Part shown: positions 1-64,000 of the stretch, one piece after another
Layout of the letters: every line of letters begins with the position of its first letter
Numbering within the stretch: position 1 is the first letter of the stretch
Source: a phage
NCBI GenBank assembly: GCA_036436775.1
Contig: GCA_036436775.1_3676.1
Reading direction: 5' to 3' (one strand)
Length of the DNA: 64,000 bases
Notes under the pieces: model-generated
Seen by the model: the letters and a program-made list of their open reading frames with translations, nothing else
What the model was told of the DNA's origin: nothing
Database searches by the model: none
Program-made: the position numbers and the translations under genes

Positions 1-234
1 TATTTTTATACTTTACAATATAATCTTCGTTATCGTTGAATATCCAAAATGGATATTCTGCAAGGGCGGTACTTCCTCTTTCCTTTTTATCCTGGATCTT
101 GTTTACAATTAAAGCCGTAGCAATAGCGCCAATAATAAAACTAGCCCCGCTGATCATGTTACTTTCTCCTTTCATGGTGTTAGTAAATTATCTTTACAGA
201 TGTGGCCCTGCAGCCAGGACCACCGAAAAAATAA

Positions 235-480
235 CTATTTCACAATGCCTACAAAACAGATCCCGCCTTCACCTATATAAGCAATGTCGGTAATTTTATA
301 ATTTGTTAAGATCCGCGTATTCAGCTCGTTAATAAAATCGGTCATCGCGTTGGTGTAGTTGTCTTCCATGTCTAGGGAATAATCCCAGGTGTAAACCTTT
401 TTACGTCCGAAGCCTTTTACCATGATCCGGGCGCTTTTGGTGTTGGTGGGCGCATAGTATTTGGTAATTAGTGCTGCCAT
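235..480 (-). CDS. hypothetical early protein (81 aa)
   Basis: ORF in the co-directional minus-strand early array; GGAGG-type RBS before ATG at 480; promoter-like repeat directly upstream. Confidence 0.5.
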   Translation of the reverse strand: MAALITKYYAPTNTKSARIMVKGFGRKKVYTWDYSLDMEDNYTNAMTDFINELNTRILTNYKITDIAYIGEGGICFVGIVK

Positions 481-518
481 GGTTTTAACTCCTCATTAGT
501 TCAGTGTTAACAGTGTAA

Positions 519-548
519 AGTTTACTTTATTGATGGCCCTGGAGTCAA
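519..548 (-). promoter_or_regulatory. sigma70-like early promoter inside 47 bp repeat copy 1
   Basis: Minus strand reads TTGACT (543-548), 18 nt spacer, TAAACT (519-524); the -35 lies inside palindrome GATGGCC-N10-GGCCATC (532-555). Confidence 0.4.
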
Positions 549-566
549 GGCCATCTAAAAATAAAT

Positions 567-908
567 TTATTCGTTTTCTTCCAGTTCTGAAAGCTCTTCT
601 TTCACTTCCTCAAGCTCTGTCTGCAATTCCTGGTATTCTTCATCGTCCTCAATATCCAGGCTGTCGATGTAGTCGCTAAATCCGCAGCGGTAAGCGATAG
701 GATCTAGCTCCTTGAGGATACGCGACGGAAGAAAAGAAATGTTTCCGATCATAATTTCGCCGTAGATCTCGTCTAACCATTCATCATAGTTTTCGTCGTA
801 CTTGTCCTCGTCGATTTCAAAGTTATCGATCTTATTCTCAAGGTCTGCGATCTGTTTTTTCAGCGCGGCGATCTGCATGGCTTTTTCTGCGGCGGTCATA
901 GTAGTCAT
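567..908 (-). CDS. highly acidic coiled-coil protein (113 aa), candidate DNA-mimic or anti-restriction protein
   Basis: Strong D/E bias (DIEDDEEYQELQTELEEVKEELSELEENE), early location, RBS AAAAGGAGAA. Confidence 0.5.
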   Translation of the reverse strand: MTTMTAAEKAMQIAALKKQIADLENKIDNFEIDEDKYDENYDEWLDEIYGEIMIGNISFLPSRILKELDPIAYRCGFSDYIDSLDIEDDEEYQELQTELEEVKEELSELEENE

Positions 909-958
909 GGTGTTTTCTCCTTTTGTGTGTTCTGGGAAGTTTTCCCGTTGATGTGCTT

Positions 959-986
959 AGTATATCGATCTAAGTTAGCTTGTCAA
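959..986 (-). promoter_or_regulatory. sigma70-like early promoter
   Basis: Minus strand reads TTGACA, 16 nt spacer, TATACT, upstream of the CDS starting at 908. Confidence 0.4.
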
Positions 987-1106
987 TTAAAAATTTAAGA
1001 AAAATTTTGCAAAACTGTTAGCGCTACTCATCAACATTTGCGCCAGGATGTACCCAATGATGCAAACGATGATGGTTACCTTTGTGTGCTGGCGTGTAGT
1101 GCTCAT
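987..1106 (-). CDS. small membrane protein (39 aa), below the ORF-track length cutoff
   Basis: ATG at 1106 preceded by AAAGGAGG; translation MSTTRQHTKVTIIVCIIGYILAQMLMSSANSFAKFFLNF has one hydrophobic helix. Confidence 0.3.
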   Translation of the reverse strand: MSTTRQHTKVTIIVCIIGYILAQMLMSSANSFAKFFLNF

Positions 1107-1138
1107 CTTCAAGCCTCCTTTTTAGCTTAACTGGGATT

Positions 1139-1168
1139 AGTTTACTTTATTGATGGCCCTGGAGTCAA
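1139..1168 (-). promoter_or_regulatory. sigma70-like early promoter inside 47 bp repeat copy 2
   Basis: Same TTGACT-N18-TAAACT architecture as copy 1, embedded in palindrome 1152-1175. Confidence 0.4.
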
Positions 1169-1186
1169 GGCCATCTAAAAATAAAC

Positions 1187-1582
1187 TTAGTAAGTTTTCA
1201 GTACTTTCCCGTCCAGTCTGTCAAGCTGGATCTCGATAGCTGCAGAAAACCTATTATAAACCACATCGCCCATGGAGTCCAGCCAATCTATGACGTTATA
1301 CACCTGCTCTTTGTTCTTGCAAGTCCGGATCCGTTTCATTACGTAAGACGGATCAATATTAGTGCTCTCGTTGTTGTGGTCATGCGCCTGGCCTGCTGCA
1401 TTAGTTATAGATTTTACAACCACCTGAAAGGGCTTTAAGGTGCCTTTTGCGTTCATCTCACGCGCTTTTGCGGCGCGGTTGTTATATGTTACACAACGGC
1501 GGCAAATGTTGACTAAATGCATATCAATAATTTTTTCATCGTTTGCCAGTTCGTTCATGATGCGGCGTACGTTCTTATTCAT
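1187..1582 (-). CDS. hypothetical early protein (131 aa)
   Basis: ORF in early array with RBS; 8 bp-stem hairpin (1602-1620) in its leader. Confidence 0.55.
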   Translation of the reverse strand: MNKNVRRIMNELANDEKIIDMHLVNICRRCVTYNNRAAKAREMNAKGTLKPFQVVVKSITNAAGQAHDHNNESTNIDPSYVMKRIRTCKNKEQVYNVIDWLDSMGDVVYNRFSAAIEIQLDRLDGKVLKTY

Positions 1583-1630
1583 GATCTTTTTCCTTTGTGT
1601 TGGCGGGAAACATTCCCGCCTTTTGTGCCT

Positions 1631-1658
1631 AGTTTACTTTAATTTTGCAGCGTGTCAA
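1631..1658 (-). promoter_or_regulatory. sigma70-like early promoter
   Basis: Minus strand reads TTGACA (1653-1658), 16 nt spacer, TAAACT (1631-1636). Confidence 0.4.
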
Positions 1659-1668
1659 TAATTTTTTT

Positions 1669-2067
1669 TTATTCGTGGGCGCATGTCACAATGTGCTTTT
1701 TATACCCCAGGTGGGCAGCAAGTGCTGACAAAAACTCATCCTCATAGATCCAGCCGTTGGCAGTGATCCCCATAGCATTTAACGCGCTTTCAAGTGCTGC
1801 ATTGGCCTTATCATAACCGTGACCGCTCGCCTTGCCACCAGTATAACCGTACTTGTTGTTCTTGCTGTCGTGCATCCAAAAGACGCAATAATGAGTGTTA
1901 CCGCTGGAGGCGGCATAATACCGGATCTCGGCTACTTCGTGTAAATTATTATCATCGTCTAGGCCAACCAGATTATAAGCCTTGTAGAATCCCCGCTCAC
2001 GGCGGCAGTTCTTAACATCAGAAAAAGAGAAGTCAGCATTATCAAAATTAAAGGTTGTAGTTTTCAT
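1669..2067 (-). CDS. hypothetical early protein (132 aa)
   Basis: ORF with RBS AAGAGGA; no motif recognised. Confidence 0.55.
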   Translation of the reverse strand: MKTTTFNFDNADFSFSDVKNCRRERGFYKAYNLVGLDDDNNLHEVAEIRYYAASSGNTHYCVFWMHDSKNNKYGYTGGKASGHGYDKANAALESALNAMGITANGWIYEDEFLSALAAHLGYKKHIVTCAHE

Positions 2068-2099
2068 GATTTTATCCTCTTAGTGTCTTTTGTGATTTA

Positions 2100-2128
2100 A
2101 GTATATTTTGTGTCAGACTACATGTCAA
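2100..2128 (-). promoter_or_regulatory. sigma70-like early promoter
   Basis: Minus strand reads TTGACA (2123-2128), 17 nt spacer, TATACT (2100-2105). Confidence 0.45.
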
Positions 2129-2131
2129 TAT

Positions 2132-2329
2132 TTATTTTTTATTAAACCAGTGGTTGATCTGACCTTTTGTCAGGGCGCAACGGTTAAGCTGTTGCAGGGT
2201 ATAGCTATGACCGCGACGAAATTTATAAAGGCCTTGCCCGTTGTTGATGGTTACATCCACCAGGCAAACCACTTGATCGGTGACCACCTGGCGAGTGTTG
2301 CGACGTACTTTGATTCCGTATGCGTTCAT
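2132..2329 (-). CDS. hypothetical small protein (65 aa)
   Basis: ORF in early array. Confidence 0.4.
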   Translation of the reverse strand: MNAYGIKVRRNTRQVVTDQVVCLVDVTINNGQGLYKFRRGHSYTLQQLNRCALTKGQINHWFNKK

Positions 2330-2412
2330 GATTTTTTATCCTCTTTACTAGTTAGTGTGGTGTTGTTCACCTTGTAGGATAAGAATAGCAGGACTCCCCC
2401 GGTTGTCAACAA

Positions 2413-2590
2413 TTATTTTAAATTATTTTTATGATAGAATCCACCTGCCGCCGCCCCTACCAGGTTAACCATCATTTTTTCGTACTCTTCTTTATGTTCC
2501 AACGCTCCCGCCATAGCCTTTTCAACCAGGGCGATAGCCTCAGCGTCATTAATAGCTACATTTTCCAGGGGGGATCATATTACCTTTCAT
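2413..2590 (-). pseudogene. candidate small gene interrupted at a C6/G6 homopolymer (frameshift or sequencing indel)
   Basis: ATG at 2590 with RBS AGGAGGT; frame stops after 13 codons, but the +1 frame continues coding-like (LENVAINDAEAIALVEKAMAGALEHKEEYEKMMVNLVGAAAGGFYHKNNLK) from the G6 tract at 2568-2573. Confidence 0.25.
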
Positions 2591-2748
2591 TTTTGTACCT
2601 CCTCTTCAATTGTTACCTATCCTACAGTATAGGCCCACCAGGTTTACAAGCCTTCATTCTCTCCTACCTGGTCAGTTAGGTCCTGCCAGGCTGGCCCACC
2701 AGGTTGCAGCGGTTAGTGCATCAGGTTAGAAAAATTTTTTGAAAAGTG

Positions 2749-2777
2749 TTGACAGCGGCCCCGCCAGGTGGCACAAT
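2749..2777 (+). promoter_or_regulatory. possible plus-strand promoter reading into the noncoding repeat region
   Basis: TTGACA (2749-2754), 17 nt spacer, CACAAT (2772-2777), A/T-rich upstream. Confidence 0.25.
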
Positions 2778-2810
2778 ATACCTATCGAAAGGACGGAAGG
2801 CACCGGTGAC

Positions 2811-3020
2811 GGGGGAGACAACCACCGGGGATGGGCGCTGCATAAAATGAGAACGGTTATCATTATCATTTAAAAGTTTATGCAAAAAATCCTTGCTCTC
2901 TTTGTCCTGTGTGATACTATAATAACAAGCCGGGGCAACAGGGGCCGGGAGACAACCACCGGGCCTGCCCGTTATTCTGCAAACGAGAATGATTATCATT
3001 CAAAATTCTAAATGAGAACT
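2811..3020. repeat. two ~70 bp direct repeats, each carrying a Fur-box-like sequence
   Basis: Units share GAGACAACCACCGGG...GAGAA-G-TTATCATT; GAGAACGGTTATCATTATC (2849-2867) and GAGAATGATTATCATTCAA (2985-3003) match the 19 bp Fur box at 16/19 and 14/19. Confidence 0.4.
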
Positions 3021-3038
3021 CCTCGCATTTAATAAATT

Positions 3039-3056
3039 TAATTAGCATGCTAATTA
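3039..3056. promoter_or_regulatory. 18 bp perfect palindrome, candidate protein-binding site
   Basis: TAATTAGCATGCTAATTA is its own reverse complement; sits in AT-rich noncoding DNA. Confidence 0.3.
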
Positions 3057-3095
3057 CCCTCCGTAACAATTTCCTATAAAACAATACACCATAAA

Positions 3096-3570
3096 ATTTC
3101 CATATAGAAATTTTAAAAATCCATTTCTGAAAACGAAAAATCGATTTCGTCCCAAAAAATTTCAGGCCGAGAGCCGGAACGATTCCCAGAAAATCCGATT
3201 CAGAAAACGAAAAACAGATCGAGTACTGAGAAATTTATCGAGAAAAGTTTTCAGAAAATCAGAGCCCTGAAATGAAAAGTAGATCGAGTACCTGGAAATC
3301 CGCACCGTGACTTCAAGATAGTGGTTAGATTGTTACCATAGAAGGTCAAGGGTAAGTGGAGGAAGTTCTAGTAGAGGGATGTTAGCATGTGCGAGAAATC
3401 TGTAATGGTGGCCTGGAATATGGTGCAAACGATAGGATGGGTGATTCAGCTTGTCGCGCCCACTCTGAAAAAAATCCATTTTAGTTTTCGATCTATTTTC
3501 TGATTTTCTAAGAATTTTAAAATATCTGGCCCGGTGAAATATCAAAAGGAGGAAATCCATTTTAGAAATC
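3096..3570. repeat. AT-rich region of degenerate direct and inverted repeats (iteron-like), candidate origin or regulatory locus
   Basis: AAATCCATTTYWG recurs near 3121, 3469 and 3553; ~55 bp GAAAA-AGATCGAGTAC-GAAAT units near 3180-3290 with inverted relatives near 3480-3530; ORF-track ORFs here look spurious. Confidence 0.35.
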
Positions 3571-3605
3571 CCCCTTACACTTGATATGCCAGGAATTTTC
3601 AAGTA

Positions 3606-3935
3606 TCAGCTGTCTTTGTTTTTAGGTTTGTACATGCGCAGAGGTATGGTCTTTGTAACATTCCATTTCCTCAATCCTTCCCAGCTCCAGTTGTGGGCGT
3701 GGTATCCGGTTATGCATGCACTACTGGAGTGATCGTAAGCATAAGAGAACGCTAAGCGCACTAGGTGAGGCCAGTCCTTCCACGGTTGTGGTCCGTAAGC
3801 TTTTCTCCAACACCGACACAAACTAAATGTCTCAAGAATAGGCAGGATAACAAATCCATACACCGCCACCAGAATAGCCAGCGCAATGATTGTCAGGAAT
3901 ACATACCCTGCAGTTGAAACGATGATCTCCGTCAT
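3606..3935 (-). CDS. putative membrane protein (109 aa)
   Basis: N-terminal hydrophobic segment IVSTAGYVFLTIIALAILVAVYGFVILPIL. Confidence 0.45.
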   Translation of the reverse strand: MTEIIVSTAGYVFLTIIALAILVAVYGFVILPILETFSLCRCWRKAYGPQPWKDWPHLVRLAFSYAYDHSSSACITGYHAHNWSWEGLRKWNVTKTIPLRMYKPKNKDS

Positions 3936-4129
3936 TTGTCATCCCCTTTCTTATGAATATAGATGTGTGAGCCTGCCTGTATATAAATTTCTCGACCATC
4001 TTCTGAAAAGATGTGGAATACACGGTCACCTTCATACTCGATACGAGATATCTTCATAATAGTTTTTCCACCTGGAATACGGATCTCGTCACCTACAGCA
4101 ATGTTCCATGCGGATTTAAGCTTAAACAT
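3932..4129 (-). CDS. hypothetical protein (65 aa; start moved to internal ATG)
   Basis: ATG at 4129 preceded by AAAGGAGGG; the longer ORF-track start would overlap the upstream gene by 74 nt. Confidence 0.45.
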   Translation of the reverse strand: MFKLKSAWNIAVGDEIRIPGGKTIMKISRIEYEGDRVFHIFSEDGREIYIQAGSHIYIHKKGDDK

Positions 4130-4367
4130 CAGCACCCTCCTTTGGGAACTTAAACTCTGGCATAGCCATATACGCCACAACAGGGTTGTGATCAAAGTAG
4201 AACTGACCGTTAATTATCCCGGTTTTACTCACATAGTTACCAGATCCTGCAAGAACAACCTCGCAAGCTCCGAAATCTACATTGCCATCCTCATCAGCCA
4301 TGGCTACGATATACTTTCCAAGAGGCATGTTTTTAACGCCGTCTACAAATGTCCACTCTGTGTTCAT
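4122..4367 (-). CDS. hypothetical protein (81 aa)
   Basis: ORF tiling the early array. Confidence 0.5.
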   Translation of the reverse strand: MNTEWTFVDGVKNMPLGKYIVAMADEDGNVDFGACEVVLAGSGNYVSKTGIINGQFYFDHNPVVAYMAMPEFKFPKEGADV

Positions 4368-4376
4368 ACTTTACCC

Positions 4377-4709
4377 TTAAGGTAGCCAGTAAACAATCTC
4401 GCCTTTCAGCTTCATGTCGTTTCCAACATAAATTTCCCAGCCATCCATCTTAGCAACTGTAGGCCCAAAGTCATCAGCACCCCTTACCTCTTTCCAGGCT
4501 CCGTAGTCAGGTTGCCAGATATAGAATCCACCTTCTTTGTCCCATGCTCCGTACACTACGTTTAACAGGTTTCCCATTGCAACAATGGTGGGCCGTGGGA
4601 ATAATACATCTACAGATGCGCCACAATTTCGGGTATCTTTTAAGTTGCAATCCCAAAAGATATCTGCCAGTGTGGCGGCGATAGCTTTACGTCTTTCTAA
4701 TGTTACCAT
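4377..4709 (-). CDS. hypothetical protein (110 aa)
   Basis: ORF tiling the early array. Confidence 0.5.
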   Translation of the reverse strand: MVTLERRKAIAATLADIFWDCNLKDTRNCGASVDVLFPRPTIVAMGNLLNVVYGAWDKEGGFYIWQPDYGAWKEVRGADDFGPTVAKMDGWEIYVGNDMKLKGEIVYWLP

Positions 4710-4718
4710 ATATCATAC

Positions 4719-4910
4719 TCACTTGTTGTTAATAAGTTCTAAAACTTTCTGTCTTACTTTGTCAAGGTCTGTTGATTCAAAAACTGTGCGATATCCCCAA
4801 CTTTGCCCATAGGAGTGACTGCAATCTCCGTAACACCATTGCTCAATTTGATAGTATTCAAGGAACGGGTGCTGCCTGACTATGATACCGTCTCGATTAA
4901 AAATTACCAT
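4719..4910 (-). CDS. hypothetical protein (63 aa)
   Basis: ORF tiling the early array. Confidence 0.4.
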   Translation of the reverse strand: MVIFNRDGIIVRQHPFLEYYQIEQWCYGDCSHSYGQSWGYRTVFESTDLDKVRQKVLELINNK

Positions 4911-4973
4911 AATATATCCCTCTCTGCTAGTTTATGTTTGTATTATACACCGCAGTTTTCAGATGTCAACCTC

Positions 4974-5168
4974 TTACAGATTGCTCCAGTACAATCGGCA
5001 TTTACATTTTGGGCAATGAGGTTCTTTTATGTAATAACCGTCAGTCTTTGGAACACTTTTTGGTGCAGTTTTAACATTGTACCTGGTAAAACATCGGAAG
5101 CAGGTTACCTCTCCGATCTGTTGATCGTTGATCCACTCGCCAGAGTAAAGCTCTTTCTTGTTTCTCAT
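4974..5168 (-). CDS. small Cys-rich (zinc-ribbon-like) protein (64 aa)
   Basis: Start moved to ATG at 5168 with RBS GGAGAG; CxxC...CxxC pattern (CFRC ... CPKCKC). Confidence 0.4.
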   Translation of the reverse strand: MRNKKELYSGEWINDQQIGEVTCFRCFTRYNVKTAPKSVPKTDGYYIKEPHCPKCKCRLYWSNL

Positions 5169-5419
5169 AATTCTCTCCCAAATCCTCTGCAATCTTATAC
5201 CAAAATCTCCAGCCAGAAAGCACACGGGAACACTTTGAGGATTGAATCTTTACTTGGCTCGGAAGTTCTTTTTCCGTATGGCAGGTAGAAATACCCTCCT
5301 GCAGATTCGAATATAGCTCCTTCGGTTGTATCTACCACAGCAAGAATTAAGATTTTAGTCTCCACAGTGCTCTCCTCTCTCAGTTGTTGTGGAAACTATA
5401 TCACCTCAGAAGATGGTCG

Positions 5420-5878
5420 TCAACACTTTTTGTACCCCACCACGATCACATCAATGTCTGTGGTGGCAAGATTAATGACGTCTTCCACGTGTTCCCACTT
5501 TAGACCACCAATACCGCATCCGATTTTAGGAATGTAGAACGGTAATGACATACCTTTGAATACCTCGTTGACTCGCTCAAAGCCTTTCATGATTGAGAAG
5601 TATTCAGCATTTGGCCCTGGGTAGAACTGGGTATACAGGTTGATTCCATATACGACCCTGTTCTTGGCAAAATGCTCCCAACAAGAAAACATGCCCAGCT
5701 TGTCTAGATTACCATAAGCAGTCTCTTTGTCGGCTGCCAGTGCTTGAGGGAACTCACGGGCAATATCTTTCGCTATACCTGCACCCATTGTGTGAAAGCA
5801 GTTACAACCGTGGATCATGTGGCCTGACCCTTTCTTGAAAATGGAGATTAGATCTCCACCTATAGTATCAATAATCAC
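5420..5878 (-). CDS. macro-domain protein (ADP-ribose binding or hydrolysing)
   Basis: IIDTIGGDL...MIHGCNCFHTMGAGIAKDIA...IPKIGCGIGG resembles macro-domain glycine-rich motifs; probable GTG start at 5878 coupled to the upstream stop, RBS GAGGAG. Confidence 0.5.
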   Translation of the reverse strand: MIIDTIGGDLISIFKKGSGHMIHGCNCFHTMGAGIAKDIAREFPQALAADKETAYGNLDKLGMFSCWEHFAKNRVVYGINLYTQFYPGPNAEYFSIMKGFERVNEVFKGMSLPFYIPKIGCGIGGLKWEHVEDVINLATTDIDVIVVGYKKC

Positions 5879-6293
5879 GGTATGCCAGCTCCTCTTCCGC
5901 AATTTCAAAAAACTCAGTCCAGCACTGTGGCATATTGGAGTTACCGAAGTGGCTTTCATAGTAAAGGTTCTCACCACTCGGAAGATAGAAATCTGTTACC
6001 TCGTAGAATCCACAATCGTCGCACTCACCTTCTTCAAACTTGGCCTCAACCTTAATACCGAGGAAGGTGAAAAGTTTATGGATATCTTCAGTTTCGAACT
6101 CCCAGTGAATGTTGTTTTCCGCATCGGTGTAGAACTGGATCAGCAGACCATTGTCCAGTTTACCAAAATACTCTGTGAAGTAACTTCCTTCCCAGAAATC
6201 TTTATGACAAATAATATCCATGCGTTTGCCCATAATAATGGTGTGAGCGTTTTGGGCATCGTCACGAATCAGTTTTGGCATTTCATAGATCAT
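5868..6293 (-). CDS. hypothetical protein (141 aa)
   Basis: ORF in early array. Confidence 0.5.
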   Translation of the reverse strand: MIYEMPKLIRDDAQNAHTIIMGKRMDIICHKDFWEGSYFTEYFGKLDNGLLIQFYTDAENNIHWEFETEDIHKLFTFLGIKVEAKFEEGECDDCGFYEVTDFYLPSGENLYYESHFGNSNMPQCWTEFFEIAEEELAYRDY

Positions 6294-6361
6294 CTTAGTT
6301 CTCCGGGTTCAACAGGTGGTGGTGCTACAGGAAGATCATAAAACATGGCTATCACAGTCTC

Positions 6362-6559
6362 TTACACAGGAATTGCTTCAAATAGACCGTTATCTATACC
6401 GTCCTTCAGATAGAGATTATATTCTATGTCGGTATCTGTATAAAGGGCAGCATCCAGCATTCTATCTGTGAGTCCATCCATCGGGTGGAGAAACCACCAC
6501 CCACGCCAGTCAAAGTAACAGCCTGGTGCATCTTCTCTTACACGGATTCGATAAATCAT
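6362..6559 (-). CDS. hypothetical protein (65 aa)
   Basis: ORF in early array. Confidence 0.4.
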   Translation of the reverse strand: MIYRIRVREDAPGCYFDWRGWWFLHPMDGLTDRMLDAALYTDTDIEYNLYLKDGIDNGLFEAIPV

Positions 6560-6655
6560 GGGCAGTGGCCTCCTGTTAGCTATACATCCCAGTTTTCTTC
6601 GTTCATCGCGTCCTCCCGTTATATGAAGTTATAATTGCACACCTTTCAACCTGTG

Positions 6656-7072
6656 TCAACAGAAAACTTCAACAAATTCTTCCACAGTTTTAATGTCGTG
6701 GGAAAAAGGTTTACGGCTATAACGGGCAATAGCACTATCAACCACCGCCCGGTACTCAAGATCTTCAGAGTATTTCATGAAGCATTGTAGTGTTTCTGGA
6801 CAGATAGCCAGATAGCTCCACCACCCTTCATCAGATTGATAGTCAAATCCCATACTCTCCAACCATGAAGCATATACTCCAGCACCCTCAAGCCAGTGAG
6901 TATTTTCATCCAGAAACTTGTTAACAGACATGTGAGCTTCTAAGCACTTGTCCAGCTCTTTTCCGTTAACCAGCCACGCACTAACTGTGGCGCATCCAAG
7001 GTCTACAGATTGAGTTGACAGGTTGTATTGGTCATAGTTCTCAGGTTTAACAATGATATCTTCTAATGTCAT
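6656..7072 (-). CDS. hypothetical protein (138 aa)
   Basis: ORF in early array. Confidence 0.5.
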   Translation of the reverse strand: MTLEDIIVKPENYDQYNLSTQSVDLGCATVSAWLVNGKELDKCLEAHMSVNKFLDENTHWLEGAGVYASWLESMGFDYQSDEGWWSYLAICPETLQCFMKYSEDLEYRAVVDSAIARYSRKPFSHDIKTVEEFVEVFC

Positions 7073-7088
7073 TTTTCAGATCTCCTTA

Positions 7089-7119
7089 TGCAAAAATGCC
7101 CCACCCTTTCGGGCAGGGC
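7089..7119 (-). terminator. rho-independent terminator (hairpin family A, copy 1)
   Basis: On the minus strand GCCCTGCCCGAAAGGGTGGGGC is followed by ATTTTTGCA; 15 nt after the stop of the upstream CDS. Confidence 0.6.
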
Positions 7120-7134
7120 TATGTTAACTAATTG

Positions 7135-8361
7135 TTAAAAAGGGATGTCATCATCAAAGGAGTACTGTGCTGGATTCTGATCCATTGGGTCATCTTCCTC
7201 ATCATTTACAGGAGGAGCGTCTACAGTGTTTTGCTGTGGAGCTGCTTCCTGTTTGGCAGCCTGAGGTTCTTGATGGTCAGTTGACCCAGCACCGTTCTTG
7301 ATCCAATCGTACAACGGCTCAGCCAGATTAGTCAAGACATCTTTTGCTTCTGCAGTAATTGCCGCTGCAAAATCATCAACTTTCGTTTTCTTGTCAATAC
7401 GGCGACAAGCGTTCAACACCGCATTACCGACACTGGCACCTACTTCATCTTCAGTTCGGTTGGTGGCTTGAGCATACTCTTTCTTAAGCTCAATGGTGAC
7501 TACGTGCAGTGTTTTAGCCACGCCTAGTGGGTCGTCTACCTTAAACCCGCGATCCAGGATGATCTGCAACGCATTGATGCTATGCCCCGTCTCCACACCA
7601 ATAGGGTCGTAAGAGGATTTACGCTTGCCACCAGAACCTTGGGTGCCGTTCTCTGCCTTAGGTGGATAGGCTTTGAAACCACTGATAATGTTTCCGGTGT
7701 CTTTGTCAACAATGGCTGCAACACGACCACCTACCACCAGGTCTTTAAGCTGCTCATCCGTGACAACCATAGCACCTTCGCCGATCTTGTGGTCATTAAC
7801 AGTAACCACGTTGCCAACAATCTGAGTCACATCGCCATAGATGCGTAAAACGTCCTGATTGGCATTCTGCTGAGGTTTCTGCTTCTGACCTTGTGATTGT
7901 GCACCTTGTTGCTGTTTTTGCTGCTGAGTCGCTGCTGGAGCCTCTCCTGCACCCAGTTTGACCATCTTAGCCAGTGAGCCTTTGTAATAGGTCTTACCGT
8001 TATGCTCGTTTGCCTTCAAAGGAATATTTACGATCCATCCTGGCGTTACGGTTTCCCACTTGTCATCAATCTTAACAGAGACAGAGTCTTGATGACCAGG
8101 TTTAAGCAGCTTATCACCCATGCTGATCCAGACTTCTTCACCGCCTTGAAGCAGGTTATCAGAGGAATCCAGTTCAGAAATCAGTAAAGAGATGGTGTGG
8201 CTGGATTCAATTTTCTTACCTTGCCACACAGTGGTTTTAATACCTGTTGCAGGATCAGCCCCTTTAATAGGTTTGATGCTAACACGCTTGATCATACCGT
8301 GAGCCAGTAAAACAGTTTCACGCGGATTCATCGGGTTAGCGAATTGTTGAATAACGCTCAT
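7135..8361 (-). CDS. putative ssDNA-binding protein (T7 gp2.5-type functional analogue) with SSB-like acidic C-terminal tip
   Basis: Ends ...DEEDDPMDQNPAQYSFDDDIPF, identical to the E. coli SSB tip DDDIPF; Q/G/P-rich linkers; sits in a T7-like replisome cluster. Fold not recognised by eye. Confidence 0.45.
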   Translation of the reverse strand: MSVIQQFANPMNPRETVLLAHGMIKRVSIKPIKGADPATGIKTTVWQGKKIESSHTISLLISELDSSDNLLQGGEEVWISMGDKLLKPGHQDSVSVKIDDKWETVTPGWIVNIPLKANEHNGKTYYKGSLAKMVKLGAGEAPAATQQQKQQQGAQSQGQKQKPQQNANQDVLRIYGDVTQIVGNVVTVNDHKIGEGAMVVTDEQLKDLVVGGRVAAIVDKDTGNIISGFKAYPPKAENGTQGSGGKRKSSYDPIGVETGHSINALQIILDRGFKVDDPLGVAKTLHVVTIELKKEYAQATNRTEDEVGASVGNAVLNACRRIDKKTKVDDFAAAITAEAKDVLTNLAEPLYDWIKNGAGSTDHQEPQAAKQEAAPQQNTVDAPPVNDEEDDPMDQNPAQYSFDDDIPF

Positions 8362-8726
8362 TATTTGTCTCCTTGTTCTTCGTTAGTGTTTGCCGTGTGT
8401 GCAAACCCTGCTTGAATTAATTTGTCCTGAACTTGAGCCAACAGGCCCATTGCAAAACTTGTGGTCCCAGAGAGGGCCATCAACATATCTCGTTGTTGAG
8501 CTACCCAACCTAAGGCATAGTCCAAACGACGATATTTTTCTTCTTCACGCAGAGCCTGAAATAATTGTTCAGCCTCCGGTTGTTGTGTGAGCTCCTGAAG
8601 TCTTCCCATGAAAGAAGAAAGCACTAGCAAAAGAGACACTTGATCTTTACTTAACCCTAAGAAAAATTCTTGAGGTTGTTCTTGCTCGTTCATCGCAACC
8701 GACTCTTGATCGTTCATTTGTTCCAT
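8361..8726 (-). CDS. hypothetical protein (121 aa)
   Basis: Start codon overlaps the neighbouring gene boundary (coupled). Confidence 0.5.
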   Translation of the reverse strand: MEQMNDQESVAMNEQEQPQEFFLGLSKDQVSLLLVLSSFMGRLQELTQQPEAEQLFQALREEEKYRRLDYALGWVAQQRDMLMALSGTTSFAMGLLAQVQDKLIQAGFAHTANTNEEQGDK

Positions 8727-8809
8727 TATGGAATCTCCGATTTTATTTGAACAACATAGAAGGAGACACTATTTTAGCATCCCCTTCTGTAAATTACAAT
8801 AGGTATTTG

Positions 8810-9055
8810 TTAGCCAATCACTTCGAAAGTTCCCCAATTCCCGTCCAGCAGGCAGGTGATCGGATCCCCATCGTCGTCAAAGATTTCAAAGTTTTCAGCA
8901 TCCAGGATGTGGCCCTCGAACACAATACTTTCGTCGCCACCACCAGAGATAACAGCGTATTCCTTACCTTGAGTCAAGTTTTGACACCCTTTGCCACCAA
9001 AACCTACTTCAACACAACGTACTTTCTGTCCTGCGCGAGCAACTGCTTCAGCCAT
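8810..9055 (-). CDS. hypothetical protein (81 aa)
   Basis: ORF in array. Confidence 0.45.
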   Translation of the reverse strand: MAEAVARAGQKVRCVEVGFGGKGCQNLTQGKEYAVISGGGDESIVFEGHILDAENFEIFDDDGDPITCLLDGNWGTFEVIG

Positions 9056-9072
9056 CTTAAGGTCTCCTGATA

Positions 9073-9393
9073 TTAATCGTTAAGTTCAAAATAGATTTTA
9101 ACAGCTTCATCGAAGATTGGAATCCCGATGTTGTTGATAAGCTGCCAAACTACCATATCTTTACCTGGATCTGGGAGAATGTCAACCTTTCTCCATGCGC
9201 TGTATACCCAGTTCGGACCGCCTTCTGCACTAACTGGCAGATTTTCACCAGCTTCCTGTAGATACTTATGCAGCAAAAGATATTCTGGATACTCTAGAAC
9301 ACTGTCCTCTGTAGTATATAGCAGTTCACGGTATACTTTTAAGAACCCTGCTGGGGTAATGTTTTCAGTCTTCATTTGCCGCTTCTCCTGCAT
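9073..9393 (-). CDS. hypothetical protein (106 aa)
   Basis: ORF in array. Confidence 0.5.
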   Translation of the reverse strand: MQEKRQMKTENITPAGFLKVYRELLYTTEDSVLEYPEYLLLHKYLQEAGENLPVSAEGGPNWVYSAWRKVDILPDPGKDMVVWQLINNIGIPIFDEAVKIYFELND

Positions 9394-9757
9394 TCATCAG
9401 ATCTGCCATAGCGTCACCAACGAAGAGGACAACCACATCGTTGACAGCGTCAGCATCATCTTTGTTGACGTTGCTGAATTTAGGACACACAGCAATGATC
9501 ATGTAAACACCATTACCAACCTGAACTGTCCGTGTGGTGCACATCATGGCGGTATTTGTACCTTCTTTGAAAGCGAAGCCTTGAAGACGCTCCTCCAAAG
9601 TGTTACCGGTAGATTTCAGAAGCGCCAGCTCGTCCAGGGCATAGATGATATCTCCGGAAGTTAGTGTTGCCTTGCCATCAGACACCATAATCACTCCATC
9701 AGCGCCATCAAGCTTAGAGGCTTCAAAGATATCAATATCCCAAATATTTTTCATCAC
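9365..9757 (-). CDS. hypothetical protein (130 aa)
   Basis: ORF in array. Confidence 0.5.
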   Translation of the reverse strand: MMKNIWDIDIFEASKLDGADGVIMVSDGKATLTSGDIIYALDELALLKSTGNTLEERLQGFAFKEGTNTAMMCTTRTVQVGNGVYMIIAVCPKFSNVNKDDADAVNDVVVLFVGDAMADLMNAGEAANED

Positions 9758-10026
9758 GCTTCCTCATCATCTAAGTAATCATCAAGAGAGGTGAAGATTT
9801 CACCGAAGTATTCTAAGATTTCTAGCTCACGTGTGGTGCAGCAAACATAATCGCCTTGGTCGTCCTTAATAGTGGCCTCTTTACCCAGAATATCTACTTC
9901 AAGTTCATCGTTCAACAGGACGGCCCCTGTGTAAACTTTGTCAGCTGTGCAGTCACGAAAAGCAGAGTCCTTCTCCAGATAGCCTGGCTTAACCTTGGCT
10001 TTAATTCGTTGGTATTGTTTGGTCAT
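9754..10026 (-). CDS. small acidic protein, paralog A (90 aa)
   Basis: Shares KPGY/KPEC...AF(R/K)DCT...KDD(Q/E)GD...CT with the next gene. Confidence 0.5.
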   Translation of the reverse strand: MTKQYQRIKAKVKPGYLEKDSAFRDCTADKVYTGAVLLNDELEVDILGKEATIKDDQGDYVCCTTRELEILEYFGEIFTSLDDYLDDEEA

Positions 10027-10090
10027 TGCTGTGGTCCCCCTTTCGTTTTGATAGGGCCATTATATTAGGCCATATCACTGTTGTCAAGTA

Positions 10091-10345
10091 TTAATGTTCA
10101 GTTTTTACAAAAACTACTTCGTTAACAGTGCACCAGACAGAGTCTCCTTCATCATCTTTAAAGGTAAGGCACTGTGCTGAGTTTTCCAGCTCATCAAGCT
10201 CTTCTTGTGATAGAGGGGCCCCTTCTTCCAAAAGGGCTTTTACCAAAGGGTTATCACAAAACTCTGCTTCATAAATAGCGCCAAGTGTGCAATCTTTAAA
10301 AGCTCGGTCGTTTGCAACGCATTCTGGTTTCAACATGATTTTCAT
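10091..10345 (-). CDS. small acidic protein, paralog B (84 aa)
   Basis: Paralog of 9754-10026. Confidence 0.5.
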   Translation of the reverse strand: MKIMLKPECVANDRAFKDCTLGAIYEAEFCDNPLVKALLEEGAPLSQEELDELENSAQCLTFKDDEGDSVWCTVNEVVFVKTEH

Positions 10346-10421
10346 CTTGGAGGTCTCCTTAATTATTTAACAATCAATGCTCTGTTTGTGGGAAGTATCT
10401 TACATCTAACCTTACTTCTTG

Positions 10422-10820
10422 TCAACGACTATTTTCAATCATCCACCAAGGATCAAGGTAGGTTTGTTGACTTTTTGCCCACTGGCAAACATCTTCGTAC
10501 ATCTGAACTTCGTTTTCAGTCAGTTCGCGAATAGGCTCATCTATACCCTCATTTTTGTGGTAATCCCAGCTGGCATCGATTTCCCATAGCCACGGTTTGT
10601 TATTTCCACGTTTACGCACACAGAAGTCACCAGGACGGCCTGCCAATGCATTTAAGAACTCGTTCTCCGCTCGCTCCTGAAGAATACTAAGGAGCAAAAC
10701 GTTGGAGCATGACCGTAAAATATGCTTCAGCTCGCAGTCATCAATCTCAACTTCAATACGTTGTTTGACTGTGTGGGTACCTTTTACTAACATCCTACCT
10801 CCTCTAAACGAACTCTGCAA
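10422..10820 (-). CDS. hypothetical protein (132 aa; start may be the internal Met)
   Basis: ORF in array. Confidence 0.45.
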   Translation of the reverse strand: MQSSFRGGRMLVKGTHTVKQRIEVEIDDCELKHILRSCSNVLLLSILQERAENEFLNALAGRPGDFCVRKRGNNKPWLWEIDASWDYHKNEGIDEPIRELTENEVQMYEDVCQWAKSQQTYLDPWWMIENSR

Positions 10821-10998
10821 GAGTTGTGTTGTTCACTGCACCGCAGTAAATGGAGTATCCCAGCCCATTAGAGTGCAGAAACCACGGCGTGCCGAAATTA
10901 TCTTTCACGTAGACATCGCCGTTGTTTGTAAAGGGCCAATATTCTTCACCAAGGGTAAAATACCTATTCATACCTTCAGCAAGATACTTTACTTTCAT
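10804..10998 (-). CDS. hypothetical protein (64 aa)
   Basis: ORF in array. Confidence 0.35.
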   Translation of the reverse strand: MKVKYLAEGMNRYFTLGEEYWPFTNNGDVYVKDNFGTPWFLHSNGLGYSIYCGAVNNTTLAEFV

Positions 10999-11222
10999 AG
11001 GTCCTCTTCAACAACTACAAACTTGGCAAGCAAAGTGGTTCCGTAGATATGATACTCACCGTTTGCCAGGTGAGAGATATACCAGGCAACCCCTTCCTCG
11101 TCTTTAATCATTTTGTTTGCACGAGCTTTATCGTAATAAACCTCGTAGGTCTTTCCTTCTTTAAAGAATGACAGGTCTGTCATCTTTTCTTCTACAAAGG
11201 TAGCTTTAACCAAAGTCGTCAT
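10995..11222 (-). CDS. hypothetical protein (75 aa)
   Basis: ORF in array, coupled stop/start. Confidence 0.45.
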   Translation of the reverse strand: MTTLVKATFVEEKMTDLSFFKEGKTYEVYYDKARANKMIKDEEGVAWYISHLANGEYHIYGTTLLAKFVVVEEDL

Positions 11223-11593
11223 TGATCGGTCTCCCTCTTGTTAAGTCTGAATACTGCAATAATAGCATTCCCAAGGTGCAGTGTCAAGTCATTTCCAAGA
11301 TACCACAGCATCCCACGGTCATCTTTAATGAAAGGGTAACAATCTGGTGCCTTCCAGACATTGTACACTTTCCCAACCTGAAAGAAATCAGGCCCTGTTG
11401 GGATTTTGGTACCAGGCCACACTTGAGATACCTGAACACACTCCACCTGCATAATAACAGGAATAGTCATGGATGTAAATGTTTTTGTTGGTTCTACTAC
11501 CATAAAAGTTTCCTCTTTGCTTAACAGCACCTCCCTGTGCTGATAGTTTACATTAGTGACAATCACCCCAGTTACGACCACACAAGTATTCAC
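11219..11593 (-). CDS. hypothetical protein (124 aa; 5' end uncertain)
   Basis: ORF-track start overlaps polymerase exon 2 by 41 nt, so the true start is probably internal. Confidence 0.4.
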   Translation of the reverse strand: MNTCVVVTGVIVTNVNYQHREVLLSKEETFMVVEPTKTFTSMTIPVIMQVECVQVSQVWPGTKIPTGPDFFQVGKVYNVWKAPDCYPFIKDDRGMLWYLGNDLTLHLGNAIIAVFRLNKRETDQ

Positions 11594-11906
11594 CTGTGAT
11601 CTGGAACGGGACTCCCATCATTTTAGAAGCTTGCCAGAAGCAATGCACCACCATTTCACCTACAGGGCTCCAGATAAGTTCAAGCTTTCCGTCATCGTTC
11701 AGGATAGGATCGTACACCGTGTTTCCGTCTCTGTCAACCACTTCGTTTCCGTCCTCATCCTTGCGTGCTTTTTTGTACTTATGACCGTCGAACACATGAA
11801 GTTTGGCCTCCTGCTCTGCCTTAAATGCTTCCAGTTCTTCAATTGTGTCGAAGGTGTACACAGTCTTATACTTCGGTGTGTCAGGGACTTGAAGTTGGTA
11901 CTCATC
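11553..11906 (-). CDS. DNA polymerase (family A), exon 2
   Basis: Begins DEYQLQV (completes motif C xHDE) and ends GRNWGDCH, the typical Pol A C-terminus (compare T7 ...GPNWAICH); boundary +/- a few nt. Confidence 0.7.
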   Translation of the reverse strand, partial: DEYQLQVPDTPKYKTVYTFDTIEELEAFKAEQEAKLHVFDGHKYKKARKDEDGNEVVDRDGNTVYDPILNDDGKLELIWSPVGEMVVHCFWQASKMMGVPFQITGEYLCGRNWGDCH

Positions 11907-12242
11907 CAATAGTTCAGGTAGGTCGTTAAGCTACCCCGCACCATTACGTGCATAGCCATACGTTTTCACGTAGGATCGGACCATCTCATATTCCTATGAT
12001 AAGCAACCACAGGAATCCTCCCATTTCGACCGCACTTGCTGGTCTACTTCCTTTCGGAATGGCCTCTGAGCGTTCGCTCTTTTGAGCGCTTCGTTGCGGA
12101 TTACCTTGCCATAAGGTTTAGGCTTCCCGCAGTTAAAGAGGTTATTCGACATAGATTACTCTATGAAGCCACAATGTTATTTATGGTAATAAATAATACG
12201 GCGAACACCTTCATCGTACCACCCACGCTTCACCATTTGGTG
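11907..12242 (-). mobile_element. group I intron (ORF-less, ~336 nt) in the DNA polymerase gene
   Basis: Minus strand carries core elements in order: P AACTGCGGGAAGCC (12121-12134), Q AATCCGCAAC (12093-12102), R-like GTAGACCAGC (12038-12047), S GAGATGGTCCGATCC (11974-11988); stop codons in all frames; ends in G. Confidence 0.6.
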
Positions 12243-14606
12243 GTGCATGAGTATCCCAACTAAGTCACACAGCGATGCACCACCATTCTGTTGGTATGCA
12301 TTAAGTAAAGAGTGTTTAGATCGGGTCCAGATAGCATGACCATCAAAAGAGTAGATAAACTTCTTACCAGTTGCTTCCCAGAATTTCTCCAGATCCTCTT
12401 TGCGCCCCTTAAGACCGGGGTTGGCATCCCAAAGCGCATCGATTACCCTTTGTCCCAACTCTGGAGAGATGTCCAGCATATCTGCAACTTTATCTTTTTG
12501 TGCCCCGTACATAACCCCATACGTGATAGGTTTACCGTCGTTACGGGACACCTCTCTACCTGCTACTTTCGTATATGCCTCAGCATTGTTTTGGTGTGCA
12601 TCTCCGTTACTTACAACATCGTAATACAGGCCGTTGTCGAACTCAAAGGCACCCCAAGCCCCGATAAGCTGCTCTAAGTTGGACCCGTCAATACCGATCT
12701 CAAAGTATCCTGGAGGAACACCCCACAAGCTACGCATCTCTTTACCCATAACCACTTTAGGAGATGGTTTAGGCATGTTTGCACAAATACTGTGTTTCTG
12801 TCTGGAAGTGTTTGTCAGCCCAGAACTTTTAGCAGGAAGCTTATGGTCAATCTTCAAACGTGGGTGATTAAGAAGACCAGTATCAACCTTATCCTCCTTG
12901 ATTGGATCAAGGACCGATCTGCGGTTTCGCAATGATAACCACAAGACGATATCTTTAGCCATCTCTCCGTTCAATTTTTCAAGATTCGGACACAGGTGTC
13001 CAAACGTATCTTTCAGTTGCGGAGAAGTAATAAGTGCTCTGGCTTTTCTACGTATTTTCCCGAATACTTCCTTTTTAATCCTTTCAGAGTTAGGAAAGCT
13101 TCGGAACTTGTGCACAGTTGTCTGGAACTTGGCATCAGTTTTGTTCCAGAAGTTGATAATCAGGTCACAATACTCTGACTCTAAAAGCTCGTCCATATAT
13201 GCATATACTCGTGCATCAACATCCGCATCAGGTAGAGCTTTCTTCTTGCTATCTTTAGTTACATCTTTAGTTCTCCACATTGTCGGTAGCCAGCCAGCAC
13301 TGATCAGATACCGCTTAATGTCGTCCTGATTGCTGATTTTCATAGGTATCTTGCAGTCCGGCATTCGCTTCTGCTGTAGATCACTTATTGCCTGATCCAT
13401 CAGCTCTTTAGGCAAAGGGTGGGGTGTGGAAGTGCCCTTAATATAGCCTCTCAAGAAATCAGCCATCTTATCGGGGTCTTTGCAGCCCATCTCTTCACAC
13501 CATTTTATCCCTATCTTGCTGACATCCCCTGTAGAGGTAAATGCTCGCTTAGGCGGGGCTTTGAACTCTAAAGCGCTCATGTCTACAGGATAGCCAAGCT
13601 TATCTTTTAACCATTTCCAACCATTATTAGAGATTGTCCCGTCTTGGTTAAACGGCTTTTCAGGGAACTTGGGCCGCTGAGACATTGACAGCTCTTTTAA
13701 AGGCAGCTGTGGTTCAACACGATCAGCGATTTCTTTCATCCACGCATCGCAACGGTCACGTAAAGCAATAGCTCCATCTATGTCGAAGTATACACCCTGA
13801 CGGGCCTGCAGCTCCATCAGGAAGTGCTGCAGCATGCCTCGACGTAGTGCGTTCTTCCAGGTGATCTTCTTGAACCCTTTCGGCTTCTCTTTGGCTGGAT
13901 CGTACATAAAGTTCTGCATGTCAGATTTGCCGTAGAATACACCTTTTGATTCCGCTACCAGCTCTTTCCAGAGCAGCTCCTGGATGATAACGTCCTCGAA
14001 TACACGATCCACATACTTCCACAACGGAAGATCGCGCCAGTCATCAATTTGAACTTTCTGGTTACCAAGGGCGTAGCCCCATGCCATAAGGCCGTGAGGA
14101 CCAACGGGCTGCATTTTCTTAGTAACCGGGTTGAATACAGAATCCGGACAACCTTTTGGTAAAGGGCGATCAGGCCACAAGATTCGGCTCATCGCCAACG
14201 TATCAAACAGATTAACCTGGTGGTCGTTGATAGTCCCCATACACTTAGGGTCACGGAACATATCAAAATGAATACCGGATAATCTTTCCATCAGCATAAA
14301 GTCATAACTGTAGCAGTTATGGCAGTTCAAAGCTGTTGGTGACCAGTCAGAATTTCCTGTAAGCCAACCTTCCAACTCCGAAAAATCTGCTATGCGAACT
14401 TCAAAATCTTTATAAAGAGTTTTCTTTGCCAGAATAAAGTTCTTAGCCTTCTCTATATCCTCTTCAGAGTAGTGTGTGCGGTCATTTAGAGGAAGGAACA
14501 GCATAAAACGGTTCTTATTCAGCTCTTTAAACAAGCCGCAGTGATAATAAAGATCTAGGTCTTCTAGTAAACCAGAGGCCTCAAGGTCGAAAGACCACAT
14601 ACTCAT
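12243..14606 (-). CDS. DNA polymerase (family A, T7/Pol I-like, with 3'-5' exonuclease), exon 1
   Basis: Exo I FDLEASG near the N-terminus; motif B RNDGKPITYGVMYGAQ; ends ...LVGILMH just before the intron (ORF track reads 22 codons into the intron). Confidence 0.8.
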
Positions 14607-14664
14607 ATACAGTTCTCCTTAAAGGGGAGGCGGTTGTACTACCCCTCCCACTCTTGGTTAAACA

Positions 14665-16743
14665 TTAAAAAGGTGTTTCATCGTCTTCAAAACCTGGAAC
14701 AGGGTCAGAGGACGGATCATCATACGGAAGGTCTTCCTGTGTGTCAACAGGGTTAACAGTAGGAGTTACAACCTTATCAGCCACAACCCTACCTACAGGT
14801 GTTTCTACAACTGCGTGCTCTTGATCCTCGAACATAGCTTGAGGTCTCCAAACAACCTCCCCACCTTCGCCGTCTGTGAACATCTGCATTTCTTTGTCCC
14901 AGTACCAGTTGCTGGCATCGTGGAACTTACCTGTGTGGGGATCCATAACTAAGGTATCCGCAATGCCTAACGTTTTTGCTGGGCGGTTTTTAAGACCTAC
15001 CAGTCGGACACGTCCACGGGAACGATCCACCATCTCTTCTGCCTCCACCCCAACAACTACCCAGCTAAGTTGCTCCAATCCGGCACTACCCCGAAGGTTC
15101 TCTTTTCGTACAGGATACCAGAAAGGTAACGGATTCCCATCCTTGTCCTTTGGAGGCACAATCTCTGTGCGTTTCAGGTGAGCGATCACCAAGATAAATA
15201 CATTAAACTGCTTACAGAACGCGGCTAGTTGCGTCATAGCCATGTCAAGTTCTTTGCGCTCATCCTTAACATTAAGCCCTGAAATTACCATGGACAGGTG
15301 ATCCAGCACAATGTAACGGCAGTGATACAGACACACCATTTGTTTAAGCTTAGTGATCAACTCATCTACAGGAATAGACCCAAAATGCTTGAACACTTTG
15401 ATTTTTCCCGCCTTGGCCCAAGATTGGTGAATCTCGGCATGCTCCTGATCAGTCAGGAACTGACTAGGGTCTTCAACAAACTCTTTAACATCAAACCCCA
15501 ACTGGTTGGCGTATAGAGAGTTAATTGCTTCCTCAGGGTCCTCTTCAAGGTGAATCAGACACAGGCGATCATCCTCTTCATAATCATCGGCTTTAGGGCA
15601 TGTCGGATCCATCAAGTATTTTGCAATGCAATGTTCTAGTTTCTTGGCTACAGTTGTTTTACCACCGCCAGATGGGCCTGTCAGCATCATCAAGGTGCCT
15701 TTGTGGAGTCCTTTCAGCATCTTCTGCAATTTAGGGAACTCCGCGCTGATATCTACGCCATTAGAAGTCTTCTTACGAAGAGATTCAATGGAGAAGTCTT
15801 CTAAATCAGATACAGCATCGGGCACATATTTGACTGGGTGACGGAACATGTTGACAATATCTTCCAGCTTTTTAGCCTTCAGCATGTCACGGATATCTTT
15901 TACACCGTCAGGGTCGTTTACCTCACTGGGGTATTCCACGTGGTAAACGTTATCAGCCATCAAAAATGCCGCGATATTATGTGTGGCTTCAACACCTTTG
16001 ATAACGTGTTTTTGCTTCTCTACCTCGTTAGCTGCATCGTTGTCCATTGCAAGGACCACTGTTCCGTAGCTACGGATAAATTTCTCATTGTTTGCAAAAG
16101 TATCTACTGCGTTTGCACATCCACAGTTAATTCCAACAAAAGGTAGACAGGGTTTTCCTGCCAGATCACCTCCGTTGATAACTGCATCGATCCCGTCCTG
16201 GACCTCTTTAGCCCACTGCTTAACCTTTGCTGGGGCCTTGGCATTAGTGAGAATCCCTTTTACTTGTATCTGATATGCAGCCTGCCACGCTGCAATAACA
16301 TCACCTTCCCCCTCACAAACGTTAATTTGCTTACGGTTGTTGGAAGATGCACACAGCTTTTGACCAAACATCTGGGAGTTAGCCTTCACGATCCCAACCG
16401 TCGTAAAGTGCCCACGTTGCTCTTTAGGAATCGTCCAGTCACGCTTTTTGAAACCGGATAGATTTCCGTAGCGGTCGTAATATGGGAAATATGTTGCAGT
16501 GACTGTCACACCGTCTTCTTGGGACAATGCTGATCGCACACCAAAATATTGTGCAGCCATCAGACCGATGTTTTGTTGCGGGACAGGGACAATTTTAGTA
16601 TTTTCTAAAACAGTCTCTACAGTTTCAACTTCTTTTTCATCACGATAGTCTCGTTTCACACTTCCCCCACTTTTATACTTAGTTGCTTTCGGGTTTGGCT
16701 CACCGAAACGGTTGTATGCAGATGCCATAAATTTACTTCCCAT
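14665..16743 (-). CDS. primase-helicase (Toprim primase + DnaB-like SF4 helicase, T7 gp4-like)
   Basis: Toprim motifs VCEGEGD and VLAMDNDAANE; Walker A MLTGPSGGGKTT; acidic C-terminus ending FEDDETPF. Confidence 0.8.
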   Translation of the reverse strand: MGSKFMASAYNRFGEPNPKATKYKSGGSVKRDYRDEKEVETVETVLENTKIVPVPQQNIGLMAAQYFGVRSALSQEDGVTVTATYFPYYDRYGNLSGFKKRDWTIPKEQRGHFTTVGIVKANSQMFGQKLCASSNNRKQINVCEGEGDVIAAWQAAYQIQVKGILTNAKAPAKVKQWAKEVQDGIDAVINGGDLAGKPCLPFVGINCGCANAVDTFANNEKFIRSYGTVVLAMDNDAANEVEKQKHVIKGVEATHNIAAFLMADNVYHVEYPSEVNDPDGVKDIRDMLKAKKLEDIVNMFRHPVKYVPDAVSDLEDFSIESLRKKTSNGVDISAEFPKLQKMLKGLHKGTLMMLTGPSGGGKTTVAKKLEHCIAKYLMDPTCPKADDYEEDDRLCLIHLEEDPEEAINSLYANQLGFDVKEFVEDPSQFLTDQEHAEIHQSWAKAGKIKVFKHFGSIPVDELITKLKQMVCLYHCRYIVLDHLSMVISGLNVKDERKELDMAMTQLAAFCKQFNVFILVIAHLKRTEIVPPKDKDGNPLPFWYPVRKENLRGSAGLEQLSWVVVGVEAEEMVDRSRGRVRLVGLKNRPAKTLGIADTLVMDPHTGKFHDASNWYWDKEMQMFTDGEGGEVVWRPQAMFEDQEHAVVETPVGRVVADKVVTPTVNPVDTQEDLPYDDPSSDPVPGFEDDETPF

Positions 16744-17497
16744 TAATTCTGCTCCTTACTACAGGCTCGTTTGCTAAGAATACGGCTTTTGCCCAGCCAC
16801 GGGGTGTGAGGCTTCGGATCATCTTCGTCCTTGCACTTTTTCCACCTAGCTTAGCGTGTTGCATGGAATAACCGCTAACCACATCAACTATTTGCGGGAC
16901 AGGTTTTGTGGCCGGGATTATAAATCCATTACCTATCCATCCGCAAGTTATTTTTGGATAGGCATCGCGTGGAGCTATAAATTCAGGAAACCATGGGTTT
17001 ACATCATCTTCCGGTAAATACCCGCCATAATCAGAAGGGTGAAAACGGTAGTCAGGTTTGCGCCACAATGTGGACATAACTCCAACAGGGTTCTCTACAT
17101 GCCACGGGCAATCGTAAATCTCTCCCAACTCTTCTGCAACCCGAGCATCCTTTACAGCATTAATTTGGATCAGCGGATCCTTAGCCAGTTTCTTCTTAAA
17201 GTGTGCAGCACCGGACACCGCTAAGTGAGTGCACGGAGGAAATGCAAGAACAAAGTCCGGAGCTGGGTACATGCAGAAAGTTTCCTGAGGAAACCATGGA
17301 TCAATCCAATAATCTACATAGTGAATATTTGGATGATCGGTTATCACCTCTGCATAACTGCCGTGGTCAGCACCTTCTGCGTTAAAGCACAGGCACAGAT
17401 ACCCAGCTTTTGCCCAGTCAATGACTGCACCTCCAGACCCGTCAAATAGACTCCACACAACACCTTTGTGGTAGTGCTCTTTATAGATAAATTTCAA
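16733..17497 (-). CDS. DNA cytosine-C5 methyltransferase-like protein (compact, ~254 aa)
   Basis: Motif I WSLFDGSGG, PC motif AFPPCTHLAVSG, ENV motif VENPVG; start moved to TTG at 17497 (RBS AGGAGA) because the ORF-track GTG lies inside the terminator hairpin. Confidence 0.5.
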   Translation of the reverse strand: MKFIYKEHYHKGVVWSLFDGSGGAVIDWAKAGYLCLCFNAEGADHGSYAEVITDHPNIHYVDYWIDPWFPQETFCMYPAPDFVLAFPPCTHLAVSGAAHFKKKLAKDPLIQINAVKDARVAEELGEIYDCPWHVENPVGVMSTLWRKPDYRFHPSDYGGYLPEDDVNPWFPEFIAPRDAYPKITCGWIGNGFIIPATKPVPQIVDVVSGYSMQHAKLGGKSARTKMIRSLTPRGWAKAVFLANEPVVRSRINGK

Positions 17498-17511
17498 TTT
17501 GCTGTCTCCTA

Positions 17512-17542
17512 ATGCAAAAAGCCCCACCCTTTCGGGCAGGGC
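17512..17542 (-). terminator. rho-independent terminator (hairpin family A, copy 2)
   Basis: Same hairpin as 7098-7119, followed on the minus strand by CTTTTTGCATT. Confidence 0.6.
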
Positions 17543-17548
17543 CTAGTG

Positions 17549-18031
17549 TTAAACCCGGATACCTATTGTATACTCGGTGGATACCAATGTCAAATCTAAA
17601 TTTAAAATTTCTTGCATCTCATAATATGCGTCCAGGGTTAGATACATTTCCCCATCCTTTTCTACATACTTGTCCAAGTGCTTGAGGCATTTCGGATAAC
17701 TATCAAGTGCAGCTTTCAGGCACTCAAACTCTGTGCTGTTGATGAATCCTTCCATCTTGGCTACCCGTTCTGGGGTAATGATAGCACTGTAGTGAGATTT
17801 AGCTTCCTGAATGCAATGGGTCCAAGCATCAACCTTCTCTTCGAAAAGTCCAAAGAACTTCTTTTTGGTGAGCTTCAGATTCTTTAAGTGCTTAAGCACT
17901 CGGTTGCCGATTACAGCCACATCACGAAACTTAAGAATCACTTTGTCGATATCTTCGCGACCTATTTTCACAAAACAGGCCTTACACATTTCAGGGGAGG
18001 AATAACCAACTTTCCACATAAAATCTGACAT
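17549..18031 (-). CDS. hypothetical protein (160 aa)
   Basis: ORF in replication-module array. Confidence 0.55.
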   Translation of the reverse strand: MSDFMWKVGYSSPEMCKACFVKIGREDIDKVILKFRDVAVIGNRVLKHLKNLKLTKKKFFGLFEEKVDAWTHCIQEAKSHYSAIITPERVAKMEGFINSTEFECLKAALDSYPKCLKHLDKYVEKDGEMYLTLDAYYEMQEILNLDLTLVSTEYTIGIRV

Positions 18032-18043
18032 ACTACCTTCTCC

Positions 18044-18439
18044 TTATTCCTGAAAAGCAACGATATCATATGAACTTGCAGACGATCCTAGTGAAGAATG
18101 ACTCCAGTCTAGGTTATCAGAGTAGTCAGCGTACTGTGCACCACTACGTAGTTTATATTTTACCCACTTACCTGGTGCAGGGTTTTCACCACCTTCCCAT
18201 ACTTCCCAGTCTTCTGGCAGGCCGTCCTGAGGGTAGTCATCCACCTCACTAATAATCTTAGGGTTTGGCACCAAGACCCATGCAGGCTCTTCCTTCCGGG
18301 TAAGTGTCCACACAGCGTAGGTATCTGAGCAGGCGCATGATAGCAAAGTATATCCACTATTCAGAACTTCTGCAAGCTCTTTTTCAGCATCTTCCAATTT
18401 GGTTAAGTGGTATTGGATAATCTTCACACCTGTAATCAT
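18044..18439 (-). CDS. hypothetical protein (131 aa)
   Basis: ORF in array. Confidence 0.55.
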   Translation of the reverse strand: MITGVKIIQYHLTKLEDAEKELAEVLNSGYTLLSCACSDTYAVWTLTRKEEPAWVLVPNPKIISEVDDYPQDGLPEDWEVWEGGENPAPGKWVKYKLRSGAQYADYSDNLDWSHSSLGSSASSYDIVAFQE

Positions 18440-18741
18440 CAGAAACCTCCAACTTCTTCAGCAAATGCAGCTGCTGTCGTCGCTGCATCCAGATAGGACT
18501 CTAGTTCACGGGCTGCACGTTTGTAAATTGAGTGGCGCATATCGTTTGGTAGTTGGTGGAAGTCCACCTCTTCACCGTTGTGGTAAACACGCACATCGGT
18601 AATTTGTCTAAATCCGTAATAGTCAACATCAGAGTCACGGCACTCCGAGTCTGGCAACTGGACAACTGCTTGAGCTTCCACAGTAAACATATCGTCAAGT
18701 TCGAAATCGATTTCAAAAGTGTATGGTTTATAACGTTTCAT
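18439..18741 (-). CDS. hypothetical protein (100 aa)
   Basis: ORF in array, coupled start. Confidence 0.5.
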   Translation of the reverse strand: MKRYKPYTFEIDFELDDMFTVEAQAVVQLPDSECRDSDVDYYGFRQITDVRVYHNGEEVDFHQLPNDMRHSIYKRAARELESYLDAATTAAAFAEEVGGF

Positions 18742-18801
18742 CGTTTAGTGCTTCCTTAGTTTTTGTGGGGAGGAGTGCCTCCCCTTTAGACTAACATCTT
18801 A

Positions 18802-19143
18802 CTACTGAAGGTCTTCAGAGTCAAGCTCAAAAAGAATCAAACTGTGCATGCTTGCAGAGAGATCAACGCACCCTGCAATAATAAGGGTCTGATAGTAAGG
18901 TTCAGCACCCTCAATGTCTTCGTTAAAATCTACAACAAGATAGTCACCTTTGTTAAAGGTGTATTTGTCCGATGTAAACGCAAAACCTGCCCAGTCCCCT
19001 ACTGCAGGATCTTTATCAGTCACCTTTGTTAGCAGTAGGTCTTTTTCACGAGATCTTTTAGTAAAATCGTGAATCACAACATCCTTCTCTTCAGGAGTTG
19101 GACTACCACACACGTAGTTAACTATATTTCTCCACAAACTCAT
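18802..19143 (-). CDS. hypothetical protein (113 aa)
   Basis: ORF in array. Confidence 0.5.
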   Translation of the reverse strand: MSLWRNIVNYVCGSPTPEEKDVVIHDFTKRSREKDLLLTKVTDKDPAVGDWAGFAFTSDKYTFNKGDYLVVDFNEDIEGAEPYYQTLIIAGCVDLSASMHSLILFELDSEDLQ

Positions 19144-20510
19144 ACGTCCCCCTCTTCTGCTCTGGTTTCAAAATCTTTCCTGACAATTTTGTCTAAGTCA
19201 GGGAATGTTGTATTGTAAAACTCTACGACTCGCGGGTCAACAATAATATCAACTTCTCTTAGTGGACGCAACAAGTTTATCCCTTGTATTGTCTTAACTC
19301 GACTCAAAGCAACATACGTCATCCCAGGAGAGAAAGCTCCGTTCTTTCCAAGGTCTAGGTTGTAACAATCTAGCGTAAGTCCTTGACTTTTATGAGATGT
19401 TACGGCGTACCCAGATTTTAGAGGAAGTTGCTTGTATGACCCAATCACCACCCTCTCTATAAACTTCTCCATCTTCCTTTCTGCAATGTTGTATCTTTGA
19501 GATGGCTTATACTCGTTATTCTCCCACAACCTTTGCTCTATGTCAACCTGTGTTCCATCTTCAAGCTCCACCACCACCGCCTTGTTCTTAAATTTAACAA
19601 TTGTGGCACGTGTTCCGTTAACATAATAAGGTACTTTGTGCGTCGGGTCAACATCGTTGGCGGTTATCATAACCTTCATGCCAATTTTCAACTTCATCTC
19701 CTGCTCAACTGGCAGGGTGGAGGGAAACTTACCTTTCATTTCACCAGTGTATACCTTTTCTGGGGCGTTGATGGCATCATAGAACCTTCTGTTCACTTCC
19801 TCCGCTTGTTTGTTGGTGGCGCAAATTGTGAGAGCGTCTGTTGGTACACCGCCTTTGTAACAACGAGCATTAAGTTCTGCTACAACCTCTTTTATGCGAC
19901 GACCCTCACGAACACAGTTGAGCATTGTGGCAAATCGAATAGACTCCTGTCGGAACTGATCTACTAGGGCTATGTTGTGGAGGTCAAGCTCTTTCCAAGA
20001 TTCGGTATAGCAACACAGGTCCGTATGGTAGAAGTTGAAGTAGGCTTCCTTCTCCATAGAAGAGACAACAGGAGGTGCTTGGTAAAAATCGCCAAACAAT
20101 ATGACCTGTATGCCTCCGAAAGGTTTGTCATTTTTTCGAAGGAAGCGGAGTTTCCTATCCATCTCTATAAACTTATCAGCACGAATCATAGAGATTTCAT
20201 CGATAATTAGGATGGTAAATGCCTTGCTTTTCAAAGGCTTTGCTGTTTTTGCCCTTATTGCAGTCCAGTCTGACTCCATGCTCACACCTGCTGCAAGATC
20301 GAATGTTCGGTGTGCTGTTGCTCCATTAACGTTTAATGCGGCTACCCCTGTCGGGGCAACCGTTATGCAAGAGTCTCCATACATGGACTGGATCATGTTG
20401 ATGAGATACGTCTTCCCACAACCTGCGGGTCCTGAAACGAAGACATTCTCACCGCTCATGATTGCAATGAGGGCAGCATCTGTGCCTACGTCATACTGCC
20501 CTTTTTCCAT
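19140..20510 (-). CDS. SF1 DNA helicase, Dda/RecD/Pif1-like
   Basis: Walker A VSGPAGCGKTYL, Walker B LIIDEISM, C-terminal AVTSHKSQGLTLD. Confidence 0.75.
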   Translation of the reverse strand: MEKGQYDVGTDAALIAIMSGENVFVSGPAGCGKTYLINMIQSMYGDSCITVAPTGVAALNVNGATAHRTFDLAAGVSMESDWTAIRAKTAKPLKSKAFTILIIDEISMIRADKFIEMDRKLRFLRKNDKPFGGIQVILFGDFYQAPPVVSSMEKEAYFNFYHTDLCCYTESWKELDLHNIALVDQFRQESIRFATMLNCVREGRRIKEVVAELNARCYKGGVPTDALTICATNKQAEEVNRRFYDAINAPEKVYTGEMKGKFPSTLPVEQEMKLKIGMKVMITANDVDPTHKVPYYVNGTRATIVKFKNKAVVVELEDGTQVDIEQRLWENNEYKPSQRYNIAERKMEKFIERVVIGSYKQLPLKSGYAVTSHKSQGLTLDCYNLDLGKNGAFSPGMTYVALSRVKTIQGINLLRPLREVDIIVDPRVVEFYNTTFPDLDKIVRKDFETRAEEGDV

Positions 20511-21715
20511 TACGCCTCCTCGTAGATAATGTCGATGATGTTACCATCACGGTCAACTACGTATTCAATCGGATCGCCATCTTTGCGTGATTCCGGTGCT
20601 GCTACGATTTCGTAGCGGCATGCACGGCACTTAGCACTGTTGTGTTGGTATGGCACACTAACCACATCCGCAGGGTCAACCATAACCATCATTACGGTGC
20701 CATAGCCAGCTGCATACTCTTTGCTGGCGCAGTGCAGGCCATAAGAACACGCAGCTTCCGGATCATCTTCTACAAAGTTACGAGGCATGGATACAAAAGC
20801 ACCCTGGTATTGTGGAACTTTACCGCTGTGCCAATCCACCCACTTGCCTCCGTTAAACTGAACCCCTTTATAGCAAATGATTCGACCATCTTCTGCAACC
20901 TGGATGTCATTAGCCTGCATGAAATCGTAGAGCATGTTCACAGATTTTGCAGACGGGTTGCGTAGCAGACGGACAAGGAATTTAACATATCGGTCGTCCA
21001 GTGTTCCATCTACATAATCTTCCTCAATTTTCTTTGCAATGGTAGATTGCATCTCTACACCGTAGTAATAGAGCTTACCATCTTTCATAATCAGGTTGTC
21101 TGCAAGTGTAGTGAACTCATTCTTGCGTTCCAACCAGACAAGGATTTCACCAATTGCCTCGTCATATTTCTGAACAGAGATATGGTCGAAGACTTTCTGG
21201 TAAACTTCCTCACTTTCACTGCGGCGAATTTCAAAAATACCTTCGTTGCAGGTGATCTGGAGAAGTTCTCCACAAATAACTACTAAAGGCTCTATGCTTC
21301 GAGTCTGTTGTTGAGACACACTGCTTACCACCTCCAGCACCGGATCTTTGACTTCTACTGAAGGTTCTTCTGACTTGATTGCTACTCCAGTGAACCCCAC
21401 ACCGTGAACAACGCACAGTGGGTATACCACACTCCAACGTTTAACGGAACCTTCTCCTGAATCTAAGATCATGGCGTACTTACCGTTGTCTTCCAGTCCG
21501 TAGCGGAATAAACGGGCCTCTTCGCGGGTTTCAAAATCCTCACGGGTATAGCAGACACTATCTCGGTCAGGATCAAACAGCTCTGGGGCACCCACTGCCA
21601 GTGTCCATGTTGTAGTACCTTTCTCAATAGCACATGTGAAACCCTTCTTCTCAAGTTCTGCACGGCGGTCGCGTGCTTCTTTACGAGTTTTGAAATGTTC
21701 GTAGATGAAAATCAT
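20510..21715 (-). CDS. hypothetical protein (401 aa) with duplicated N-terminal ~45 aa module
   Basis: Internal repeat KEARDRRAELEKKGF / REEARLFRYGLEDNG; coupled to flanking genes; no catalytic motif recognised. Confidence 0.5.
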   Translation of the reverse strand: MIFIYEHFKTRKEARDRRAELEKKGFTCAIEKGTTTWTLAVGAPELFDPDRDSVCYTREDFETREEARLFRYGLEDNGKYAMILDSGEGSVKRWSVVYPLCVVHGVGFTGVAIKSEEPSVEVKDPVLEVVSSVSQQQTRSIEPLVVICGELLQITCNEGIFEIRRSESEEVYQKVFDHISVQKYDEAIGEILVWLERKNEFTTLADNLIMKDGKLYYYGVEMQSTIAKKIEEDYVDGTLDDRYVKFLVRLLRNPSAKSVNMLYDFMQANDIQVAEDGRIICYKGVQFNGGKWVDWHSGKVPQYQGAFVSMPRNFVEDDPEAACSYGLHCASKEYAAGYGTVMMVMVDPADVVSVPYQHNSAKCRACRYEIVAAPESRKDGDPIEYVVDRDGNIIDIIYEEA

Positions 21716-21725
21716 AGCTGTCTCC

Positions 21726-23708
21726 TTATTTGGTGTTATTCTTTGCGTCGATCAGTTCACGGTATTCAATCATAGCAGGAGTGTCCCAATATTTCAAGCC
21801 TGCATGCTTCAAAAGTGGATATTTCTTTTCCAATCTTGCAATATAGGCCTTCCCGCACTTGACTCGGTTGGCGATTAAGATTTTGGCACGATGATTTAGC
21901 TCACTGTGCTTCCACGTGGTGTTACCTTCCCACTTGTGGAAATGTGGCCGATAATTTCCAAAATCTTGCATGGGAATAATTTTCCCTAATTGTCTATACA
22001 GGCTGTCATAAGAAGTCTCATTTGCTGCACGGGTCAGTAAGAATTTCCAAGCATCCTCTTTCAACAGGTGCTCCACATTCTTCTCTGTAACATACTGGCA
22101 ATCAGGATCAGTCCAAAGCAGACGAGATTCAGATACCAGATACAGATCTTCACCTTCAGGAATCTGAAGTGCCGCACGCACACGGTCATAATCTTGCTGG
22201 TAGATGTTACTCATCTGCCCCAGCCAACAACTTCCACGTTGGATATCACCCTCATAAGGGATGCAGTGTTTAATCTTCCGGAACTCTGCCTTAGTAATAC
22301 GCTCACGGCGGAAGTAACCATCCTTTTCAAGTTTTTTAACCCAATAACCTGGCTCATAACGAGTTTTTGTTTCACCTTTCTTGACAGGTCGGCGAGGGAG
22401 CTCTGATAACAATTTGACCGTATCTGCAAAGAACGGGTGGTGTGCCGCTTCTTTAAACTCTTCCACCAGATCCGTGTTCCGGCAATAGAAAACGTTGCGT
22501 CCGGTGATCTCGCTTAAATAGTTGCACTTATTTCGGTTATATTTGCCGTCTCCGTCGTTAAATACTAAATAGACTCCCCGTAAGAACTCTGACTTTCCGT
22601 AACGAGCATAGCCTATGCGGCCCTTATTTAAGCCGCCAGCGAAAATTTCACAATCGCCTAAGTCACCAAGCCCTGTTTCTTCCCAACGGTTCCACATAAA
22701 GTTTTTGCCGAAGATGTGTCCGAACACACCACTATTCTTCATCATTTCACGTGCTTCTGCGGAGGTTTTTGCCGTCTCCAGTTCTGCAACAACTTCTGCC
22801 CCGCGAAGACGTATACCTTCTTTGACAAAGGCCTCCAGGCGATCCTGGAATCCACCGTCGTCATGGCCCTCTATGGTCCATTCGCGCCCAGGGTTAATAT
22901 TGCAATCCCCGATAGGGATCTCTACACAGATTGCAGGGTAGTCTGTCAATGTTTCCAGAAACTTAGAGCGGTAAGGTTGGTGTCCCATCACCACACGGCT
23001 CTCATCAGAGCTGGTATAACCTTTCAGGATAGTCATTTTCCAACCATCTTTCTCGTAGCGATACTGCGCCTCAACCTTGTCACCTTCCAGCATCTTACTG
23101 GTCATAGGGTCGGTAACGGTAAACGGAAACTTTGCATAGCGTAGGCATGACGCAATAGCAGTGCGATATTTCAGAACATGCTCTTTCTTAACATGGAACT
23201 GAACTTTTACCCCGTTGTGCTCTTCAGTCTTCCGCTCGCGGATCTTGGTAACGTTTGGGATACCCTGATCCAAGAACAACAGATATGTGCTTTCAACACC
23301 GTTGTGCACACTGATCACATCGAAAGTGTCCACCATGCTGAACGGGGCCTTTGAACCTACACCTTTATTACCTACCAGAGCGTTGCTGTTGCGCTTGGTT
23401 GACTCCCCGAGGTTCATGAAAGTGTTGCGGACCATCTCTTCTGACATGCCCAATCCAACATCCTGCACAAAGAAGTATGGTTCAAGGTCTGTAGGAGAGT
23501 GAATGATGATCGGTACATCACCCCGTCCAGACTCAACATGGGAGTCCACAGCATTGAAGATTGGTTCACGGCAGCTTGCCAGCACCTTATCTTCGTAAAT
23601 CCCTTTAATGATTAGCCCAAAAGTCTCTTTGTTCAGAGAAATTGAGCCCCTGGTGACCTCCATATTTCCGGTCAGTACTGCTTTAGTTTCATTACTGTTT
23701 ACAATCAT
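21726..23708 (-). CDS. GHKL-superfamily ATPase (Bergerat fold) with uncharacterised ~450 aa C-terminal region
   Basis: N-box REPIFNAVDS, G1 box DVGLGMS, G2 box GNKGVGSKA in the first ~150 aa; no Toprim, MutL or kinase partner motifs in the canonical order. Confidence 0.5.
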   Translation of the reverse strand: MIVNSNETKAVLTGNMEVTRGSISLNKETFGLIIKGIYEDKVLASCREPIFNAVDSHVESGRGDVPIIIHSPTDLEPYFFVQDVGLGMSEEMVRNTFMNLGESTKRNSNALVGNKGVGSKAPFSMVDTFDVISVHNGVESTYLLFLDQGIPNVTKIRERKTEEHNGVKVQFHVKKEHVLKYRTAIASCLRYAKFPFTVTDPMTSKMLEGDKVEAQYRYEKDGWKMTILKGYTSSDESRVVMGHQPYRSKFLETLTDYPAICVEIPIGDCNINPGREWTIEGHDDGGFQDRLEAFVKEGIRLRGAEVVAELETAKTSAEAREMMKNSGVFGHIFGKNFMWNRWEETGLGDLGDCEIFAGGLNKGRIGYARYGKSEFLRGVYLVFNDGDGKYNRNKCNYLSEITGRNVFYCRNTDLVEEFKEAAHHPFFADTVKLLSELPRRPVKKGETKTRYEPGYWVKKLEKDGYFRRERITKAEFRKIKHCIPYEGDIQRGSCWLGQMSNIYQQDYDRVRAALQIPEGEDLYLVSESRLLWTDPDCQYVTEKNVEHLLKEDAWKFLLTRAANETSYDSLYRQLGKIIPMQDFGNYRPHFHKWEGNTTWKHSELNHRAKILIANRVKCGKAYIARLEKKYPLLKHAGLKYWDTPAMIEYRELIDAKNNTK

Positions 23709-24205
23709 TTATTGCGCTCCTTGTAGTAGATATGGCTCCCGAATTGAGCTGTCCTCTGCATCTTTTTTGCCCATTTCGGTCGTACTTTGGTTGTATGGTA
23801 GTGTGTTGCTCCACATGTTATATCCATAGCCATGTATGCAACATGGTTGTTATTATAGACCTTTAGAAGCATCTTTGCAAGACTTTTAGCGTGATCCCAT
23901 GAATCTTTTTCTGTCACCTTAAAAGTTTTGCCGTAGTTTGTCCACGAAAACTGATTAGGTTGGTAGACAATCTTTCTTATAGTGTCTGGGTATTTGGGAT
24001 GAGATTTCCTGTTTAGGGTGGCAAACCCAGATGCCAGCATACCCATCGTGCCATCCCCTCTAGCTTCCCTGTAGATATTGCATGCTAGAATGTTTTCCTT
24101 AGTATCTGATGGCTTGCAAGTATGGTATACTTTTTGTTTTGGTGCTGCAACAACAGGCAGCGATAAAAATGCGCTCAAAATAATAGCAAAGATCTTAATT
24201 TTCAC
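23705..24205 (-). CDS. secreted cell wall hydrolase, SleB (Hydrolase_2) family; candidate signal-peptide endolysin
   Basis: N-terminal signal peptide MKIKIFAIILSAFLSLPVVAAP; ACNIYREARGDG...ATLNR...IVYQPNQFSW matches the SleB-type signature. Confidence 0.55.
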   Translation of the reverse strand: MKIKIFAIILSAFLSLPVVAAPKQKVYHTCKPSDTKENILACNIYREARGDGTMGMLASGFATLNRKSHPKYPDTIRKIVYQPNQFSWTNYGKTFKVTEKDSWDHAKSLAKMLLKVYNNNHVAYMAMDITCGATHYHTTKVRPKWAKKMQRTAQFGSHIYYKERNK

Positions 24206-24211
24206 AATAAC

Positions 24212-24240
24212 TCCAAATAGAAAATCCCCGCCGAAGCGGG
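24212..24240 (-). terminator. rho-independent terminator (hairpin family B, copy 1)
   Basis: Minus strand CCCCGCTTCGGCGGGG (UUCG-type loop) followed by ATTTTCTATTT. Confidence 0.55.
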
Positions 24241-24253
24241 GTGGTCTTAGAAA

Positions 24254-24634
24254 TTAATCGTAGTGTGCCAAAATCTCTCCGTCGTTGCAAGTTCCCTCTA
24301 CAAAGTTATGAAGATTCATGCACTCATCTTGATAGAAGAATTTACCGCTTTTCAGCCGTAAGCCAAACAACTCCGCATCTCCACGATGGCAAGCCTCTAC
24401 AAGTTCATAGATTTCATACGGCAACTCTCCGTCGTCATGGAAGAACCCAGCCTTATCGTTGACATAGATGAAGAAATAATCACTGCTATCGCAAGCGTCC
24501 AATATTTTAAACCAGATTTCATCTACATCTTTTTCTCGGATATCGATCACGCAAGTGGAGCTGCATTCGTACTCCTTCTCCGGCTCCTCGGTCAATACCA
24601 CCAGGTAGTTTCCCCGCTTACCTACTTTAGCCAT
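24254..24634 (-). CDS. hypothetical protein (126 aa)
   Basis: ORF in array. Confidence 0.5.
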   Translation of the reverse strand: MAKVGKRGNYLVVLTEEPEKEYECSSTCVIDIREKDVDEIWFKILDACDSSDYFFIYVNDKAGFFHDDGELPYEIYELVEACHRGDAELFGLRLKSGKFFYQDECMNLHNFVEGTCNDGEILAHYD

Positions 24635-24643
24635 ACAACCTCC

Positions 24644-25828
24644 TTAAGCTTTAGCCAAAATGGCGCTAAACTCTTCACCAAACTCTTTTACAATCTTCAT
24701 CAGGTTTGGGTATGCTTTGATCAGCTGAGCAACAATCTTGTCACGACCTTTACCGATAAGCAAGGCATTTCCTAAGGCATTAGGTTTCATCATCGCCATA
24801 AAGACTGAGAATACAAAATCTCGGTTCTCGTCCTTGAAGTTTTCCCAAAGGAAATCGAGGAAGTTTGCCACGCAGCTGACAAGATCTTCGTCTGAGATAC
24901 TTGCATTTTCCATCATATTACGAATAGCGATACAACCTTCAGATCCAAGAATCCACAAGATGTCTGGCTGTTTAGGACCTACGTATTCTTTGCAACCTCC
25001 TGCCATAATCCGACCGATTTCCGGTAAGTTGCGTTTCTTGGTGTGGTAAGTCCAGATCTCTACCGCTGCAGTGTGACCAATAGCGCCTTGCAGAAGAACA
25101 CGGGCCATAGCGTCAGAAATAATACCACTGTCAAAATCGTGCAAAATATCAGATGCAGCAACCCAAGATCGCGGTGTGGCAAAAGATGGACAATTAATCT
25201 CAGCCATGGCCTCATAATTATCGATAGCTGATGGAACTCTTTTCAGATATCCAATTACAGAGGAGTGCACCCCATTAAGGAATGCGTAGTCCTCAATAAA
25301 CACCTCTGCATTGCTTGTAACTTCTACAATGATAAAACGGTTAGCCAGAGGGGCTTCGAGCGCCGAAAGAACCGCACCATCTGTAGAACGGTTACCAGCA
25401 GCCACAAAAACAGAGCCTTTAGGGAATGCATAGGTGCCGCACTTGTGGTCGAGCATAATTTGCATTGCAACCTTTTGCAGGTAGTTATCTGCATGAGTGA
25501 GCTCATCAAGAAAGATAATTCCGCTCCAGTCAGGATCCGCAGGCCAAAATTCTGGAATTGCAAACACTGTACGTGTAGTTCCATCCGCTTCTACAGGGAT
25601 AGGTAGCCCAGATAAGTCGGCAGGATCTTTATCTGACAGCCGCACGTCAACTAGGTTGTCATCTCGCTCACCGAACATATTGTCGGCGATCTGCTTCATC
25701 ACCTGGCTCTTTCCCACGCCCATTGGTCCTAAAATCAGGACAGATCGGTTATGACGCTGGGCAAACTGAATGATAGCTGGCAACTCACGGACAGTGATTT
25801 GACCACTTTCAAATACGTTTCTTGACAT
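24644..25828 (-). CDS. MoxR-class AAA+ ATPase (AAA_5-type; CobS/CbbQ/NorQ-like)
   Basis: Walker A LILGPMGVGKSQV, Walker B IIFLDELTHAD, sensor FVAAGNRS; single AAA module of ~390 aa. Confidence 0.6.
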   Translation of the reverse strand: MSRNVFESGQITVRELPAIIQFAQRHNRSVLILGPMGVGKSQVMKQIADNMFGERDDNLVDVRLSDKDPADLSGLPIPVEADGTTRTVFAIPEFWPADPDWSGIIFLDELTHADNYLQKVAMQIMLDHKCGTYAFPKGSVFVAAGNRSTDGAVLSALEAPLANRFIIVEVTSNAEVFIEDYAFLNGVHSSVIGYLKRVPSAIDNYEAMAEINCPSFATPRSWVAASDILHDFDSGIISDAMARVLLQGAIGHTAAVEIWTYHTKKRNLPEIGRIMAGGCKEYVGPKQPDILWILGSEGCIAIRNMMENASISDEDLVSCVANFLDFLWENFKDENRDFVFSVFMAMMKPNALGNALLIGKGRDKIVAQLIKAYPNLMKIVKEFGEEFSAILAKA

Positions 25829-26097
25829 TAGTAAAAGTCCTCTACTTGTGTGTAAGTGTTTTCAAAGTTTTCCAAAACAGATATCACATCGGATATGTCA
25901 ATATCATACGTGACTCTCCAGTTGTACGCAACCCTTTCTGCTGTTGCCTCTTCTGGCGCTAGTCGTCTGCTGGCATAAAAGAGTGTTGGAGTACACTTTC
26001 TTGCTTGCCCTCTAACTTTCCCATAATAATATCTGTGAATATCTTTGTCAAAATTTAACTCTTTTTCTGCACGAAGTTCATATTGCTGGTATAACAT
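25828..26097 (-). CDS. hypothetical protein (89 aa)
   Basis: ORF in array. Confidence 0.45.
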   Translation of the reverse strand: MLYQQYELRAEKELNFDKDIHRYYYGKVRGQARKCTPTLFYASRRLAPEEATAERVAYNWRVTYDIDISDVISVLENFENTYTQVEDFY

Positions 26098-26141
26098 CTC
26101 TACTACTCCTTAAGCAGCATCCTTGCCGCCATTCCTGCCCA

Positions 26142-26522
26142 CTAAAATGCAGTCCGAATCCAGACAAGGTTCTTATCTGCCCAATCATAGAGGCAAGTCA
26201 TTGCACTATTGAATTGCTCACACGGAGGATAATCTTCTTCCATCTGGCGCATAGCAGAGCCTTGTGGGTAAAGCTCCCGTGCTGCAAACCACGCGTCGTA
26301 GTCATCAACGGTGTCGAAGTAGTATACAACATCCTCCAACTCAGGATCGAACTTTGAACTATCAGGATCCAGTTGTTCAGGGAACTTGGAGCGTAACTTA
26401 CCAGCCACAATACTTGCCAACTCGCTAACATGCTTATTGTCCCACTCCACTAGCTTCCCGTCTTCAGTGATGCGTCCTAACCACTGATCATGAAGGTCAA
26501 CTGTTGTCTTCCACTGAGCCAT
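26142..26522 (-). CDS. hypothetical protein (126 aa)
   Basis: ORF in array. Confidence 0.5.
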   Translation of the reverse strand: MAQWKTTVDLHDQWLGRITEDGKLVEWDNKHVSELASIVAGKLRSKFPEQLDPDSSKFDPELEDVVYYFDTVDDYDAWFAARELYPQGSAMRQMEEDYPPCEQFNSAMTCLYDWADKNLVWIRTAF

Positions 26523-26524
26523 TA

Positions 26525-26782
26525 TCAGTCCACCTCTTCTTCTCGTTGTAGTTCAAGGTACCCGTAGGTCTGGACATCTTGAAGGGTGTGGAACTCCCCA
26601 TCTGCCGCTAAGGCACGAACAACTTGGCACAAAACCTTATGAGGAACTTCATCCAGACCCAGATTCAGTGCAGGGAACACCTTATCTAAGTCAACAAAAT
26701 AAACGAACTGTAGCTCACCAGCTTCAAAAGGTGTATCTTCAATAAACATCTTCTCGGCATTAGTCAAGATCTGCACTTTCAT
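26525..26782 (-). CDS. hypothetical protein (85 aa)
   Basis: ORF in array. Confidence 0.45.
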   Translation of the reverse strand: MKVQILTNAEKMFIEDTPFEAGELQFVYFVDLDKVFPALNLGLDEVPHKVLCQVVRALAADGEFHTLQDVQTYGYLELQREEEVD

Positions 26783-27138
26783 TATTCTACCTCCTCTTCT
26801 TTTTCTTCGGCATTAGTTTCATGGCTACCCCACTCTGGAGTTTCCACCTCGATAGTAAACTCACGCACTACACGGTAATTGCCCATGAAGCGCTCCACTT
26901 CGTCAAGGCTTACGGAGAAGCCATTGGCAACCAGGTCTGCAGCACCCTCTTCTACCAGGTAGTCCAGATTGGCTTCCAAAGCTTCAGGCTCAAACCCTGT
27001 TAATGCAATCAGATAACCTTCCCCTTCATCAGGGAGGACAATACATCCCAACTGATTTTCTTTGAAAAGGCAGTGACCATCATTGTTGATTGGGTGTTCA
27101 TTGCAGTAAATAGCTGCACGATAAGTAACTTTAGACAT
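26782..27138 (-). CDS. hypothetical protein (118 aa) starting MSKVTYRA inside the 27 bp inverted repeat
   Basis: ATG at 27138 with RBS AAGGAGA; its first 27 nt are identical, in inverted orientation, to 28979-29005. Confidence 0.5.
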   Translation of the reverse strand: MSKVTYRAAIYCNEHPINNDGHCLFKENQLGCIVLPDEGEGYLIALTGFEPEALEANLDYLVEEGAADLVANGFSVSLDEVERFMGNYRVVREFTIEVETPEWGSHETNAEEKEEEVE

Positions 27139-27141
27139 CGG
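27115..27141. repeat. 27 bp perfect inverted repeat, left copy
   Basis: Reverse complement of 27115-27141 is CCGATGTCTAAAGTTACTTATCGTGCA, identical to 28979-29005. Confidence 0.85.
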
Positions 27142-27151
27142 CAAGGTCTCC

Positions 27152-27430
27152 TTAGGCAATTGTCATTTTACATTCTTGAAATTTTAGCACAAGACGGTGA
27201 TTGTGTCTAGTGTCTAAAAAGGTTTTTTCAACCATCAGGCACACGGTATAACCGTCCATCTTGTTGACAACAAAATCTCCAGGGTGAGGGAGGATGTCCC
27301 CCGGATTGGGGAAACATAGTCCACTCAGAAAGGCATCGTCAGTGGTGGACTTAATAGATTTCCACACATTGTCTGCCTGAACATGTTCACCGACGTAATA
27401 TACATTACCACATGCCTTCATCATAGTCAA
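27152..27430 (-). CDS. hypothetical protein (92 aa)
   Basis: ORF in array. Confidence 0.45.
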   Translation of the reverse strand: MTMMKACGNVYYVGEHVQADNVWKSIKSTTDDAFLSGLCFPNPGDILPHPGDFVVNKMDGYTVCLMVEKTFLDTRHNHRLVLKFQECKMTIA

Positions 27431-28326
27431 ACCCTCGCATAAATTAAACTTGTATCAGTATACTTCTTTAATGGACAGATATCCGGCCCGTAGATGTAGT
27501 CATTGAACACCTCATCTATCCAAAGACTGCTCTTATACCCCATCATCTCCAAGACATCCATCTCTTCTTTAGTGAATTTATCACCGCTCTTGCAAGATGT
27601 CAATACCTCATTCTGTACTCTTGCTACCTCGAAGCGGTTATTGGCAATATCACTATTGGCGATCAAATACTCACCCAAAGGGTGTGCAGCATCAAAGATG
27701 CACAAAGGTCGGTTGACGTAATAGTCCCCGGGTGTGTAGAAATTATTCAGGTCCTTCACCAGAACATTCTTATCCGTCACCTCATTTATAACATCATGCA
27801 TACCGCACATCTTTATATGCTTGAGGATTCCATCTCCCATCACAAAATAAAAACTTGCTGAGATACCCTCGACATAGATCTTACTAGATCCGTTGTAGTT
27901 GTATTTTACGCGAATACTCACGGGGGTTTTTCCTGTCGCGTTAGCCATCATCCAAAGAAATGGCAGCTCATACTTCTCCTCTGAGGAAACAAAAGGTGAA
28001 GTTGCCAGAGATCGAAAACCTCCAGAGAAGTTGAAAGTTACAGAACCGCTCCGGCGGTATGATACTGCGTATTCTACTTTTATATCAACATATCCGTTGG
28101 AGTAAGTATGCCCTCCATTATCAAGGTATGTCCACTTATCAGACCCGGATACCAATCTACGCTCAATAACCTTCATCACTACAGGAATTAGCGGGTTGGT
28201 ACAAACCGCTTTTGAAGTAGCTTTAGCATCTAAAGCCTCGTAAATTGCAGAAAGGATGTCCCCAGCTGAAAGATTTGTTGTTATGTCCTGTTTCCACCGC
28301 GTACTAAAACTGTTAAGATTTGCCAT
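27427..28326 (-). CDS. hypothetical protein (299 aa), first gene of the leftward operon
   Basis: ATG at 28326 with AGGAG RBS, directly downstream of the minus-strand promoter. Confidence 0.55.
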   Translation of the reverse strand: MANLNSFSTRWKQDITTNLSAGDILSAIYEALDAKATSKAVCTNPLIPVVMKVIERRLVSGSDKWTYLDNGGHTYSNGYVDIKVEYAVSYRRSGSVTFNFSGGFRSLATSPFVSSEEKYELPFLWMMANATGKTPVSIRVKYNYNGSSKIYVEGISASFYFVMGDGILKHIKMCGMHDVINEVTDKNVLVKDLNNFYTPGDYYVNRPLCIFDAAHPLGEYLIANSDIANNRFEVARVQNEVLTSCKSGDKFTKEEMDVLEMMGYKSSLWIDEVFNDYIYGPDICPLKKYTDTSLIYARV

Positions 28327-28366
28327 GAGGGGGTGCTCCTATGTTAGTTTTATTTCTAATGGGTGC

Positions 28367-28395
28367 ACTATATCGGAGATTCAGAGTAAAGTCAA
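28367..28395 (-). promoter_or_regulatory. sigma70-like promoter, leftward member of divergent pair
   Basis: Minus strand reads TTGACT (28390-28395), 17 nt spacer, TATAGT (28367-28372). Confidence 0.5.
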
Positions 28396-28408
28396 CACGT
28401 TTTTGATG

Positions 28409-28437
28409 TTGACATCTATTGAAACAATTGATACGAT
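28409..28437 (+). promoter_or_regulatory. sigma70-like promoter, rightward member of divergent pair
   Basis: TTGACA (28409-28414), 17 nt spacer, TACGAT (28432-28437); -35 overlaps palindrome GTCAACA-N-TGTTGAC. Confidence 0.5.
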
Positions 28438-28468
28438 TTCTTCACTTACAGAGCACGAGAGACAACTC

Positions 28469-29446
28469 ATGAATCTTGAAAAATATTATACACCAGAAGA
28501 GTTAGAGCGCCTGCTCAAAAAATATAGACGCAAACAGAATAATGCACGGAAACGAGATATAGAGTTCGACCTGTCATGGGAAGAATACCTCCTATTTGGT
28601 AAAAAACTTTTAGGAGATGGAGTATGCGACTATACCCTTATACCTTTTGACATGCACACAGATGAAAACGGGCTGGGAAATCCTTTCTACCCATCTCTGG
28701 AGCGGATAGATGATGAAGGTCCTTATGCGGTTGATAACTGTTGTGTGGTGGGATTGAGATGCAACTCTCTAAAGGACTGTCTGGTAGATAAAAAGACTGC
28801 AGTCTCGATTAAAGACGAAACTGATCGAAAAATTGTCCAGCAGATGATGCTCCACCTGAGCGAAGAGCGTATGGAGAAATTGAAAGGTGATTATACTTTT
28901 GAAGATTTCATCTTGCAATATGGAACGGAAGAGGATAAACTAGCACTCTTTGACGAAGAAGAGGAGGAAGATATGCTACCGATGTCTAAAGTTACTTATC
29001 GTGCACCCAAGAAGCACATTTCCGACATTGTAAACGAGCCTATCACAGAAGAGATTGAAGAAATGACGCAACAGGTGCATGAAGAGGAAAAAGAGACTCA
29101 GTGGGTCGAAGAGGAGCTTACAGAAGAGGTTCCTGCACTACCTGATGATGTTGAGATTGCCAAAGCTTACACTTTCTATTGTCAAGCGTTCTACGATGTA
29201 GGTATGAAAGTTGATCTGTCGTTCAGCCAATTTAAGAGTTCGTATATTCGCAAATGCTGTGCTTTAACTGGTGAACGTCTTGGAGCTGGACTTAAACCCC
29301 TGTTGGTGACCGACTGGAATAAAGGTTTCACTAAAGGAAACTTTATGGTAGTATCTCCAATTATGGAGAAAGCTATGACAGATCTCATGAAGACCACCCG
29401 CATGACAATGACCGAGTTGGCAGGTATTTTCAAACACGTTAAATAA
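28469..29446 (+). CDS. HNH/His-Me-finger endonuclease-like domain fused in frame to a C-terminal domain that begins MSKVTYRA
   Basis: SLERIDDEGPYAVDNCCVVGLRCNSLK resembles the (S/L)DRID..GY..N...C..CN..K signature of phage HNH-type endonucleases; start moved to ATG 28469 downstream of the promoter; internal ATG 28982 with RBS GAGGAGGA lies in the 27 bp repeat. Confidence 0.4.
   Translation: MNLEKYYTPEELERLLKKYRRKQNNARKRDIEFDLSWEEYLLFGKKLLGDGVCDYTLIPFDMHTDENGLGNPFYPSLERIDDEGPYAVDNCCVVGLRCNSLKDCLVDKKTAVSIKDETDRKIVQQMMLHLSEERMEKLKGDYTFEDFILQYGTEEDKLALFDEEEEEDMLPMSKVTYRAPKKHISDIVNEPITEEIEEMTQQVHEEEKETQWVEEELTEEVPALPDDVEIAKAYTFYCQAFYDVGMKVDLSFSQFKSSYIRKCCALTGERLGAGLKPLLVTDWNKGFTKGNFMVVSPIMEKAMTDLMKTTRMTMTELAGIFKHVK
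28979..29005. repeat. 27 bp perfect inverted repeat, right copy
   Basis: CCGATGTCTAAAGTTACTTATCGTGCA, identical to the reverse complement of 27115-27141. Confidence 0.85.
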
Positions 29447-29450
29447 TGAC

Positions 29451-29467
29451 AGGGGCCAATGGCCCCT
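29451..29467 (+). promoter_or_regulatory. intergenic hairpin between the HNH-like ORF and the VWA gene (attenuator or RNA structure)
   Basis: AGGGGCC-AAT-GGCCCCT with no clear U-tract; overlaps the ORF-track ATG at 29459. Confidence 0.3.
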
Positions 29468-29479
29468 TCTGGAGTTTTA

Positions 29480-30940
29480 ATGGATAGCAGAAGTTCAGAA
29501 ATCATTGCCTCACAGAAAGATGATGCCTTGAGAATGTTGCAGGCTGCACGTATGTATCTCCTTGAAAAGCTGCCGTTTTATGGCACACTACTGTCAGGGT
29601 TGCAGTTCGTAGAAAACCACACATGGTGCTCCACCATGGCAACCGACCATAAACGCATCTATTACAGTCCTGAGTTCATTATGGGATTGGCTGATGAACG
29701 CAAGGCTATTCTTAAGGCTTCTCTGACTGACGAGCAGTTTGAGATGGCTGAAGTTTTCTATTCCCCAAAATCTGTGAAAGAGGTGGCCTTCCTTCTGTCA
29801 CATGAGGTGGGGCATATTATCTGTGATCACCTAGTCCGTGGTAAAAGCTTTGAGCCGGAACTGTTCAATATTGCTTGTGATCACGTTATCAACACAGGTC
29901 TTGTGGTTGACTTTAGCAAGCCTCCTTGTGTTTTCTTCCCGAAGGGGAAAAGCACTACGTTCGTGAAAGGTAAACCTTTTGGCTTCTTAGCCAGCTGCTA
30001 CTGCGATATGAAGTTTCATGGATGGATTGCTGAGAACGTTTATGCAGTTCTTGATAAGCAAAGAGATCAGAATAACGGTAAAAGTAAGAACGGTAAAGGT
30101 GAGAACTCTCAAGGGGATAAGCGACAAACAGATGATCACATGAGTGGGAACGGTGGCACCAGTGATGATCTTGGAAAAGCTATGGGGTATGATCAGCCAC
30201 AACCTGTAATCAGCCAATCTGATAAAGATCAGGCCATGCAGGACTCTGGTGATATGCTGGAGGCAGCAATGCAAGCGTCCGGAGGCCGTTGCCCTGAGGC
30301 GGTGCGTGAGTTTGTCAAGAACAGAGGTAAGCCTGTAATCAACTATATAGACATCATTAAGCAACGCATGTTGTCTAAACGAAAGGCTGAACTGACCTAC
30401 AGAAAACCTGGTCGCCGATCTGGGTCTTTGACCAGCACAATGCGAAAAGTTGGGGCTATAAACAAGAACCAGCACGTTATTGTTCCTGGTCGTAATCCGG
30501 AAAACACTATAGATATTGTGGTGGCTTTAGACGTTTCTGGCTCGATCTCTCAAAGAACTTTAAAGAAAATGTTCAATGAAATCACCGGATTGTGCAATCT
30601 GTATAAAGAGTTTAAGGTTACAATGTTCTGTTGGTCAACTGAGGTTGGAGAGGTTAAAGTATACACTCGCGGCAACATAGACGAGATGATTAACTATGAG
30701 GTCCACTCAACATGGGGCACAACAGCTGCTTGCGTGTTCGAGTATCTGGATGCCAACATACCGAATGCAAAAGATGTCATCGTCCTGACCGACCTATACT
30801 TTGAGCATAACTTTGAACAAAAGGCTGTTGACAACAAGTGGAAAAAGTACGATACTTTATGGGTTCTCACTGAAGGGTATAATAAAAATTATATCCCGAG
30901 CTTTGGGAAAACTGTGGAATTAATCGAGTACGCTAAGTAA
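29480..30940 (+). CDS. HExxH metallopeptidase-like + von Willebrand factor A (VWA) domain protein
   Basis: LLSHEVGHIICDHL (HExxH) in the N-terminal half; MIDAS-type VVALDVSGSIS in the C-terminal half; start moved to ATG 29480 (RBS GGAG). Confidence 0.55.
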   Translation: MDSRSSEIIASQKDDALRMLQAARMYLLEKLPFYGTLLSGLQFVENHTWCSTMATDHKRIYYSPEFIMGLADERKAILKASLTDEQFEMAEVFYSPKSVKEVAFLLSHEVGHIICDHLVRGKSFEPELFNIACDHVINTGLVVDFSKPPCVFFPKGKSTTFVKGKPFGFLASCYCDMKFHGWIAENVYAVLDKQRDQNNGKSKNGKGENSQGDKRQTDDHMSGNGGTSDDLGKAMGYDQPQPVISQSDKDQAMQDSGDMLEAAMQASGGRCPEAVREFVKNRGKPVINYIDIIKQRMLSKRKAELTYRKPGRRSGSLTSTMRKVGAINKNQHVIVPGRNPENTIDIVVALDVSGSISQRTLKKMFNEITGLCNLYKEFKVTMFCWSTEVGEVKVYTRGNIDEMINYEVHSTWGTTAACVFEYLDANIPNAKDVIVLTDLYFEHNFEQKAVDNKWKKYDTLWVLTEGYNKNYIPSFGKTVELIEYAK

Positions 30941-30955
30941 GAGAGGAGGTTATTT

Positions 30956-31219
30956 ATGGCAACAGAGTTAAAATTTGCATCAAACCGTAAAACTAAGAAG
31001 TATCTGTCCTCAGTGGCTCCAGGCACTGTGGTGATGTTTATTGATGAACTTGGGGATGTGAATACAGCACTTGTTGTAAAATCACATCCTGCAAACATAT
31101 ATGTTGGGGTATTTGACCTGTTCAGAAAGGTGTTTGTAGAACTACCTCACAGTTTGGTTGTTACAGAAATGGATGCCTGCATAGAAATTCTTGGCGAAGT
31201 TATGGTGGAGGAACAATAA
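30956..31219 (+). CDS. small protein, tandem paralog 1 of 4 (87 aa)
   Basis: MATELKFASNRKTKK...PGTVV...; RBS GAGGAGG; head-to-tail with the next three genes. Confidence 0.55.
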   Translation: MATELKFASNRKTKKYLSSVAPGTVVMFIDELGDVNTALVVKSHPANIYVGVFDLFRKVFVELPHSLVVTEMDACIEILGEVMVEEQ

Positions 31220-31482
31220 TGGCTACTAGCATTGTATTCAATTCTAAGGTGAAGAACAAAAAGCGTGCAGACAGTTTTCCGTGTGGGACCGTGGTAAGTT
31301 GCGACGGAGACGGCATTCAAAACATAGTTATGATTGTCAAAACAGGAGAACATTGTGTGTGGGGGTTCGATTTAGAAAATAATGAGTTGTACGATCTGCC
31401 GCCAAACATGAAAGTTACAGAGCTTGACACCAAAATTACCATCCTTGGAGAGACAAGCTATTCAAAAGAAGGAGGAGAATAA
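31219..31482 (+). CDS. small protein, tandem paralog 2 of 4 (87 aa)
   Basis: MATSIVFNSKVKNKK...CGTVV...; coupled start. Confidence 0.55.
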   Translation: MATSIVFNSKVKNKKRADSFPCGTVVSCDGDGIQNIVMIVKTGEHCVWGFDLENNELYDLPPNMKVTELDTKITILGETSYSKEGGE

Positions 31483-31745
31483 TGACCACAAAAATCACTA
31501 TCGCAGAGCCGAAAGCTAACACTCAGCCTATCGAAAAGTTTAAGTGCGGTGAGGTGGTAACATTCACACCAGATAATGAAGATGCTAAGATTTTCGCAAT
31601 GGTCACAGCTGAGTGGATGTGTGACAACACCACACAAGTACTACGTTTCGATACCTACCTCACAGATGAGATCCGAAACGATAAGATCGTGACAGGTGTG
31701 GACACTGAAATTATTTTCTACAAGAGCTTTTTAGAGGGTTTCTGA
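31482..31745 (+). CDS. small protein, tandem paralog 3 of 4 (87 aa)
   Basis: MTTKITIAEPK...CGEVV...; same length and pattern. Confidence 0.5.
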   Translation: MTTKITIAEPKANTQPIEKFKCGEVVTFTPDNEDAKIFAMVTAEWMCDNTTQVLRFDTYLTDEIRNDKIVTGVDTEIIFYKSFLEGF

Positions 31746-31746
31746 T

Positions 31747-31980
31747 ATGGCAAAAATTCGTAAATTATCCAGCAATCAGGTTGTGAAAGACTTTGAATCT
31801 GGAGAGATTCTGTATGTTCGTGATGCAGATGACGAAGGTGAAGATCTTGTTATGTTGGTGGGGCACGCTGAGGACGGATGCATCCAAGCTGTTTTTCTTG
31901 AAACAGCTATGGTGCACTGGATAGAGCTGGACTTGAAAGCACGAAAACCTAAAGCAGAAATCCTGATCTACGAAGACTAG
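31747..31980 (+). CDS. small protein, tandem paralog 4 of 4 (77 aa, more diverged)
   Basis: MAKIRKLSSNQ...SGEIL...; same array. Confidence 0.45.
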   Translation: MAKIRKLSSNQVVKDFESGEILYVRDADDEGEDLVMLVGHAEDGCIQAVFLETAMVHWIELDLKARKPKAEILIYED

Positions 31981-31998
31981 TAACTAAAGGAGAGAGCC

Positions 31999-32448
31999 GT
32001 GTTGAGCAAGCGTGAATGCGACAGCATTAGCCTGAATTCTTATAAGAAACAATGGTTTGGGGTAGAAGTTTGCCGACTGCGGCTAGGCTCCTACCTGAAC
32101 TTCGTTTATTATGAGAGCGATAGTCGTATCGTTTCTTATGAAGTGTTCTACACTAAGAACACCTTCGAACTGCGCCGTAAAGTGGATGGTGGGAGAACTA
32201 CCCCCCAGAATAATTGGGAAACTATCCTACCTACAGATGTCATAGGAAGTCCCCTGAATGTATCTGAAGATGAAAATCTTATGGTTCATGCCATGATGGG
32301 ACTTGACAGCTTAGAGCTGGCGATCTATGATATGTCCATCGAGGCAGTTAAGCTAGACTACATCGAAAACACTTTAGAGGAAGGTATCAAGAGGTTTCTC
32401 AGTGAGAAATTAAAAGATCACTTTCATAAGGAGCTATACCTGCTATGA
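31999..32448 (+). CDS. hypothetical protein (149 aa)
   Basis: GTG start with RBS AAGGAGAGAG. Confidence 0.5.
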   Translation: MLSKRECDSISLNSYKKQWFGVEVCRLRLGSYLNFVYYESDSRIVSYEVFYTKNTFELRRKVDGGRTTPQNNWETILPTDVIGSPLNVSEDENLMVHAMMGLDSLELAIYDMSIEAVKLDYIENTLEEGIKRFLSEKLKDHFHKELYLL

Positions 32449-32690
32449 AGACCCGTAAAGAACGTAACAAAATTTTACCTGGAGCTCTCGAACACCTGAT
32501 GAAGTGCAGGTCTATTTGGCACTCTGCCAAGGAAGGGCAGAAGGTGGTTGTGGTTAGTGACAATACCAACCCGTTTGGAGATTATACTACTATGATGGCT
32601 CCATATGTCCGTGATGGCGTTGTGGAAGTGGTCCCTTACAACGGTCTGCATGAACGGCACTTTGAAAGCACTTTGCTAGTGGAGCTATAG
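32445..32690 (+). CDS. hypothetical protein (81 aa)
   Basis: Coupled ORF. Confidence 0.45.
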   Translation: MKTRKERNKILPGALEHLMKCRSIWHSAKEGQKVVVVSDNTNPFGDYTTMMAPYVRDGVVEVVPYNGLHERHFESTLLVEL

Positions 32691-32692
32691 TC

Positions 32693-33259
32693 ATGGCGGT
32701 CAATGTGGCTTACAACACAGGAAAGCTTGACAGAGACATTGGGTGTCTTGTCCTTTCAGATACAGAAGAGTATTGGGGTTATGGGTTGCTGTCAGACCCA
32801 CACCCGAGCAACCTTGTATCAACAGTGCTATACCGCTACGACCCTGTGCCAACGGTACACGACAGAGACATTCACGACCTTCGGATCAAGTGTCTGGAAG
32901 ATCTGCTGAACAATGGTTGCAACGATCTTCGGGTAGCCAAAGAGAAGCTTACAAACATTCACAAAGAGGAAGTGATGAGCACCCTCAGTAAGAGATCAGT
33001 GCACAAAAAGATGATGCTGAACTTTGCAATGGGTATCTACATGGACGGGTATAAGGGAGGTGATCCGATCCTCAAACTTCGCTGCCCAACACTGTGGGAA
33101 AGGGTGGTTGACAGTAAGGACGGTACTGCCCTTCTTGAGCTCCACACTGCAGGTTGGATTTGGCGGTATGTAGACGGATACCCTCTGTGGGCATGTGGAC
33201 CTGGGGAATTTGTTGACAGACCTAGCGCGGTGGTGGACTTACTATTGCAGTTTGAATAA
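32693..33259 (+). CDS. hypothetical protein (188 aa)
   Basis: ORF in plus-strand operon. Confidence 0.5.
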   Translation: MAVNVAYNTGKLDRDIGCLVLSDTEEYWGYGLLSDPHPSNLVSTVLYRYDPVPTVHDRDIHDLRIKCLEDLLNNGCNDLRVAKEKLTNIHKEEVMSTLSKRSVHKKMMLNFAMGIYMDGYKGGDPILKLRCPTLWERVVDSKDGTALLELHTAGWIWRYVDGYPLWACGPGEFVDRPSAVVDLLLQFE

Positions 33260-33317
33260 AAAGATGAGCTGTAAGGTATTCATACCTTATATCAGCAATA
33301 CAACAGGAGAGACTGAG

Positions 33318-33593
33318 ATGACGAAAGAAGAAGCCGACGTATTAGATTTTGCACTAGAGGCTACGCAGGAGGCTTTGGTGTTAGCTTGGAAAATGAACCA
33401 GCGTGCTGCAGAATGCAACCGCCGCATCAATGAGATTCTAGGCATGTCTATGTATGATTTCACCATGCATGCTGGAGAGATCCCTGAATTAACTGCTGAG
33501 ATGAATGATCTTGACAATAAAATTAATATCATTCTGAAGACAGCAGAAACAACTCACCAAACCGCCCGTAAATTTATCAACGAGAAGGTGTGA
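33318..33593 (+). CDS. hypothetical protein (91 aa; start moved to ATG 33318)
   Basis: RBS CAGGAGAGA before ATG; the ORF-track start would overlap the upstream gene. Confidence 0.45.
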   Translation: MTKEEADVLDFALEATQEALVLAWKMNQRAAECNRRINEILGMSMYDFTMHAGEIPELTAEMNDLDNKINIILKTAETTHQTARKFINEKV

Positions 33594-33595
33594 AT

Positions 33596-34060
33596 ATGGA
33601 CTATAGCTATTGCGGGGAAGAAGTTCCTTTTAACTGCAGCAATCTTACCACAAGCAATCCATACGAGACTCGCCACGGCACACACATCATTGCCATTGAC
33701 TTTGATGGAACGTTTAATGCGAGTCCGTTCATCTTCTCCCGTCTGATTAGGGACCTGAAGAAGGAGAGGTGGACAGTCTACCTTGTGACTTCTCGATTCA
33801 TCACTCAAGACAATGTAGACATTGAGTATTGGCGCAAGGAGCTCGATGTTGGTATGTTTTATACTAGAGGTGTTCAGAAGGCAGCCTATCTGGCGCAGTT
33901 TGATATCTACCCAGATATTTGGATTGATGATTCTCCGGAATGTATTCCGGCTAAGAATCAGTTAGAGTTTGCAATGAAGGAGATTGAGTATAAGTCTAAG
34001 GCTAAGCGGAACGGATGGCCCTTTATTATTGAAGATTACCCAGATCCTGAACCGGAGTAA
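33596..34060 (+). CDS. HAD-superfamily phosphatase or nucleotidase-like protein
   Basis: HAD motif I IIAIDFDGTF and motif IV-like IWIDDSPE. Confidence 0.5.
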   Translation: MDYSYCGEEVPFNCSNLTTSNPYETRHGTHIIAIDFDGTFNASPFIFSRLIRDLKKERWTVYLVTSRFITQDNVDIEYWRKELDVGMFYTRGVQKAAYLAQFDIYPDIWIDDSPECIPAKNQLEFAMKEIEYKSKAKRNGWPFIIEDYPDPEPE

Positions 34061-34065
34061 GAGCT

Positions 34066-34236
34066 ATGAGGCGAAGATATCATTACCTGATGTGGAAGTT
34101 ATATCATGGTGCTGCTAAAGCTTACCGTACCGTGTTTAGTAATGACAATCACTGCATTATGTTACACCTTACCGCCATTGAACATCACAATGAGTGGATT
34201 CGTGCAATCGTAATAGGTGACAAAGATTTTAAGTAA
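34066..34236 (+). CDS. possible small protein (56 aa), below ORF-track cutoff
   Basis: ATG with GGAG 8 nt upstream, fills an intergenic gap. Confidence 0.25.
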   Translation: MRRRYHYLMWKLYHGAAKAYRTVFSNDNHCIMLHLTAIEHHNEWIRAIVIGDKDFK

Positions 34237-34266
34237 AGTATTGCTTTCTAGATGGAGACTGATTAA

Positions 34267-34647
34267 ATGTGCAAGTGTAAATCCTACAATTGGAAAGTGA
34301 AAGGTGCCAAGCACCAGAATGTTATCGTTGATGTGCCTAAAAAGCTCCGTGACGGCAAAAACAAAGTATGCCTGGACAAGTGCATGGCTAAGCCGATCAT
34401 GAGCCTGTGGGCTGCAGGGTTGAAGACTCTCAACTGCTGCTGTGGTCATAACAAGGATGTTCCGAGCATCATTATCCCAGAAGATGCAGATCCTAAGGCT
34501 TATGCCAAAATACTGACCCGATACCCTAGCACCTTCCTGATCGGAAAATGGTGTCACGATGAACTTCAATGGTGGATAGCCTATGGCAGTATAGGCACCA
34601 CTTTTGGCTTCCCAGCCTTGTCAGAGCGCTCTGTAAAGGTGTCATAA
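34267..34647 (+). CDS. Cys-rich hypothetical protein (126 aa)
   Basis: Multiple Cys clusters (CKCKS, NCCCGH). Confidence 0.5.
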   Translation: MCKCKSYNWKVKGAKHQNVIVDVPKKLRDGKNKVCLDKCMAKPIMSLWAAGLKTLNCCCGHNKDVPSIIIPEDADPKAYAKILTRYPSTFLIGKWCHDELQWWIAYGSIGTTFGFPALSERSVKVS

Positions 34648-34810
34648 TCAATTTTAAGGCCTCAAACGAGGCCTGTGCCTTCATAAATTGCCCTACCCTA
34701 TGTGATTGCCTTCCTGAAACAAACACCCTCTTAAATCGCTTAAAATTAAGCTTGACATCAACGCAGAATTTTTATATGATTATCCCACCAACCAAGCAGA
34801 GGAGACTGTC

Positions 34811-35218
34811 ATGGATAATCTTACAAATATAAAAGTCGAAATTGTTAAGCTAAAATTCTTAGGCTTTCGAGACCCCAGCTCTATAACAGCTATAATCATG
34901 GATACCCACTTTACAGCAGGCAAGGAATACACTGCCGTCCGTTATACTTGCGGGGATCATAAATCTGCCTACAGTGTTAATACAAACCTCGGTGAGGGAT
35001 ATTTTATCCGTGATATTACGGATCATTTGTGGGGAATGTGGGAGTTGGTGAAGGAAGAGGGTAACTCACTCCCCAAAGAGATTTGGGTGCATACCTTCCA
35101 CACAGGTAAGTTTGGAGGCACGGAACATAAATCTATTCACTACGATGAAGAAAGCGCCCTCAAGCAACAAGCTGTTCTTGGCGGGTCTGTAGAAAAATTT
35201 ATTAAATGCGAGGACTGA
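34811..35218 (+). CDS. hypothetical protein (135 aa)
   Basis: ORF in plus-strand operon. Confidence 0.5.
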   Translation: MDNLTNIKVEIVKLKFLGFRDPSSITAIIMDTHFTAGKEYTAVRYTCGDHKSAYSVNTNLGEGYFIRDITDHLWGMWELVKEEGNSLPKEIWVHTFHTGKFGGTEHKSIHYDEESALKQQAVLGGSVEKFIKCED

Positions 35219-35221
35219 TAA

Positions 35222-35422
35222 ATGGCTGATTTTTGTAAAGACTGTTCTGAAGAGTTGTTTGGTCACGATTGCGGAGATCTGGAAGGACTAATCACAGAAG
35301 ATCAGTGGAAGGAAGGTTATGCAGCACCTGTTATCTGCGAAGGTTGCGGCTATATCTACGTTGACCACAAAGGTAAACGCGTCCAGCCGTCTGAAGATGG
35401 GTCGTGTTGGGAATATTATTAA
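35222..35422 (+). CDS. small zinc-ribbon-like protein (66 aa)
   Basis: CKDC ... CEGCG pattern. Confidence 0.45.
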   Translation: MADFCKDCSEELFGHDCGDLEGLITEDQWKEGYAAPVICEGCGYIYVDHKGKRVQPSEDGSCWEYY

Positions 35423-35424
35423 TT

Positions 35425-35460
35425 ATAAAAGAAAGGGGCCGTTTGGCCCCTTTTTATTTA
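35425..35460. terminator. bidirectional rho-independent terminator between the convergent plus operon and tail operon
   Basis: AGGGGCCGTTTGGCCCCT flanked by an A-run upstream and TTTTTATTT downstream. Confidence 0.65.
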
Positions 35461-35467
35461 CCCTCCG

Positions 35468-38400
35468 TTAACGAGAGAAAGTTGCATAAGCTTCAAGATC
35501 ATACTGCTGATCACCAGGAAGCATGGCACCTATGGAGCCAAACCCCATGACCCTGCCTTCTACTGCCAACTGCAGTCTGAACCCTACCCATCCGGAACTT
35601 CTTGCAGCCTCGATGTTATCGCTATACCCGAAAGTAGCAAGCTCGTCAACTCCAGATCCGAACAGCAACTGGATCTGATTTCTCGGAAGCCCTATAATTT
35701 CAGGAATATATGCGCCGAAGTACACCATTTGCCCTACCTTAGGACCGCTGCCATACTCCATCGGTCTGCTTGCAGAGAAAGTCTTCATTCCTGAAGTCCC
35801 TGCCGGATTTGGGTATGCCCCGTTTGTTGCTCTGCCTATCCACATTCTCCACTGTGGTGTCATCTGTTTGACAGTGAAAGATGTTGAAGACGTTTTGCGC
35901 CCTGCATCATCAGTAACTATAAACGTTATAGTGACATCACCAGGAGCTTTAAATGTTACCAGTCCGGTGGTAGCATCCACAGTTGCGATGCCAGTATTGT
36001 TACTTTCCCAAGTCTTCCTGATCCCAGATACGTTGGAAGGAGTAATAGAAGGTTCCTGCATCTGCAGTTTGCCGCCTACAATCCCTATCCCGTTGCCAGG
36101 GTTATATAACGGACCAACCTCATCTATAATGTTCCCTGCCTTGAGACTATACTTCCTTGAGAAGTTATATGTACCGTTATAAGTGTGTGTTCCTGAGAAT
36201 GTGACATCTGCCTTGCCGTTGGAGATGCAAACCAAAGCATACTTCCTGTCAGGCAACGTTGCTCCAGTCTCCGGGTGAGTTTTACCCACCTGAAACACAC
36301 TCGGGTCAGTGGAGTCGTGGCTATCACTAACGGAGCTTGGACCACCCATCAGTTGTGACAAGCAATTCCTTACCCATGTCCAGTTATTATCACTGGAGAA
36401 GTCCACAGTCAAATCAAACACAACCCACTCATTTGGCTTCCACACAGGTGTTGTAATTGACTTGCCTACACCACCTCCTTGGAGTGTTGCCGACTGTTCA
36501 GTGATTAGGGCTGCATAGGCCAGAGTTCCTAAACTCAGAGTCTGGCTTGCTGTCCTCACTACCTTAGAATCAGCATCTGTGAAGTTGTTGATGATCTGGA
36601 ATGTGCCATAAGTGTTTTTACAGGTAATTCTGGCGTTCAGTGTGTCAATCTTCCTCACATCTGCCATAGCAGTGTTAGACACAGAGAAGTCAGAAGCTTT
36701 AGCTGAGTTTGCCGCAGCAGCAGGATCAACGTTAAGAGTTGCGTTGAACTGACAGGCGGGGGTAACTAGCAGCTTGTTATCACCTATTTGCTTCCATGAA
36801 ACACTTTGAACAGAGGGATTCCATTTAATACCTGAGAAAACCTTAGCAACCCTTGGCCCCAAAGCTCCAGTCCTGTTGTCTTTACAGCACATGGACATGG
36901 TGATCGTTGACGGAGTTGCCTGACCGAACAATTCCTGTGCTTTTGCAGAGGACATGGTGTAGAAATTGTCCTTAACAAACTCATCAGCTGCTAACGATCC
37001 GTCAGATTTCCACCACTGCACCTGATACCCTGTCTTATCCCAGCCCCCAACCTGCTTCAAGTCTTCCCAAGAGATTTCCAGATCTCCCGTGGTAGGATTG
37101 ATTGCAGCAGTCCCTGGTGTGCCGGATGACCACAATGGAATATCGAACCACGCTGGTTTAACAGATTGCACTGCGTTAGGACCTATTGCAGCAGCAAGTT
37201 GTTGGCCCATCAATACGCGAGCATCTTTTACCAGACCCCACTCAATCATGGATCCAGAGTAACCTTCTTTCTTGTAGGCCGAGGATCCGTTTAAGTGGAT
37301 AAGTCTGCTTGTGCCGAAGTTATACGCTCCACCACCGTTGTCGTCTGCAAAGTTGTACACAATTCTATCCCTGGTGTCTTTCCACGCTCTACCACCTATT
37401 TCATAGTTGTGGTCATAGCAACGTTGCAGTGTTGTCCAGCAAATGATAGCCATCCTTCTGCCATTGCTGAAGCCGAAGGCATTATCGTTAAGCTCTCTCC
37501 ACAAATAGCAGTTGGTAGTCCACATGGCTCTGTGGATGTTAAACCAGTTGACAGATCTTGCAGCATTGTTGTAGTCGGTTCCCTCTAGAGTAGGCCACAC
37601 TGCATTAACCAGCATGTCTTCTGTCCCCGCATCCATCAGGAATCCTCTTACCTTTTTACCCATTCCTACTCTGTCTTTAGCAATCCAGCTGCCAAACAGT
37701 CTCAGTTTGGGGCCAATAACAGTTTCCTCCGGATGCTCAAGAGAAACATATTTCAAGTGTACTGTAGGATCACCATAGGTGCCATCGCAGACACTTTTGT
37801 GCATGTTTTCACCAAGGTCCAGACGAATACCTGTAAGAGTTTTTGTGTTGTCTGTGAGTTTGTCTGTCAAGTCAAACTCATACCACCACCATCCAGCACC
37901 TAACAATACCTTCTTACAACGCTGTGCATCTGTATCAGATATTCTCTTATCCCCTGCAAAAGGCGAATCTGCAAATTGGTAGTGCAGAGCAATTTCAAAC
38001 GGGTGTGTTGATGTTCCGTTTTCAGCAGGAACTTGCTTACCTATCAGGTCGCACTTAATGATCATCACGACACGTCTGTATCCATTGGCTACCGGAACGT
38101 CGAACGGATACTTCTCTCCGTTCATATTTGCATGGACAGACGAGAAGACTATATACGGGTCAACAGCATTACCCAGGGTTTCAGGACCAGGGATCATTTT
38201 GTATTTCTTGACTTGCCCCATAATATAGTCGCTGCCATAGGTTGCAGCCTCGAAGCAAGATCCCCCGTTAGGTAGTTCCCCCGGACCCCAGAAAAATGCG
38301 CCATAACAGTTATAAAACCACTTGTTAGGGTCGTATTTGTTCTTGAAGGTCTGAACCTCGTTGGCCTGTTTTGTCAAGAAAACCTGCGTATCTGTGAAGA

Positions 38401-41104
38401 TTGCAGGGTTTACTCTCGCCTGACGCGGAGGGTAACCTGTAGTCTGGTTAAACCACTGATTACAAGAGATATCTCTCATATAGTCATAATCGGAATATTT
38501 GTTTGCATCTTCGTTCCAACACAGGTTCAGGTTGGTGCCGCCCATGCACACAATATATTCTGTGACATATTTATCACTTCTGGTTGGGATTCCTATGAAC
38601 CATCTGTTAACAGGCTCGTCCCAAGCTGTCCGCTCATCTTTAACGCAGATAGCGATCCAGTCATGTGTTCCTGTTTTCTTGCACACATCGCGCTTCATAC
38701 CATAATAAAACTCTTTAGTATTTGGCTCAGGTGCATTTATCAGGTAACTCCACGCCTGATTTGCATAGGTTCCATTGGTGCGAGGATCATGGTCAAAGGC
38801 ATACATGATGATCCTTTCTCCACCAAGATGTTCACCGAGGGTAACTTTGATGTTTACATCACCGTAACCGTTACGAACTATATCCATATTGTCAATAGAG
38901 ATGCCTCTAGGGGTGTAGGCAATTTTCAGAGAACTATCTTCACTGGTACCACCCAGAGTAATACCTATATTGTTTGTTGTTCCATCAACATATTTTACTG
39001 TAGCTTCCCAACGTATCCCGAAATACCCTGCGTTGTGGCTAACAACTTTCAGTGTGCGAGCACCTGGGTTAGGCTTACCAGGATCAGGCCATGGATCAGC
39101 ATGCTCGTGCACTGTTAACGATGTTCCGTTCTGCTCGTTAACCTGCAACATCTTCCCGCCTTTGCCGTTAGGGTTGAACTCCCACAAGGCTTGTGTTTTC
39201 ACAAGATTGTCATAGATACTGCGTCTCTGGTCGTAGATCTCCTGGGTCACATCATACGTGGTAGATCCGGCATCTTGCCTGTGAAGCCTAACCATATATG
39301 CTGTATCGCTTTCTGGAGCAGGCTGAGAGCCGTTAAGCCCAAAGTATACAGTATCGTTTACATGGAACTGTTTCTTCCTGCCAACAGTGTGCCATTTGCC
39401 GTCTGACGGATATGCAGGAACTACAATGTTCCAGTTTAAGTTTCGTGTGGTGTGGGTTCTTCCAGCGCCATGTTTATCATGATAGGTGATCTTGACAGAA
39501 TACAGACCGCGTCTGTTGATGTTACGGTTATGCTGGGTAACCACAACCTCGTTAGCACCGCCATGGTTCCAGCTAGTAGAGAACTGATAGTTTGCATCTG
39601 TAACAACAGTACCTGCAGCGTTCACGAGCTCAATCTTGTCAATAATGAACGTAGCACCCTCCGGTTGAGGTTTCAACTTCATTTTGACAGTGTCGCCAAT
39701 GTATATATTGCTAACACTGCTTACACCATTGACATCAAAGATGTCTTCGATACTCCAGCTATCTACCGGAACATTTTTATACCAATTCTCAGGAATCTCT
39801 GTGAACCCTTGGCTGTTAAGTCTGCCGCCGAACAGGTTATTAGAGCCTGAAAAACTGCCCCTTGGGATACCTGACCACCAAAGCTTTCCATTTACCACAC
39901 AGAATGTGCCTAAGAAACCTTCCCTGTGGATCCCTTGAAAATAAACGCTTTCTGTCCAGCTTACTGGCTCTGTCTGTTCAACAAACTTAGCTGTTGCCAG
40001 CGCTCTGTAATGAATAAAATTGGCCCTAGGATTATTATTAGCAGATTGAGCACCAATATCGTTACACAGGTTTCTGGAGAAACCACGGTACTGTTTTGTA
40101 CCATTATTGAAGAAAATTCCACTAGTCCCGTACCCGCGAGCCATAATTACTTCATGGGTATAGGTGATGTTAAGGCTTCTCCACGTGTCGTCACCCCAAA
40201 CATCCTGACCATAAAACACATTAACAAGCTGTTGGTCATCAGGTTTGTGCATCCTTTCTGTGGCTATAATTGCACCATTAGGTCCACACATAAACCCTTT
40301 CCATGTCTCGCCCACCGAGATGCCTTTAAACTGGTCAAGAGTCGCATGCTCGGCTGGATAAATTAGTGTGTTTTTGCTGTTATTTCTTAAGAAATCGTAA
40401 CCTGCAATCCAGAATCCGTTAGGACCACCAAAAATAACCGAGTTGTCATGAACTTCACAATTAATTCTTGGGTTTTTCCAAGGACCTGTCTCTGGACTTT
40501 CAGATGTTTCACCAATCTTAACTGGAGTAGCGTGTTGATTTTTGTCAACATGAAGAGAGCCGTAAGTATTATTGCCAGAGCCGTACAGGTGAAGCATACC
40601 ATCAGCCTCTGGTGCAGCAATTACCCACACTGTATTGTTTACGCCACCCATTACTTCAACAAGTCTCTCAGGATGGGTGTCCAAATGCAACCCTGTTACG
40701 ATCTGTTCCGGCAAAGGTGTCCACTCTCTGACACAAACATCGTTTCCACCTGCTGCCTCCGATCCGATAAGACCAGCTGTGCAACCAATATAGAAAAATT
40801 TATTATCGAATGTGCGGATTACAAATGCACGGTCAGCTCTCCAAACATGGTCTACGTTCCAAGCTGCCTCATTAGGATAGTTTATTGTATCAAGATCTCC
40901 AGTCCGACACTCTCCGAACCTATTATAACCAGTAATATTAAGCTGACCATCATCAAAAAGTATAGCTAAGCTATTTACATAGGATACTGTATTGCTTGTA
41001 CCATCACTGTTGTCTATTGGGTATGACAGAACAGCAAGTTCCTTAATTCCACCCCTCTTATCGAGGAAATGACGACCAAGTTTTAGCAAAGGGATTGGAA
41101 GCAT
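35468..41104 (-). CDS. giant distal tail or fiber protein (1878 aa) with N-terminal RCC1-like beta-propeller repeats
   Basis: Last gene of the tail operon; N-terminal repeats such as YGSGNNTYGSLH; G/N/T-rich beta-type composition. Confidence 0.45.
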   Translation of the reverse strand: MLPIPLLKLGRHFLDKRGGIKELAVLSYPIDNSDGTSNTVSYVNSLAILFDDGQLNITGYNRFGECRTGDLDTINYPNEAAWNVDHVWRADRAFVIRTFDNKFFYIGCTAGLIGSEAAGGNDVCVREWTPLPEQIVTGLHLDTHPERLVEVMGGVNNTVWVIAAPEADGMLHLYGSGNNTYGSLHVDKNQHATPVKIGETSESPETGPWKNPRINCEVHDNSVIFGGPNGFWIAGYDFLRNNSKNTLIYPAEHATLDQFKGISVGETWKGFMCGPNGAIIATERMHKPDDQQLVNVFYGQDVWGDDTWRSLNITYTHEVIMARGYGTSGIFFNNGTKQYRGFSRNLCNDIGAQSANNNPRANFIHYRALATAKFVEQTEPVSWTESVYFQGIHREGFLGTFCVVNGKLWWSGIPRGSFSGSNNLFGGRLNSQGFTEIPENWYKNVPVDSWSIEDIFDVNGVSSVSNIYIGDTVKMKLKPQPEGATFIIDKIELVNAAGTVVTDANYQFSTSWNHGGANEVVVTQHNRNINRRGLYSVKITYHDKHGAGRTHTTRNLNWNIVVPAYPSDGKWHTVGRKKQFHVNDTVYFGLNGSQPAPESDTAYMVRLHRQDAGSTTYDVTQEIYDQRRSIYDNLVKTQALWEFNPNGKGGKMLQVNEQNGTSLTVHEHADPWPDPGKPNPGARTLKVVSHNAGYFGIRWEATVKYVDGTTNNIGITLGGTSEDSSLKIAYTPRGISIDNMDIVRNGYGDVNIKVTLGEHLGGERIIMYAFDHDPRTNGTYANQAWSYLINAPEPNTKEFYYGMKRDVCKKTGTHDWIAICVKDERTAWDEPVNRWFIGIPTRSDKYVTEYIVCMGGTNLNLCWNEDANKYSDYDYMRDISCNQWFNQTTGYPPRQARVNPAIFTDTQVFLTKQANEVQTFKNKYDPNKWFYNCYGAFFWGPGELPNGGSCFEAATYGSDYIMGQVKKYKMIPGPETLGNAVDPYIVFSSVHANMNGEKYPFDVPVANGYRRVVMIIKCDLIGKQVPAENGTSTHPFEIALHYQFADSPFAGDKRISDTDAQRCKKVLLGAGWWWYEFDLTDKLTDNTKTLTGIRLDLGENMHKSVCDGTYGDPTVHLKYVSLEHPEETVIGPKLRLFGSWIAKDRVGMGKKVRGFLMDAGTEDMLVNAVWPTLEGTDYNNAARSVNWFNIHRAMWTTNCYLWRELNDNAFGFSNGRRMAIICWTTLQRCYDHNYEIGGRAWKDTRDRIVYNFADDNGGGAYNFGTSRLIHLNGSSAYKKEGYSGSMIEWGLVKDARVLMGQQLAAAIGPNAVQSVKPAWFDIPLWSSGTPGTAAINPTTGDLEISWEDLKQVGGWDKTGYQVQWWKSDGSLAADEFVKDNFYTMSSAKAQELFGQATPSTITMSMCCKDNRTGALGPRVAKVFSGIKWNPSVQSVSWKQIGDNKLLVTPACQFNATLNVDPAAAANSAKASDFSVSNTAMADVRKIDTLNARITCKNTYGTFQIINNFTDADSKVVRTASQTLSLGTLAYAALITEQSATLQGGGVGKSITTPVWKPNEWVVFDLTVDFSSDNNWTWVRNCLSQLMGGPSSVSDSHDSTDPSVFQVGKTHPETGATLPDRKYALVCISNGKADVTFSGTHTYNGTYNFSRKYSLKAGNIIDEVGPLYNPGNGIGIVGGKLQMQEPSITPSNVSGIRKTWESNNTGIATVDATTGLVTFKAPGDVTITFIVTDDAGRKTSSTSFTVKQMTPQWRMWIGRATNGAYPNPAGTSGMKTFSASRPMEYGSGPKVGQMVYFGAYIPEIIGLPRNQIQLLFGSGVDELATFGYSDNIEAARSSGWVGFRLQLAVEGRVMGFGSIGAMLPGDQQYDLEAYATFSR

Positions 41105-41152
41105 TGTGTTCTCCAGATAAGAAAACCGCCCCGTCAGGAGCGGTTAGATATA

Positions 41153-42898
41153 TTAACGTTGTGCAATTACTACATCTACGATATCACCAACACCACAATA
41201 CGTTAATTGCAGCAAGGTAACACTGTTAGCCTTGTTGTTAATAACAGGTGTTGCCGACAGGATAGCATACTTATCGTGCAAAGTCACGTTGTGACCTACA
41301 GCATCCTGAATTACATAGATAACCGCAGTAAATGGATAAGGTTTATCTTCCGCTGATGTCCCAGGCCACTGCCCTATTGTAAAATCCCCTTTAGCGTGGA
41401 CAACATACATACTGGCCTGCCCGTTAGGTGTCCATGTCCCACTGGACGCGTCAACCTCCTCTAAATCGAAATCTACCTTCCCTGCGTGGAAAGTAGGGGC
41501 AGTGATGGTTTTACCAGCCTCAATTTCTTGAGAGGTGGTTATCTTACCACTGGAGTTAATACCATTACAGACAAAGTTGACATTAGAGAAGTCTGGCAGC
41601 CATCCGGTCACTGTGCCGGATATTTCAAGATTGTGAAGGTAGGTGGTGCCAGTCCCTGCGGCGTTTAAACTAACATCTCCATTTACCTGCAAGTTTCTGG
41701 TAATGTTGCAGTTTTCAGAGTTTGCAGTTGTTGCAGTTAAAGTGGTGGTGGTCAGCTCAGTAATTGTACCTTTATTGGCTGTAAGCCCTTCTCCTTCAAA
41801 AGTTGCACGCTCATTGACTCTTAAAGTATTCAGAGCTATATTTTGGATAGAGGCTGTACCTCGGATAACTACAGACCCGCCAACCTCCAAATCGCCGTTT
41901 ATCAATGCATCGCCCGTGCTTTCAATATAGCTAGGGTAGATCATGGTGCCATCAACAGAGTAGGTTATCCCTGTAACGGTACCTGTCACCTCAAGGTTCT
42001 TAACCCTGGTGGTCCCATCGACCTGCAATGTCGGTTCGGTTGCTGCCTTCATGGCATTACCACGAATGTACACGTAGTCAAAAAAGTTATTACCCAGACC
42101 ATCAAAATGTACATCGTTATTATTAGCCACTGGTTTCCCAGAAGTTATAGTGTCAGCTATAACCCTGTGGGTGGACACTTCATGAGGTTGCAGCTCTGTA
42201 CTTCTCCAGTCTGCATGCTTAGGATCGCTCCACGCAAAAGTAAGTGTAGAAGTATTTGCCGTGAGGATTAGATTCCTAAAGCGTGCAGTAGAATCTGCCC
42301 CATTAACAGGTCCATGTAAGGTAAGGGTGCCACCAACTATGGTGTTAGCGAGTTCTGTAAGACCTTTCACCACCAAAGATCCTACAGTAACTTTCATCCC
42401 CTCCATGGCTTTAAATATACTATCAACATAGTCAACAACAAACTCTGTGTTTGCTATAGACTCTGACTTATCGTCCATTGGAGGTGTAGGTACTCGCGGG
42501 TCACCTTCGAACCTTGGGCTGTTAAGTTTTGCATAGTATTTTGCCATTACTGCAGAGTCAGTATATAATCTCCAGTTTGGGGATTGTGAAGGATCTGCTG
42601 GCATTCTAACCGGGTTAGATTTTGATGCTGCGGGAGCGTACCACCACTGGGGCCCTGTGTCCCCTTTAAACTCATATAGCTGGTTAAAAACTGTTGTGGA
42701 TGCACCATACGCCCAAGGGATCGGCGGCGTTTTAAAATAAAGGGTGTCAAGCATGGCTTTTCGTACCGTAGGGATGGTGGTCCCATCCTCTACGACAACC
42801 TCATCCACAGCGTTACCGTTGACAATCAGGTGCAAACGTTCAGAATCAACAATTACTTGATCTACCGCCTGCTCAAAGCTTGTCATGTCTTGCGCCAT
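41153..42898 (-). CDS. tail fiber or tailspike-like protein (581 aa)
   Basis: Position within the fiber cluster; T/N/G-rich beta-helix-like composition. Confidence 0.4.
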   Translation of the reverse strand: MAQDMTSFEQAVDQVIVDSERLHLIVNGNAVDEVVVEDGTTIPTVRKAMLDTLYFKTPPIPWAYGASTTVFNQLYEFKGDTGPQWWYAPAASKSNPVRMPADPSQSPNWRLYTDSAVMAKYYAKLNSPRFEGDPRVPTPPMDDKSESIANTEFVVDYVDSIFKAMEGMKVTVGSLVVKGLTELANTIVGGTLTLHGPVNGADSTARFRNLILTANTSTLTFAWSDPKHADWRSTELQPHEVSTHRVIADTITSGKPVANNNDVHFDGLGNNFFDYVYIRGNAMKAATEPTLQVDGTTRVKNLEVTGTVTGITYSVDGTMIYPSYIESTGDALINGDLEVGGSVVIRGTASIQNIALNTLRVNERATFEGEGLTANKGTITELTTTTLTATTANSENCNITRNLQVNGDVSLNAAGTGTTYLHNLEISGTVTGWLPDFSNVNFVCNGINSSGKITTSQEIEAGKTITAPTFHAGKVDFDLEEVDASSGTWTPNGQASMYVVHAKGDFTIGQWPGTSAEDKPYPFTAVIYVIQDAVGHNVTLHDKYAILSATPVINNKANSVTLLQLTYCGVGDIVDVVIAQR

Positions 42899-42907
42899 GA
42901 TCTCTCC

Positions 42908-43174
42908 TTAAGCTTTTTGCTCTTCGTTTTTAACGTGGTCAGGGTGCTGGCAACCCCACCGGAGCGAGATGAATTTGCTAATAAGCTGGGGGCAAGCTAC
43001 CGAAGGCGCATATATCCACGCATACCATTCAGGAAGCGTATCATTATACCCCATATGAATAAACACCCCAGTCATCACCGCCATACCTATGTTTGACCAT
43101 AGCTTAGATTGGGACACTTTCGTAGGGTCATCAGATGCCGCAACCAGTCCCCATAAAAACTGAGTTAGTTTCAT
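42908..43174 (-). CDS. small membrane protein (88 aa) within the fiber cluster
   Basis: Hydrophobic segment LWSNIGMAVMTGVFIHMGY. Confidence 0.4.
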   Translation of the reverse strand: MKLTQFLWGLVAASDDPTKVSQSKLWSNIGMAVMTGVFIHMGYNDTLPEWYAWIYAPSVACPQLISKFISLRWGCQHPDHVKNEEQKA

Positions 43175-43185
43175 TTACCCTCTTT

Positions 43186-44232
43186 TTAAGCATAAGATAT
43201 AGTGATCCATTGACCATTTACAAGTTTTTGGATAGCACCTGTCCAGTAATCACCTTGATAAGGGTGTTTATAAGCGTAGTTACCCGAGCACATCACATGT
43301 CCAGGGTAGACTCTTGACTCTCTGTAGGTGGTTTTGAAACGGTTTGCTATCCTCACATCATCAACCCCTCTGCTGGGCATAGGGATAGTAAGGTTACCAC
43401 TACCGTCTGCGCTGTTACCATTTACCCTGCGGACCACGTTTCTTCCACCAACTGTTGCATATTGGCCCCTGACGGTTTCATCGTTACAATCAACTCTTCC
43501 ACCTATTTGAGCGCTTCCACAGGATTGTTGTCCATTAACAGTGGCTCTTGGTATCGTAGCTGCATTGGCATTTGCAGAGGAACTTTTTGCGTCGTTGCAT
43601 TCAAGATTTCCTTGGATAGCCAGTCTTGCACGGTTGGCAGTTATAGCATTGAGCTTCATAGCTGAAAACACAGGCTGCCCACCAGAAGGTTGAAATCTCC
43701 AACGGAAACCGTCTATTTGGTGAGAGGGATCATCAAGGTCTGTGCCGTCAGCACCACCGATGTTGTCCATAATCCAGAAATCCATCATCGTCTTGTCTGA
43801 AGTTATGGTAGTGTATATCGCCGCATTGTCTGTTGACGCGGATGCAAACTCGATTCTTTGAAGACCTAAAGTTTGAGTCTGGATCATTGTGTCTCCAGCC
43901 TTGTCAACATAAAGGTCATCCATTTCTTCAGGCGAGTATACATTGAGAACTTGACGTGCAGCAGCTTTGTCTGGAACGTCTGCCAGATTATTAGTGACCC
44001 TTAAGAATCTATTATCCCATCCTGGGACAACATCTTCTGTTAAATGCTTTAACCACGCAGAAAGCATGTGAAGTTCAAAGTTAACAACTTCACATGCCAC
44101 TCTTTGTGTCATATCCCAACCTTTCAGTCTCTCTTCTTTTTTTGGTTGGGACTTATTCAATTCTCCCGTATTTTCAAGCACAACATCCTGATTGGCCCAA
44201 ATATCAAGAGGGATAACTGGTTTAGTCATCAC
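43186..44232 (-). CDS. tail fiber / receptor-binding protein, paralog 2 (348 aa)
   Basis: Shares N-terminus (P(L/I)(E/D)IWA...D.VL.NT), GDTM, FRWRFQP, NAITANRA and C-terminus QKLVNGQWIT(I/V)(S/N)YA with 45244-46284. Confidence 0.55.
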   Translation of the reverse strand: MMTKPVIPLDIWANQDVVLENTGELNKSQPKKEERLKGWDMTQRVACEVVNFELHMLSAWLKHLTEDVVPGWDNRFLRVTNNLADVPDKAAARQVLNVYSPEEMDDLYVDKAGDTMIQTQTLGLQRIEFASASTDNAAIYTTITSDKTMMDFWIMDNIGGADGTDLDDPSHQIDGFRWRFQPSGGQPVFSAMKLNAITANRARLAIQGNLECNDAKSSSANANAATIPRATVNGQQSCGSAQIGGRVDCNDETVRGQYATVGGRNVVRRVNGNSADGSGNLTIPMPSRGVDDVRIANRFKTTYRESRVYPGHVMCSGNYAYKHPYQGDYWTGAIQKLVNGQWITISYA

Positions 44233-44318
44233 GTTCTCCTGAGAAAATTCCTTAGGACTATTTTAACACTTTAGTGAACAAAATGCAAGAACGGAGTCCT
44301 TTCCGTCCTGACCTTTGT

Positions 44319-44633
44319 TTACCTTTTACTATGCTCTACAAGCATGTGCAAAATCTTTTGTACATCAGCTCTGATGCCGGAGACATCTGTCCTAACATCC
44401 TGCTTAAGGTCGTTAATATCGGCCTCTAGCTTGCTTAACCGGGTCTCGATAATAGAATCAAGTTTATCTTTTGTAACCATACTGTTTTTCACTAAGATGA
44501 GGTCTTTCTCCAGTTCATCCAACCTCTTGGAAATGCCTTTCCATTTGGTGTGCCACTGGTTGAAAGCCCATACACAGATCGGGACAACGGTACCCATGCA
44601 GATACCGTACAATGCCGCCAAATCCAACTCCAC
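44319..44633 (-). CDS. membrane-anchored coiled-coil protein (104 aa)
   Basis: N-terminal TM LAALYGICMGTVVPICVWAF followed by heptad-like coiled coil; function open (i-spanin-like architecture or fiber-associated). Confidence 0.4.
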   Translation of the reverse strand: MELDLAALYGICMGTVVPICVWAFNQWHTKWKGISKRLDELEKDLILVKNSMVTKDKLDSIIETRLSKLEADINDLKQDVRTDVSGIRADVQKILHMLVEHSKR

Positions 44634-44644
44634 AACACCTCCTC

Positions 44645-45229
44645 TTAGAGGGTAGGTCGCTCCGGGAAGAAAATGTCAGGGGCTTTAGATGTATCTATTT
44701 CAAGAAGTTTTACCCTGTACATTTTCAAATCTCTGATGTTACGTTTCTGGTCATCAGTAAGATCATATTCAAGGTCAATCATGTCTTGATAGGCACCAAT
44801 TCTAGCAGTAGCCCAAGCAAGTTCTGTCTCTATGACACCCTCTGCCTGTTGAACAAAGAATTCATTGTCTGTGACAAATTCATCACCAACTAAACGCAAA
44901 GCGTCGTGGTGAAGCATAATGTTTTCTGGTACCTCTTCTTTTTTGGCGATAACCACACGAAGACCTGGAGCAGGCCATAGGGCATCAGGTTCTTCTGTAG
45001 ATGTCTTAAGAATTCCCTTCTCGTCAACAAGTAGGAAGATACAACCCGGATTTTCTTGTCGTAATGTTCGTGACTGCACATACCAATCGCCATCATCATT
45101 ACGTAAAAAATACCCAGTGTATGCGGTGTAATCCTCAACCTCTTGAGGGGTCAGCTCCTTGGTTCCCTTGTTAGGGTGGTATTCGCCAGATCCCGGTTGG
45201 TAAAGTTTAAACTCTTGAAGTATTTTCAT
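44645..45229 (-). CDS. putative tail fiber assembly chaperone (194 aa)
   Basis: Immediately downstream of a fiber gene, size typical of tail fiber assembly proteins; motif-level support weak. Confidence 0.35.
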   Translation of the reverse strand: MKILQEFKLYQPGSGEYHPNKGTKELTPQEVEDYTAYTGYFLRNDDGDWYVQSRTLRQENPGCIFLLVDEKGILKTSTEEPDALWPAPGLRVVIAKKEEVPENIMLHHDALRLVGDEFVTDNEFFVQQAEGVIETELAWATARIGAYQDMIDLEYDLTDDQKRNIRDLKMYRVKLLEIDTSKAPDIFFPERPTL

Positions 45230-45243
45230 GCTAGTCCTCCGAT

Positions 45244-46284
45244 CTATGCATAATTAACAGTGATCCATTGACCATTTACAAGTTTTTGTAAAGGTCCTGC
45301 CCAGTAGGTTGAACCACGCATCTCTTTTTTGTCACCGAAATGCCAGCCTGTGACAACGTAGCCGTTGCGAATTGGAGATTCAGAAACGCCGTCAACAAGT
45401 CTTGCACCGATTCTGATGTCTTGCACACCTGTCTGCGGGATAGTGATTGTTACATCACCGTTACCGTTAGCCGTCACCCCATTCACAGAGCGCACCACAT
45501 TTCTGTTACCGACAACACAGTGCTGGCTTCTTACAACCATGCTGTCACAACTTGCACCACCATTAACATATACTGACCCAGCCGTCAACTGACTAGCCAC
45601 ATTACAGTTGGTGAATGTTGCTGTATTGCTGATAGTAAGGTTATTGCACCTCATGTTATCGACAACTTCAACATTGCCTACCACTTTCAACAGCGCACGG
45701 TTAGCCGTGATCGCGTTAAGGTACATCAAAGTGAACTCTGGATTAATATCCGGCTGAGTTGGCTGGAATCTCCAACGGAACGCATCTACTGTAGATGTAC
45801 CACCATCATCAAACGACCCGGTATTATCACTTAACCCAAAGTCGAGAGTTGTCTTATCTGGGCCAATAGTTGTCTCTATCCAAGCCTTATCTGTCTCGGC
45901 AGCTTTAAAGTTGATACGTTGCAAACCCAGTGGGCCTGTCATTGTATCACCTGTAACTTTTACATATCTGGCGTCTGCCTCTTCCTTAGTAATAATCCCA
46001 AGGTTTCTACGGGCAACAGGAATGTTCAAAAGATCACTCAAGTTATTATCGCGTACCAGATAACGGCCTTCTTGAGCGGGGATCTGCTCATCAGCAATAT
46101 ATTTTGCCCAAGTTCCGAGCATATTGAAAATATAGTTAAGTTCTTCACATGAGGGCTTTTGACCAAGATCCCAACCTTTTCTCCACAAATCATCAATCGG
46201 GCGTAGCCTGTTCTGTCTGTGGGTGTTAGGCAGAACCTGATCCTCCTCTGCCCAAATCTCTAATGGAAAACTAGGTTTTGACAT
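45244..46284 (-). CDS. tail fiber / receptor-binding protein, paralog 1 (346 aa)
   Basis: Paralog of 43186-44232 (GDTMTGPLGLQR, DAFRWRFQP, LQKLVNGQWITVNYA). Confidence 0.55.
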   Translation of the reverse strand: MSKPSFPLEIWAEEDQVLPNTHRQNRLRPIDDLWRKGWDLGQKPSCEELNYIFNMLGTWAKYIADEQIPAQEGRYLVRDNNLSDLLNIPVARRNLGIITKEEADARYVKVTGDTMTGPLGLQRINFKAAETDKAWIETTIGPDKTTLDFGLSDNTGSFDDGGTSTVDAFRWRFQPTQPDINPEFTLMYLNAITANRALLKVVGNVEVVDNMRCNNLTISNTATFTNCNVASQLTAGSVYVNGGASCDSMVVRSQHCVVGNRNVVRSVNGVTANGNGDVTITIPQTGVQDIRIGARLVDGVSESPIRNGYVVTGWHFGDKKEMRGSTYWAGPLQKLVNGQWITVNYA

Positions 46285-46296
46285 TTTATCTCCTGA

Positions 46297-48369
46297 TTAT
46301 GAGAAGTCTGGTGGTGTAATATCTTCACTGTAGCCTTTAATGGCAACTTGTCCCATATGAAGCACGGTAGAATCTCTAGCGGTAACAGTGATGCTGTCAG
46401 ACATTACTTGCGGGTATGCCCACACATACTGTTTTACCTCAGGGTATCTATACTCTATAGTTGCCATGTTTCCGCAAATACATCTCCATAAAAATTCTTG
46501 GTAATTCCTAGTTGGGTCGTATCCATATACCGGAGCAAGCTCTTTACTAGGAACGAACCCTGCAAGGTATTGTATTTCAGACGGTTGCCAACCTAACTTA
46601 ACGATAGGTATGTTTACAGACTCTTTTGCCTTTTCAATACCTCCCTGCATCACCCAATCGTAGCACTCAGTGCAGAAGAAATCAAGAGCGCCTGCTTCTT
46701 TTTTATATTGGTCAGCAAGGTTAAGCTTTTGCGTAAGCTCGGTTTCCATAATGGTTGGGAAAAACAGCAGAGCTGTCATCTGAGCTGATGCAGCGTGTGC
46801 CTTTATTGCCTTTGAAATAGCCGCAATACGAGCGCCAAGCTTACCACGACAAAATGCTACATACTTGTCGTAAACACCTCCAGTTTTAGGATCGTCAATA
46901 GTCCCAATATCTAAGGCATACTCGCCTGTCTCATCATAAAACGCCTGTTTTGTAGGGTAATCATAAATACAAGGTCTACGAGTATCGGTATTGTACCACC
47001 ACCACGGTTCACCAACCTGCATAATCACTGGCAGGTTGTTTCTCATAGCGACTGATGCAAAATTCTTAAATACTGCAGTAAGGAAATTCATACCCTCTTC
47101 AATGGTTGGAGACAGGAGGTAGCTACAAGGTGTATATCCTGTTTTAGCGTAGTTATCATTCCAGTCTCTTTGGGTCCATTCCAACGGGCAGGCATCGCTG
47201 TAAAGCTCAAAACTTACAGACTGCATAACGTCGAAGTTATGTCGTTTGGCATTGTACATAAAATCATCATGCCATTTATAAGCTGCAGCGTTTAGCGCTC
47301 CTGTTCTGTTTATAGACCATTGGGTTCCTGACCATGTGTAGTCATAATAATGACTCATACCAACATAATGGTTTATGGTTCCGGTATAGCCCAGACGCTT
47401 GATATTGTTCAACACCCTTAAAGGAGATACGTTCCACATATCGTCATATGCGGTGCAGATCCCAACGTCGTGCTCTTTAACCTGAATATTGTTAAGTTGC
47501 ATCATTTTCCAGCCCGTGTCTGGCTGAAGCAGATCTAGGCGCAACTCACACTCTACATTTTCCGTTCTCGGGTCTGTGCTATTACTTACCCAGTCTTTAG
47601 GCATGAGCGGTATTAAAATTCTTCTCACCTGTCGAGGATCAACACCCATCATGTTGTTGTTCTGATCCATCCCGACGCAGTCCTCGAAATCAATATGAAT
47701 CTCTGCAACATTCTTATCCTCTGAGATGCTGACAGCATATTGAGCTAAAGGAACATAGATGATTGTACCATCAACAAGGTCTACAGTCATAATCATCTTT
47801 TCAGGAGTGGAGAAGTTGCTGGCATTGGTTATTGACATTCTGAACCAAAGCTTGGTGTTTCTCATCTCATAGTGATCATCAAACCCAATACCGAAATGGT
47901 CATACTTGTCAACTGTTTCCCAAATGCACCCAGCCATACCTCCATATGTTCTTGACACTAAACGGTTAATACAACAGTTGTCATCTGCAACAATACAGGT
48001 ACTTTCAGTCTGCTGAGTGGTTGTAACCCAATATCTTGGGTGAAACATTCTCTCCTCGACAGTATCCCAAGATATTCTGTCAAGATTCTCATCTGAAACT
48101 ATTGTACATTTCGCCCTTTGTGTCCCAATCATCACCCCTTGAGATTTTGATGAAAACTCCATAAAGAAGCTTCTTGGTAACCTGTTGGGTAATTTGTCAA
48201 CAATTTCCACTGGGATTTCAATACTGGTTGCCCCAACTGGGATAGTTATATCGCCCTCAACATGATCATAATCCCTACCAGGAACGGCAGTATCCTGAAC
48301 TGTGCGGTAATGAAACCGTGCAGCCATTGTAGAGTAATCACGGTAAGGTTTAAAAACAGCTGTTGCCAT
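46297..48369 (-). CDS. tail or baseplate structural protein (690 aa)
   Basis: Position in tail module, coupled to neighbours. Confidence 0.4.
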   Translation of the reverse strand: MATAVFKPYRDYSTMAARFHYRTVQDTAVPGRDYDHVEGDITIPVGATSIEIPVEIVDKLPNRLPRSFFMEFSSKSQGVMIGTQRAKCTIVSDENLDRISWDTVEERMFHPRYWVTTTQQTESTCIVADDNCCINRLVSRTYGGMAGCIWETVDKYDHFGIGFDDHYEMRNTKLWFRMSITNASNFSTPEKMIMTVDLVDGTIIYVPLAQYAVSISEDKNVAEIHIDFEDCVGMDQNNNMMGVDPRQVRRILIPLMPKDWVSNSTDPRTENVECELRLDLLQPDTGWKMMQLNNIQVKEHDVGICTAYDDMWNVSPLRVLNNIKRLGYTGTINHYVGMSHYYDYTWSGTQWSINRTGALNAAAYKWHDDFMYNAKRHNFDVMQSVSFELYSDACPLEWTQRDWNDNYAKTGYTPCSYLLSPTIEEGMNFLTAVFKNFASVAMRNNLPVIMQVGEPWWWYNTDTRRPCIYDYPTKQAFYDETGEYALDIGTIDDPKTGGVYDKYVAFCRGKLGARIAAISKAIKAHAASAQMTALLFFPTIMETELTQKLNLADQYKKEAGALDFFCTECYDWVMQGGIEKAKESVNIPIVKLGWQPSEIQYLAGFVPSKELAPVYGYDPTRNYQEFLWRCICGNMATIEYRYPEVKQYVWAYPQVMSDSITVTARDSTVLHMGQVAIKGYSEDITPPDFS

Positions 48370-49055
48370 TAACCCTCCTGTCTAGTTGCGTTTACTGTAA
48401 TACTTTCACAATAAATGGTTGTGGTGTCCCAATCAGGTCTTACGTCAGGAACATACAGCAAAGTAGCCAGCCCACCAACTCCGAATTGGTTTTCTTCCCA
48501 CACTGATCCGAAGCCAAGAGCTGTAGAGTCACCTTCAAAACCAAAAGCTTGCCCTTGCGATTCTGTAAGACGCAAATGACAAGGCAGTGGTAGCATGTCT
48601 AAGATCTGATCAATAGACTGCAATATGTCAAAGCAAGTTTTTCTAATATTTATGTCAAACCTGAAGTTGTCTCCTTTCCACGTATCGAAATTGTTTCTTC
48701 CGAACAATTGTCGCAAGGTGGAGATGACATCTTCGCGAGTCCCGCCCCTTGATGCTGCGGCCTGCTGAATAATTAGTGTGGCACGAAAATCAGCATCTGA
48801 AAGTCCATTCCTAAGAATACCGAGTTGATTACCAACTTCGTCAAGGTATCTTCCGCTGGCATTATTAAGCAATCTTCCTTCAGCCAAACCTACCAGCATC
48901 TTATCAACATCCTCCAACCTTTTAAGGTACACGGTTAAGAATGTGACTAAATTAACCTTCTCAGCCAGAAAATCTCCAGGCAGGTAGTCAAGACCTCCCT
49001 GAACAAAATCTGGCAGAGTGTGGATGTGGTTAACATCCGACTTAATCTCTGCCAT
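48369..49055 (-). CDS. tail or baseplate protein (228 aa)
   Basis: Position; coupled start and stop. Confidence 0.4.
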   Translation of the reverse strand: MAEIKSDVNHIHTLPDFVQGGLDYLPGDFLAEKVNLVTFLTVYLKRLEDVDKMLVGLAEGRLLNNASGRYLDEVGNQLGILRNGLSDADFRATLIIQQAAASRGGTREDVISTLRQLFGRNNFDTWKGDNFRFDINIRKTCFDILQSIDQILDMLPLPCHLRLTESQGQAFGFEGDSTALGFGSVWEENQFGVGGLATLLYVPDVRPDWDTTTIYCESITVNATRQEG

Positions 49056-49066
49056 ATCTCGCCGCC

Positions 49067-50557
49067 TTAAATAGTTTGTTGGAAAGTTATATTACTTTCA
49101 TCGAGGTCAAACACCTCGGTCATGTTTGCAACAATATCGTTTGCAGTGTAAGCTTCATCAGAAGCCCCCACAGGTTTAACTTGAATTACCAGTCTATTAA
49201 ATCTACCTATCGACACAGCAGCAGATGCAGCACCAACCAATTGGATATTGTACAACGTATCTGCAACATCCAGTCCGTTAACAACCTGCAAAAGAGCCTC
49301 TACAATGGCATCTTTTTCGGTTGTGGAAAGCGCAGCACCTGAGTAGGTAATTCTTACATCCAGGCGGTAGGTATTTGCCTTGGAATAATAAATTCTTTCA
49401 GTTTGACCGTCAGATGTAGTTACATCGTAGAAAATATTACCATAAGTTCTGTTCGTACAGGCTATAGTTTGGTAAAGTGCTTGGCAAATGTCCTCCGTTG
49501 CACCACCAAACACAACCACTTGGAACTTGTAAGGAGGTATACCTTTAGCATCAGTTTTATCGGTGTTGTTGGAGAACACTCTCACTTTCTCAACACCTTT
49601 CACCTCGCTTACCGCGCTAAGGATTGCAGGACGGGTAGCCTTCGATGTTAACTGTTTAGTGCTGGAAGCTCTTAAGCGATACTCGGAATCTTTCTCAACA
49701 TCCCTGCCCTCGTTGAATCTTTCGCGGTTGGTAAGCTTGATAAATCCACTGGGAGTAGGTGACATTGTTGTCACGGTTTCTGCCTCTCTTGACAGCTCGC
49801 CAGCCTCGTTAGCGATAACATCCAGGGTGATGGTTCTTTCCCCTACAATCGGGGATACTCTGAAATCTACCCTACTATTAAGTCCAACTTGATCAAGATT
49901 CGAATTGTACCCTATCCACAACGTTCCTGTCAACATATCGATCTGAATCAAATCGTCGTTCAACAGGGTTGTATTATCGACAATGAATTGCTTAATCTCT
50001 CCGTAAAAGCTTGGCAGATCAGAAGAGTCCAGAGCCTTATCTGTTAAAACCAAACTTTTTGTTTTGATACTTCCATCTGTCTGGTTGGTAATTTGAAAGT
50101 TGTATTTACCAATCCTTAGGTCTGGAGCATTTATTCTGTGGGCAATAAGATTCCCTGCCACTTGCACATCATTGCTAAGAACAAAGTTGCCACTATCCAG
50201 CGTATAAGTTTTGGAATCATAAATCATATTGTACGGCACAGTTGTGTTGATCGTCAACTGGCAGGTACCTGATGATTTAGAACGGCCTCTTCGGTAAATA
50301 CCTTGTCTTCCAAGAAGTTCGTCCAGGTAAATACCTTCTGCCCCATACAGCGTCTGTGATGCGTATACAGATGCTGCCATAAGAATAAGTTGATACTCTC
50401 GCTCGTTGAAGATAGTGGTCAGCTTATCTGCAACGGAGTTACTCTGTACGTTGAAGTTTTCGCCAAAAGCACGGATCAGGCTTTGCTTAGTTTCAACGAT
50501 TAGGTCATTTAGGGTTGGTATAACGAAACCAGCCTCTGTCAATCCATACTTAGCCAC
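49067..50557 (-). CDS. tail or baseplate protein (496 aa), possibly baseplate-J-like
   Basis: Position just downstream of the J-like gene; weak resemblance to baseplate J N-termini. Confidence 0.35.
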   Translation of the reverse strand: MAKYGLTEAGFVIPTLNDLIVETKQSLIRAFGENFNVQSNSVADKLTTIFNEREYQLILMAASVYASQTLYGAEGIYLDELLGRQGIYRRGRSKSSGTCQLTINTTVPYNMIYDSKTYTLDSGNFVLSNDVQVAGNLIAHRINAPDLRIGKYNFQITNQTDGSIKTKSLVLTDKALDSSDLPSFYGEIKQFIVDNTTLLNDDLIQIDMLTGTLWIGYNSNLDQVGLNSRVDFRVSPIVGERTITLDVIANEAGELSREAETVTTMSPTPSGFIKLTNRERFNEGRDVEKDSEYRLRASSTKQLTSKATRPAILSAVSEVKGVEKVRVFSNNTDKTDAKGIPPYKFQVVVFGGATEDICQALYQTIACTNRTYGNIFYDVTTSDGQTERIYYSKANTYRLDVRITYSGAALSTTEKDAIVEALLQVVNGLDVADTLYNIQLVGAASAAVSIGRFNRLVIQVKPVGASDEAYTANDIVANMTEVFDLDESNITFQQTI

Positions 50558-50626
50558 GTCACTCCTCCGGTATGAAAATCTCTACAAGGTATTTTACCAA
50601 ATTTTGTAACAATAGTCAATCTGAGC

Positions 50627-50653
50627 ATAAAAATAAACCCCGCCGAAGCGGGG
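50627..50653 (-). terminator. rho-independent terminator (hairpin family B, copy 2)
   Basis: Minus strand CCCCGCTTCGGCGGGG followed by TTTATTTTTAT, just downstream of the J-like gene stop. Confidence 0.55.
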
Positions 50654-50662
50654 CTTTAAAGG

Positions 50663-53600
50663 TTAGTCGTGAGACTCGTTCCAAGGTCCCTGGAAGCTGG
50701 AGTTAGAACGACTAACAACCACAGTAGGACAGGATATTGTAATACCTGTCACGTTTGACGTTGACCACGGGGTGTAGATTTCAATAATAATGTCTATAGT
50801 CTGTTCACCTAGACCTGTTATCCCAACTGCACACATGCCATCATTGTCGTTTCCGTACTTCTTGCCAGCAAGGAGTTGATGACCAGCTATCCACGCATTT
50901 AGTTGGGAGTTGGCACGAGTACCGTTCAGTTTAAAGAAGAATGTTACGTTCTTACCTTGACCTGAAACGTTATCTACGTATCTCCACCTCCAACGGCAAA
51001 CCCTCTGCTGGGAGTTATATACTGGAGCACAATCTCCGTAAGTCCTGTGTGCAACAATTGCACCTTCAAACTGGTTAGCACGGATAACAGAAGCTTCTAC
51101 ACGACCACGGAATGTACCTCCGGTTGCATCTATGGTGCCTCTAAAGCTACCATTATTGGCATAAACATCTCCACGGAAGGTACCACTAGTGGCGTTAACT
51201 GCCCCTGTGAAGTTACCAGAACTGGCGTTAATGTTGCCTTTCACCCACACATCCATAAATTGGGCATGCCCGTTCTTGTTAATATACCAACCGTATTTAT
51301 GGTACCCGTTGCCATCGTAGTTGTTTGACGAAATTTCTTGTGCAATCTTGGCAGAGGAGATTGTGCCATTCTCTATAAAAGCGTCTTTCAAGAACGCTTG
51401 GTTGTTCTTGATTGCGAAAGCAAGGGTTGCTGTTCCGTTTCCGGGGTTGTATACCGCAAAGTTGTTTGCACTAACCATGAAGTATGATTGAACTTGTCCC
51501 CCAGACCCCTCCATGCCCAGCTGGATACCTGCAACATACTTATTCCCTGCGGAGTCTACCTGTATCTTTGTTCCCCATTGAGCATTTACTTTGCCCTCTA
51601 AGTCGGTTACAGCCTTAGATGTTGTAGCTACTGCAGCTCTAAGCTCAGATACATCACCAACATCATCAATTATTTCCTGTTTAGCAACCGCAAGTTCTTG
51701 GCGAATAGCTGACGCGGTACCGTTAATAAGATCCACAGTGGCTTTATTAGTATCAGAAATTGTAGCATCAAGTGCTGTTTTTGTGGAGGTAAGTTTCCCA
51801 TCCAAGTCCTTAATTGCCTGCTTGTTGGTAGAGATCTCTCCACGGGCAGAAGTTATCTGCTCTGACAGTGCAGATGTTTTCTGATTCAATAAATCTGTGG
51901 TGGCCTTATTGGTATTAGCGATCAAAGTATTGAGATCAGTTTTTGCAGTGGTTATCTTACCATCTAACGTGGTATAGTTCTTAGATACCGTCGCATTTGT
52001 CTGACTAATCTTTTGATCCAGGGTTTCAGAGGTCTTGTTCAAAAGATCCACTGTTGCCTTGTTGGTGCTTAGGATACTTGCATCAAGCTCTGTTCTCTGA
52101 GTATTGATCTTGCCATCTAGAGTTTTATCTCCAGCAAGGTATCCGCTCTCAACACCCCCTATTTGCTCTACCAGCTCACCCTTGGCGGCAACCAATTTTT
52201 CATCTAAAGCCTCTGTCTTTTTGTTCAAAAGATCAGTAGTTGCTTTATTGGTTGTCTCGATCAGGGATGCCAGTCTACCACTTTCAGTGTTCAGGTCGTT
52301 AGTAAACTTATTTTGTGCAGCAACAAGTTTCTTATCCAGTGCTGTAATGTTACCATTGACATCCTCAAACTTCTGAGTTGTCTCTGTAACTACCGCGCCT
52401 ATCCTATCTCCGAGTTGCTGGAATGCTTCATCTACCCTACCATCCATGTATTTATTGAGCTCTGTGACCCGATTTTCAACCTCTTCGATAGAGGAATCTA
52501 AAGTGCTCATCAACTCTTTATAAGTTTCTGTCTTTTTAAATTCAGCATCTATCTGAGGCATCAGATCTTCAATGGATGTATAGCAGCGTGCAGCGCATTC
52601 TACAAACTGAGAACTACCAAAAGCGTTTGTGGTTCTAATGTACCAATAATAAATCTTATCGTTCTGCAGACCTTCAGATGTCCAAGTTGAACCAACACCC
52701 ATACGCGTGGCTTTTGAAGTAACGGTTGCATCACTGGTATCTGGCAATCTTGTCATCCCAGATGTCCAAAAGTCGTACTGGGTGCTTACACTAGCCAAGT
52801 CTCTGCTGTGCGGGATCAGGGTAATAGCAAAGTATCCCTGTTTAACCTCCACAGAAACAGGAGCTTCAGGTGCCTGAATGTTGAACTCACAATATGCTTC
52901 CGGAGATACACCACCTTTATAAGATGTTGCAACAACAGTGGCTGTGTAGAATCCTTTAGTCAGACCCTCAACACGGACAAACTGCTCAACTGTCTGTGCT
53001 GTCCAAACAATCTCTCCGTTCTTTCTTACCTGCACAATATTTTGAGCGTATGTCCCAACGTTGTCCCAAGCCAAAACACCGTGAGTTACTTCTCCAGCTT
53101 GGAGAACGGAATATCTGAAGTTTTGCGGTTGAGCTACACCAGATGGAGATATTGGAATATCTACATCGCCAGAATCCGGAAGTTGCCCTGTGGCATCATT
53201 CCACTCTTTAGCATCCTGACGAAGTTTTACCTTGACACCACCCTTTTTAGTAAACTCCCATTCAAGAACTCTCATTTCTTGGCCCACTATACCAATACTT
53301 GGGAGGTCCATTGTAACGTAACGACCAGGTTTAAATTTGAAACCTCGCATATTGCAGGTGACTTCAATAATCCTGCCAGCTCTGGCACGTCTTAGGAAGA
53401 TTGCAGAAACACGCTGAGCTTGATAAGGACTGGTAACAAAGCGATAGTCTATATCGATTATCTTTCTTTCTCCATCCTTCTCTATCCACTCTGGGACAAA
53501 CACTGATGGAAAATCTGTTTCAGAATACCCTTTGGCAGGACTAGTGAATCTGCCAGTTATTGTGTTGGATCTTTTGTCAAATGAGGCTTCCGGATAGATC

Positions 53601-54502
53601 TTGACCTCACCACAGACACAGTCCTCACTCAGTGTCATTGTTGCCGGGCCATAGTATGCACCAACCAGCAAACCATATTTACCAGCTACATAGCTGAGAT
53701 CTGCGCCACAAGCTTTCAGCATTTCTGCCATAATACTTGCTGGGGCCTCATCCATATCGAACTCGCCATTAATTGTGTAACGGCTCTCGCTGGTTCCGTC
53801 TGCGTTTTTTACCGCCTCGTCGCATATATTGGCAGCCTCCTTGAAGGACTCCCAGTTGATGGTTTCGTCAGGACATTTAAGGTACGTTCTTAAATAGTCT
53901 AGGATCACCAAGGCCGCGTTATTGGTATACACCTCTTTACTGGTACGAGGATCATAGCATTTTTTACCAACCTTGACAAGTGTAACGTTTGGCAACCCAA
54001 AAGGAAACTTGTTAGGGTCAAACCTGAAGCTGGCACGTAGCCAACTGATCCCTCTACCTATCATATCGGGTGACCATGATGGGCAGTGTGTACCCATGAA
54101 AGGATCAGATGTTTTTCTGTCGTTATGTAGCTCCCACGATACCAGATCTCCATACGAGGAAATAGGATTACCGTCGATAAGTATATCTTCTATACCTTCC
54201 AGAGGGTGATTGGCAAGAACAATAGCACAATGGAGGGTTCTGTCGCTATCCTGCTCCAAAAACGCAAGCAATCCGGATGTGCGTGTCTTCCCATACACTA
54301 CAGAGCAGGGTGCAGCAGAAGATCTGAGAAGCTTTTGTCTATCTTGCTGACTTCTGTAAGATTTGTTGCCCTCAAAAATCTTATCCAGAGTTCTGGTGGT
54401 AACAGTGTTCAGGCTGTCAGCCAGAGCTGCCTTGGATGCGTTCCAGTCATAACTTGAAGATCTTGCAGAAGCAACGATGTTATCAATCATTGCAATTGGC
54501 AT
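50663..54502 (-). CDS. tail tip / host specificity protein, lambda J-like (1279 aa)
   Basis: NNAALVILDYLRT aligns with lambda J NNMAWCLWDMLTH; FN3-like block (QAPEAPVSVEVKQGYFAITLIPH...YYWYIRTTNAFGSS) parallels lambda J ([23 protein letters not shown]...YYFYIRSVNTVGKS); coiled-coil tandem repeats at aa ~695-935. Confidence 0.7.
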   Translation of the reverse strand: MPIAMIDNIVASARSSSYDWNASKAALADSLNTVTTRTLDKIFEGNKSYRSQQDRQKLLRSSAAPCSVVYGKTRTSGLLAFLEQDSDRTLHCAIVLANHPLEGIEDILIDGNPISSYGDLVSWELHNDRKTSDPFMGTHCPSWSPDMIGRGISWLRASFRFDPNKFPFGLPNVTLVKVGKKCYDPRTSKEVYTNNAALVILDYLRTYLKCPDETINWESFKEAANICDEAVKNADGTSESRYTINGEFDMDEAPASIMAEMLKACGADLSYVAGKYGLLVGAYYGPATMTLSEDCVCGEVKIYPEASFDKRSNTITGRFTSPAKGYSETDFPSVFVPEWIEKDGERKIIDIDYRFVTSPYQAQRVSAIFLRRARAGRIIEVTCNMRGFKFKPGRYVTMDLPSIGIVGQEMRVLEWEFTKKGGVKVKLRQDAKEWNDATGQLPDSGDVDIPISPSGVAQPQNFRYSVLQAGEVTHGVLAWDNVGTYAQNIVQVRKNGEIVWTAQTVEQFVRVEGLTKGFYTATVVATSYKGGVSPEAYCEFNIQAPEAPVSVEVKQGYFAITLIPHSRDLASVSTQYDFWTSGMTRLPDTSDATVTSKATRMGVGSTWTSEGLQNDKIYYWYIRTTNAFGSSQFVECAARCYTSIEDLMPQIDAEFKKTETYKELMSTLDSSIEEVENRVTELNKYMDGRVDEAFQQLGDRIGAVVTETTQKFEDVNGNITALDKKLVAAQNKFTNDLNTESGRLASLIETTNKATTDLLNKKTEALDEKLVAAKGELVEQIGGVESGYLAGDKTLDGKINTQRTELDASILSTNKATVDLLNKTSETLDQKISQTNATVSKNYTTLDGKITTAKTDLNTLIANTNKATTDLLNQKTSALSEQITSARGEISTNKQAIKDLDGKLTSTKTALDATISDTNKATVDLINGTASAIRQELAVAKQEIIDDVGDVSELRAAVATTSKAVTDLEGKVNAQWGTKIQVDSAGNKYVAGIQLGMEGSGGQVQSYFMVSANNFAVYNPGNGTATLAFAIKNNQAFLKDAFIENGTISSAKIAQEISSNNYDGNGYHKYGWYINKNGHAQFMDVWVKGNINASSGNFTGAVNATSGTFRGDVYANNGSFRGTIDATGGTFRGRVEASVIRANQFEGAIVAHRTYGDCAPVYNSQQRVCRWRWRYVDNVSGQGKNVTFFFKLNGTRANSQLNAWIAGHQLLAGKKYGNDNDGMCAVGITGLGEQTIDIIIEIYTPWSTSNVTGITISCPTVVVSRSNSSFQGPWNESHD

Positions 54503-54939
54503 TAATACCTCCAGACATCAACAACGATAGAATCTTTCATGTCGAACATAAAGACCCCTTTATCACCTTTCGCCCAAATCTGGTTGTTCCAGAACACACC
54601 AGCGGTGAGCCCGTTCAGACCTTCGAAAATGACAATATCTCCACGCTGAACCTGTTTAGGAGTATCCAGCCGAGTCATAAAGAGATCAAAAATAGTAGGC
54701 AGGTGTGTGGTTTTGAAACGGAGCATGCACCATCTTTTGCTTTCCAACTCTGTTTTATACGTTCCTTCGAAGTTAGAAAGAAAATCTGTTCCGTATTGGG
54801 CATCAACACACTTAGCTGCAAAGGTGCAACAATCGTGGAATCCCCATTCAAAAGGTATGGTAGCCTCTTCGTCAAACACTTTCCACAATCTTTCTTGCCA
54901 ATCCACTAAACGAGGGTGTGTGCTCATTAAACCTCCCAA
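54502..54939 (-). CDS. NlpC/P60-like tail-associated peptidase (145 aa)
   Basis: Immediately upstream of J; candidate catalytic Cys in EWGFHDCCTF; gene order as in GTA-like tail tips. Confidence 0.4.
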   Translation of the reverse strand: MGGLMSTHPRLVDWQERLWKVFDEEATIPFEWGFHDCCTFAAKCVDAQYGTDFLSNFEGTYKTELESKRWCMLRFKTTHLPTIFDLFMTRLDTPKQVQRGDIVIFEGLNGLTAGVFWNNQIWAKGDKGVFMFDMKDSIVVDVWRY

Positions 54940-55493
54940 ATGATCGGGCGGCTCGCCACCTGATCCACATATTTAAAAAATCTGTCATTATCGTTTCTTG
55001 AGCTGTGGCTTTCCTCCGTGTACCGATAAGGAAAACCTCTTAACCAACTGTTGAAGATGGAAGAGATGGATATGGACAAAGCACTATTCTCACCTGTCTG
55101 AATAGCCATATCTGTTATAAGGCCGTCAAACAAGCCATTAGTTGTAACAGGCAGACCATTCTCCATAGCGGTAATGTACAACGTGGCACGACAACCAGAA
55201 TACTCCGTCTTCAGCAGATCACCAACATACTTAGGATCAAACCCGTTCAATGTTGCTACCACAGATCCGAAGTTGGTGGCATCTTTCTCAGACACAGCAG
55301 TTAATGTTGCTGATCCACCTATCCCTATAAAATGTTGCCCCTCAATTACTACAACACCAGTGCCTGAGCACACCCTGACAGTTCCTGTCGGTAGCTCCAG
55401 CTTTGCAGCAATTAAGATCTCAACACCATCAAGCTCTAGCTTCTCAAGAAATAAATTATCTAATGGCGCTCTAATCATCTTAGAAATCCTCAA
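54927..55493 (-). CDS. minor tail / tip assembly protein (188 aa)
   Basis: Position between the distal-tail-like gene and the peptidase. Confidence 0.35.
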   Translation of the reverse strand: MRISKMIRAPLDNLFLEKLELDGVEILIAAKLELPTGTVRVCSGTGVVVIEGQHFIGIGGSATLTAVSEKDATNFGSVVATLNGFDPKYVGDLLKTEYSGCRATLYITAMENGLPVTTNGLFDGLITDMAIQTGENSALSISISSIFNSWLRGFPYRYTEESHSSRNDNDRFFKYVDQVASRPIIWEV

Positions 55494-56070
55494 AGAAGTT
55501 GATAACTATATTATCACCTTTTTGCATAGCATCGACTTTTTGCTTAATTTTATAAATATCTCTGATATGAAACCTTCCCTTCGGAGATTGGGTTATTATC
55601 TTCATAGTATCCCCTGCGGAAATAGGTTTCCTAAGTCTTGGAGATATGCTTATAACAGCAGCCCCAACACCATCGCTGCGTACTGGAGATGTTACCACTT
55701 TCAATTCATCATTGACAGATATTTTATCCCCAGCTCTAGCTATGTCTCTGTTTGGCTCCCACCCAACCGTCTTCAAAAAATCGTCGTTACCAGTAGGCCC
55801 AAGGGCGATTGGCTCATTAGCTGTTACTGAGTGACCGTAAGTTTTAATGAGAAATATGTTCCCATCTTTATATACCTGATCAACAAAGCTCTTAAGCTCT
55901 AGCAACTGTGACTCGCTGATATTGGAAACCGTCAAAGTACCTTTCCAGTTAGGTGTGGCATAGGTTACTTTTTGCGTTTTACCTGTAAACGGACTTTTAA
56001 ACGTAACAATATCTGCCAGCAGCTCCAATCTAATATCTGGAAGGTATCTAGGCCTTTCCCATAAAAACAT
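55480..56070 (-). CDS. distal tail protein-like (196 aa)
   Basis: Position upstream of the tip genes. Confidence 0.3.
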   Translation of the reverse strand: MFLWERPRYLPDIRLELLADIVTFKSPFTGKTQKVTYATPNWKGTLTVSNISESQLLELKSFVDQVYKDGNIFLIKTYGHSVTANEPIALGPTGNDDFLKTVGWEPNRDIARAGDKISVNDELKVVTSPVRSDGVGAAVISISPRLRKPISAGDTMKIITQSPKGRFHIRDIYKIKQKVDAMQKGDNIVINFFEDF

Positions 56071-56131
56071 TGTGCCTCCAGGTTAAACAATCATGATAGT
56101 TATTTTACCAGATTTTAAGTTAATACGCAAT

Positions 56132-56162
56132 ATAAACAAAAAGCCCCCGCCGAAGCGAGGGC
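56132..56162 (-). terminator. rho-independent terminator (hairpin family B, variant)
   Basis: Minus strand GCCCTCGCTTCGGCGGGGGC followed by TTTTTGTTT. Confidence 0.5.
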
Positions 56163-56168
56163 AATACT

Positions 56169-56501
56169 TTAAAATACTTCCAAGGTAGACGCTGGAGGGT
56201 CGAACATGTTCAATTTCATCGACTCTACAACTTTTCCGCTTTTTGAGATAATGTTTTCTGCACCTTCGTCCAGAGTTAAAACATTAACATAAAACAATTC
56301 GCTTTTCTCACAAACAGGATAGACAACCATGTTGCCAAACTCATCTTCTGCCTCATAGGTATCTCCCGTCTCTGTGTAAACAAAGCCAGCAACCTCTACA
56401 AGAAGTGTGTTTTGCAACACCTCATTTTCGTAAAAGCCGATTTCATCCATGAAACCGTTAAAGTCCTCCCTGTCAGTGAACCCGAGGGTAAAGGTATTCA
56501 T
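56169..56501 (-). CDS. small acidic protein (110 aa), candidate fiber chaperone
   Basis: Translationally coupled to the 1479 aa fiber gene. Confidence 0.35.
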   Translation of the reverse strand: MNTFTLGFTDREDFNGFMDEIGFYENEVLQNTLLVEVAGFVYTETGDTYEAEDEFGNMVVYPVCEKSELFYVNVLTLDEGAENIISKSGKVVESMKLNMFDPPASTLEVF

Positions 56502-59500
56502 TATTCAACACTCTCCATCATAAGTTGGGTATCTGTCAGCGCAGAGTTCCAAACTCTTATGTCCTTAATATGACCAAACAAATGTCTTTCTCCTGTTGCC
56601 GTTTGACCACCGATACGGATGAAAGCTCCTCCTGCCAGGAACTCCCAAGAAGACTGTGTTTCAGTGCTCACCAGTCCGTTAGCAAAAGAGCAAGTTTTAC
56701 CGTCTTCTTTTATCCTGAACCCCATCTTCAGTTTACGCGCTTTAGCCATCTCGTAGACACGTCTGTTTGACCCTCCAATATCGCAGTATGGATACCCATC
56801 CTCTGCAATATTTGTTGCAGAACCAAACCCGAGAATAAAAGCTGCGCTCGACTGGTGTCCTTCTGTGTCTATAACCCTAGGGGCTGCGTTAGGAGCTTTG
56901 CCCCAACCTCTCCAGTTAGCATCCACAGTAGCGGCGATAGTGAACGGTCTAGGTGCTAAGTTATCCGTCATCGGGAATTTGCAAAGGTCTGCCGCTCTAG
57001 TTACAGGTGAAGATCCTGTGGGAATAAACGAGGACTCGCAAGAACCTAACTCAAATTGAGGTATTGCAACATCAACCCAATCCCCTACAACATGCTGAGC
57101 ACCTTCAGGTGGAGAAATCTGGAACTGGCACCCGATATTCTTGTCAGAGGCCACTGCCTCAAACGTAGCGGCAATCCTTACCCAAGCAGGTCCGGCTGTT
57201 TGCCATCTCTCAGCTTTTACTTTAATTCTCCCAGCTGCACCACCTGTTGTTTTAACTTCAAGTGTTGACAGGTTAACATAAGCGTCACCTTGGAATACTG
57301 TGGTGGATCCGTCATACATGTCGAATCTTACACGTAATCTCTGGTTCGCTTTACCTCCCCTTGCAATAATAGACCCAGTACAGAATTTCTCAGCACCTGT
57401 CACATCGGCACCTCTGGTGGCTGGAACTGTAGCAATGTTTAACGCTGTTGTTTCCACACCGGATGCAGTGTTTACTGTAAATCTTGCACCTTTTGTGCCG
57501 TTGGTGTTTGTTACAGTACCACCAACAGTAATCTGTTGACTGGCTCCCCATTTACTAGGGTCTTCACTGTTAAGCATTAGGTTTGTCCTTTGCCCTTCAA
57601 TAAGCAGACCATCTCTTTCAAACCGAGGCTGATCGTTCTGAGCAGTAACCATCACACCGCGTTTAGAAAAGTATGTTGCTGTAGAAGGTCTGGAGAATAC
57701 CATCTCTCCCTCACCAAGTGCAGGTTTTAAGTTGGAGGTCAAAGGTAACCAAAGATCAGGCATAACTGGGGCGGTTGTGCTTTCCGGGAAGCTTGTTCTC
57801 TTCCAAGGACTCCAAGCCATTCCACTACCAGTGTTATTATAATACCTTTCCCATGTTCCACCAAGGTACATCTTGTAGATCTGAATACAGCCCGTGCCCT
57901 CGTTAGCAGAGTTTCTAAGCACAATCAGCGTACCAGCCATCTGCTGTCCAGGCGGGTAATGTCTTTCAGCTGTAGCGTTAGCATTCGCCTCTTGATGGTA
58001 GATACCTTCACGATCTGCTTTATAATCGTTAAGGTCGCTATTCCCCAGCCCTTGACCACGGTGCTGAATAACCTTGTTCCACGCTCTGTGATTTCCCTGC
58101 TCTATGGAACGAGTATATAGCTGATCTAATCGGCCTGCTATCTGGAAAGCATAGTTCCCAGAGAATGCCACAGACAACCCGCCAACAACCATCGAACCTT
58201 CAGGCCCGTTAACATTACCAGCCATTATTTTAGAAGGGTTGTTATTCCCGAACTGGTTGTTCCAGTCTGCACCTGTGTGGCATACAAAACCACCAGGAGC
58301 TGAGAAAGTGCCATCTTTGTTGAAGTTGTAGAATCTATGGGATGAACCAACAACATCTCTAACAATGACCTGACCAGCCTCTGGGGTAGACCTGAACTCT
58401 GCCTGACCTTTGAGACCAGCACCATTACCGCATTTAGAGGTAAATGTACCGTTAGTTAAGTCCTCTGTCCCATCTGATGCACACTGGAATCCTGCATTAG
58501 AGAATAAAGCCTTTCTAGGGCTGCCGTAGCACAAATAGTCAAGACCGTCTGCCCATAGCTCGACTTTTGGCATATTCATTTTGCTCATCACAGCATAGCG
58601 TTCAGCAGTGCCTATATAGTGCCACTGTGTACCGCCGCCAGTGTAGAATCCAGAGGTACCTTTGAAGTCAACAATAGGTCGGGTGTTGGTATTGTTATCT
58701 CCAAGAACAGCAAGATTCAAATCTGCCGACTGGAGAGGTGCAACAAACTTAACCCCGTCCTGATTGTTTGTTACAGAACCAACCTGGTAGTCTTGTTCTT
58801 TGGTAAACACCTCTAAAACATTTCTACTTGCGTATATGCTGACAGGGAAAGCACGCGCCTCTGCATAGAAAGCAACATATTCTTGTTTACCCCTTGTTGG
58901 AGCAACCATCCCAAGAATTGCTTTTTCATTCTGGTAGAAATTTACTACTCCGTAGAAAGAGTCCCCTCTATCTGTCCACCCACCAGTTCTATAATGACAC
59001 TGTAAGGTAGCACAGTTCATGGGGTCACCACCAGATGACGACCTAGTAACTATGGTAATATCGGTGCCAGTAGCTGGAGCATAATACGGATCTGTTCTAA
59101 CTATAATTGGGTAGTATTTCCCATCTTCCATCCCTGCGGTTCTTGGCAGCGTTAAGAAATCTTTTACGCCTGCAGCTATAGGAACTCTAAACAGATTCTG
59201 AGCCTCTGCCAAAGTTGTAGCTCCAGTACCACCTGCGGCTTGCGGTAAAGGTTCCCACTTGGCCTTCCGGTTGTTATAAACACCCCATTCCAGAGTGCCG
59301 TTACCGGATTCATCCATCCCGCCATCCCAGATGACCATCTTGGCGGCTTTCTTGGATCCCCAGAAGCCTCTTTCTGCTCCTGAACTACGGATCCACTCTC
59401 CGAGTCCCCAGTTTGTCAGCTGACCAGTAAGATCCCCAACCTGCATGTATTTAGGGCAGTCTAGCACGCCGTCTTCGCGGAAACCTAAATATCTATGGGT

Positions 59501-60940
59501 TTCAGATCCTTTTGCACCTTTGTGCAGGTGGATTGTCAACCAAGCCTTATTGTCGTTTCTTACCTCAGAATAGATCCTATAACCATGCTCAAGAACACCA
59601 TCAGTATTATATTTATCTCCATGGAGAATACCTGAGGCAGATTTAACATCTCCAGAGTATTGAGCTAAGTAAAGGTGCCCGAAGGCTGGTGAGTTGTTTT
59701 TACCAAGGCCGATATGAGATCTGAAGGTATCATCGTTACGAGGTCTGACCATCGGCTGCCATGCAGTCCACTGATTTGTGTTGGCCTGATAGGTTCTCAA
59801 ATACCAAACATCTACGTTAGAGAATGGATAGTATTCCTGACGACAACCTGCACCACCGTTAGCATTGTTCTGCCAAACAATCAGGTGACCAGCACCAGAA
59901 CCTGCTGGGTAACCATTTACCTCGGTGGCATTGGCAGTCATGGGCTGGTAGTATACACCATCCTGATTGCCAGTCAAATTGTTAATATTGAAATTTGCCT
60001 CAAGGGCTGCACGTTGTTTATAAAAAGTTCCTAAATTAATACGTGCACCTGCGGCATCTCTGGCACCTGTACCACCTTGCTCTATAGCAAGAGGTTGCCA
60101 TGAAGATGTCTGTTGGTTCCACATGCCCCAACGACCTGTTGCATCAAGCTGCAAGTACCCGGCTGTGTTTACATCATCACCAGCACGAATAACGGTTCTT
60201 GTTGGGTTGTTTGCCTCTAGGCGTTTAAATTCATCACGAAGTGCTATTCTTTTTGTTGTTGCTACACCGTTGGTTACTGCAATGGTATACATAGCTCCGG
60301 AGGTAGCGCCACGGAAAATACCATCAACAGTTGTAGTATCACGACGAGATACCACACCGTTCAGGAATTTTTCACCAGCTGCTACGGAAGGGTAGTTAGT
60401 AGTTCTTCCCTCTTCAATAACTGCAGGGCCAACAAAATTGACAAGGTGAATAACATCGCCTACAGTGTGCACGGTACCAAAATCTACCCGCTGTGCAAGT
60501 GCTTTAGCATCGTTGGCGGTCTTAACTGTAACATCCATTACATCCTGGACAGACTGACCTTCAGCTGTCATAATCATGGATGCGCCAATAGTTGATTCCA
60601 GCTCCTCTCTTAATGATGGATCTGTATATACCATCCATGCAGCATCAGTAATCCCACCATCGGAGTACGGTGAAGACAGTGCAGGAACGGTGTGCGGAAA
60701 TTCGCCTTTCCAACGCAGGTAGAGGTCTTCCTCTTCGAAGTAGGCAAAATCCATTGGGCCGTTTAACTTACCACCTTCCTTAAAGGAGATTACATGAGAA
60801 ACAGTCCCATCCACATGGACAACATCGCCAATTTTTACACGACGAGTCAGGTCTGGTTGTTGAACAACCAGGTAATCATCCTCTGTCACTGCGGTAGTGG
60901 CAGGAAGAGATTCAATTCTGACAACTTTAATATCAGCCAT
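56501..60940 (-). CDS. long tail fiber protein (1479 aa)
   Basis: Two copies of the fiber-type motif (IEQGGTGARDAAGARINLG and QAAGGTGATTLAEAQNLF); beta-rich composition; not tape-measure-like. Confidence 0.55.
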   Translation of the reverse strand: MADIKVVRIESLPATTAVTEDDYLVVQQPDLTRRVKIGDVVHVDGTVSHVISFKEGGKLNGPMDFAYFEEEDLYLRWKGEFPHTVPALSSPYSDGGITDAAWMVYTDPSLREELESTIGASMIMTAEGQSVQDVMDVTVKTANDAKALAQRVDFGTVHTVGDVIHLVNFVGPAVIEEGRTTNYPSVAAGEKFLNGVVSRRDTTTVDGIFRGATSGAMYTIAVTNGVATTKRIALRDEFKRLEANNPTRTVIRAGDDVNTAGYLQLDATGRWGMWNQQTSSWQPLAIEQGGTGARDAAGARINLGTFYKQRAALEANFNINNLTGNQDGVYYQPMTANATEVNGYPAGSGAGHLIVWQNNANGGAGCRQEYYPFSNVDVWYLRTYQANTNQWTAWQPMVRPRNDDTFRSHIGLGKNNSPAFGHLYLAQYSGDVKSASGILHGDKYNTDGVLEHGYRIYSEVRNDNKAWLTIHLHKGAKGSETHRYLGFREDGVLDCPKYMQVGDLTGQLTNWGLGEWIRSSGAERGFWGSKKAAKMVIWDGGMDESGNGTLEWGVYNNRKAKWEPLPQAAGGTGATTLAEAQNLFRVPIAAGVKDFLTLPRTAGMEDGKYYPIIVRTDPYYAPATGTDITIVTRSSSGGDPMNCATLQCHYRTGGWTDRGDSFYGVVNFYQNEKAILGMVAPTRGKQEYVAFYAEARAFPVSIYASRNVLEVFTKEQDYQVGSVTNNQDGVKFVAPLQSADLNLAVLGDNNTNTRPIVDFKGTSGFYTGGGTQWHYIGTAERYAVMSKMNMPKVELWADGLDYLCYGSPRKALFSNAGFQCASDGTEDLTNGTFTSKCGNGAGLKGQAEFRSTPEAGQVIVRDVVGSSHRFYNFNKDGTFSAPGGFVCHTGADWNNQFGNNNPSKIMAGNVNGPEGSMVVGGLSVAFSGNYAFQIAGRLDQLYTRSIEQGNHRAWNKVIQHRGQGLGNSDLNDYKADREGIYHQEANANATAERHYPPGQQMAGTLIVLRNSANEGTGCIQIYKMYLGGTWERYYNNTGSGMAWSPWKRTSFPESTTAPVMPDLWLPLTSNLKPALGEGEMVFSRPSTATYFSKRGVMVTAQNDQPRFERDGLLIEGQRTNLMLNSEDPSKWGASQQITVGGTVTNTNGTKGARFTVNTASGVETTALNIATVPATRGADVTGAEKFCTGSIIARGGKANQRLRVRFDMYDGSTTVFQGDAYVNLSTLEVKTTGGAAGRIKVKAERWQTAGPAWVRIAATFEAVASDKNIGCQFQISPPEGAQHVVGDWVDVAIPQFELGSCESSFIPTGSSPVTRAADLCKFPMTDNLAPRPFTIAATVDANWRGWGKAPNAAPRVIDTEGHQSSAAFILGFGSATNIAEDGYPYCDIGGSNRRVYEMAKARKLKMGFRIKEDGKTCSFANGLVSTETQSSWEFLAGGAFIRIGGQTATGERHLFGHIKDIRVWNSALTDTQLMMESVE

Positions 60941-60954
60941 TCTTTCTCCTGAAA

Positions 60955-60971
60955 GGGGGCAAACAGCCCCC
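60955..60971 (-). promoter_or_regulatory. intergenic hairpin between the 865 aa gene and the fiber gene
   Basis: GGGGGC-N5-GCCCCC with a weak T-tract, followed by RBS AGGAGAAAGA. Confidence 0.3.
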
Positions 60972-60975
60972 TATG

Positions 60976-63573
60976 TTAAAGGTACAATCCACGGTATTGA
61001 GCATAAAGGCCCAGACCGCGAAGGATTTCGCCAGAGTGATAGCCAACCGGATCAGAAACTGCCCAGCAGCCGTTTAAAACATTATCCCCATTAATGAAGT
61101 GGTGCTTTTGCAGTAGCTTCACACAGGCCTCTACAACAATATCTATTTGGGGTATTGTCTCTGAATACCCGCACAGACCTAGCCAGCAGCAACCTGCAAG
61201 CCATTCACCTACCACCCACATCCTGTCGCCTCTATCTTGATAAGAATATCCCCCAGAGGTGTTAAAGTCTGTAGGTAGATTTCCTGAATGAGATGACTGG
61301 AATCTGTTGAGGAACCATGCCCATTTCTGGCAGAACAGGAATAATCTTTCATCAACAGGTTCTTTATGGTTCTTGAGCTCATAGATTGTGCGGCACGCAG
61401 CAACAAAAGATCTTGACTGGAGCTTAGAGTTATCTACCATCTCCCACCAACCAGTCAACCCTTCATTACCTCTTTGCCATACATAACGTGAGGCAACTGG
61501 ACCCTCTGTCTTAAATGTATTATTATACCAGACTTGAGCGTCATACAGAAAGCCTATTGTATTTGACAATCTATGGCGATCTATGTTTTCTGCACCCATG
61601 CAGTAGACTGCTGGGTATTGCATGCCTGGGTAGGGCCAATTTGGCCTTTCCTCTAAGAGATAGTTTTCCTTATCTATCACCTTTCCGGCAGGGAACACAC
61701 CTGGTGTGTGCCTGTATGCACCTTGCTTGTAGTTTCTGACATAGCAATCACCAACCTTAGCGGTTGATTCTGTCTTGCTTGCCATCCATACGCTAAACCA
61801 GATTAGATAAGCATCCCTATCTGCAATATAGAATTGCGGCAGTGTGTTGACGCAATATAGATCAAACAAGCCATTACCTATCTGCCTGTCGCTTAGGCTG
61901 AAATCTACAGAGGTGAGTCCCTTAGGATTAGCAAAGAAAGGTTTAATCTCTTCTTCAGTGTGATGAGGTTGTGTCGGATCTAGTTTGAAATCTCCTAGAG
62001 TAAGAGTTTCTGTCATCCATTGTCCATTAGTGGCATATAGATCAGCATACCATAACCACCTATCTTTGTCAAGAAATTTGACCCTTACCATCTCATCATC
62101 TGATCGATAAGTTACTGAGTTTAAAGAAATCTCTCTTCCAAAATTGAAAGTTACTTTGCCTCTTGCTATATTACAACGGGTGAAGTTGTCAGAGTGGTTG
62201 TAAATGTCAGTATCGTACTGCATACTAACACTGGCACCACCGCTCACGGCAATGTTTTCCTCTTTAGGTAAGAGGTACGGATTACCGTCTTTACCAACCA
62301 CCTCTACGAAATCAGTAACCTTGGCAACTATTTCTGTTACCTCTGCCCCTCCAAAAGGAACCCCTATCCTGTACTGTTTTTTGTTATTGTTGCCATCATT
62401 AAGGATGAAATGTGGCTGGAACAGAACCCCCTCCCCTCCGAAATTCATGACAATTTCAGCATCTCTGCCTATTTTGTAGGTGGTACCTTTTTGAATTATT
62501 TCGCAAGGCTGGCGTGCGTTCATTCTAAAATTGATATACCCGTCACTGTCTCTGCTCGTGACAGGAACTGTTCCTGCAACAAGACAAGTACCATCTGTAA
62601 ATGGTGCCTTAATCAACGTGGTCTTTCTAAACAGTTTGTCGTAAGCGTTTATATCACTGAAATTAAGCAACTTGTTGTAAGACTGTTTAAACGCGGTGTG
62701 ATACTTTTCCTCACCTGTCAGGGTGTAGAGTTGATAACAAGCGTCACACCACATTTCTTCCCCGTCCAACTCTGGGGCTTGATTGTCTGCAACCACGTTT
62801 ATAGGATTCACAATTACAGGGGATCCGGCAGGGATCACCGATCCACCCCGCTCTTGAGGTAATCTTACACAATAGGTCACTTTGTGGTTGCCTGTAACAC
62901 CCTTATCTTGTAATTGGATTGTGCCAAACTCTACAGACGTATGACCACTATCAGCTATGCTACCGTTAGCCCAATAGCGATTACCATCCCATGCTATATA
63001 CCACTCAACCCACCAACTTAATCCGGATGTTGTCCAATCTGGGTTATCATCTGTGCCACCGTAAACATCAGAGTCTACAGTGTTTCTTCCTAACACACCG
63101 TTATACGCTTGGAATGCCTTGTCAAGGTATTCACCCCATGTCGGAGATCCAGCTGGGATTTTTCCTCTACCGTTGGTAAAAGACACCACTACATCTTTAA
63201 ACCCACCATGTGATGGAACCCCGTCTGTGGATAGAGGGTAGTGGGACAATCTTTGCATTTTACTTTCTACTGCATATGCACCCAGAAGATGGCTATTGTA
63301 AGCTTCCCAAGCATCTTTTGCCCTATCCAAGTAAAAATCGCTTTTCGATGCCCTGTATGCTTCAATGTACCCCAGAATCAACACAGCTTGGGCCTCATGC
63401 ATTGCCCAATCATTATTTATCTTATTACCTGCCCACCCTGCAGCTATAAGACCATCAGGGTTCACTAACTTATTTTGTGTAGGGGTGTTGGTAATACCTG
63501 TGTTGTTATCGAGGCACTTCCTGTGCCCCTCAATCATCTGAAATACGTTATCAATGTTGTGTTGAATACGCAT
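60976..63573 (-). CDS. large tail-associated protein (865 aa), possibly glycan-binding or glycoside-hydrolase-like
   Basis: W/Y/G-rich sequence reminiscent of alpha/alpha-toroid glycosidases; in tail module; fold assignment speculative. Confidence 0.3.
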   Translation of the reverse strand: MRIQHNIDNVFQMIEGHRKCLDNNTGITNTPTQNKLVNPDGLIAAGWAGNKINNDWAMHEAQAVLILGYIEAYRASKSDFYLDRAKDAWEAYNSHLLGAYAVESKMQRLSHYPLSTDGVPSHGGFKDVVVSFTNGRGKIPAGSPTWGEYLDKAFQAYNGVLGRNTVDSDVYGGTDDNPDWTTSGLSWWVEWYIAWDGNRYWANGSIADSGHTSVEFGTIQLQDKGVTGNHKVTYCVRLPQERGGSVIPAGSPVIVNPINVVADNQAPELDGEEMWCDACYQLYTLTGEEKYHTAFKQSYNKLLNFSDINAYDKLFRKTTLIKAPFTDGTCLVAGTVPVTSRDSDGYINFRMNARQPCEIIQKGTTYKIGRDAEIVMNFGGEGVLFQPHFILNDGNNNKKQYRIGVPFGGAEVTEIVAKVTDFVEVVGKDGNPYLLPKEENIAVSGGASVSMQYDTDIYNHSDNFTRCNIARGKVTFNFGREISLNSVTYRSDDEMVRVKFLDKDRWLWYADLYATNGQWMTETLTLGDFKLDPTQPHHTEEEIKPFFANPKGLTSVDFSLSDRQIGNGLFDLYCVNTLPQFYIADRDAYLIWFSVWMASKTESTAKVGDCYVRNYKQGAYRHTPGVFPAGKVIDKENYLLEERPNWPYPGMQYPAVYCMGAENIDRHRLSNTIGFLYDAQVWYNNTFKTEGPVASRYVWQRGNEGLTGWWEMVDNSKLQSRSFVAACRTIYELKNHKEPVDERLFLFCQKWAWFLNRFQSSHSGNLPTDFNTSGGYSYQDRGDRMWVVGEWLAGCCWLGLCGYSETIPQIDIVVEACVKLLQKHHFINGDNVLNGCWAVSDPVGYHSGEILRGLGLYAQYRGLYL

Positions 63574-63574
63574 C

Positions 63575-63955
63575 TTAGATAGCTCCTGCGATAATCAGTG
63601 CTCCGTACCAAGTTAACCCGTTGTCGTAGGTTTCCAACTTGAAAATGTCTGTTGCACCAGCTGTAAATGTTAGGATAGGATCTCTTCCGTAGGCCCATTT
63701 AACATTATCAGGCCAATAGACTTTGTTGCCGCCAGCGGTCTGAGTAATGCATACGGTTATAGTTCTCGCCACCCCTTCAAGACCTTCTGTTTGATTTTCA
63801 AAAGAGATTGTGGTATTTGAAGTTAGTCGAACTTTAAAGGTGTCTGCAACTTCAAGATCCATATCAAGCTGACCACCGATAGACCCGTAATCAACTATCC
63901 TGCCAGAAGAAGTTGCAGCAAGCTCACCAAAAACAGACCATGCTTTTGCAGACAC
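63575..63955 (-). CDS. small structural protein (126 aa)
   Basis: Coupled to the 865 aa gene; GTG start. Confidence 0.4.
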   Translation of the reverse strand: MSAKAWSVFGELAATSSGRIVDYGSIGGQLDMDLEVADTFKVRLTSNTTISFENQTEGLEGVARTITVCITQTAGGNKVYWPDNVKWAYGRDPILTFTAGATDIFKLETYDNGLTWYGALIIAGAI

Positions 63956-64000
63956 ACCCCCAGCACCCTCTACAGTGGAGTCTGGGAGGATTATTTTAGG

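Follow-up and report, generated by a model that had tools for sequence, protein, structure and literature searches.

What is a GHKL ATPase doing next to the replication genes of a phage? In the 64,000-nucleotide stretch of phage DNA analysed here (the window), a gene for a 660-residue protein (21726..23708) is followed by one for a 401-residue protein (20510..21715); both open reading frames are where a sequence-only reading of the window had placed them, and these and all further features given below lie on the minus strand. That reading saw in the larger protein a Bergerat-fold ATPase translationally coupled to the smaller one, left the C-terminal region of the ATPase protein unassigned, and, noting that such an ATPase is no standard part of a T7-like replisome, suggested that it may be a DNA-manipulating or anti-defence enzyme. 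The ATPase and the link to the 401-residue partner stand, while the unassigned C-terminus and the T7-like setting do not, and the DNA-manipulating role finds no support: the two genes are already known, as the orthologues in Vequintavirus of rIIA and rIIB, the most classical of all phage genes.

Genomic setting of the rII block

The phage is a Vequintavirus, an rV5-like myovirus and not a T7-like phage, although the polymerase of its replisome is of family A and the primase/helicase is DnaB-like. The window is 97-98% identical in DNA sequence to phages whose records annotate the genes of this block as rIIA and rIIB. Upstream of rIIA lies a gene for a cell-wall hydrolase of 166 residues (23705..24205; Pfam Hydrolase_2, E 3e-18), labelled endolysin in one record, and downstream of rIIB a gene for a 456-residue Pif1/Dda-like SF1 helicase (19140..20510; Pfam PIF1, E 1e-32; phrog_325, E 3e-111), as its earlier description as Dda-like had it. 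The hydrolase and rIIA genes overlap by ATGA; the rIIA stop codon is followed by a spacer of 10 nt, GGAGACAGCT (21716..21725), read directly from the sequence and containing a Shine-Dalgarno-like GGAG, and then by the ATG of rIIB, a close packing without overlap; the rIIB stop and the helicase start share a TAATG overlap.

Consensus scanning placed terminator-like hairpins on either side of the hydrolase-rIIA-rIIB-helicase block, one upstream (24226..24241), a putative operon boundary, and one downstream (17519..17544; 11-bp stem and T-run), a putative operon end. Phage EdH4 has an annotated terminator at the same place as the first and at the place equivalent to the second; over the whole scan, neither promoter-like nor terminator-like sites were more numerous than expected by chance. 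Homopolymer runs, checked as possible contingency loci, are at background density, with a single A6 run in rIIA.

The 660-residue protein belongs to the rIIA family

Residues 1-656 of the protein match positions 1-722 of the 725-position profile phrog_612 'RIIA' (E 2e-123), of which T4 rIIA is likewise a full-length member (E 9e-250 against the same profile). Compared directly with T4 rIIA, it shows 28% identity over residues 1-190 by BLASTP (E 3e-21), and hhalign aligns its residues 1-306 with T4 residues 1-310 (E 9e-37); to EdH4 rIIA it is 98% identical. These sequence relationships place the protein in the rIIA family over its whole length. NCBIfam and PADLOC searches gave no significant match, and a sequence search of the PDB returned only TRAP1 (E 0.1).

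Modelling indicates that residues 1 to ~300 are a two-domain GHL-type ATPase, in which a Bergerat fold is joined to a transducer-like domain. The ATP-binding (GHKL) domain (residues ~27-190; 23139..23630) comprises an N-box (E48/N52/D55 in CREPIFNAVD), a G1 motif (D83/G85/G87 in QDVGLGM), an ATP lid and a G2 motif (G113/G116/G118 in GNKGVGSK). The N-box, G1 and G2 motifs had been recognised before; their residues prove invariant across 30 homologues with identities down to 18%, and Pfam HATPase_c_3 matches residues 50-147 above its cut-off (E 2e-8). The second, transducer-like domain (residues ~191-310; 22779..23138) carries an invariant R275-E276 pair, and the N-terminal arm of rIIA is conserved yet disordered. 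By analogy with GyrB, MutL, Hsp90 and MORC, rIIA would bind and hydrolyse ATP, its N-terminal domains would dimerise upon ATP binding, and R275 is a candidate gamma-phosphate sensor.

An ATPase of this kind encoded near a helicase might be a DNA-manipulating GHL enzyme working with that helicase, such as the ATPase subunit of a topoisomerase, a repair factor like MutL or a DNA clamp of the MORC kind. We regard this as very improbable. Among sequence families rIIA matches best, its E-value leading by over 100 orders of magnitude, and nothing supports the proposed role within the replisome. Toprim, DNA_gyraseB, MutL_C, HSP90 and kinase substrate domains are absent from rIIA in Pfam at E<=0.1, in agreement with the earlier remark that Toprim, MutL and kinase substrate domains are missing; the protein is not a topoisomerase subunit, a MutL or a kinase. 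Neither the Toprim and gyrase-B transducer signature of type IIA topoisomerase B subunits (GyrB/ParE) behind the ATPase, nor a C-terminal MutL dimerisation/endonuclease domain, an S5-type MORC extension or a DNA-binding domain was detected. The structure model, in which an ordinary type II topoisomerase subunit or MutL homolog might have come to light, has no Toprim, MutL_C or Hsp90 M/C domain. Moreover, T4 rII is unneeded for replication on Rex-free hosts, and the collective published account has the same for four other phages. Even less probable is a chaperone of the Hsp90 type, acting in the folding or stabilisation of phage proteins: the Hsp90 middle and C-terminal domains were not found in rIIA, and its family-level NCBIfam HSP90 score, 18 bits, is also below the cut-off of 455.

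The C-terminal region of rIIA (residues 311-660; 21729..22778) is rIIA-specific and fast-evolving, as seen with phrog_612, phmmer and Foldseek. When the C-terminal 360 residues were searched alone, residues 374-656 matched phrog_612 positions 401-722 (E 7e-19), and Foldseek aligned the rIIA model over its full length with BFVD models of T4-like rIIA (TMq up to 0.54). The profile search and Foldseek comparison that the sequence-only reading had proposed for this supposedly unassigned region thus lead to the rIIA family. In single-sequence phmmer, these 360 residues retrieved only 10 proteins from 1.8 billion representatives, restricted to the Vequintavirus-type clade and all of the same architecture or fragments of it, with none in other architectures. 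No PDB match attributable to the region was found, and Pfam DUF7003 matched weakly, below its cut-off (E 0.009). The C-terminal halves of the window and T4 proteins show no similarity in pairwise BLAST, so their kinship must be distant; it is profile and fold-level evidence that argues for their homology.

The 401-residue protein is rIIB, with a clade-specific N-terminus

The smaller protein matches phrog_609 'RIIB' (E 2e-60), and its residues 172-371 share 36% identity with residues 107-304 of T4 rIIB (E 3e-38); it is 98% identical to EdH4 rIIB and 100% identical to MiataMamis rIIB. Its primary structure therefore identifies it as rIIB. Coverage of at least 80% of this rIIB is reached in only 129 phage records, in line with a clade-specific N-terminus.

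The N-terminal duplication noted earlier is borne out. Residues 1-103 (21407..21715), by self-similarity and in the model, form two tandem, clade-specific beta-alpha-beta-beta modules: residues 1-25 and 55-79 are 44% identical in self-comparison (E 1e-4), and the two modules match each other in a profile-profile comparison with a probability of 92.5% (E 5e-7). The predicted elements are E3-8/H11-23/E27-32/E37-42 in the first and E54-61/H64-72/E82-85/E94-102 in the second, with a motif, F-x-S/T-R-x-E/D-A-R ... W-x-V, that is kept in relatives. A SPOR domain was considered for these modules and rejected, as a Pfam SPOR match above cut-off and conserved among relatives was not obtained. Residues 104-141 (21293..21406) are a low-confidence linker, variable in length as judged from alignment indels (pLDDT <50 for 101-141), and residues 142-390 (20546..21292) are the conserved rIIB core. 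In T4 rIIB, residues 5-81 match phrog_867 'DNA binding domain' (E 4e-5), whereas the window rIIB lacks any such match to a T4-type, HTH-like DNA-binding region and has the twin modules instead; the N-terminal region differs from one rIIB to another and is not a defining feature of the family. A sequence search of the PDB with rIIB gave nothing meaningful, and no solved structural relative of the core was found.

rIIA and rIIB as probable partners

The pair is no orphan. Its distribution, which the earlier reading had suggested following, is matched across about 2870 phage records (rIIA in 2877, rIIB in 2865), and the numbers of genera are nearly the same. In phage RB43 the two genes are naturally fused, phrog_609 spans both rIIA and rIIB proteins, and in the window rIIA lies directly upstream of rIIB on the same strand, 10 nt apart. 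Since the two occur together, in a fixed order, closely spaced and in one phage naturally fused, their products probably act as one complex, in keeping with the coupling first noted for the two proteins.

A probable counter-defence role for the pair

The best explanation, to which we give a probability of about 0.88, is that rIIA and rIIB are a two-protein counter-defence module enabling growth on hosts with RexAB-type abortive-infection systems. The relevant experiments, reported collectively for five phages including EdH4, a Vequintavirus whose rIIA and rIIB are both 98% identical to those of the window, describe a fall in plating on lambda RexAB hosts upon knockdown of rIIA or rIIB, and no harm from either knockdown on Rex-free E. 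coli (PMC11879866). Of the two roles proposed earlier, anti-defence is the one that agrees with what the rIIA family is known for. In BASEL, very few wild-type phages are affected by RexAB, and the natural target may therefore be something other than RexAB.

The pair could instead mainly control lysis timing or membrane energetics, the Rex sensitivity of mutants being a side effect. PHROG and GenBank labels ('lysis inhibitor', 'membrane integrity protector'), the rapid lysis of T4 rII mutants on E. coli B (PMC12633550), the ATGA overlap of rIIA with a cell-wall hydrolase (or endolysin) gene and the toxicity to E. coli of T6 RIIB expressed alone all point that way. We nevertheless consider it unlikely: the collective five-phage account describes no effect of rII knockdown on Rex-free hosts, transposon screens find rII essential under just two conditions, in the presence of RexAB and in some clinical isolates, and no clear transmembrane segment is seen in rIIA or rIIB (Kyte-Doolittle maxima over 19 residues of 0.83 and a borderline 1.67, respectively).

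As to how counter-defence might operate, no paper on the structure or mechanism of rIIA or rIIB came up in our literature searches. We speculate, with somewhat less than even confidence, that an ATP-driven rIIA-rIIB complex blocks activation of the RexA sensor and RexB membrane effector, as opposed to repairing the membrane later; as part of the same speculation, the lineage-specific contact surfaces would lie in the variable ends, the C-terminus of rIIA and the N-terminus of rIIB. It is a doubtful further step that the rIIA C-terminal half and the twin-module rIIB N-terminus are swappable specificity modules on a conserved ATP-driven core, with Vequintavirus rII recognising another trigger or defence than T4 rII. 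If so, Vequintavirus rIIB might also evade systems that sense rIIB, such as CARD-gasdermin, or trigger them in a different way.

As a discovery the locus carries little weight, as the genes had been annotated before and their counterparts in a 98%-identical phage had been put to the test. Its residual value is descriptive: an rIIA ATPase module that is a whole GHL unit of two domains, its catalytic residues intact, with an invariant R-E motif in the second domain, an rIIB core without a solved structural relative, and variable ends that are not the same from clade to clade. Experiments on how rII counters Rex, a question 70 years old, could take these points as a guide, an opportunity that T4 itself already offers.

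Comparison with known systems

Among GHL/MORC-type two-domain ATPases (GyrB/ParE 43K, the MutL N-terminal domain, Hsp90 N+M, MORC2/3 and SMCHD1), rIIA shares only 10-16% identity and has none of their downstream domains (Toprim, MutL_C, Hsp90 M/C, CW or coiled coil); its partner is rIIB, whereas theirs are GyrA, MutS/MutH or co-chaperones.

One of the closest known systems is that of T4, whose rIIA and rIIB are protectors from prophage-induced early lysis and a counter-defence against Rex. The gene order is the same, with a gap of 11 nt in T4 (record coordinates) and 10 nt in the window, and T4 rIIA shares all GHKL motifs and the R-E motif, while the C-terminal halves can be aligned solely at profile or fold level. 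The window rIIB is 89 residues longer than that of T4, its beta-alpha-beta-beta pair replacing the DNA-binding-domain-like N-terminus. The neighbours differ as well, T4 having topoisomerase gene 60 and denB where the window has the hydrolase and the Pif1-like helicase.

Other Vequintavirus phages (EdH4, CarlMeissner/Bas48, MiataMamis and rV5) are far closer, with 97-98% DNA identity over the block and 98-100% identity in the rII proteins, and their records already label these genes rIIA/rIIB or 'membrane integrity protector'. EdH4 and CarlMeissner carry an N6-adenine methyltransferase gene a few genes downstream that the window lacks; within rIIA and rIIB, the window and its relatives are essentially the same.

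Identity of the gene pair

The 660-aa and 401-aa open reading frames (ORFs) are the classical rII locus, which is already known and which the sequence-only reading overlooked. At the DNA level the gene block shares 98.3% identity with Escherichia phage MiataMamis and 97% with many Vequintavirus genomes, in whose records the two genes are labeled rIIA/rIIB, 'protector from prophage-induced early lysis' or 'membrane integrity protector'. The window belongs to an rV5-like myovirus, about 137 kb in size, with a replisome of family-A polymerase and DnaB-like primase/helicase. About 15 'Campylobacter phage' records (host C. jejuni, MG0656xx) match E. coli Vequintavirus here at 97-100%, and their sequences suggest that this deposit contains mislabeled or contaminating phages.

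In PHROGs, the 660-aa protein (rIIA) matches phrog_612 'RIIA' over its whole length (E 2e-123), as does T4 rIIA (E 9e-250), and the 401-aa protein (rIIB) matches phrog_609 'RIIB' (E 2e-60). The C-terminal 360 residues of rIIA alone match phrog_612 positions 401-722 (E 7e-19); since this fragment and T4 rIIA belong to one family, the region previously described as unassigned is a divergent rIIA C-terminal region. A Foldseek search of BFVD with the rIIA model returned rIIA proteins only, with full-length alignments and TMq up to 0.54.

Genomic arrangement

rIIA (21726..23708) and rIIB (20510..21715) lie on the minus strand in a tight row with a 166-aa cell-wall hydrolase gene (23705..24205) and a 456-aa Pif1/Dda-like helicase gene (19140..20510), both also on the minus strand. 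The hydrolase and rIIA genes share ATGA, the rIIA stop codon TAA is followed by a 10-nt spacer, GGAGACAGCT, and the rIIB ATG, and rIIB and the helicase gene share TAATG. Two genes upstream of rIIA, a MoxR-like AAA ATPase gene (394 aa, 24644..25828, minus strand) is overlapped by a small ORF (25828..26097, minus strand); for these two, Pfam gave nothing at E<=1e-5 and PADLOC weak matches only.

Architecture of rIIA and rIIB

The GHKL motifs proposed from the sequence are borne out by the residues E48-x3-N52-x2-D55, D83-x-G85-x-G87 and G113-x2-G116-x-G118 and by an above-cut-off Pfam HATPase_c_3 match at residues 50-147. Structural comparison of rIIA gave paired values of 19.4 and 304 for TRAP1/Hsp90, 17.1 and 266 for MORC2, 17.0 and 271 for ParE-43K, 16.7 and 273 for T6 topoisomerase II ATPase, 16.6 and 254 for the MutL N-terminal domain, and about 7-8 and about 100 for histidine kinases; on these values, residues 1 to ~300 are modeled as a complete two-domain GHL-type module, Bergerat plus transducer-like domain. 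As had been noted, the canonical downstream domains are missing: Pfam at E<=0.1 yielded no Toprim, gyrase-B, MutL_C, HSP90 or kinase domain in rIIA. An Hsp90-like chaperone and a DNA enzyme of the replisome are both improbable readings beside this Pfam result.

In an alignment of 30 homologues whose identity falls as low as 18%, every ATP-binding or catalytic residue is invariant, as are the lid S103-T104-K105 and, in the second domain, R275-E276. Residues 1-25 are conserved (M1, I2, I23), yet of low model confidence, and may fit the strand-swapping arm expected in GHL dimers. The C-terminal half is fast-evolving: a single-sequence phmmer search of 1.8 billion representatives found only 10 proteins, all of the same architecture or fragments, and of the 2877 phage records that match rIIA, only 186 cover at least 80% of the protein, in agreement with Iyer et al.

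The duplication suspected at the rIIB N-terminus is real. Its twin modules, two tandem beta-alpha-beta-beta units in residues 1-103, match each other in profile-profile comparison (prob 92.5%, E 5e-7) and carry the motif F-x-S/T-R-x-E/D-A-R; the modules are kept in relatives. A SPOR identity for these modules was not convincing.

rIIA and rIIB are likely partners: among 50,697 phage records, 2877 have rIIA and 2865 have rIIB matches, with near-equal counts by genus (Escherichia 925/929, Klebsiella 376/379, Streptomyces 93/93, Aeromonas 81/81). Phage RB43 (NC_007023.1 31-531; BFVD Q56C47) has a natural rIIA-rIIB fusion of 1049 aa; phrog_609 extends over both proteins, and the fusion explains why it matches the rIIA N-terminus.

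Other features of the window

A 276-bp insertion (11907-12182) interrupts the DNA polymerase gene, leaving ORFs of 809 aa (12177..14606) and 118 aa (11553..11909). It is missing from MiataMamis, EdH4 and CarlMeissner (Bas48), and matches the full Rfam group I intron model RF00028 at 11957-12192 on the minus strand (64.7 bits, gathering score 50, E 7e-16). The intron has no internal ORF. A copy with 100% identity occurs in rV5 and in about 23 further Vequintavirus records, and the element is thus polymorphic within the genus; it is apparently unannotated, the polymerase in these records being given as split or beside 'hypothetical proteins'.

A putative N6-adenine methyltransferase gene of ~1.3 kb, which in CarlMeissner and EdH4 lies three genes downstream from rIIB, between ORFs of 113 aa and 100 aa, is missing from MiataMamis and the window (~18741-18802, against L001 7276-8601 and L006 27087-28412). 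On the plus strand at 30956-31745, three successive 264-nt ORFs and a fourth of 234 nt, all annotated hypothetical, look like tandem paralogues. Public annotations disagree on the plus-strand genes at 28406-29446 and 29480-30940: MiataMamis has 'HNH endonuclease' for both, CarlMeissner has 'anti-sigma factor' and 'putative metallopeptidase', and the EdH4 notes mention DUF2201_N.

Proposed function

The Vequintavirus EdH4 encodes proteins with 98% identity to the window pair (rIIA 647/660, rIIB 391/401). In Adler et al. 2025 (PMC11879866), RIIA or RIIB was knocked down in phages T4, MM02, EdH4, SUSP1 and N4; reported jointly for the five, growth was unaffected in Rex-free E. coli and plating efficiency was reduced in cells expressing lambda RexAB. 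In transposon screens of T4, rII proved conditionally essential in the same way. A primary role in lysis timing, which the 'early lysis' label recalls, is unlikely beside this dependence on RexAB.

We propose that an ATP-driven rIIA-rIIB complex very probably blocks RexAB-type abortive infection. By analogy with GHL families, rIIA would dimerize ATP-dependently, with R275 as a putative gamma-phosphate sensor. The block could act upstream of the membrane effector, a placement we hold at somewhat less than even odds, and the variable ends might, speculatively, be contact surfaces. The earlier suggestion of a DNA-manipulating or anti-defence enzyme missed the rII locus; it rightly set aside topoisomerase and MutL, and its anti-defence half is probably correct.

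Relation to known systems

RII proteins also figure in other defence settings: CARD-gasdermin systems are triggered by T6 RIIB (PMC10312443), the RIIA/B homologues of Bas63 (genes 84/85) are discussed with qatABCD defence, and Bas37 RIIA/B orthologues are of consequence in clinical isolates. In direct comparison with T4 (AF158101), residues 1-190 of rIIA show 28% identity (E 3e-21), and in a profile of 30 homologues T4 rIIA 1-310 aligns to window rIIA 1-306 (prob 99.9%, E 9e-37); the predicted two-domain GHL-type module is thus the part in common. T4 rIIB is 36% identical to window rIIB over residues 172-371 (E 3e-38), whereas its N-terminal region matches a DNA-binding-domain family where window rIIB has the twin modules. 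The 11-nt gap between T4 rIIA and rIIB parallels the 10-nt spacer in the window.

Follow-up and report, generated by a model that had tools for sequence, protein, structure and literature searches.

The window analyzed here, a 64,000-nucleotide stretch of phage DNA (GenBank assembly GCA_036436775.1, contig GCA_036436775.1_3676.1), comes from an rV5-like Vequintavirus of E. coli that is 97–98% identical to phages LL12 and Murica. It encodes a MoxR-class AAA+ ATPase and a partner protein that combines a zincin-like domain with a VWA domain. Our best explanation, which on balance we judge to be probable, is that the two proteins are the two halves of a single machine conserved among phages, the module represented by N4 gp24/gp25, and that this machine works as an ATP-dependent protease early or midway through infection. 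The presence of a MoxR ATPase/DUF2201 pair in the window is correct, ordinary, and already known. The 2013 annotation of rV5 named gp4 "MoxR ATPase" and gp12 "DUF2201_N," and Iyer et al. (2021; PMC7824862) described a MoxR-vWA-metallopeptidase pair in jumbo phages. The window adds nothing new over the GenBank annotation and that one comparative paper. The first-pass annotation had interpreted the two genes as a MoxR-VWA system, and our analysis supports that interpretation.

Sequence Features of the ATPase and Its Partner

The features of the locus are as follows (promoter matches, the zinc and catalytic site, and the disordered linker are predictions).

24644–25828, minus strand: MoxR-class AAA+ ATPase, 394 aa, ortholog of rV5 gp4, LL12_004, and N4 gp24
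25163–25402, minus strand: AAGNR (aa 143–147), LANRF (aa 161–165), and TPRSW (aa 218–222), the sensor-1/arginine region and a sensor-2-like motif
25502–25513, minus strand: Walker B, FLDE, aa 106–109, with D108 and E109 invariant
25706–25729, minus strand: Walker A, GPMGVGKS, aa 34–41, with G37, G39, K40, and S41 invariant
28327–28468, no strand: divergent intergenic control region with predicted back-to-back sigma-70-like promoter matches
From 28395, leftward: predicted promoter match, TTGACT, 17 nt, TATAGT
From 28409, rightward: predicted promoter match, TTGACA, 17 nt, TACGAT with an upstream TG
29480–30940, plus strand: DUF2201-type protein, 486 aa, ortholog of rV5 gp12, LL12_012, and N4 gp25
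29801–29830, plus strand: HEVGHIICDH, aa 108–117, HExxH followed by a third His; predicted site of zinc binding and catalysis
30068–30163, plus strand: Gly/Asp/Lys/Asn-rich low-complexity linker, approximately aa 197–228, predicted to be disordered
30530–30796, plus strand: VWA/MIDAS part, with D351, S353, S355, T414, and D438 invariant

The minus-strand frame at 24644–25828, described in the first-pass annotation as a single-module AAA+ ATPase, does encode a single AAA+ module (approximately residues 10–270), which is followed by a C-terminal helical extension. The complete set of AAA+ nucleotide-binding motifs is present, and all of them fall in invariant columns of an alignment of 40 sequences; N146, R147, N163, R164, P219, and R220 are also invariant. 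General knowledge of AAA+ proteins suggests sensor and arginine-finger roles for individual residues. The ATPase belongs to the MoxR/dynein/midasin clade and not to an unrelated AAA clade, as its nearest solved structures, in profile and fold comparisons alike, are modules of MoxR, midasin, or dynein. Against Pfam AAA_5 (PF07728), it scored 16.7 bits, under the cut-off of 22, and AAA_3 (PF07726) was absent from its matches. Relatives with 31%–36% identity (phmmer E values of about 1e-42 to 1e-45) carry precomputed AAA_3, AAA_5, or bpMoxR matches that are flagged as weak. As these relatives match and the ATPase itself falls below the Pfam cut-off, its membership of the MoxR group follows from transitive homology.

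Single-sequence matches to ClpB, ClpC, and p97 in Pfam, NCBIfam, and solved structures would by themselves have pointed to a Clp-type ATPase. These matches extend only to the level of the P loop, and the profile and fold comparisons overturned this identity. The secondary structure of the AF2 model of the ATPase contains hairpin strands (75–81 and 84–90) between helix 69–73 and the Walker B strand (102–108), and short strands at approximately 129–135 ahead of strand 138–145. Read from predicted secondary structure, these strands are consistent with the MoxR-type inserts, that is, the post-helix-2 and pre-sensor-1 hairpins.

The protein encoded at 29480–30940 had been proposed to combine an HExxH motif with a MIDAS-type VWA domain, and both were found. 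The open frame extends back to 29459, and relatives in GenBank start at the position equivalent to 29480. The protein consists of an N-terminal zincin-like domain, a disordered linker, a helical middle region, and a C-terminal VWA/MIDAS domain. It matches Pfam DUF2201_N (PF13203; E = 3e-28; 99.7 bits, cut-off 23.2) and the VWA-like DUF2201 (PF09967; E = 3.6e-11; 43.7 bits, cut-off 26.4). The order of the domains, N-terminal peptidase-like and then C-terminal VWA-like, is that of the DUF2201 family ("predicted metal-dependent peptidase"). Thus, among the Pfam families expected for the pair in the first-pass annotation, DUF2201_N and a VWA-like family were matched above cut-off, whereas AAA_5 was not.

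In an alignment of 34 partner sequences, H108, E109, H112, and H117 are invariant, giving the motif HExxHxxxxH. The N-terminal domain has weak profile matches (E values of 0.007–0.5) to the M48-like minimal zincin MJ1213 (E = 0.007), BepA, and HtpX. Two structural searches using the partner model yielded mainly matches to the VWA domain rather than to the N-terminal domain. The linker has pLDDT values below 50 at residues 201–228, and its length is highly variable over the alignment. The MIDAS sequence DVSGS (30530–30544) forms a complete DxSxS…T…D motif with T414 and D438, and the VWA chains of NorD from NorQ-NorD complexes appear among the structural matches of the partner. Several existing labels for this protein were discarded, because it consists of DUF2201_N plus VWA: "HNH endonuclease" (the PHROG label of phrog_1314), for which no HNH match was found, and, from GenBank, "anti-sigma factor" and "DNA repair ATPase."

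Arrangement of the Locus

The two genes are not adjacent. As had been described in the first-pass annotation, they lie in oppositely oriented operons on opposite strands, 3.65 kb apart, on either side of the intergenic region at 28327–28468. The divergent promoter proposed there is matched by the back-to-back sigma-70-like elements listed above, and both −35 elements lie inside a palindrome (GTCAACA…TGTTGAC). Bidirectional promoters have been reported between genes 10 and 11 of rV5 (Kropinski et al., 2013; PMC3606486). The inverted-repeat segment between the genes was also found, in the form of a perfect 27-nt inverted repeat (27115–27141 and 28979–29005) that flanks the promoter region. Four small ORFs of 87, 87, 87, and 77 aa follow the VWA gene, but the description of all four as tandem paralogs held only in part: the first two are paralogs (38% identity, both PHROG 10698), whereas the third and fourth belong to different PHROGs and are 15%–20% identical to the first. 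Other neighbors of the pair are rIIA, a gene for an Srd-like anti-sigma protein, and small early-type ORFs.

Conservation and Gene Order of the Pair

We examined the co-occurrence of the two genes in viral contigs by scanning with the ATPase alignment, as the VWA alignment had no stretch that was conserved enough. The DUF2201 gene was also present in 70 of 80 IMG/VR loci that contained the ATPase. Nine of the other ten loci stop within 184 nt of the ATPase gene, and the tenth (L041) has one other ORF after the ATPase gene before the contig ends. In 68 of the 70 informative loci, the DUF2201 gene lies immediately downstream on the same strand, and in the remaining two, which are rV5-like, the genes are divergent. 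The pair is also adjacent in N4 and a Sulfitobacter N4-like phage, in phage contigs of 146 kb and 87 kb (in which the ATPase is 35% identical), and, among bacteria, in Sulfurivermis and at least 41 of 80 bacterial loci. These results indicate that the MoxR-VWA pairing suggested in the first-pass annotation is genuine. In 19 Sulfurovum-type bacterial loci, the 5.7 kb downstream of the ATPase gene contain no DUF2201 gene. When viral and bacterial neighborhoods were compared, no third gene was conserved beside the pair.

Both families are widespread. A tblastn search of 50,697 phage records found the ATPase in 813 and the partner in 634, and the DUF2201 profile matched approximately 14,800 protein clusters at E ≤ 1e-30. 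N4-like phages have 14 core genes, two of which are gp24 and gp25.

Only in Vequintavirinae-like phages do the two genes lie apart, on either side of a bidirectional sigma-70-like promoter region. This split occurs in 115 of 122 rV5-like records and is retained in all relatives at 49%–53% ATPase identity (Raoultella phage Ro1, 4MG, and the locus L011). The two genes have thus stayed together over a long divergence despite their separation. Within our best explanation, the separation in Vequintavirinae is an old rearrangement. We considered a single inversion of a segment containing the promoter, the upstream genes, and the ATPase gene as its origin; the gene order fits such an inversion when compared with adjacent-type contigs (L006 and L012), which have few flanking genes in common with the window phage.

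N4 gp24 and gp25, which have been reported as middle genes, lie between an endonuclease gene and a dCTP deaminase gene, close to rIIA/rIIB. Elsewhere the pair lies between genes for a 5′-3′ exonuclease and thymidylate synthase, or between those for an RNA polymerase subunit and dUTPase/ThyX.

Comparison with Known MoxR-VWA Systems

The closest counterpart is N4 gp24/gp25 (Schitoviridae). Both families are homologous to those in the window (hhalign probability of 99.9 and E = 3e-35 for gp24; 100 and 1.3e-55 for gp25), and in both phages the genes have the same domain architecture and lie outside the structural module, near rII genes. In N4, however, gp25 lies next to and downstream of gp24 in the same orientation, and phage RNA polymerase II transcribes both as middle genes, whereas the window genes are separated and point away from each other, with host-type sigma-70 promoter matches in front of them; identity is only approximately 23%–27%. 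According to the available text of PMC7824862, group 2.2 jumbo phages have exactly the same architecture, a MoxR AAA+ protein with a vWA protein that carries an N-terminal metallopeptidase domain. That text is confined to jumbo phages, for which it predicts a role in virion assembly; it does not extend to Vequintavirinae or the split arrangement, and no link to N4 gp24/25 was found in it.

NorQ/NorD, like CbbQ/CbbO and RavA/ViaA, pairs a MoxR hexamer with a VWA adaptor, but the domain at the N terminus of NorD is not a peptidase. NorQ/NorD inserts iron into nitric oxide reductase, and its identity to the window proteins is 10%–20%; compared with NorQ, the phage ATPase has an additional C-terminal helical extension of approximately 120 aa. 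Acidianus two-tailed virus (ATV) encodes the MoxR protein p618 and the VWA protein p892, which have experimental support for a chaperone role in tail development, as cited in PMC7824862. By description, this system differs in belonging to an archaeal virus, in lacking a peptidase domain, and in acting in extracellular tail growth. The cobaltochelatase CobS/CobT, which is common in cyanophages, shares the theme of an AAA_5-type ATPase plus a VWA protein, by analogy only. CobT has no HExxH domain, and the window pair has no match to CobS_N, CobT, or CobT_C in Pfam or NCBIfam at E ≤ 0.01. We found no conserved VMAP, beta-propeller, or FtsH-type third component and no variable effectors of the kind that characterize vWA-MoxR ternary conflict systems (Kaur et al., 2020). 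PADLOC matched the ATPase only weakly, at the P-loop level, gave no match to the partner, and indicated no membership of a defence system.

Discussion

Analogy to NorQ/NorD, CbbQ/CbbO, and RavA/ViaA suggests a hexamer of the ATPase, on which one copy of the partner would dock via its VWA domain. The template for this model is NorQ/NorD, in which a VWA finger of NorD enters the pore of the NorQ hexamer, the NorD linker is remodeled, and the MIDAS binds the target (PMC9976466; PMC13036017). In the phage module, the MIDAS metal may capture an acidic residue or patch of a target protein, and ATP hydrolysis would then pull or twist the partner's linker together with the bound target, so that the attached HExxH domain either cuts the target or is itself switched on. 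The net result would be an ATP-dependent, adaptor-targeted protease built from two polypeptides. Gene context suggests that it would act early or in mid infection, on a host or phage protein with a part in takeover, replication, or nucleotide metabolism. Expression of the separated genes would be coordinated by the promoter region that they share.

One alternative is that the pair is a chaperone plus protease for virion assembly, which folds, assembles, and proteolytically processes structural proteins. Iyer et al. (2021) predicted this role for group 2.2 jumbo phages, in which the architecture is the same, citing the precedent of ATV; MoxR-VWA systems in general are assembly or maturation chaperones, and tblastn found homologs of both proteins in the jumbo phages PBECO4, 121Q, phAPEC6, and PA5oct. 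We nevertheless regard an assembly role as rather unlikely, because every lineage examined has the pair in an early or middle region, surrounded by DNA-metabolism genes and not within a structural module, because gp24/25 are middle genes in N4, and because the same pair occurs on bacterial chromosomes with no phage structural genes conserved alongside. Mass spectrometry of the rV5 virion identified 19 proteins, and the fact that neither the ATPase nor its partner was among them points weakly in the same direction. The early or middle position of the genes, near DNA-metabolism and rII genes, favors host takeover or replication over virion assembly. The idea that the pair inserts a metal cofactor into, or otherwise activates, a phage or host metalloenzyme (for example, one of nucleotide metabolism), with the HExxH motif binding or passing on the metal and cutting nothing, draws on the best-documented role of MoxR-VWA pairs (NorQ/NorD, CoxD/CoxE, and CbbQ/CbbO, and the chelatases CobS/CobT and BchI/BchD). 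Nucleotide-metabolism genes are frequent neighbors (thymidylate synthases, dCTP deaminase, dUTPase, and a QueE-like radical-SAM enzyme), and a ferrochelatase gene lies close to the pair in Sulfurivermis. But no one enzyme is conserved beside the pair across lineages, Pfam gave no match to the CobS, CobT, NorD, or CbbO families, and the HExxH glutamate, the catalytic base in zincins, is invariant, as hydrolysis would require; metal insertion therefore seems unlikely to us.

A role in counter-defence or inter-phage conflict, in which the pair would recognize and destroy an immunity protein of the host or a protein of a competitor and be dispensable on defence-free hosts like the neighboring rII genes, would suit its early position by rIIA (which counters Rex) in both the window phage and N4. 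Bacterial conflict systems employ MoxR-vWA cores, and some relatives of the ATPase carry the bpMoxR domain (PF20030). We think this quite unlikely, as a pair that is core to all N4-like phages and whose family spans some 14,800 clusters is atypical of accessory counter-defence genes, and neither meaningful PADLOC matches nor a variable effector or third component were found. Finally, the ATPase and partner might each have acquired a role of its own after the split in Vequintavirinae. Their 3.65 kb separation in different transcription units and the Sulfurovum-type loci mentioned above would allow this, but both genes flank one shared promoter region and have been kept, with all catalytic and MIDAS residues intact, across Vequintavirus and the 49%–53% identical relatives, which makes independence highly improbable.

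Within the two-part protease explanation, a more specific reading is possible, and we offer it tentatively: the gp24/gp25-type module may be an early two-piece ATP-dependent protease whose MIDAS captures one specific host protein (e.g., a transcription, replication, or immunity factor), which is then cleaved. This would explain both the core status of the pair in N4-like phages and its retention in Vequintavirinae after the genes were separated. Our literature search turned up neither a study of what rV5 gp4/gp12 or N4 gp24/gp25 do nor genome-wide knock-down data on EdH4; despite the abundance of the DUF2201/ATPase module, no member with a tested function was found in the literature. The E. 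coli phages EdH4, N4, and those of the BASEL collection make its function testable.

The Vequintavirinae arrangement amounts to a natural experiment, in which co-translation of both halves from one operon is dispensable. If the more specific reading is true, the module would represent a host-takeover mechanism of a kind so far undescribed in phages. If the module proves to be a targeted ATP-dependent protease directed against a host factor, it would be a new class of phage takeover tool, and a large family of uncharacterized bacterial genes would gain a function.

Organization of the Locus

Over the 7 kb around the ATPase/partner pair, the sequence shares 97–98% identity with over 100 E. coli myophages of the rV5-like group (Vequintavirus), and the near-identical relatives include MiataMamis, LL12, Murica, and EdH4. 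LL12 gene 004 is annotated "MoxR ATPase" and gene 012 "putative metallopeptidase," and in the 2013 rV5 paper gp4 is "MoxR - ATPase" and gp12 is "CHP; DUF2201_N" (Table S3, PMC3606486). The pair belongs to a widespread phage module that is already known and carries this annotation in near-identical genomes. Sixteen records titled "Campylobacter phage" (host C. jejuni) in a phage collection search also match window positions 24000–31000 (97% identity for C12, the record listed), which suggests that this data set contains coliphage contaminants or wrongly labeled hosts.

The ORF table contains both proteins described in the first-pass annotation, and the open frame of the partner extends back to 29459. 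As had been stated, the two genes are not adjacent, and lie in oppositely oriented units around a promoter region. The leftward unit, whose six small ORFs reach 28326, also comprises rIIA, a SleB-type hydrolase, a 126-aa ORF, and the ATPase; the rightward unit begins with an Srd-like "anti-sigma" gene, followed by the partner (DUF2201) gene and a string of small ORFs.

24644–25828 (−), ATPase, 394 aa
25828–26097 (−), 89-aa ORF overlapping the ATPase start
26782–27159 (−), 118/125-aa gene
27115–27141 (−), inverted-repeat arm, at the start of the 118/125-aa gene
27427–28326 (−), 299-aa ORF
28469–29446 (+), Srd-like gene
28979–29005 (+), inverted-repeat arm, internal to the Srd-like gene
29480–30940 (+), partner, 486 aa
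30956–31482 (+), two tandem 87-aa genes
31482–31745, third small gene
31747–31980, fourth small gene

The sign of the GC skew switches where the units diverge. Within the 142-nt intergenic region there is one sigma-70-like promoter match per direction (10/12 each), and the two −35 elements both lie inside the palindrome GTCAACACGTTTTTGATGTTGAC (window 28391–28413), which a terminator scan also called as a stem-loop and which may serve as an operator through which a regulator acts on both promoters. This region, with its predicted bidirectional promoter, is bracketed by a perfect 27-nt inverted repeat whose arms are 1837 nt apart. No such repeat is expected by chance, and it is conserved in LL12. 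Each arm lies in coding sequence and is read in frame as P-M-S-K-V-T-Y-R-A. Recombination between them would invert the promoter, and the two genes would trade 3′ portions with the reading frame preserved.

The 89-aa ORF is labeled "ATPase" (phrog_13164) and the 299-aa ORF "alpha 1-3 fucosyltransferase" in GenBank. Neither has a Pfam match, nor the latter an NCBIfam match, and both labels look unsupported.

Four tandem small paralogs had been reported after the VWA gene. The first two are indeed paralogs, sharing 38% identity and PHROG 10698, and the stop of one overlaps the start of the next, but the third and fourth, although similar in size, are assigned to different PHROGs. The rV5 reference has just three small genes at this place (85, 87, and 77 aa).

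Classification of the Two Proteins

Alone, the ATPase gave only sub-threshold Pfam matches over the P-loop (AAA_5, 16.7 bits versus a cut-off of 22) and, against solved structures, matches to the ClpB/ClpC P-loop. A database search returned graded relatives; in those at about 35% identity or less, AAA_3 (the MoxR domain) and AAA_5 are present, in some cases together with bpMoxR. The Walker A, Walker B, AAGNR, LANRF, and TPRSW motifs show no variation across a 40-sequence alignment. The best solved match of the ATPase profile was midasin (E = 5e-10), which leads Hsp100 modules by a small margin, and the placement therefore rests on the combined evidence. Together, the domains of the relatives, the invariant motifs, and the midasin match bear out the assignment as a single-module, MoxR-class ATPase.

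The partner matched DUF2201_N (E = 3e-28) and the VWA-like DUF2201 (E = 3.6e-11). The HExxHxxxxH motif, an A-x-D motif, and all the MIDAS residues (D351, S353, S355, T414, and D438) are invariant across 34 diverse sequences, which confirms that one protein combines HExxH with a MIDAS-type VWA domain. In its AF2 model (pLDDT 81.6), the N-terminal half is helical and well predicted, residues about 201–228 form a disordered linker rich in Gly, Asp, and Lys, and the C-terminal domain is alpha/beta. The profile similarity of the N-terminal domain to M48-type zincins is marginal (MJ1213, E = 0.007; BepA; HtpX).

PHROG 1314, labeled "HNH endonuclease," is the DUF2201 family (predicted zincin plus VWA); the partner belongs to it, and that label and several GenBank labels for the gene are wrong. 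"HNH endonuclease" now stands in RefSeq for N4 gp25 (locus L170, 3165–4307), Murica, JES2013, and many N4-like phages, and elsewhere the gene is recorded as "anti-sigma factor" or "DNA repair ATPase." In the rV5 reference it is divided into gp12 (441 aa) and an overlapping gp13 (81 aa) (Table S3, PMC3606486). The gene is a single 486-aa ORF in the window and in LL12, and we therefore infer a frameshift or sequencing error inside the VWA domain of rV5.

Co-occurrence of the Pair

The pairing is real, as judged by co-occurrence across phage, N4, and bacterial loci. Contigs with ATPase relatives of about 35% identity carry a DUF2201_N+DUF2201 gene immediately downstream. The ATPase profile retrieved 80 IMG/VR loci, which are not independent because most come from one freshwater phage group, and the partner is present in 70: directly downstream on the same strand in 68 and divergent in 2 (rV5-like). 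Of the ten others, nine end no more than 184 nt from the ATPase gene; the last has another ORF and then the contig end. Phage N4 also has the two genes side by side, as gp24/gp25 (hhalign probabilities of 99.9 and 100), as do an N4-like roseophage, 87–146 kb myophage contigs, the bacterium Sulfurivermis, and at least 41 of 80 bacterial loci, mostly Campylobacterota. No conserved third gene was found beside the pair across the loci.

In a tblastn search of 50,697 phage records, 813 matched the ATPase and 634 matched the partner, covering Vequintavirinae-like phages, Schitoviridae, jumbo phages, cyanophage S-TIM5, and others. The partner profile matched about 14,800 clusters (E ≤ 1e-30) among 1.84 billion representatives.

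Chromosomal copies are common in Campylobacterota (Sulfuricurvum, Sulfurimonas, and Sulfurospirillum; L090–L169), and one Helicobacteraceae contig has two (L168 and L169). In nineteen of these loci, mostly Sulfurovum, the roughly 5.7 kb downstream of the ATPase contains no DUF2201 gene.

The split, divergent order is limited to Vequintavirus and relatives with 49–53% ATPase identity (Ro1, L011, and 4MG) and is therefore old and stable; the key residues of both proteins are all retained despite it. That the split is specific to the Vequintavirinae lineage is mildly new, as is the explicit link of rV5 gp4/gp12, N4 gp24/gp25, and the jumbo-phage pair.

Proposed Mechanism and Role

A literature search found no functional study of any phage member of the module. 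By analogy, the best mechanistic template would be NorQ/NorD, in which a MoxR hexamer carries a single VWA partner whose finger enters the pore, acidic residues of the target are bound at the MIDAS site, and the linker of the partner is twisted and stretched by ATP hydrolysis (PMC9976466, PMC13036017). The phage partner shares this three-part layout, with the difference that its N-terminal domain carries the invariant HExxH. From this layout and motif, we propose that the pair may perform ATP-driven, MIDAS-targeted remodeling coupled to cleavage by the predicted peptidase; alternatively, ATP may be used to switch the predicted peptidase on. Except for the four-paralog detail, the first-pass annotation was correct in both observation and interpretation.

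Iyer et al., who described the MoxR-vWA-metallopeptidase pair in jumbo phages, predict a virion-assembly role for it, citing the precedent of Acidianus two-tailed virus (PMC7824862). In the window, the two genes are preceded by host-type promoter matches and have rIIA and the Srd-like protein as neighbors. The N4 pair is close to rIIA/B and between an endonuclease and a dCTP deaminase. Chan et al. count N4 gene 24 ("unknown") and gene 25 ("vWFA domain") among the 14 core genes of N4-like phages and describe both as middle transcripts (PMC4193335). Neighbors in other phages include a 5′-3′ exonuclease, thymidylate synthases, dUTPase, and an RNA polymerase subunit, and neither protein is among the 19 detected in rV5 virions. 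The promoter matches, the neighboring genes, and the virion list favor an early or middle non-structural role over assembly, and this contextual argument against a structural role is mildly new.

Follow-up and report, generated by a model that had tools for sequence, protein, structure and literature searches.

Gene content of the locus

The window (the whole stretch of DNA analyzed, 64,000 nucleotides in length) belongs to an rV5-like coliphage (Vequintavirus, Murica/MiataMamis type). The features of the locus are listed below; the terms donor and recipient refer to the direction of copying deduced from sequence comparison.

26782..27138, minus strand: gene 8 homologue, 118 aa, PHROG 12908
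27115..27141, minus strand: donor arm, spanning the start of the gene 8 homologue (ATG plus codons 2-8, MSKVTYRA) and the 3 nt of leader directly before it; exact match
27152..27424, minus strand: gene 9 homologue, 90 aa, PHROG 12847, within the segment bracketed by the arms
27427..28326, minus strand: gene 10 homologue, 299 aa, PHROG 12338
28367..28437, both strands: predicted early promoter region, bidirectional, separating genes 10 and 11
28469..29446, plus strand: gene 11 homologue, two-domain Srd-like protein, 325 aa
28955..29134, plus strand: acidic, variable inter-domain linker of gp11 (residues ~163-222), recipient of the patch
28979..29005, plus strand: recipient arm, the copied patch in the gp11 linker (codons P-M-S-K-V-T-Y-R-A), found in 28 of 118 records

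Searches against Pfam yielded zero matches for gp8, gp9, gp10, and gp11, and searches against NCBIfam yielded zero matches for gp8, gp10, and gp11; the label “putative alpha 1-3 fucosyltransferase” attached to gp10 finds no support in either database. In the region between genes 10 and 11, the predicted promoter on the minus strand is TTGACT-17-TATAGT, and the predicted promoter on the plus strand is TTGACA-17-TACGAT with a TG. Sources supporting this region include the rV5 genome paper (PMC3606486); among records of relatives, promoter P11 is annotated in rV5, and promoters are predicted in Gotham.

The 27-nt sequence CCGATGTCTAAAGTTACTTATCGTGCA has a single plus-strand site (28979-29005) and a single minus-strand site (27115-27141), both with 0 mismatches, and no additional copies occur in the window at a tolerance of up to 3 mismatches. 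The original prediction had described a perfect 27-nt inverted repeat whose left copy starts the gene at 26782-27138 (minus strand), whose right copy is internal to the ORF at 28469-29446 (plus strand), and which encodes PMSKVTYRA in both places; our analysis confirmed the exact match, both placements, and the shared reading frame. The arms are 100% complementary and separated by 1837 nt (~1.84 kb). This is the longest perfect inverted repeat of the 64 kb window and lies far above chance: random sequence of 64 kb is expected to contain ~1e-7 perfect inverted repeats of at least 27 nt, and two matches to the sequence were recovered in 0 of 100 shuffles. Most relatives have a longer match of 29 nt (TACCG...), with the copied tract also taking in positions 28977-28978 (TA). 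It is shorter in the window because G replaces A at position 27143 in the gene 8 leader; this G is shared with Logan contig L017, and the relatives carry A.

Identity and domain structure of gp11

The gp11 sequence matched PHROG 3118, labeled “HNH endonuclease,” at 7e-112, and it also matched Srd, sigma-70-decoy, and endonuclease VII PHROGs at 1e-10 to 1e-13; there were no matches in Pfam and NCBIfam (to E 0.1) or among PDB sequences (to E 1). The identity of its domains therefore rests on the PHROG matches and on the rV5 genome paper, whose authors consider gp11 a probable Srd homologue (PMC3606486). The earlier description of this ORF as HNH-like agrees with the PHROG 3118 match but is not borne out by Pfam, NCBIfam, or PDB, and it has to be set beside the matches to Srd-type PHROGs. 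Database labels for gp11 include “anti-sigma factor,” “HNH endonuclease,” and “anti-termination protein,” all of which are putative. T4 Srd is described as binding RNase E and stimulating host mRNA decay (Qi et al. 2015, cited in PMC13232886). The likeness to T4 Srd lies in the PHROG matches and the assessment of the rV5 authors; the difference is that gp11, the function of which is putative, carries an additional C-terminal domain attached through the acidic linker.

Full-length gp11 (≥80% coverage) is present in 208 of 213 matching phage records with conserved synteny, and the two-domain architecture is kept down to 37-39% identity in other Vequintavirinae. A duplicated fold common to the N- and C-terminal domains is a tentative impression; BLASTP between them was not significant (E = 1.5). 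A search for gp11 homologues returned only 21 close relatives, and the AlphaFold2 model (from a 9-sequence alignment) was poor overall (mean pLDDT 49, pTM 0.27), with a pLDDT of ~30 in the linker; the acidic linker is probably disordered. The linker is 75-87% identical to that of the window in rV5, Pr121LW, and FV3, and the regions flanking it are mostly 90-99% identical in rV5 and Pr121LW.

Distribution of the two copies among relatives

We compared the locus across ~118 related phage records. The gene 8 copy of the 27-29 nt is present in ~108 Vequintavirus records, ~80 of which lack a second copy, and it was confirmed directly in rV5, FV3, Pr121LW, and the IMG/VR contigs L003 and L004. The linker copy occurs in only 28 of the 118 records; the remaining 90 have an alternative conserved linker (...PMQDFKNFMADRAANKHI...), which is common to rV5, FV3, Pr121LW, L003, and L004 and is still recognizable as PAQELREFMEKRAEKHI in outgroups at 62-68% identity (L005-L008, P0015, and P0016). 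Donor and ancestral linker thus co-occur in the five genomes in which the donor was directly confirmed. The ancestral allele carries QDFKNFMADRAAN, and the derived allele is the MSKVTYRAP linker, in which the patch replaces the conserved ancestral ...CAGGATTTTAAAAATTTCATGGCTG... of gp11. No IMG/VR genome carried the derived allele; contigs from that database served for the ancestral and outgroup states.

Because ~108 records have the gene 8 copy and just 28 have the one in the linker, polarity is shown at the level of sequence, with gene 8 as donor and the gp11 linker as recipient. The reverse polarity, in which the start of gene 8 would have been copied from the linker, was rejected on the distribution among records and outgroups. 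In a BLASTP comparison of gp8 with gp11, MSKVTYRA is the sole shared stretch, and all synonymous positions are identical across the 27-29 nt of both arms. Since synonymous sites are identical and the two proteins are otherwise unrelated, the repeat is a copy made at the DNA level; convergence on the peptide is ruled out.

The two arms decay independently. Alma has two substitutions in the donor arm and none in the linker copy, and in ECP32 the two arms disagree at the edges. The donor arm is also conserved equally in genomes without a partner arm, and together these observations indicate no selection for pairing of the arms. ECP32 is 99% identical to the window in the linker region and 85-95% identical elsewhere; therefore, the allele is mosaic.

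Junctions of the copied tract

When the rV5-type linker is compared with the start of gene 8, the sole matches are ACCGATG (7 nt) and ATCGTGCAGC (10 nt). Between these two microhomologies lie 25 nt in the linker and 13 nt in gene 8, and the two intervening sequences are unrelated. The derived allele has the 13 nt of gene 8 where the 25 nt stood; this net change of -12 nt preserves the frame and alters the peptide from ...SPMQDFKNFMADRAAN... to ...LPMSKVTYRAP.... In the L003-type pairing (FV3/L003-type linker with the L003 donor leader), the corresponding microhomologies are ACCAATG and ATCGTG. What would be expected of a templated microindel is present at this locus: the donor accounts for the tract, the donor pre-exists, and microhomology is found at both junctions. 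Donor and recipient are not within hairpin range of each other, as 1837 nt lie between the arms.

Some details extend beyond the arms. A Ser-to-Leu codon change (TCA to CTA) adjoins the arm on the left and is donor-like: the donor leader has T at -5 in all haplotypes and C at -6 in those of the L003/ECP32 type. Judged by these bases, the Ser-to-Leu change is donor-derived as well. The two substitutions immediately to the right of the patch (GCC AAC to CCC AAG) match neither parent, and extra mutations or error-prone synthesis are needed to account for them. None of the loci read had a donor haplotype matching a 30-nt tract exactly (CCTACCGATG leader); with a gene 8 leader of the form ...GGCCTACCGATG..., a single step would account for such a tract as well as for the Ser-to-Leu change. 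QDFKNFM, the peptide that was replaced, stays conserved at identities as low as ~62%, so the change may not be strictly neutral.

Alternative explanations

The original prediction had proposed inversion of the bracketed segment, like G/C-segment switches. In such a phase-variable switch, comparable to the Mu G or P1 C segment, the arms would recombine and flip genes 9 and 10, the bidirectional promoter, and the N-terminal domain of gp11. The geometry is suggestive: two identical arms in inverted orientation share a reading frame, the Shine-Dalgarno sequence of gene 8 lies inside the segment, and both recombinant products would be in frame. Arms of 27-29 bp also fall within the size range of gix/hix-type sites. 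Inversion would yield a fusion of the N-terminal domain of gp11 to gp8, together with a free gp11 C-terminal domain. The remark that inversion gives in-frame fusions is thus correct, but these products are in frame because the patch itself is in frame, and this does not speak for a function. The arrangement of the genomes speaks against a switch. Each of the 116 full-length relatives, all 28 with both arms among them, aligns collinearly with the window as one BLAST piece, and 120 of 120 records have one collinear place each; the comparison that had been suggested, a search of related genomes for inversion of 27142-28978, revealed none, with the linker arm itself confined to 28 of 118. Contigs L017 and L018 (Logan and ENA) show the standard arrangement, as does the one Logan contig found by an exact-protein look-up of gp10. 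The inversion junction had 0 matches in JGI/ENA metagenome contigs, a search of low power in which the normal junction had only 1 match. Neither the outgroups nor 90 of the 118 records have the right arm, although genes 9-11 are present; the arms drift separately (Alma and ECP32); and flipping the segment would disrupt gp11, a protein conserved throughout the subfamily. The annotation of the syntenic 64 kb of MiataMamis, in which many small ORFs are left unannotated, lists no recombinase, invertase, or integrase; neighboring ORFs have no recombinase-type Pfam domains; and the words integrase, recombinase, and invert are absent from the rV5 genome paper (PMC3606486). Flanking inverted repeats are therefore the one hallmark of an invertible segment seen here, a nearby recombinase, both orientations, and conserved sites being absent from the material compared, and we consider a switch of this kind very unlikely. 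It is likewise highly improbable that the 27-29 bp arms serve as a substrate on which homologous recombination, of phage or host, occasionally flips the 1.84 kb segment to produce an N-domain::gp8 subpopulation. In such a subpopulation, gp8 would be joined in frame to the Srd-like N-terminal domain, and the C-terminal domain of gp11 would be expressed separately from the gene 8 ribosome-binding site; if this were true, the flipping would be an incipient form of phase variation, independent of a recombinase, in a protein that acts early in host takeover.

Three other explanations concern the patch itself. It had been suggested that the repeat is a recombination junction or a conversion footprint left by a homing endonuclease. 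On the homing reading, gp11 would be a mobile HNH enzyme and the patch a co-conversion tract from its invasion. “HNH endonuclease” is the label of gp11 in some records and that of PHROG 3118, and the protein has weak similarity to endonuclease VII-type PHROGs. The suggestion was right in spirit, as the repeat is a short copied tract, but homing as its cause is unsupported because gp11 is fixed, syntenic, and full-length in 208 phage records. Rather than being sporadic, as a homing gene would be, it keeps its position in every Vequintavirus record as well as in other genera of the Vequintavirinae; HNH matches are absent in Pfam and NCBIfam, and the rV5 authors and PHROG matches indicate an Srd-like protein. 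The patch also sits in gp11's own linker and derives from an unrelated neighboring gene, unlike co-conversion of flanking exons, and we regard homing as extremely improbable. The 27-mer could instead be a common cis-regulatory RNA element (a repressor or small RNA site) or an imported start for the gp11 C-terminal domain. Divergent transcription does place an identical 27-nt sense sequence on both mRNAs, the sequence spans the genuine translation start of gene 8, and the gp11 copy contains an in-frame ATG with GAGGAGG 14 nt upstream (5 nt upstream of the preceding in-frame ATG). However, the arm stops short of the gene 8 Shine-Dalgarno sequence (AAGGAG), which was not copied, GAGGAGG is Glu-Glu coding sequence found also in unpatched alleles, 90 of 118 relatives manage without the element, and the arms are not co-maintained; a regulatory role is very unlikely. 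An assembly artefact or chance match has a negligible probability and was refuted by replication in independent genomes: the same arrangement appears in 28 independently sequenced records and in Logan and ENA assemblies, and both the ~1e-7 expectation and the shuffles argue against coincidence.

Origin of the repeat and comparison with known systems

We conclude that the repeat is very probably the product of a single historical templated microindel and not a working element. In the ancestor of the Murica-type gp11 allele, synthesis across the linker would have been briefly templated by the start of gene 8, 1.84 kb away on the opposite strand. This could have happened by a switch of the nascent strand to the new template or by annealing of a single-stranded gene 8 fragment at the fork, that is, by SPDIR (short-patch double illegitimate recombination). 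Entry and exit would have taken place at the pre-existing microhomologies ACCGATG and ATCGTGCAGC, so that 25 nt of linker were exchanged for 13 nt of gene 8 with the loss of 12 nt and the frame kept. The change may have been tolerated in a poorly modeled, probably disordered acidic linker, and the allele may then have spread among co-infecting Vequintaviruses by ordinary homologous recombination. We infer the enzymatic route (template switch or SPDIR) from the footprint, and near-neutrality of the patch is likewise what we infer.

Quasipalindrome template switching has been described in E. coli and in coding sequences (PMC7202029, PMC8604942); in this process, known from E. coli, yeast, and T4 rII, imperfect inverted repeats become perfect by copying the other arm. 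The present locus resembles it in that a short reverse-complement tract was taken from nearby, the switch points lie in pre-existing microhomology, and the outcome is a longer perfect inverted repeat with a clustered multinucleotide coding change. It differs in that the event is deduced from phylogeny and that the arms are 1.84 kb apart, as opposed to the usual tens to hundreds of bp; at this spacing an intrastrand hairpin is unlikely, so the switch would have had to cross the fork or reach a sister molecule. In SPDIR, ectopic single strands anneal at microhomologies and give rise to microindels of 3 to ~100 bp (bioRxiv 10.1101/2023.11.22.568220). The likeness here is that a few tens of nt were replaced by an ectopic intragenomic tract bounded by (extended) microhomologies, independently of distance and orientation and with a net change in length. 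SPDIR was shown experimentally in a bacterium, at frequencies of ~1e-12 to 1e-13, whereas the present case is a lytic phage with its own polymerase and primase-helicase, and the link would be one of analogy. The 1.84 kb spacing fits SPDIR or a fork-scale switch better than classical quasipalindrome switching. Serine-invertase switches (Mu Gin/G, P1 Cin/C, and Salmonella Hin) share with this locus short inverted repeats around a segment of a few kb (here 1.84 kb) that holds the 5' parts of genes or a promoter, such that inversion would exchange ends in frame. They differ from it in that no invertase or orientation polymorphism was found here, most relatives lack the repeat, and one of the arms falls midway along the gene for the conserved two-domain gp11.

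Implications

The kind of mechanism proposed here is already documented, and the repeat is an ordinary mutational footprint; no consequence for phage biology or annotation is evident, apart from the putative status of the gp11 labels. The locus serves as a caution: an inverted repeat that is long, perfect, and placed around a promoter and the ends of genes can mimic a switch, yet here comparative genomics shows a mutational scar confined to one allele. It would also be a clean natural case of templated multinucleotide mutation in a virulent phage, in which donor and recipient can still be recognized, as can the ancestral state and the microhomology at each junction. On this reading, a single step can replace several codons in a protein linker, and a donor nearly 2 kb away suffices.

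The inverted repeat and its surroundings

The window is from an rV5-like coliphage (genus Vequintavirus). A 3.1 kb stretch surrounding the repeat matched 120 phage records at 90-96% identity, and the ORFs around the repeat are counterparts of rV5 genes 6-12. Sixteen of the similar records (MG0656xx) are titled "Campylobacter phage" (host C. jejuni for 15) despite 92-96% identity with this rV5-like region of an E. coli phage; probably their host labels are wrong, or the phages derive from contaminating coliphage.

Exactly two copies of the 27-mer CCGATGTCTAAAGTTACTTATCGTGCA are present in the window, at 28979-29005 (+) and 27115-27141 (-), each with 0 mismatches; no further copies were found in the window at ≤3 mismatches. 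It forms the longest perfect inverted repeat of the 64 kb, with a chance expectation of ~1e-7, and none of 100 dinucleotide-preserving shuffles contained two matches to it; the repeat is non-random. Both arms read in frame as P-M-S-K-V-T-Y-R-A, exactly as the original prediction described. Recurrence across independent genomes, together with these statistics, excluded an artefact or a chance origin. The features are as follows.

26782-27138, minus strand: 118-aa leftward gene (gene 8), whose start is the left arm (ORF and in-frame reading)
28469-29446, plus strand: 325-aa ORF (gene 11), to which the right arm is internal (ORF and in-frame reading)
Between the arms: the leftward genes 9 and 10, a bidirectional early promoter region and the opening ~170 codons of gene 11
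28395 to 28367, minus strand: sigma-70-like promoter (sequence match)
28409-28437, plus strand: sigma-70-like promoter (sequence match)

The two gene products, gp8 and gp11, have eight residues in common (MSKVTYRA) and nothing beyond. A gene 11 start at 28406, given in certain records and by certain gene callers (MiataMamis; 346-aa Logan/ENA proteins such as P0001 and P0004), overlaps the rightward promoter's -35 box (TTGACA at 28409); the ATG at 28469, which Murica and the majority of records use, is the more plausible start. The start in rV5's own record is later than 28469.

Other repeats were also observed in the window. A second perfect inverted repeat, 20 nt long and AT-rich (TCCTCGCATTTAATAAATTT / AAATTTATTAAATGCGAGGA), lies at 3020-3039 and 35195-35214, 32 kb apart, with a chance expectation of ~0.002 in random sequence. 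Its right copy, which includes an SD-like GAGGA, occupies a small gene's 3' end immediately upstream of the following start; this repeat may represent either a second templated copy or a ribosome-binding region common to the two sites. Among small leftward early ORFs, at 507-569 and 1127-1189, there is a direct repeat of 63 nt (90% identity) that has a GATGGCCCTGGAGTCAAGGCCATC hairpin, and two families of GC-rich terminator-like hairpins recur (CCCCGCCGAAGCGGGG, GCCCCACCCTTTCGGGCAGGGC). Besides 507-569 and 1127-1189, the repeated intergenic modules occupy:

24214-24241, 50626-50653 and 56133-56160
7093-7119 and 17516-17542

Identity of gp11

Database labels for gp11 vary among "anti-sigma factor," "HNH endonuclease," "anti-termination protein" and "type II restriction endonuclease." The protein matched PHROG 3118 at 7e-112, and its N-terminal domain matched Srd, sigma-70-decoy and endonuclease VII PHROGs; searches of Pfam, NCBIfam and PDB sequences gave no match up to the limits searched. 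The rV5 authors regarded gp11 as a probable Srd homologue (PMC3606486), and T4 Srd is described as stimulating RNase E (PMC13232886). Nearby labels vary too: several RefSeq/GenBank records call the downstream DUF2201 metallopeptidase/VWA protein (29459-30940) "HNH endonuclease" or "anti-sigma factor," and the gp10 label "alpha 1-3 fucosyltransferase" is without Pfam or NCBIfam support.

Two conserved domains of gp11 flank an acidic, variable linker, which has a pLDDT of ~30 in an AlphaFold model that is poor overall. Because this two-domain architecture is kept at 37-39% identity in other Vequintavirinae genera, and 208 of 213 matching records cover ≥80% of the protein, gp11 is a vertically inherited, fixed gene rather than a mobile endonuclease.

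Distribution and polarity of the two copies

Only 28 records gave a full-length match to a 76-nt probe centred on the right arm; in ~80 others the match was confined to 27-29 nt at the start of gene 8, on the opposite strand. A second probe, carrying the alternative linker of IMG/VR contig L003, matched at full length in 90 records (rV5, FV3 and Pr121LW among them), and in the 28 records with the linker copy, which we term Murica-type, its right flank alone matched. The gene 8 copy is therefore almost universal, and the linker copy defines one allele, present in ~24% of records.

Protein and DNA alignments gave the alternative linker as ...EEDMSPMQDFKNFMA(D/N)R(A/G)ANKHISD... in rV5, FV3, Pr121LW, L003 and a second IMG/VR contig, L004, and it is recognisable as ...MTPAQELREFMEKRAEKHIKD... 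in outgroup sequences (contigs L005-L008, proteins P0015 and P0016) at 62-68% identity. Since rV5-type genomes and outgroups have this linker in common, the Murica-type ...EEDMLPMSKVTYRAPKKHISD... is derived, with the gene 8 start as donor and the linker as recipient.

The rV5 linker reads GAT ATG TCA CCG ATG CAG GAT TTT AAA AAT TTC ATG GCT GAT CGT GCA GCC AAC, and the gene 8 start reads ...CCT TAC CG ATG TCT AAA GTT ACT TAT CGT GCA GCT ATT. Exact microhomologies between them are ACCGATG (7 nt) and ATCGTGCAGC (10 nt), separated by 25 unrelated nt in the linker versus 13 in gene 8. The derived allele follows gene 8 both between the microhomologies and across them, a net change of -12 nt, in frame. 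In most genomes the match takes in TACCG, the 5 nt upstream of the ATG, so that the repeat is 29 nt long; it is 27 nt in the window and in Logan contig L017 because both have G at position 27143 of the gene 8 leader, where relatives have A. An adjoining Ser-to-Leu codon change (TCA to CTA) is donor-like, and the C at -6 is the leader haplotype of L003 and ECP32; the original copied tract may therefore have been 30 nt. Neither parent templates two substitutions that lie immediately 3' of the tract (GCC AAC to CCC AAG).

Compared with the window, ECP32 has 85-95% identity across most of the region and 99% in the linker, whereas rV5 and Pr121LW reach 95-99% in the flanks and only 75-81% in the linker. 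These opposite patterns indicate mosaic exchange of a ~300 bp segment among Vequintaviruses, and the derived allele spreads by recombination. The linker at ~28900-29190 is a recombination/diversity hot spot with distinct haplotypes.

Alternative explanations

The original prediction proposed an inversion switch resembling those of G/C segments, in which the segment between the arms would flip. That reading is not supported: of its four tested defining features, three (recombinase, orientation polymorphism and site conservation) failed. All 120 records, including the 28 with both arms, were collinear with a single BLAST place, and no inverted arrangement was found among them; the comparison with related genomes that had been proposed as a check thus returned a single orientation, with the right arm absent from most. 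L017 and the ENA gut-metagenome contig L018 have the standard arrangement, and the predicted inversion junction had 0 matches in the metagenome collection, a search of low power in which the normal derived junction occurred in only 1 contig. As the prediction itself had noted, no invertase is evident: phage MiataMamis, which has the same gene coordinates as the window, carries no annotated recombinase in its syntenic 64 kb, and the rV5 paper mentions none (PMC3606486). A homing-endonuclease footprint, also suggested originally, fails too: gp11 does not occur sporadically, and an unrelated gene next to it is the donor.

The arms could instead share an RNA operator, or the linker could have imported an internal start, but we consider this very improbable, as the element is absent from most relatives and the arms drift independently. 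Alma has two substitutions in the gene 8 arm (CCTATGTCTAAAGCT...) and an unchanged linker copy, and the arms of ECP32 differ at their 5' edges, leaving a 24-nt match; the arms are not co-maintained. The gene 8 arm is equally conserved in ~80 genomes that have no partner copy; its conservation reflects its role as translation start and N-terminus, not pairing. The gene 8 Shine-Dalgarno sequence lies outside the copied tract, so the copy did not bring in a complete initiation module. If the arms were occasionally to undergo homologous recombination, a gp11N::gp8 fusion and a free gp11 C-domain would result, both in frame because the arms are identical, share one frame and have the gene 8 ribosome-binding site between them; we regard this as extremely unlikely, and nothing in the 120 collinear records or in the metagenome contigs, which give low power, suggests that it occurs or matters.

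Mechanism and significance

The suggestion of a recombination junction or conversion footprint holds in part: there is a short copied tract, and it is neither a switch nor a homing footprint. A short reverse-complement copy from close by, bordered on either side by microhomology and changing the net length, is the footprint of a templated microindel, for which two routes are documented. One is replication template switching between imperfect inverted repeats, and such quasipalindrome-associated mutations affect coding sequences too (PMC7202029, PMC8604942, PMC7954356). The other is SPDIR (double illegitimate recombination of the short-patch kind), in which an ectopic single strand anneals at fork microhomologies and is incorporated like an Okazaki fragment, producing microindels of 3 to ~100 bp (bioRxiv 10.1101/2023.11.22.568220). 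With the arms 1.84 kb apart, a simple intrastrand hairpin is disfavoured; the distance fits SPDIR, or switching across the fork or onto a sister molecule, routes that the sequence by itself does not separate.

Very probably, a single templated event copied the gene 8 start into the flexible gp11 linker, where the patch would have been tolerated, and the patched allele would then have spread laterally. The repeat is an evolutionary scar that a known mutational process has left in a single allele of an early phage gene. It is no new biological device; it is a tidy, textbook-style example in which donor, ancestral state and microhomologies are all preserved.
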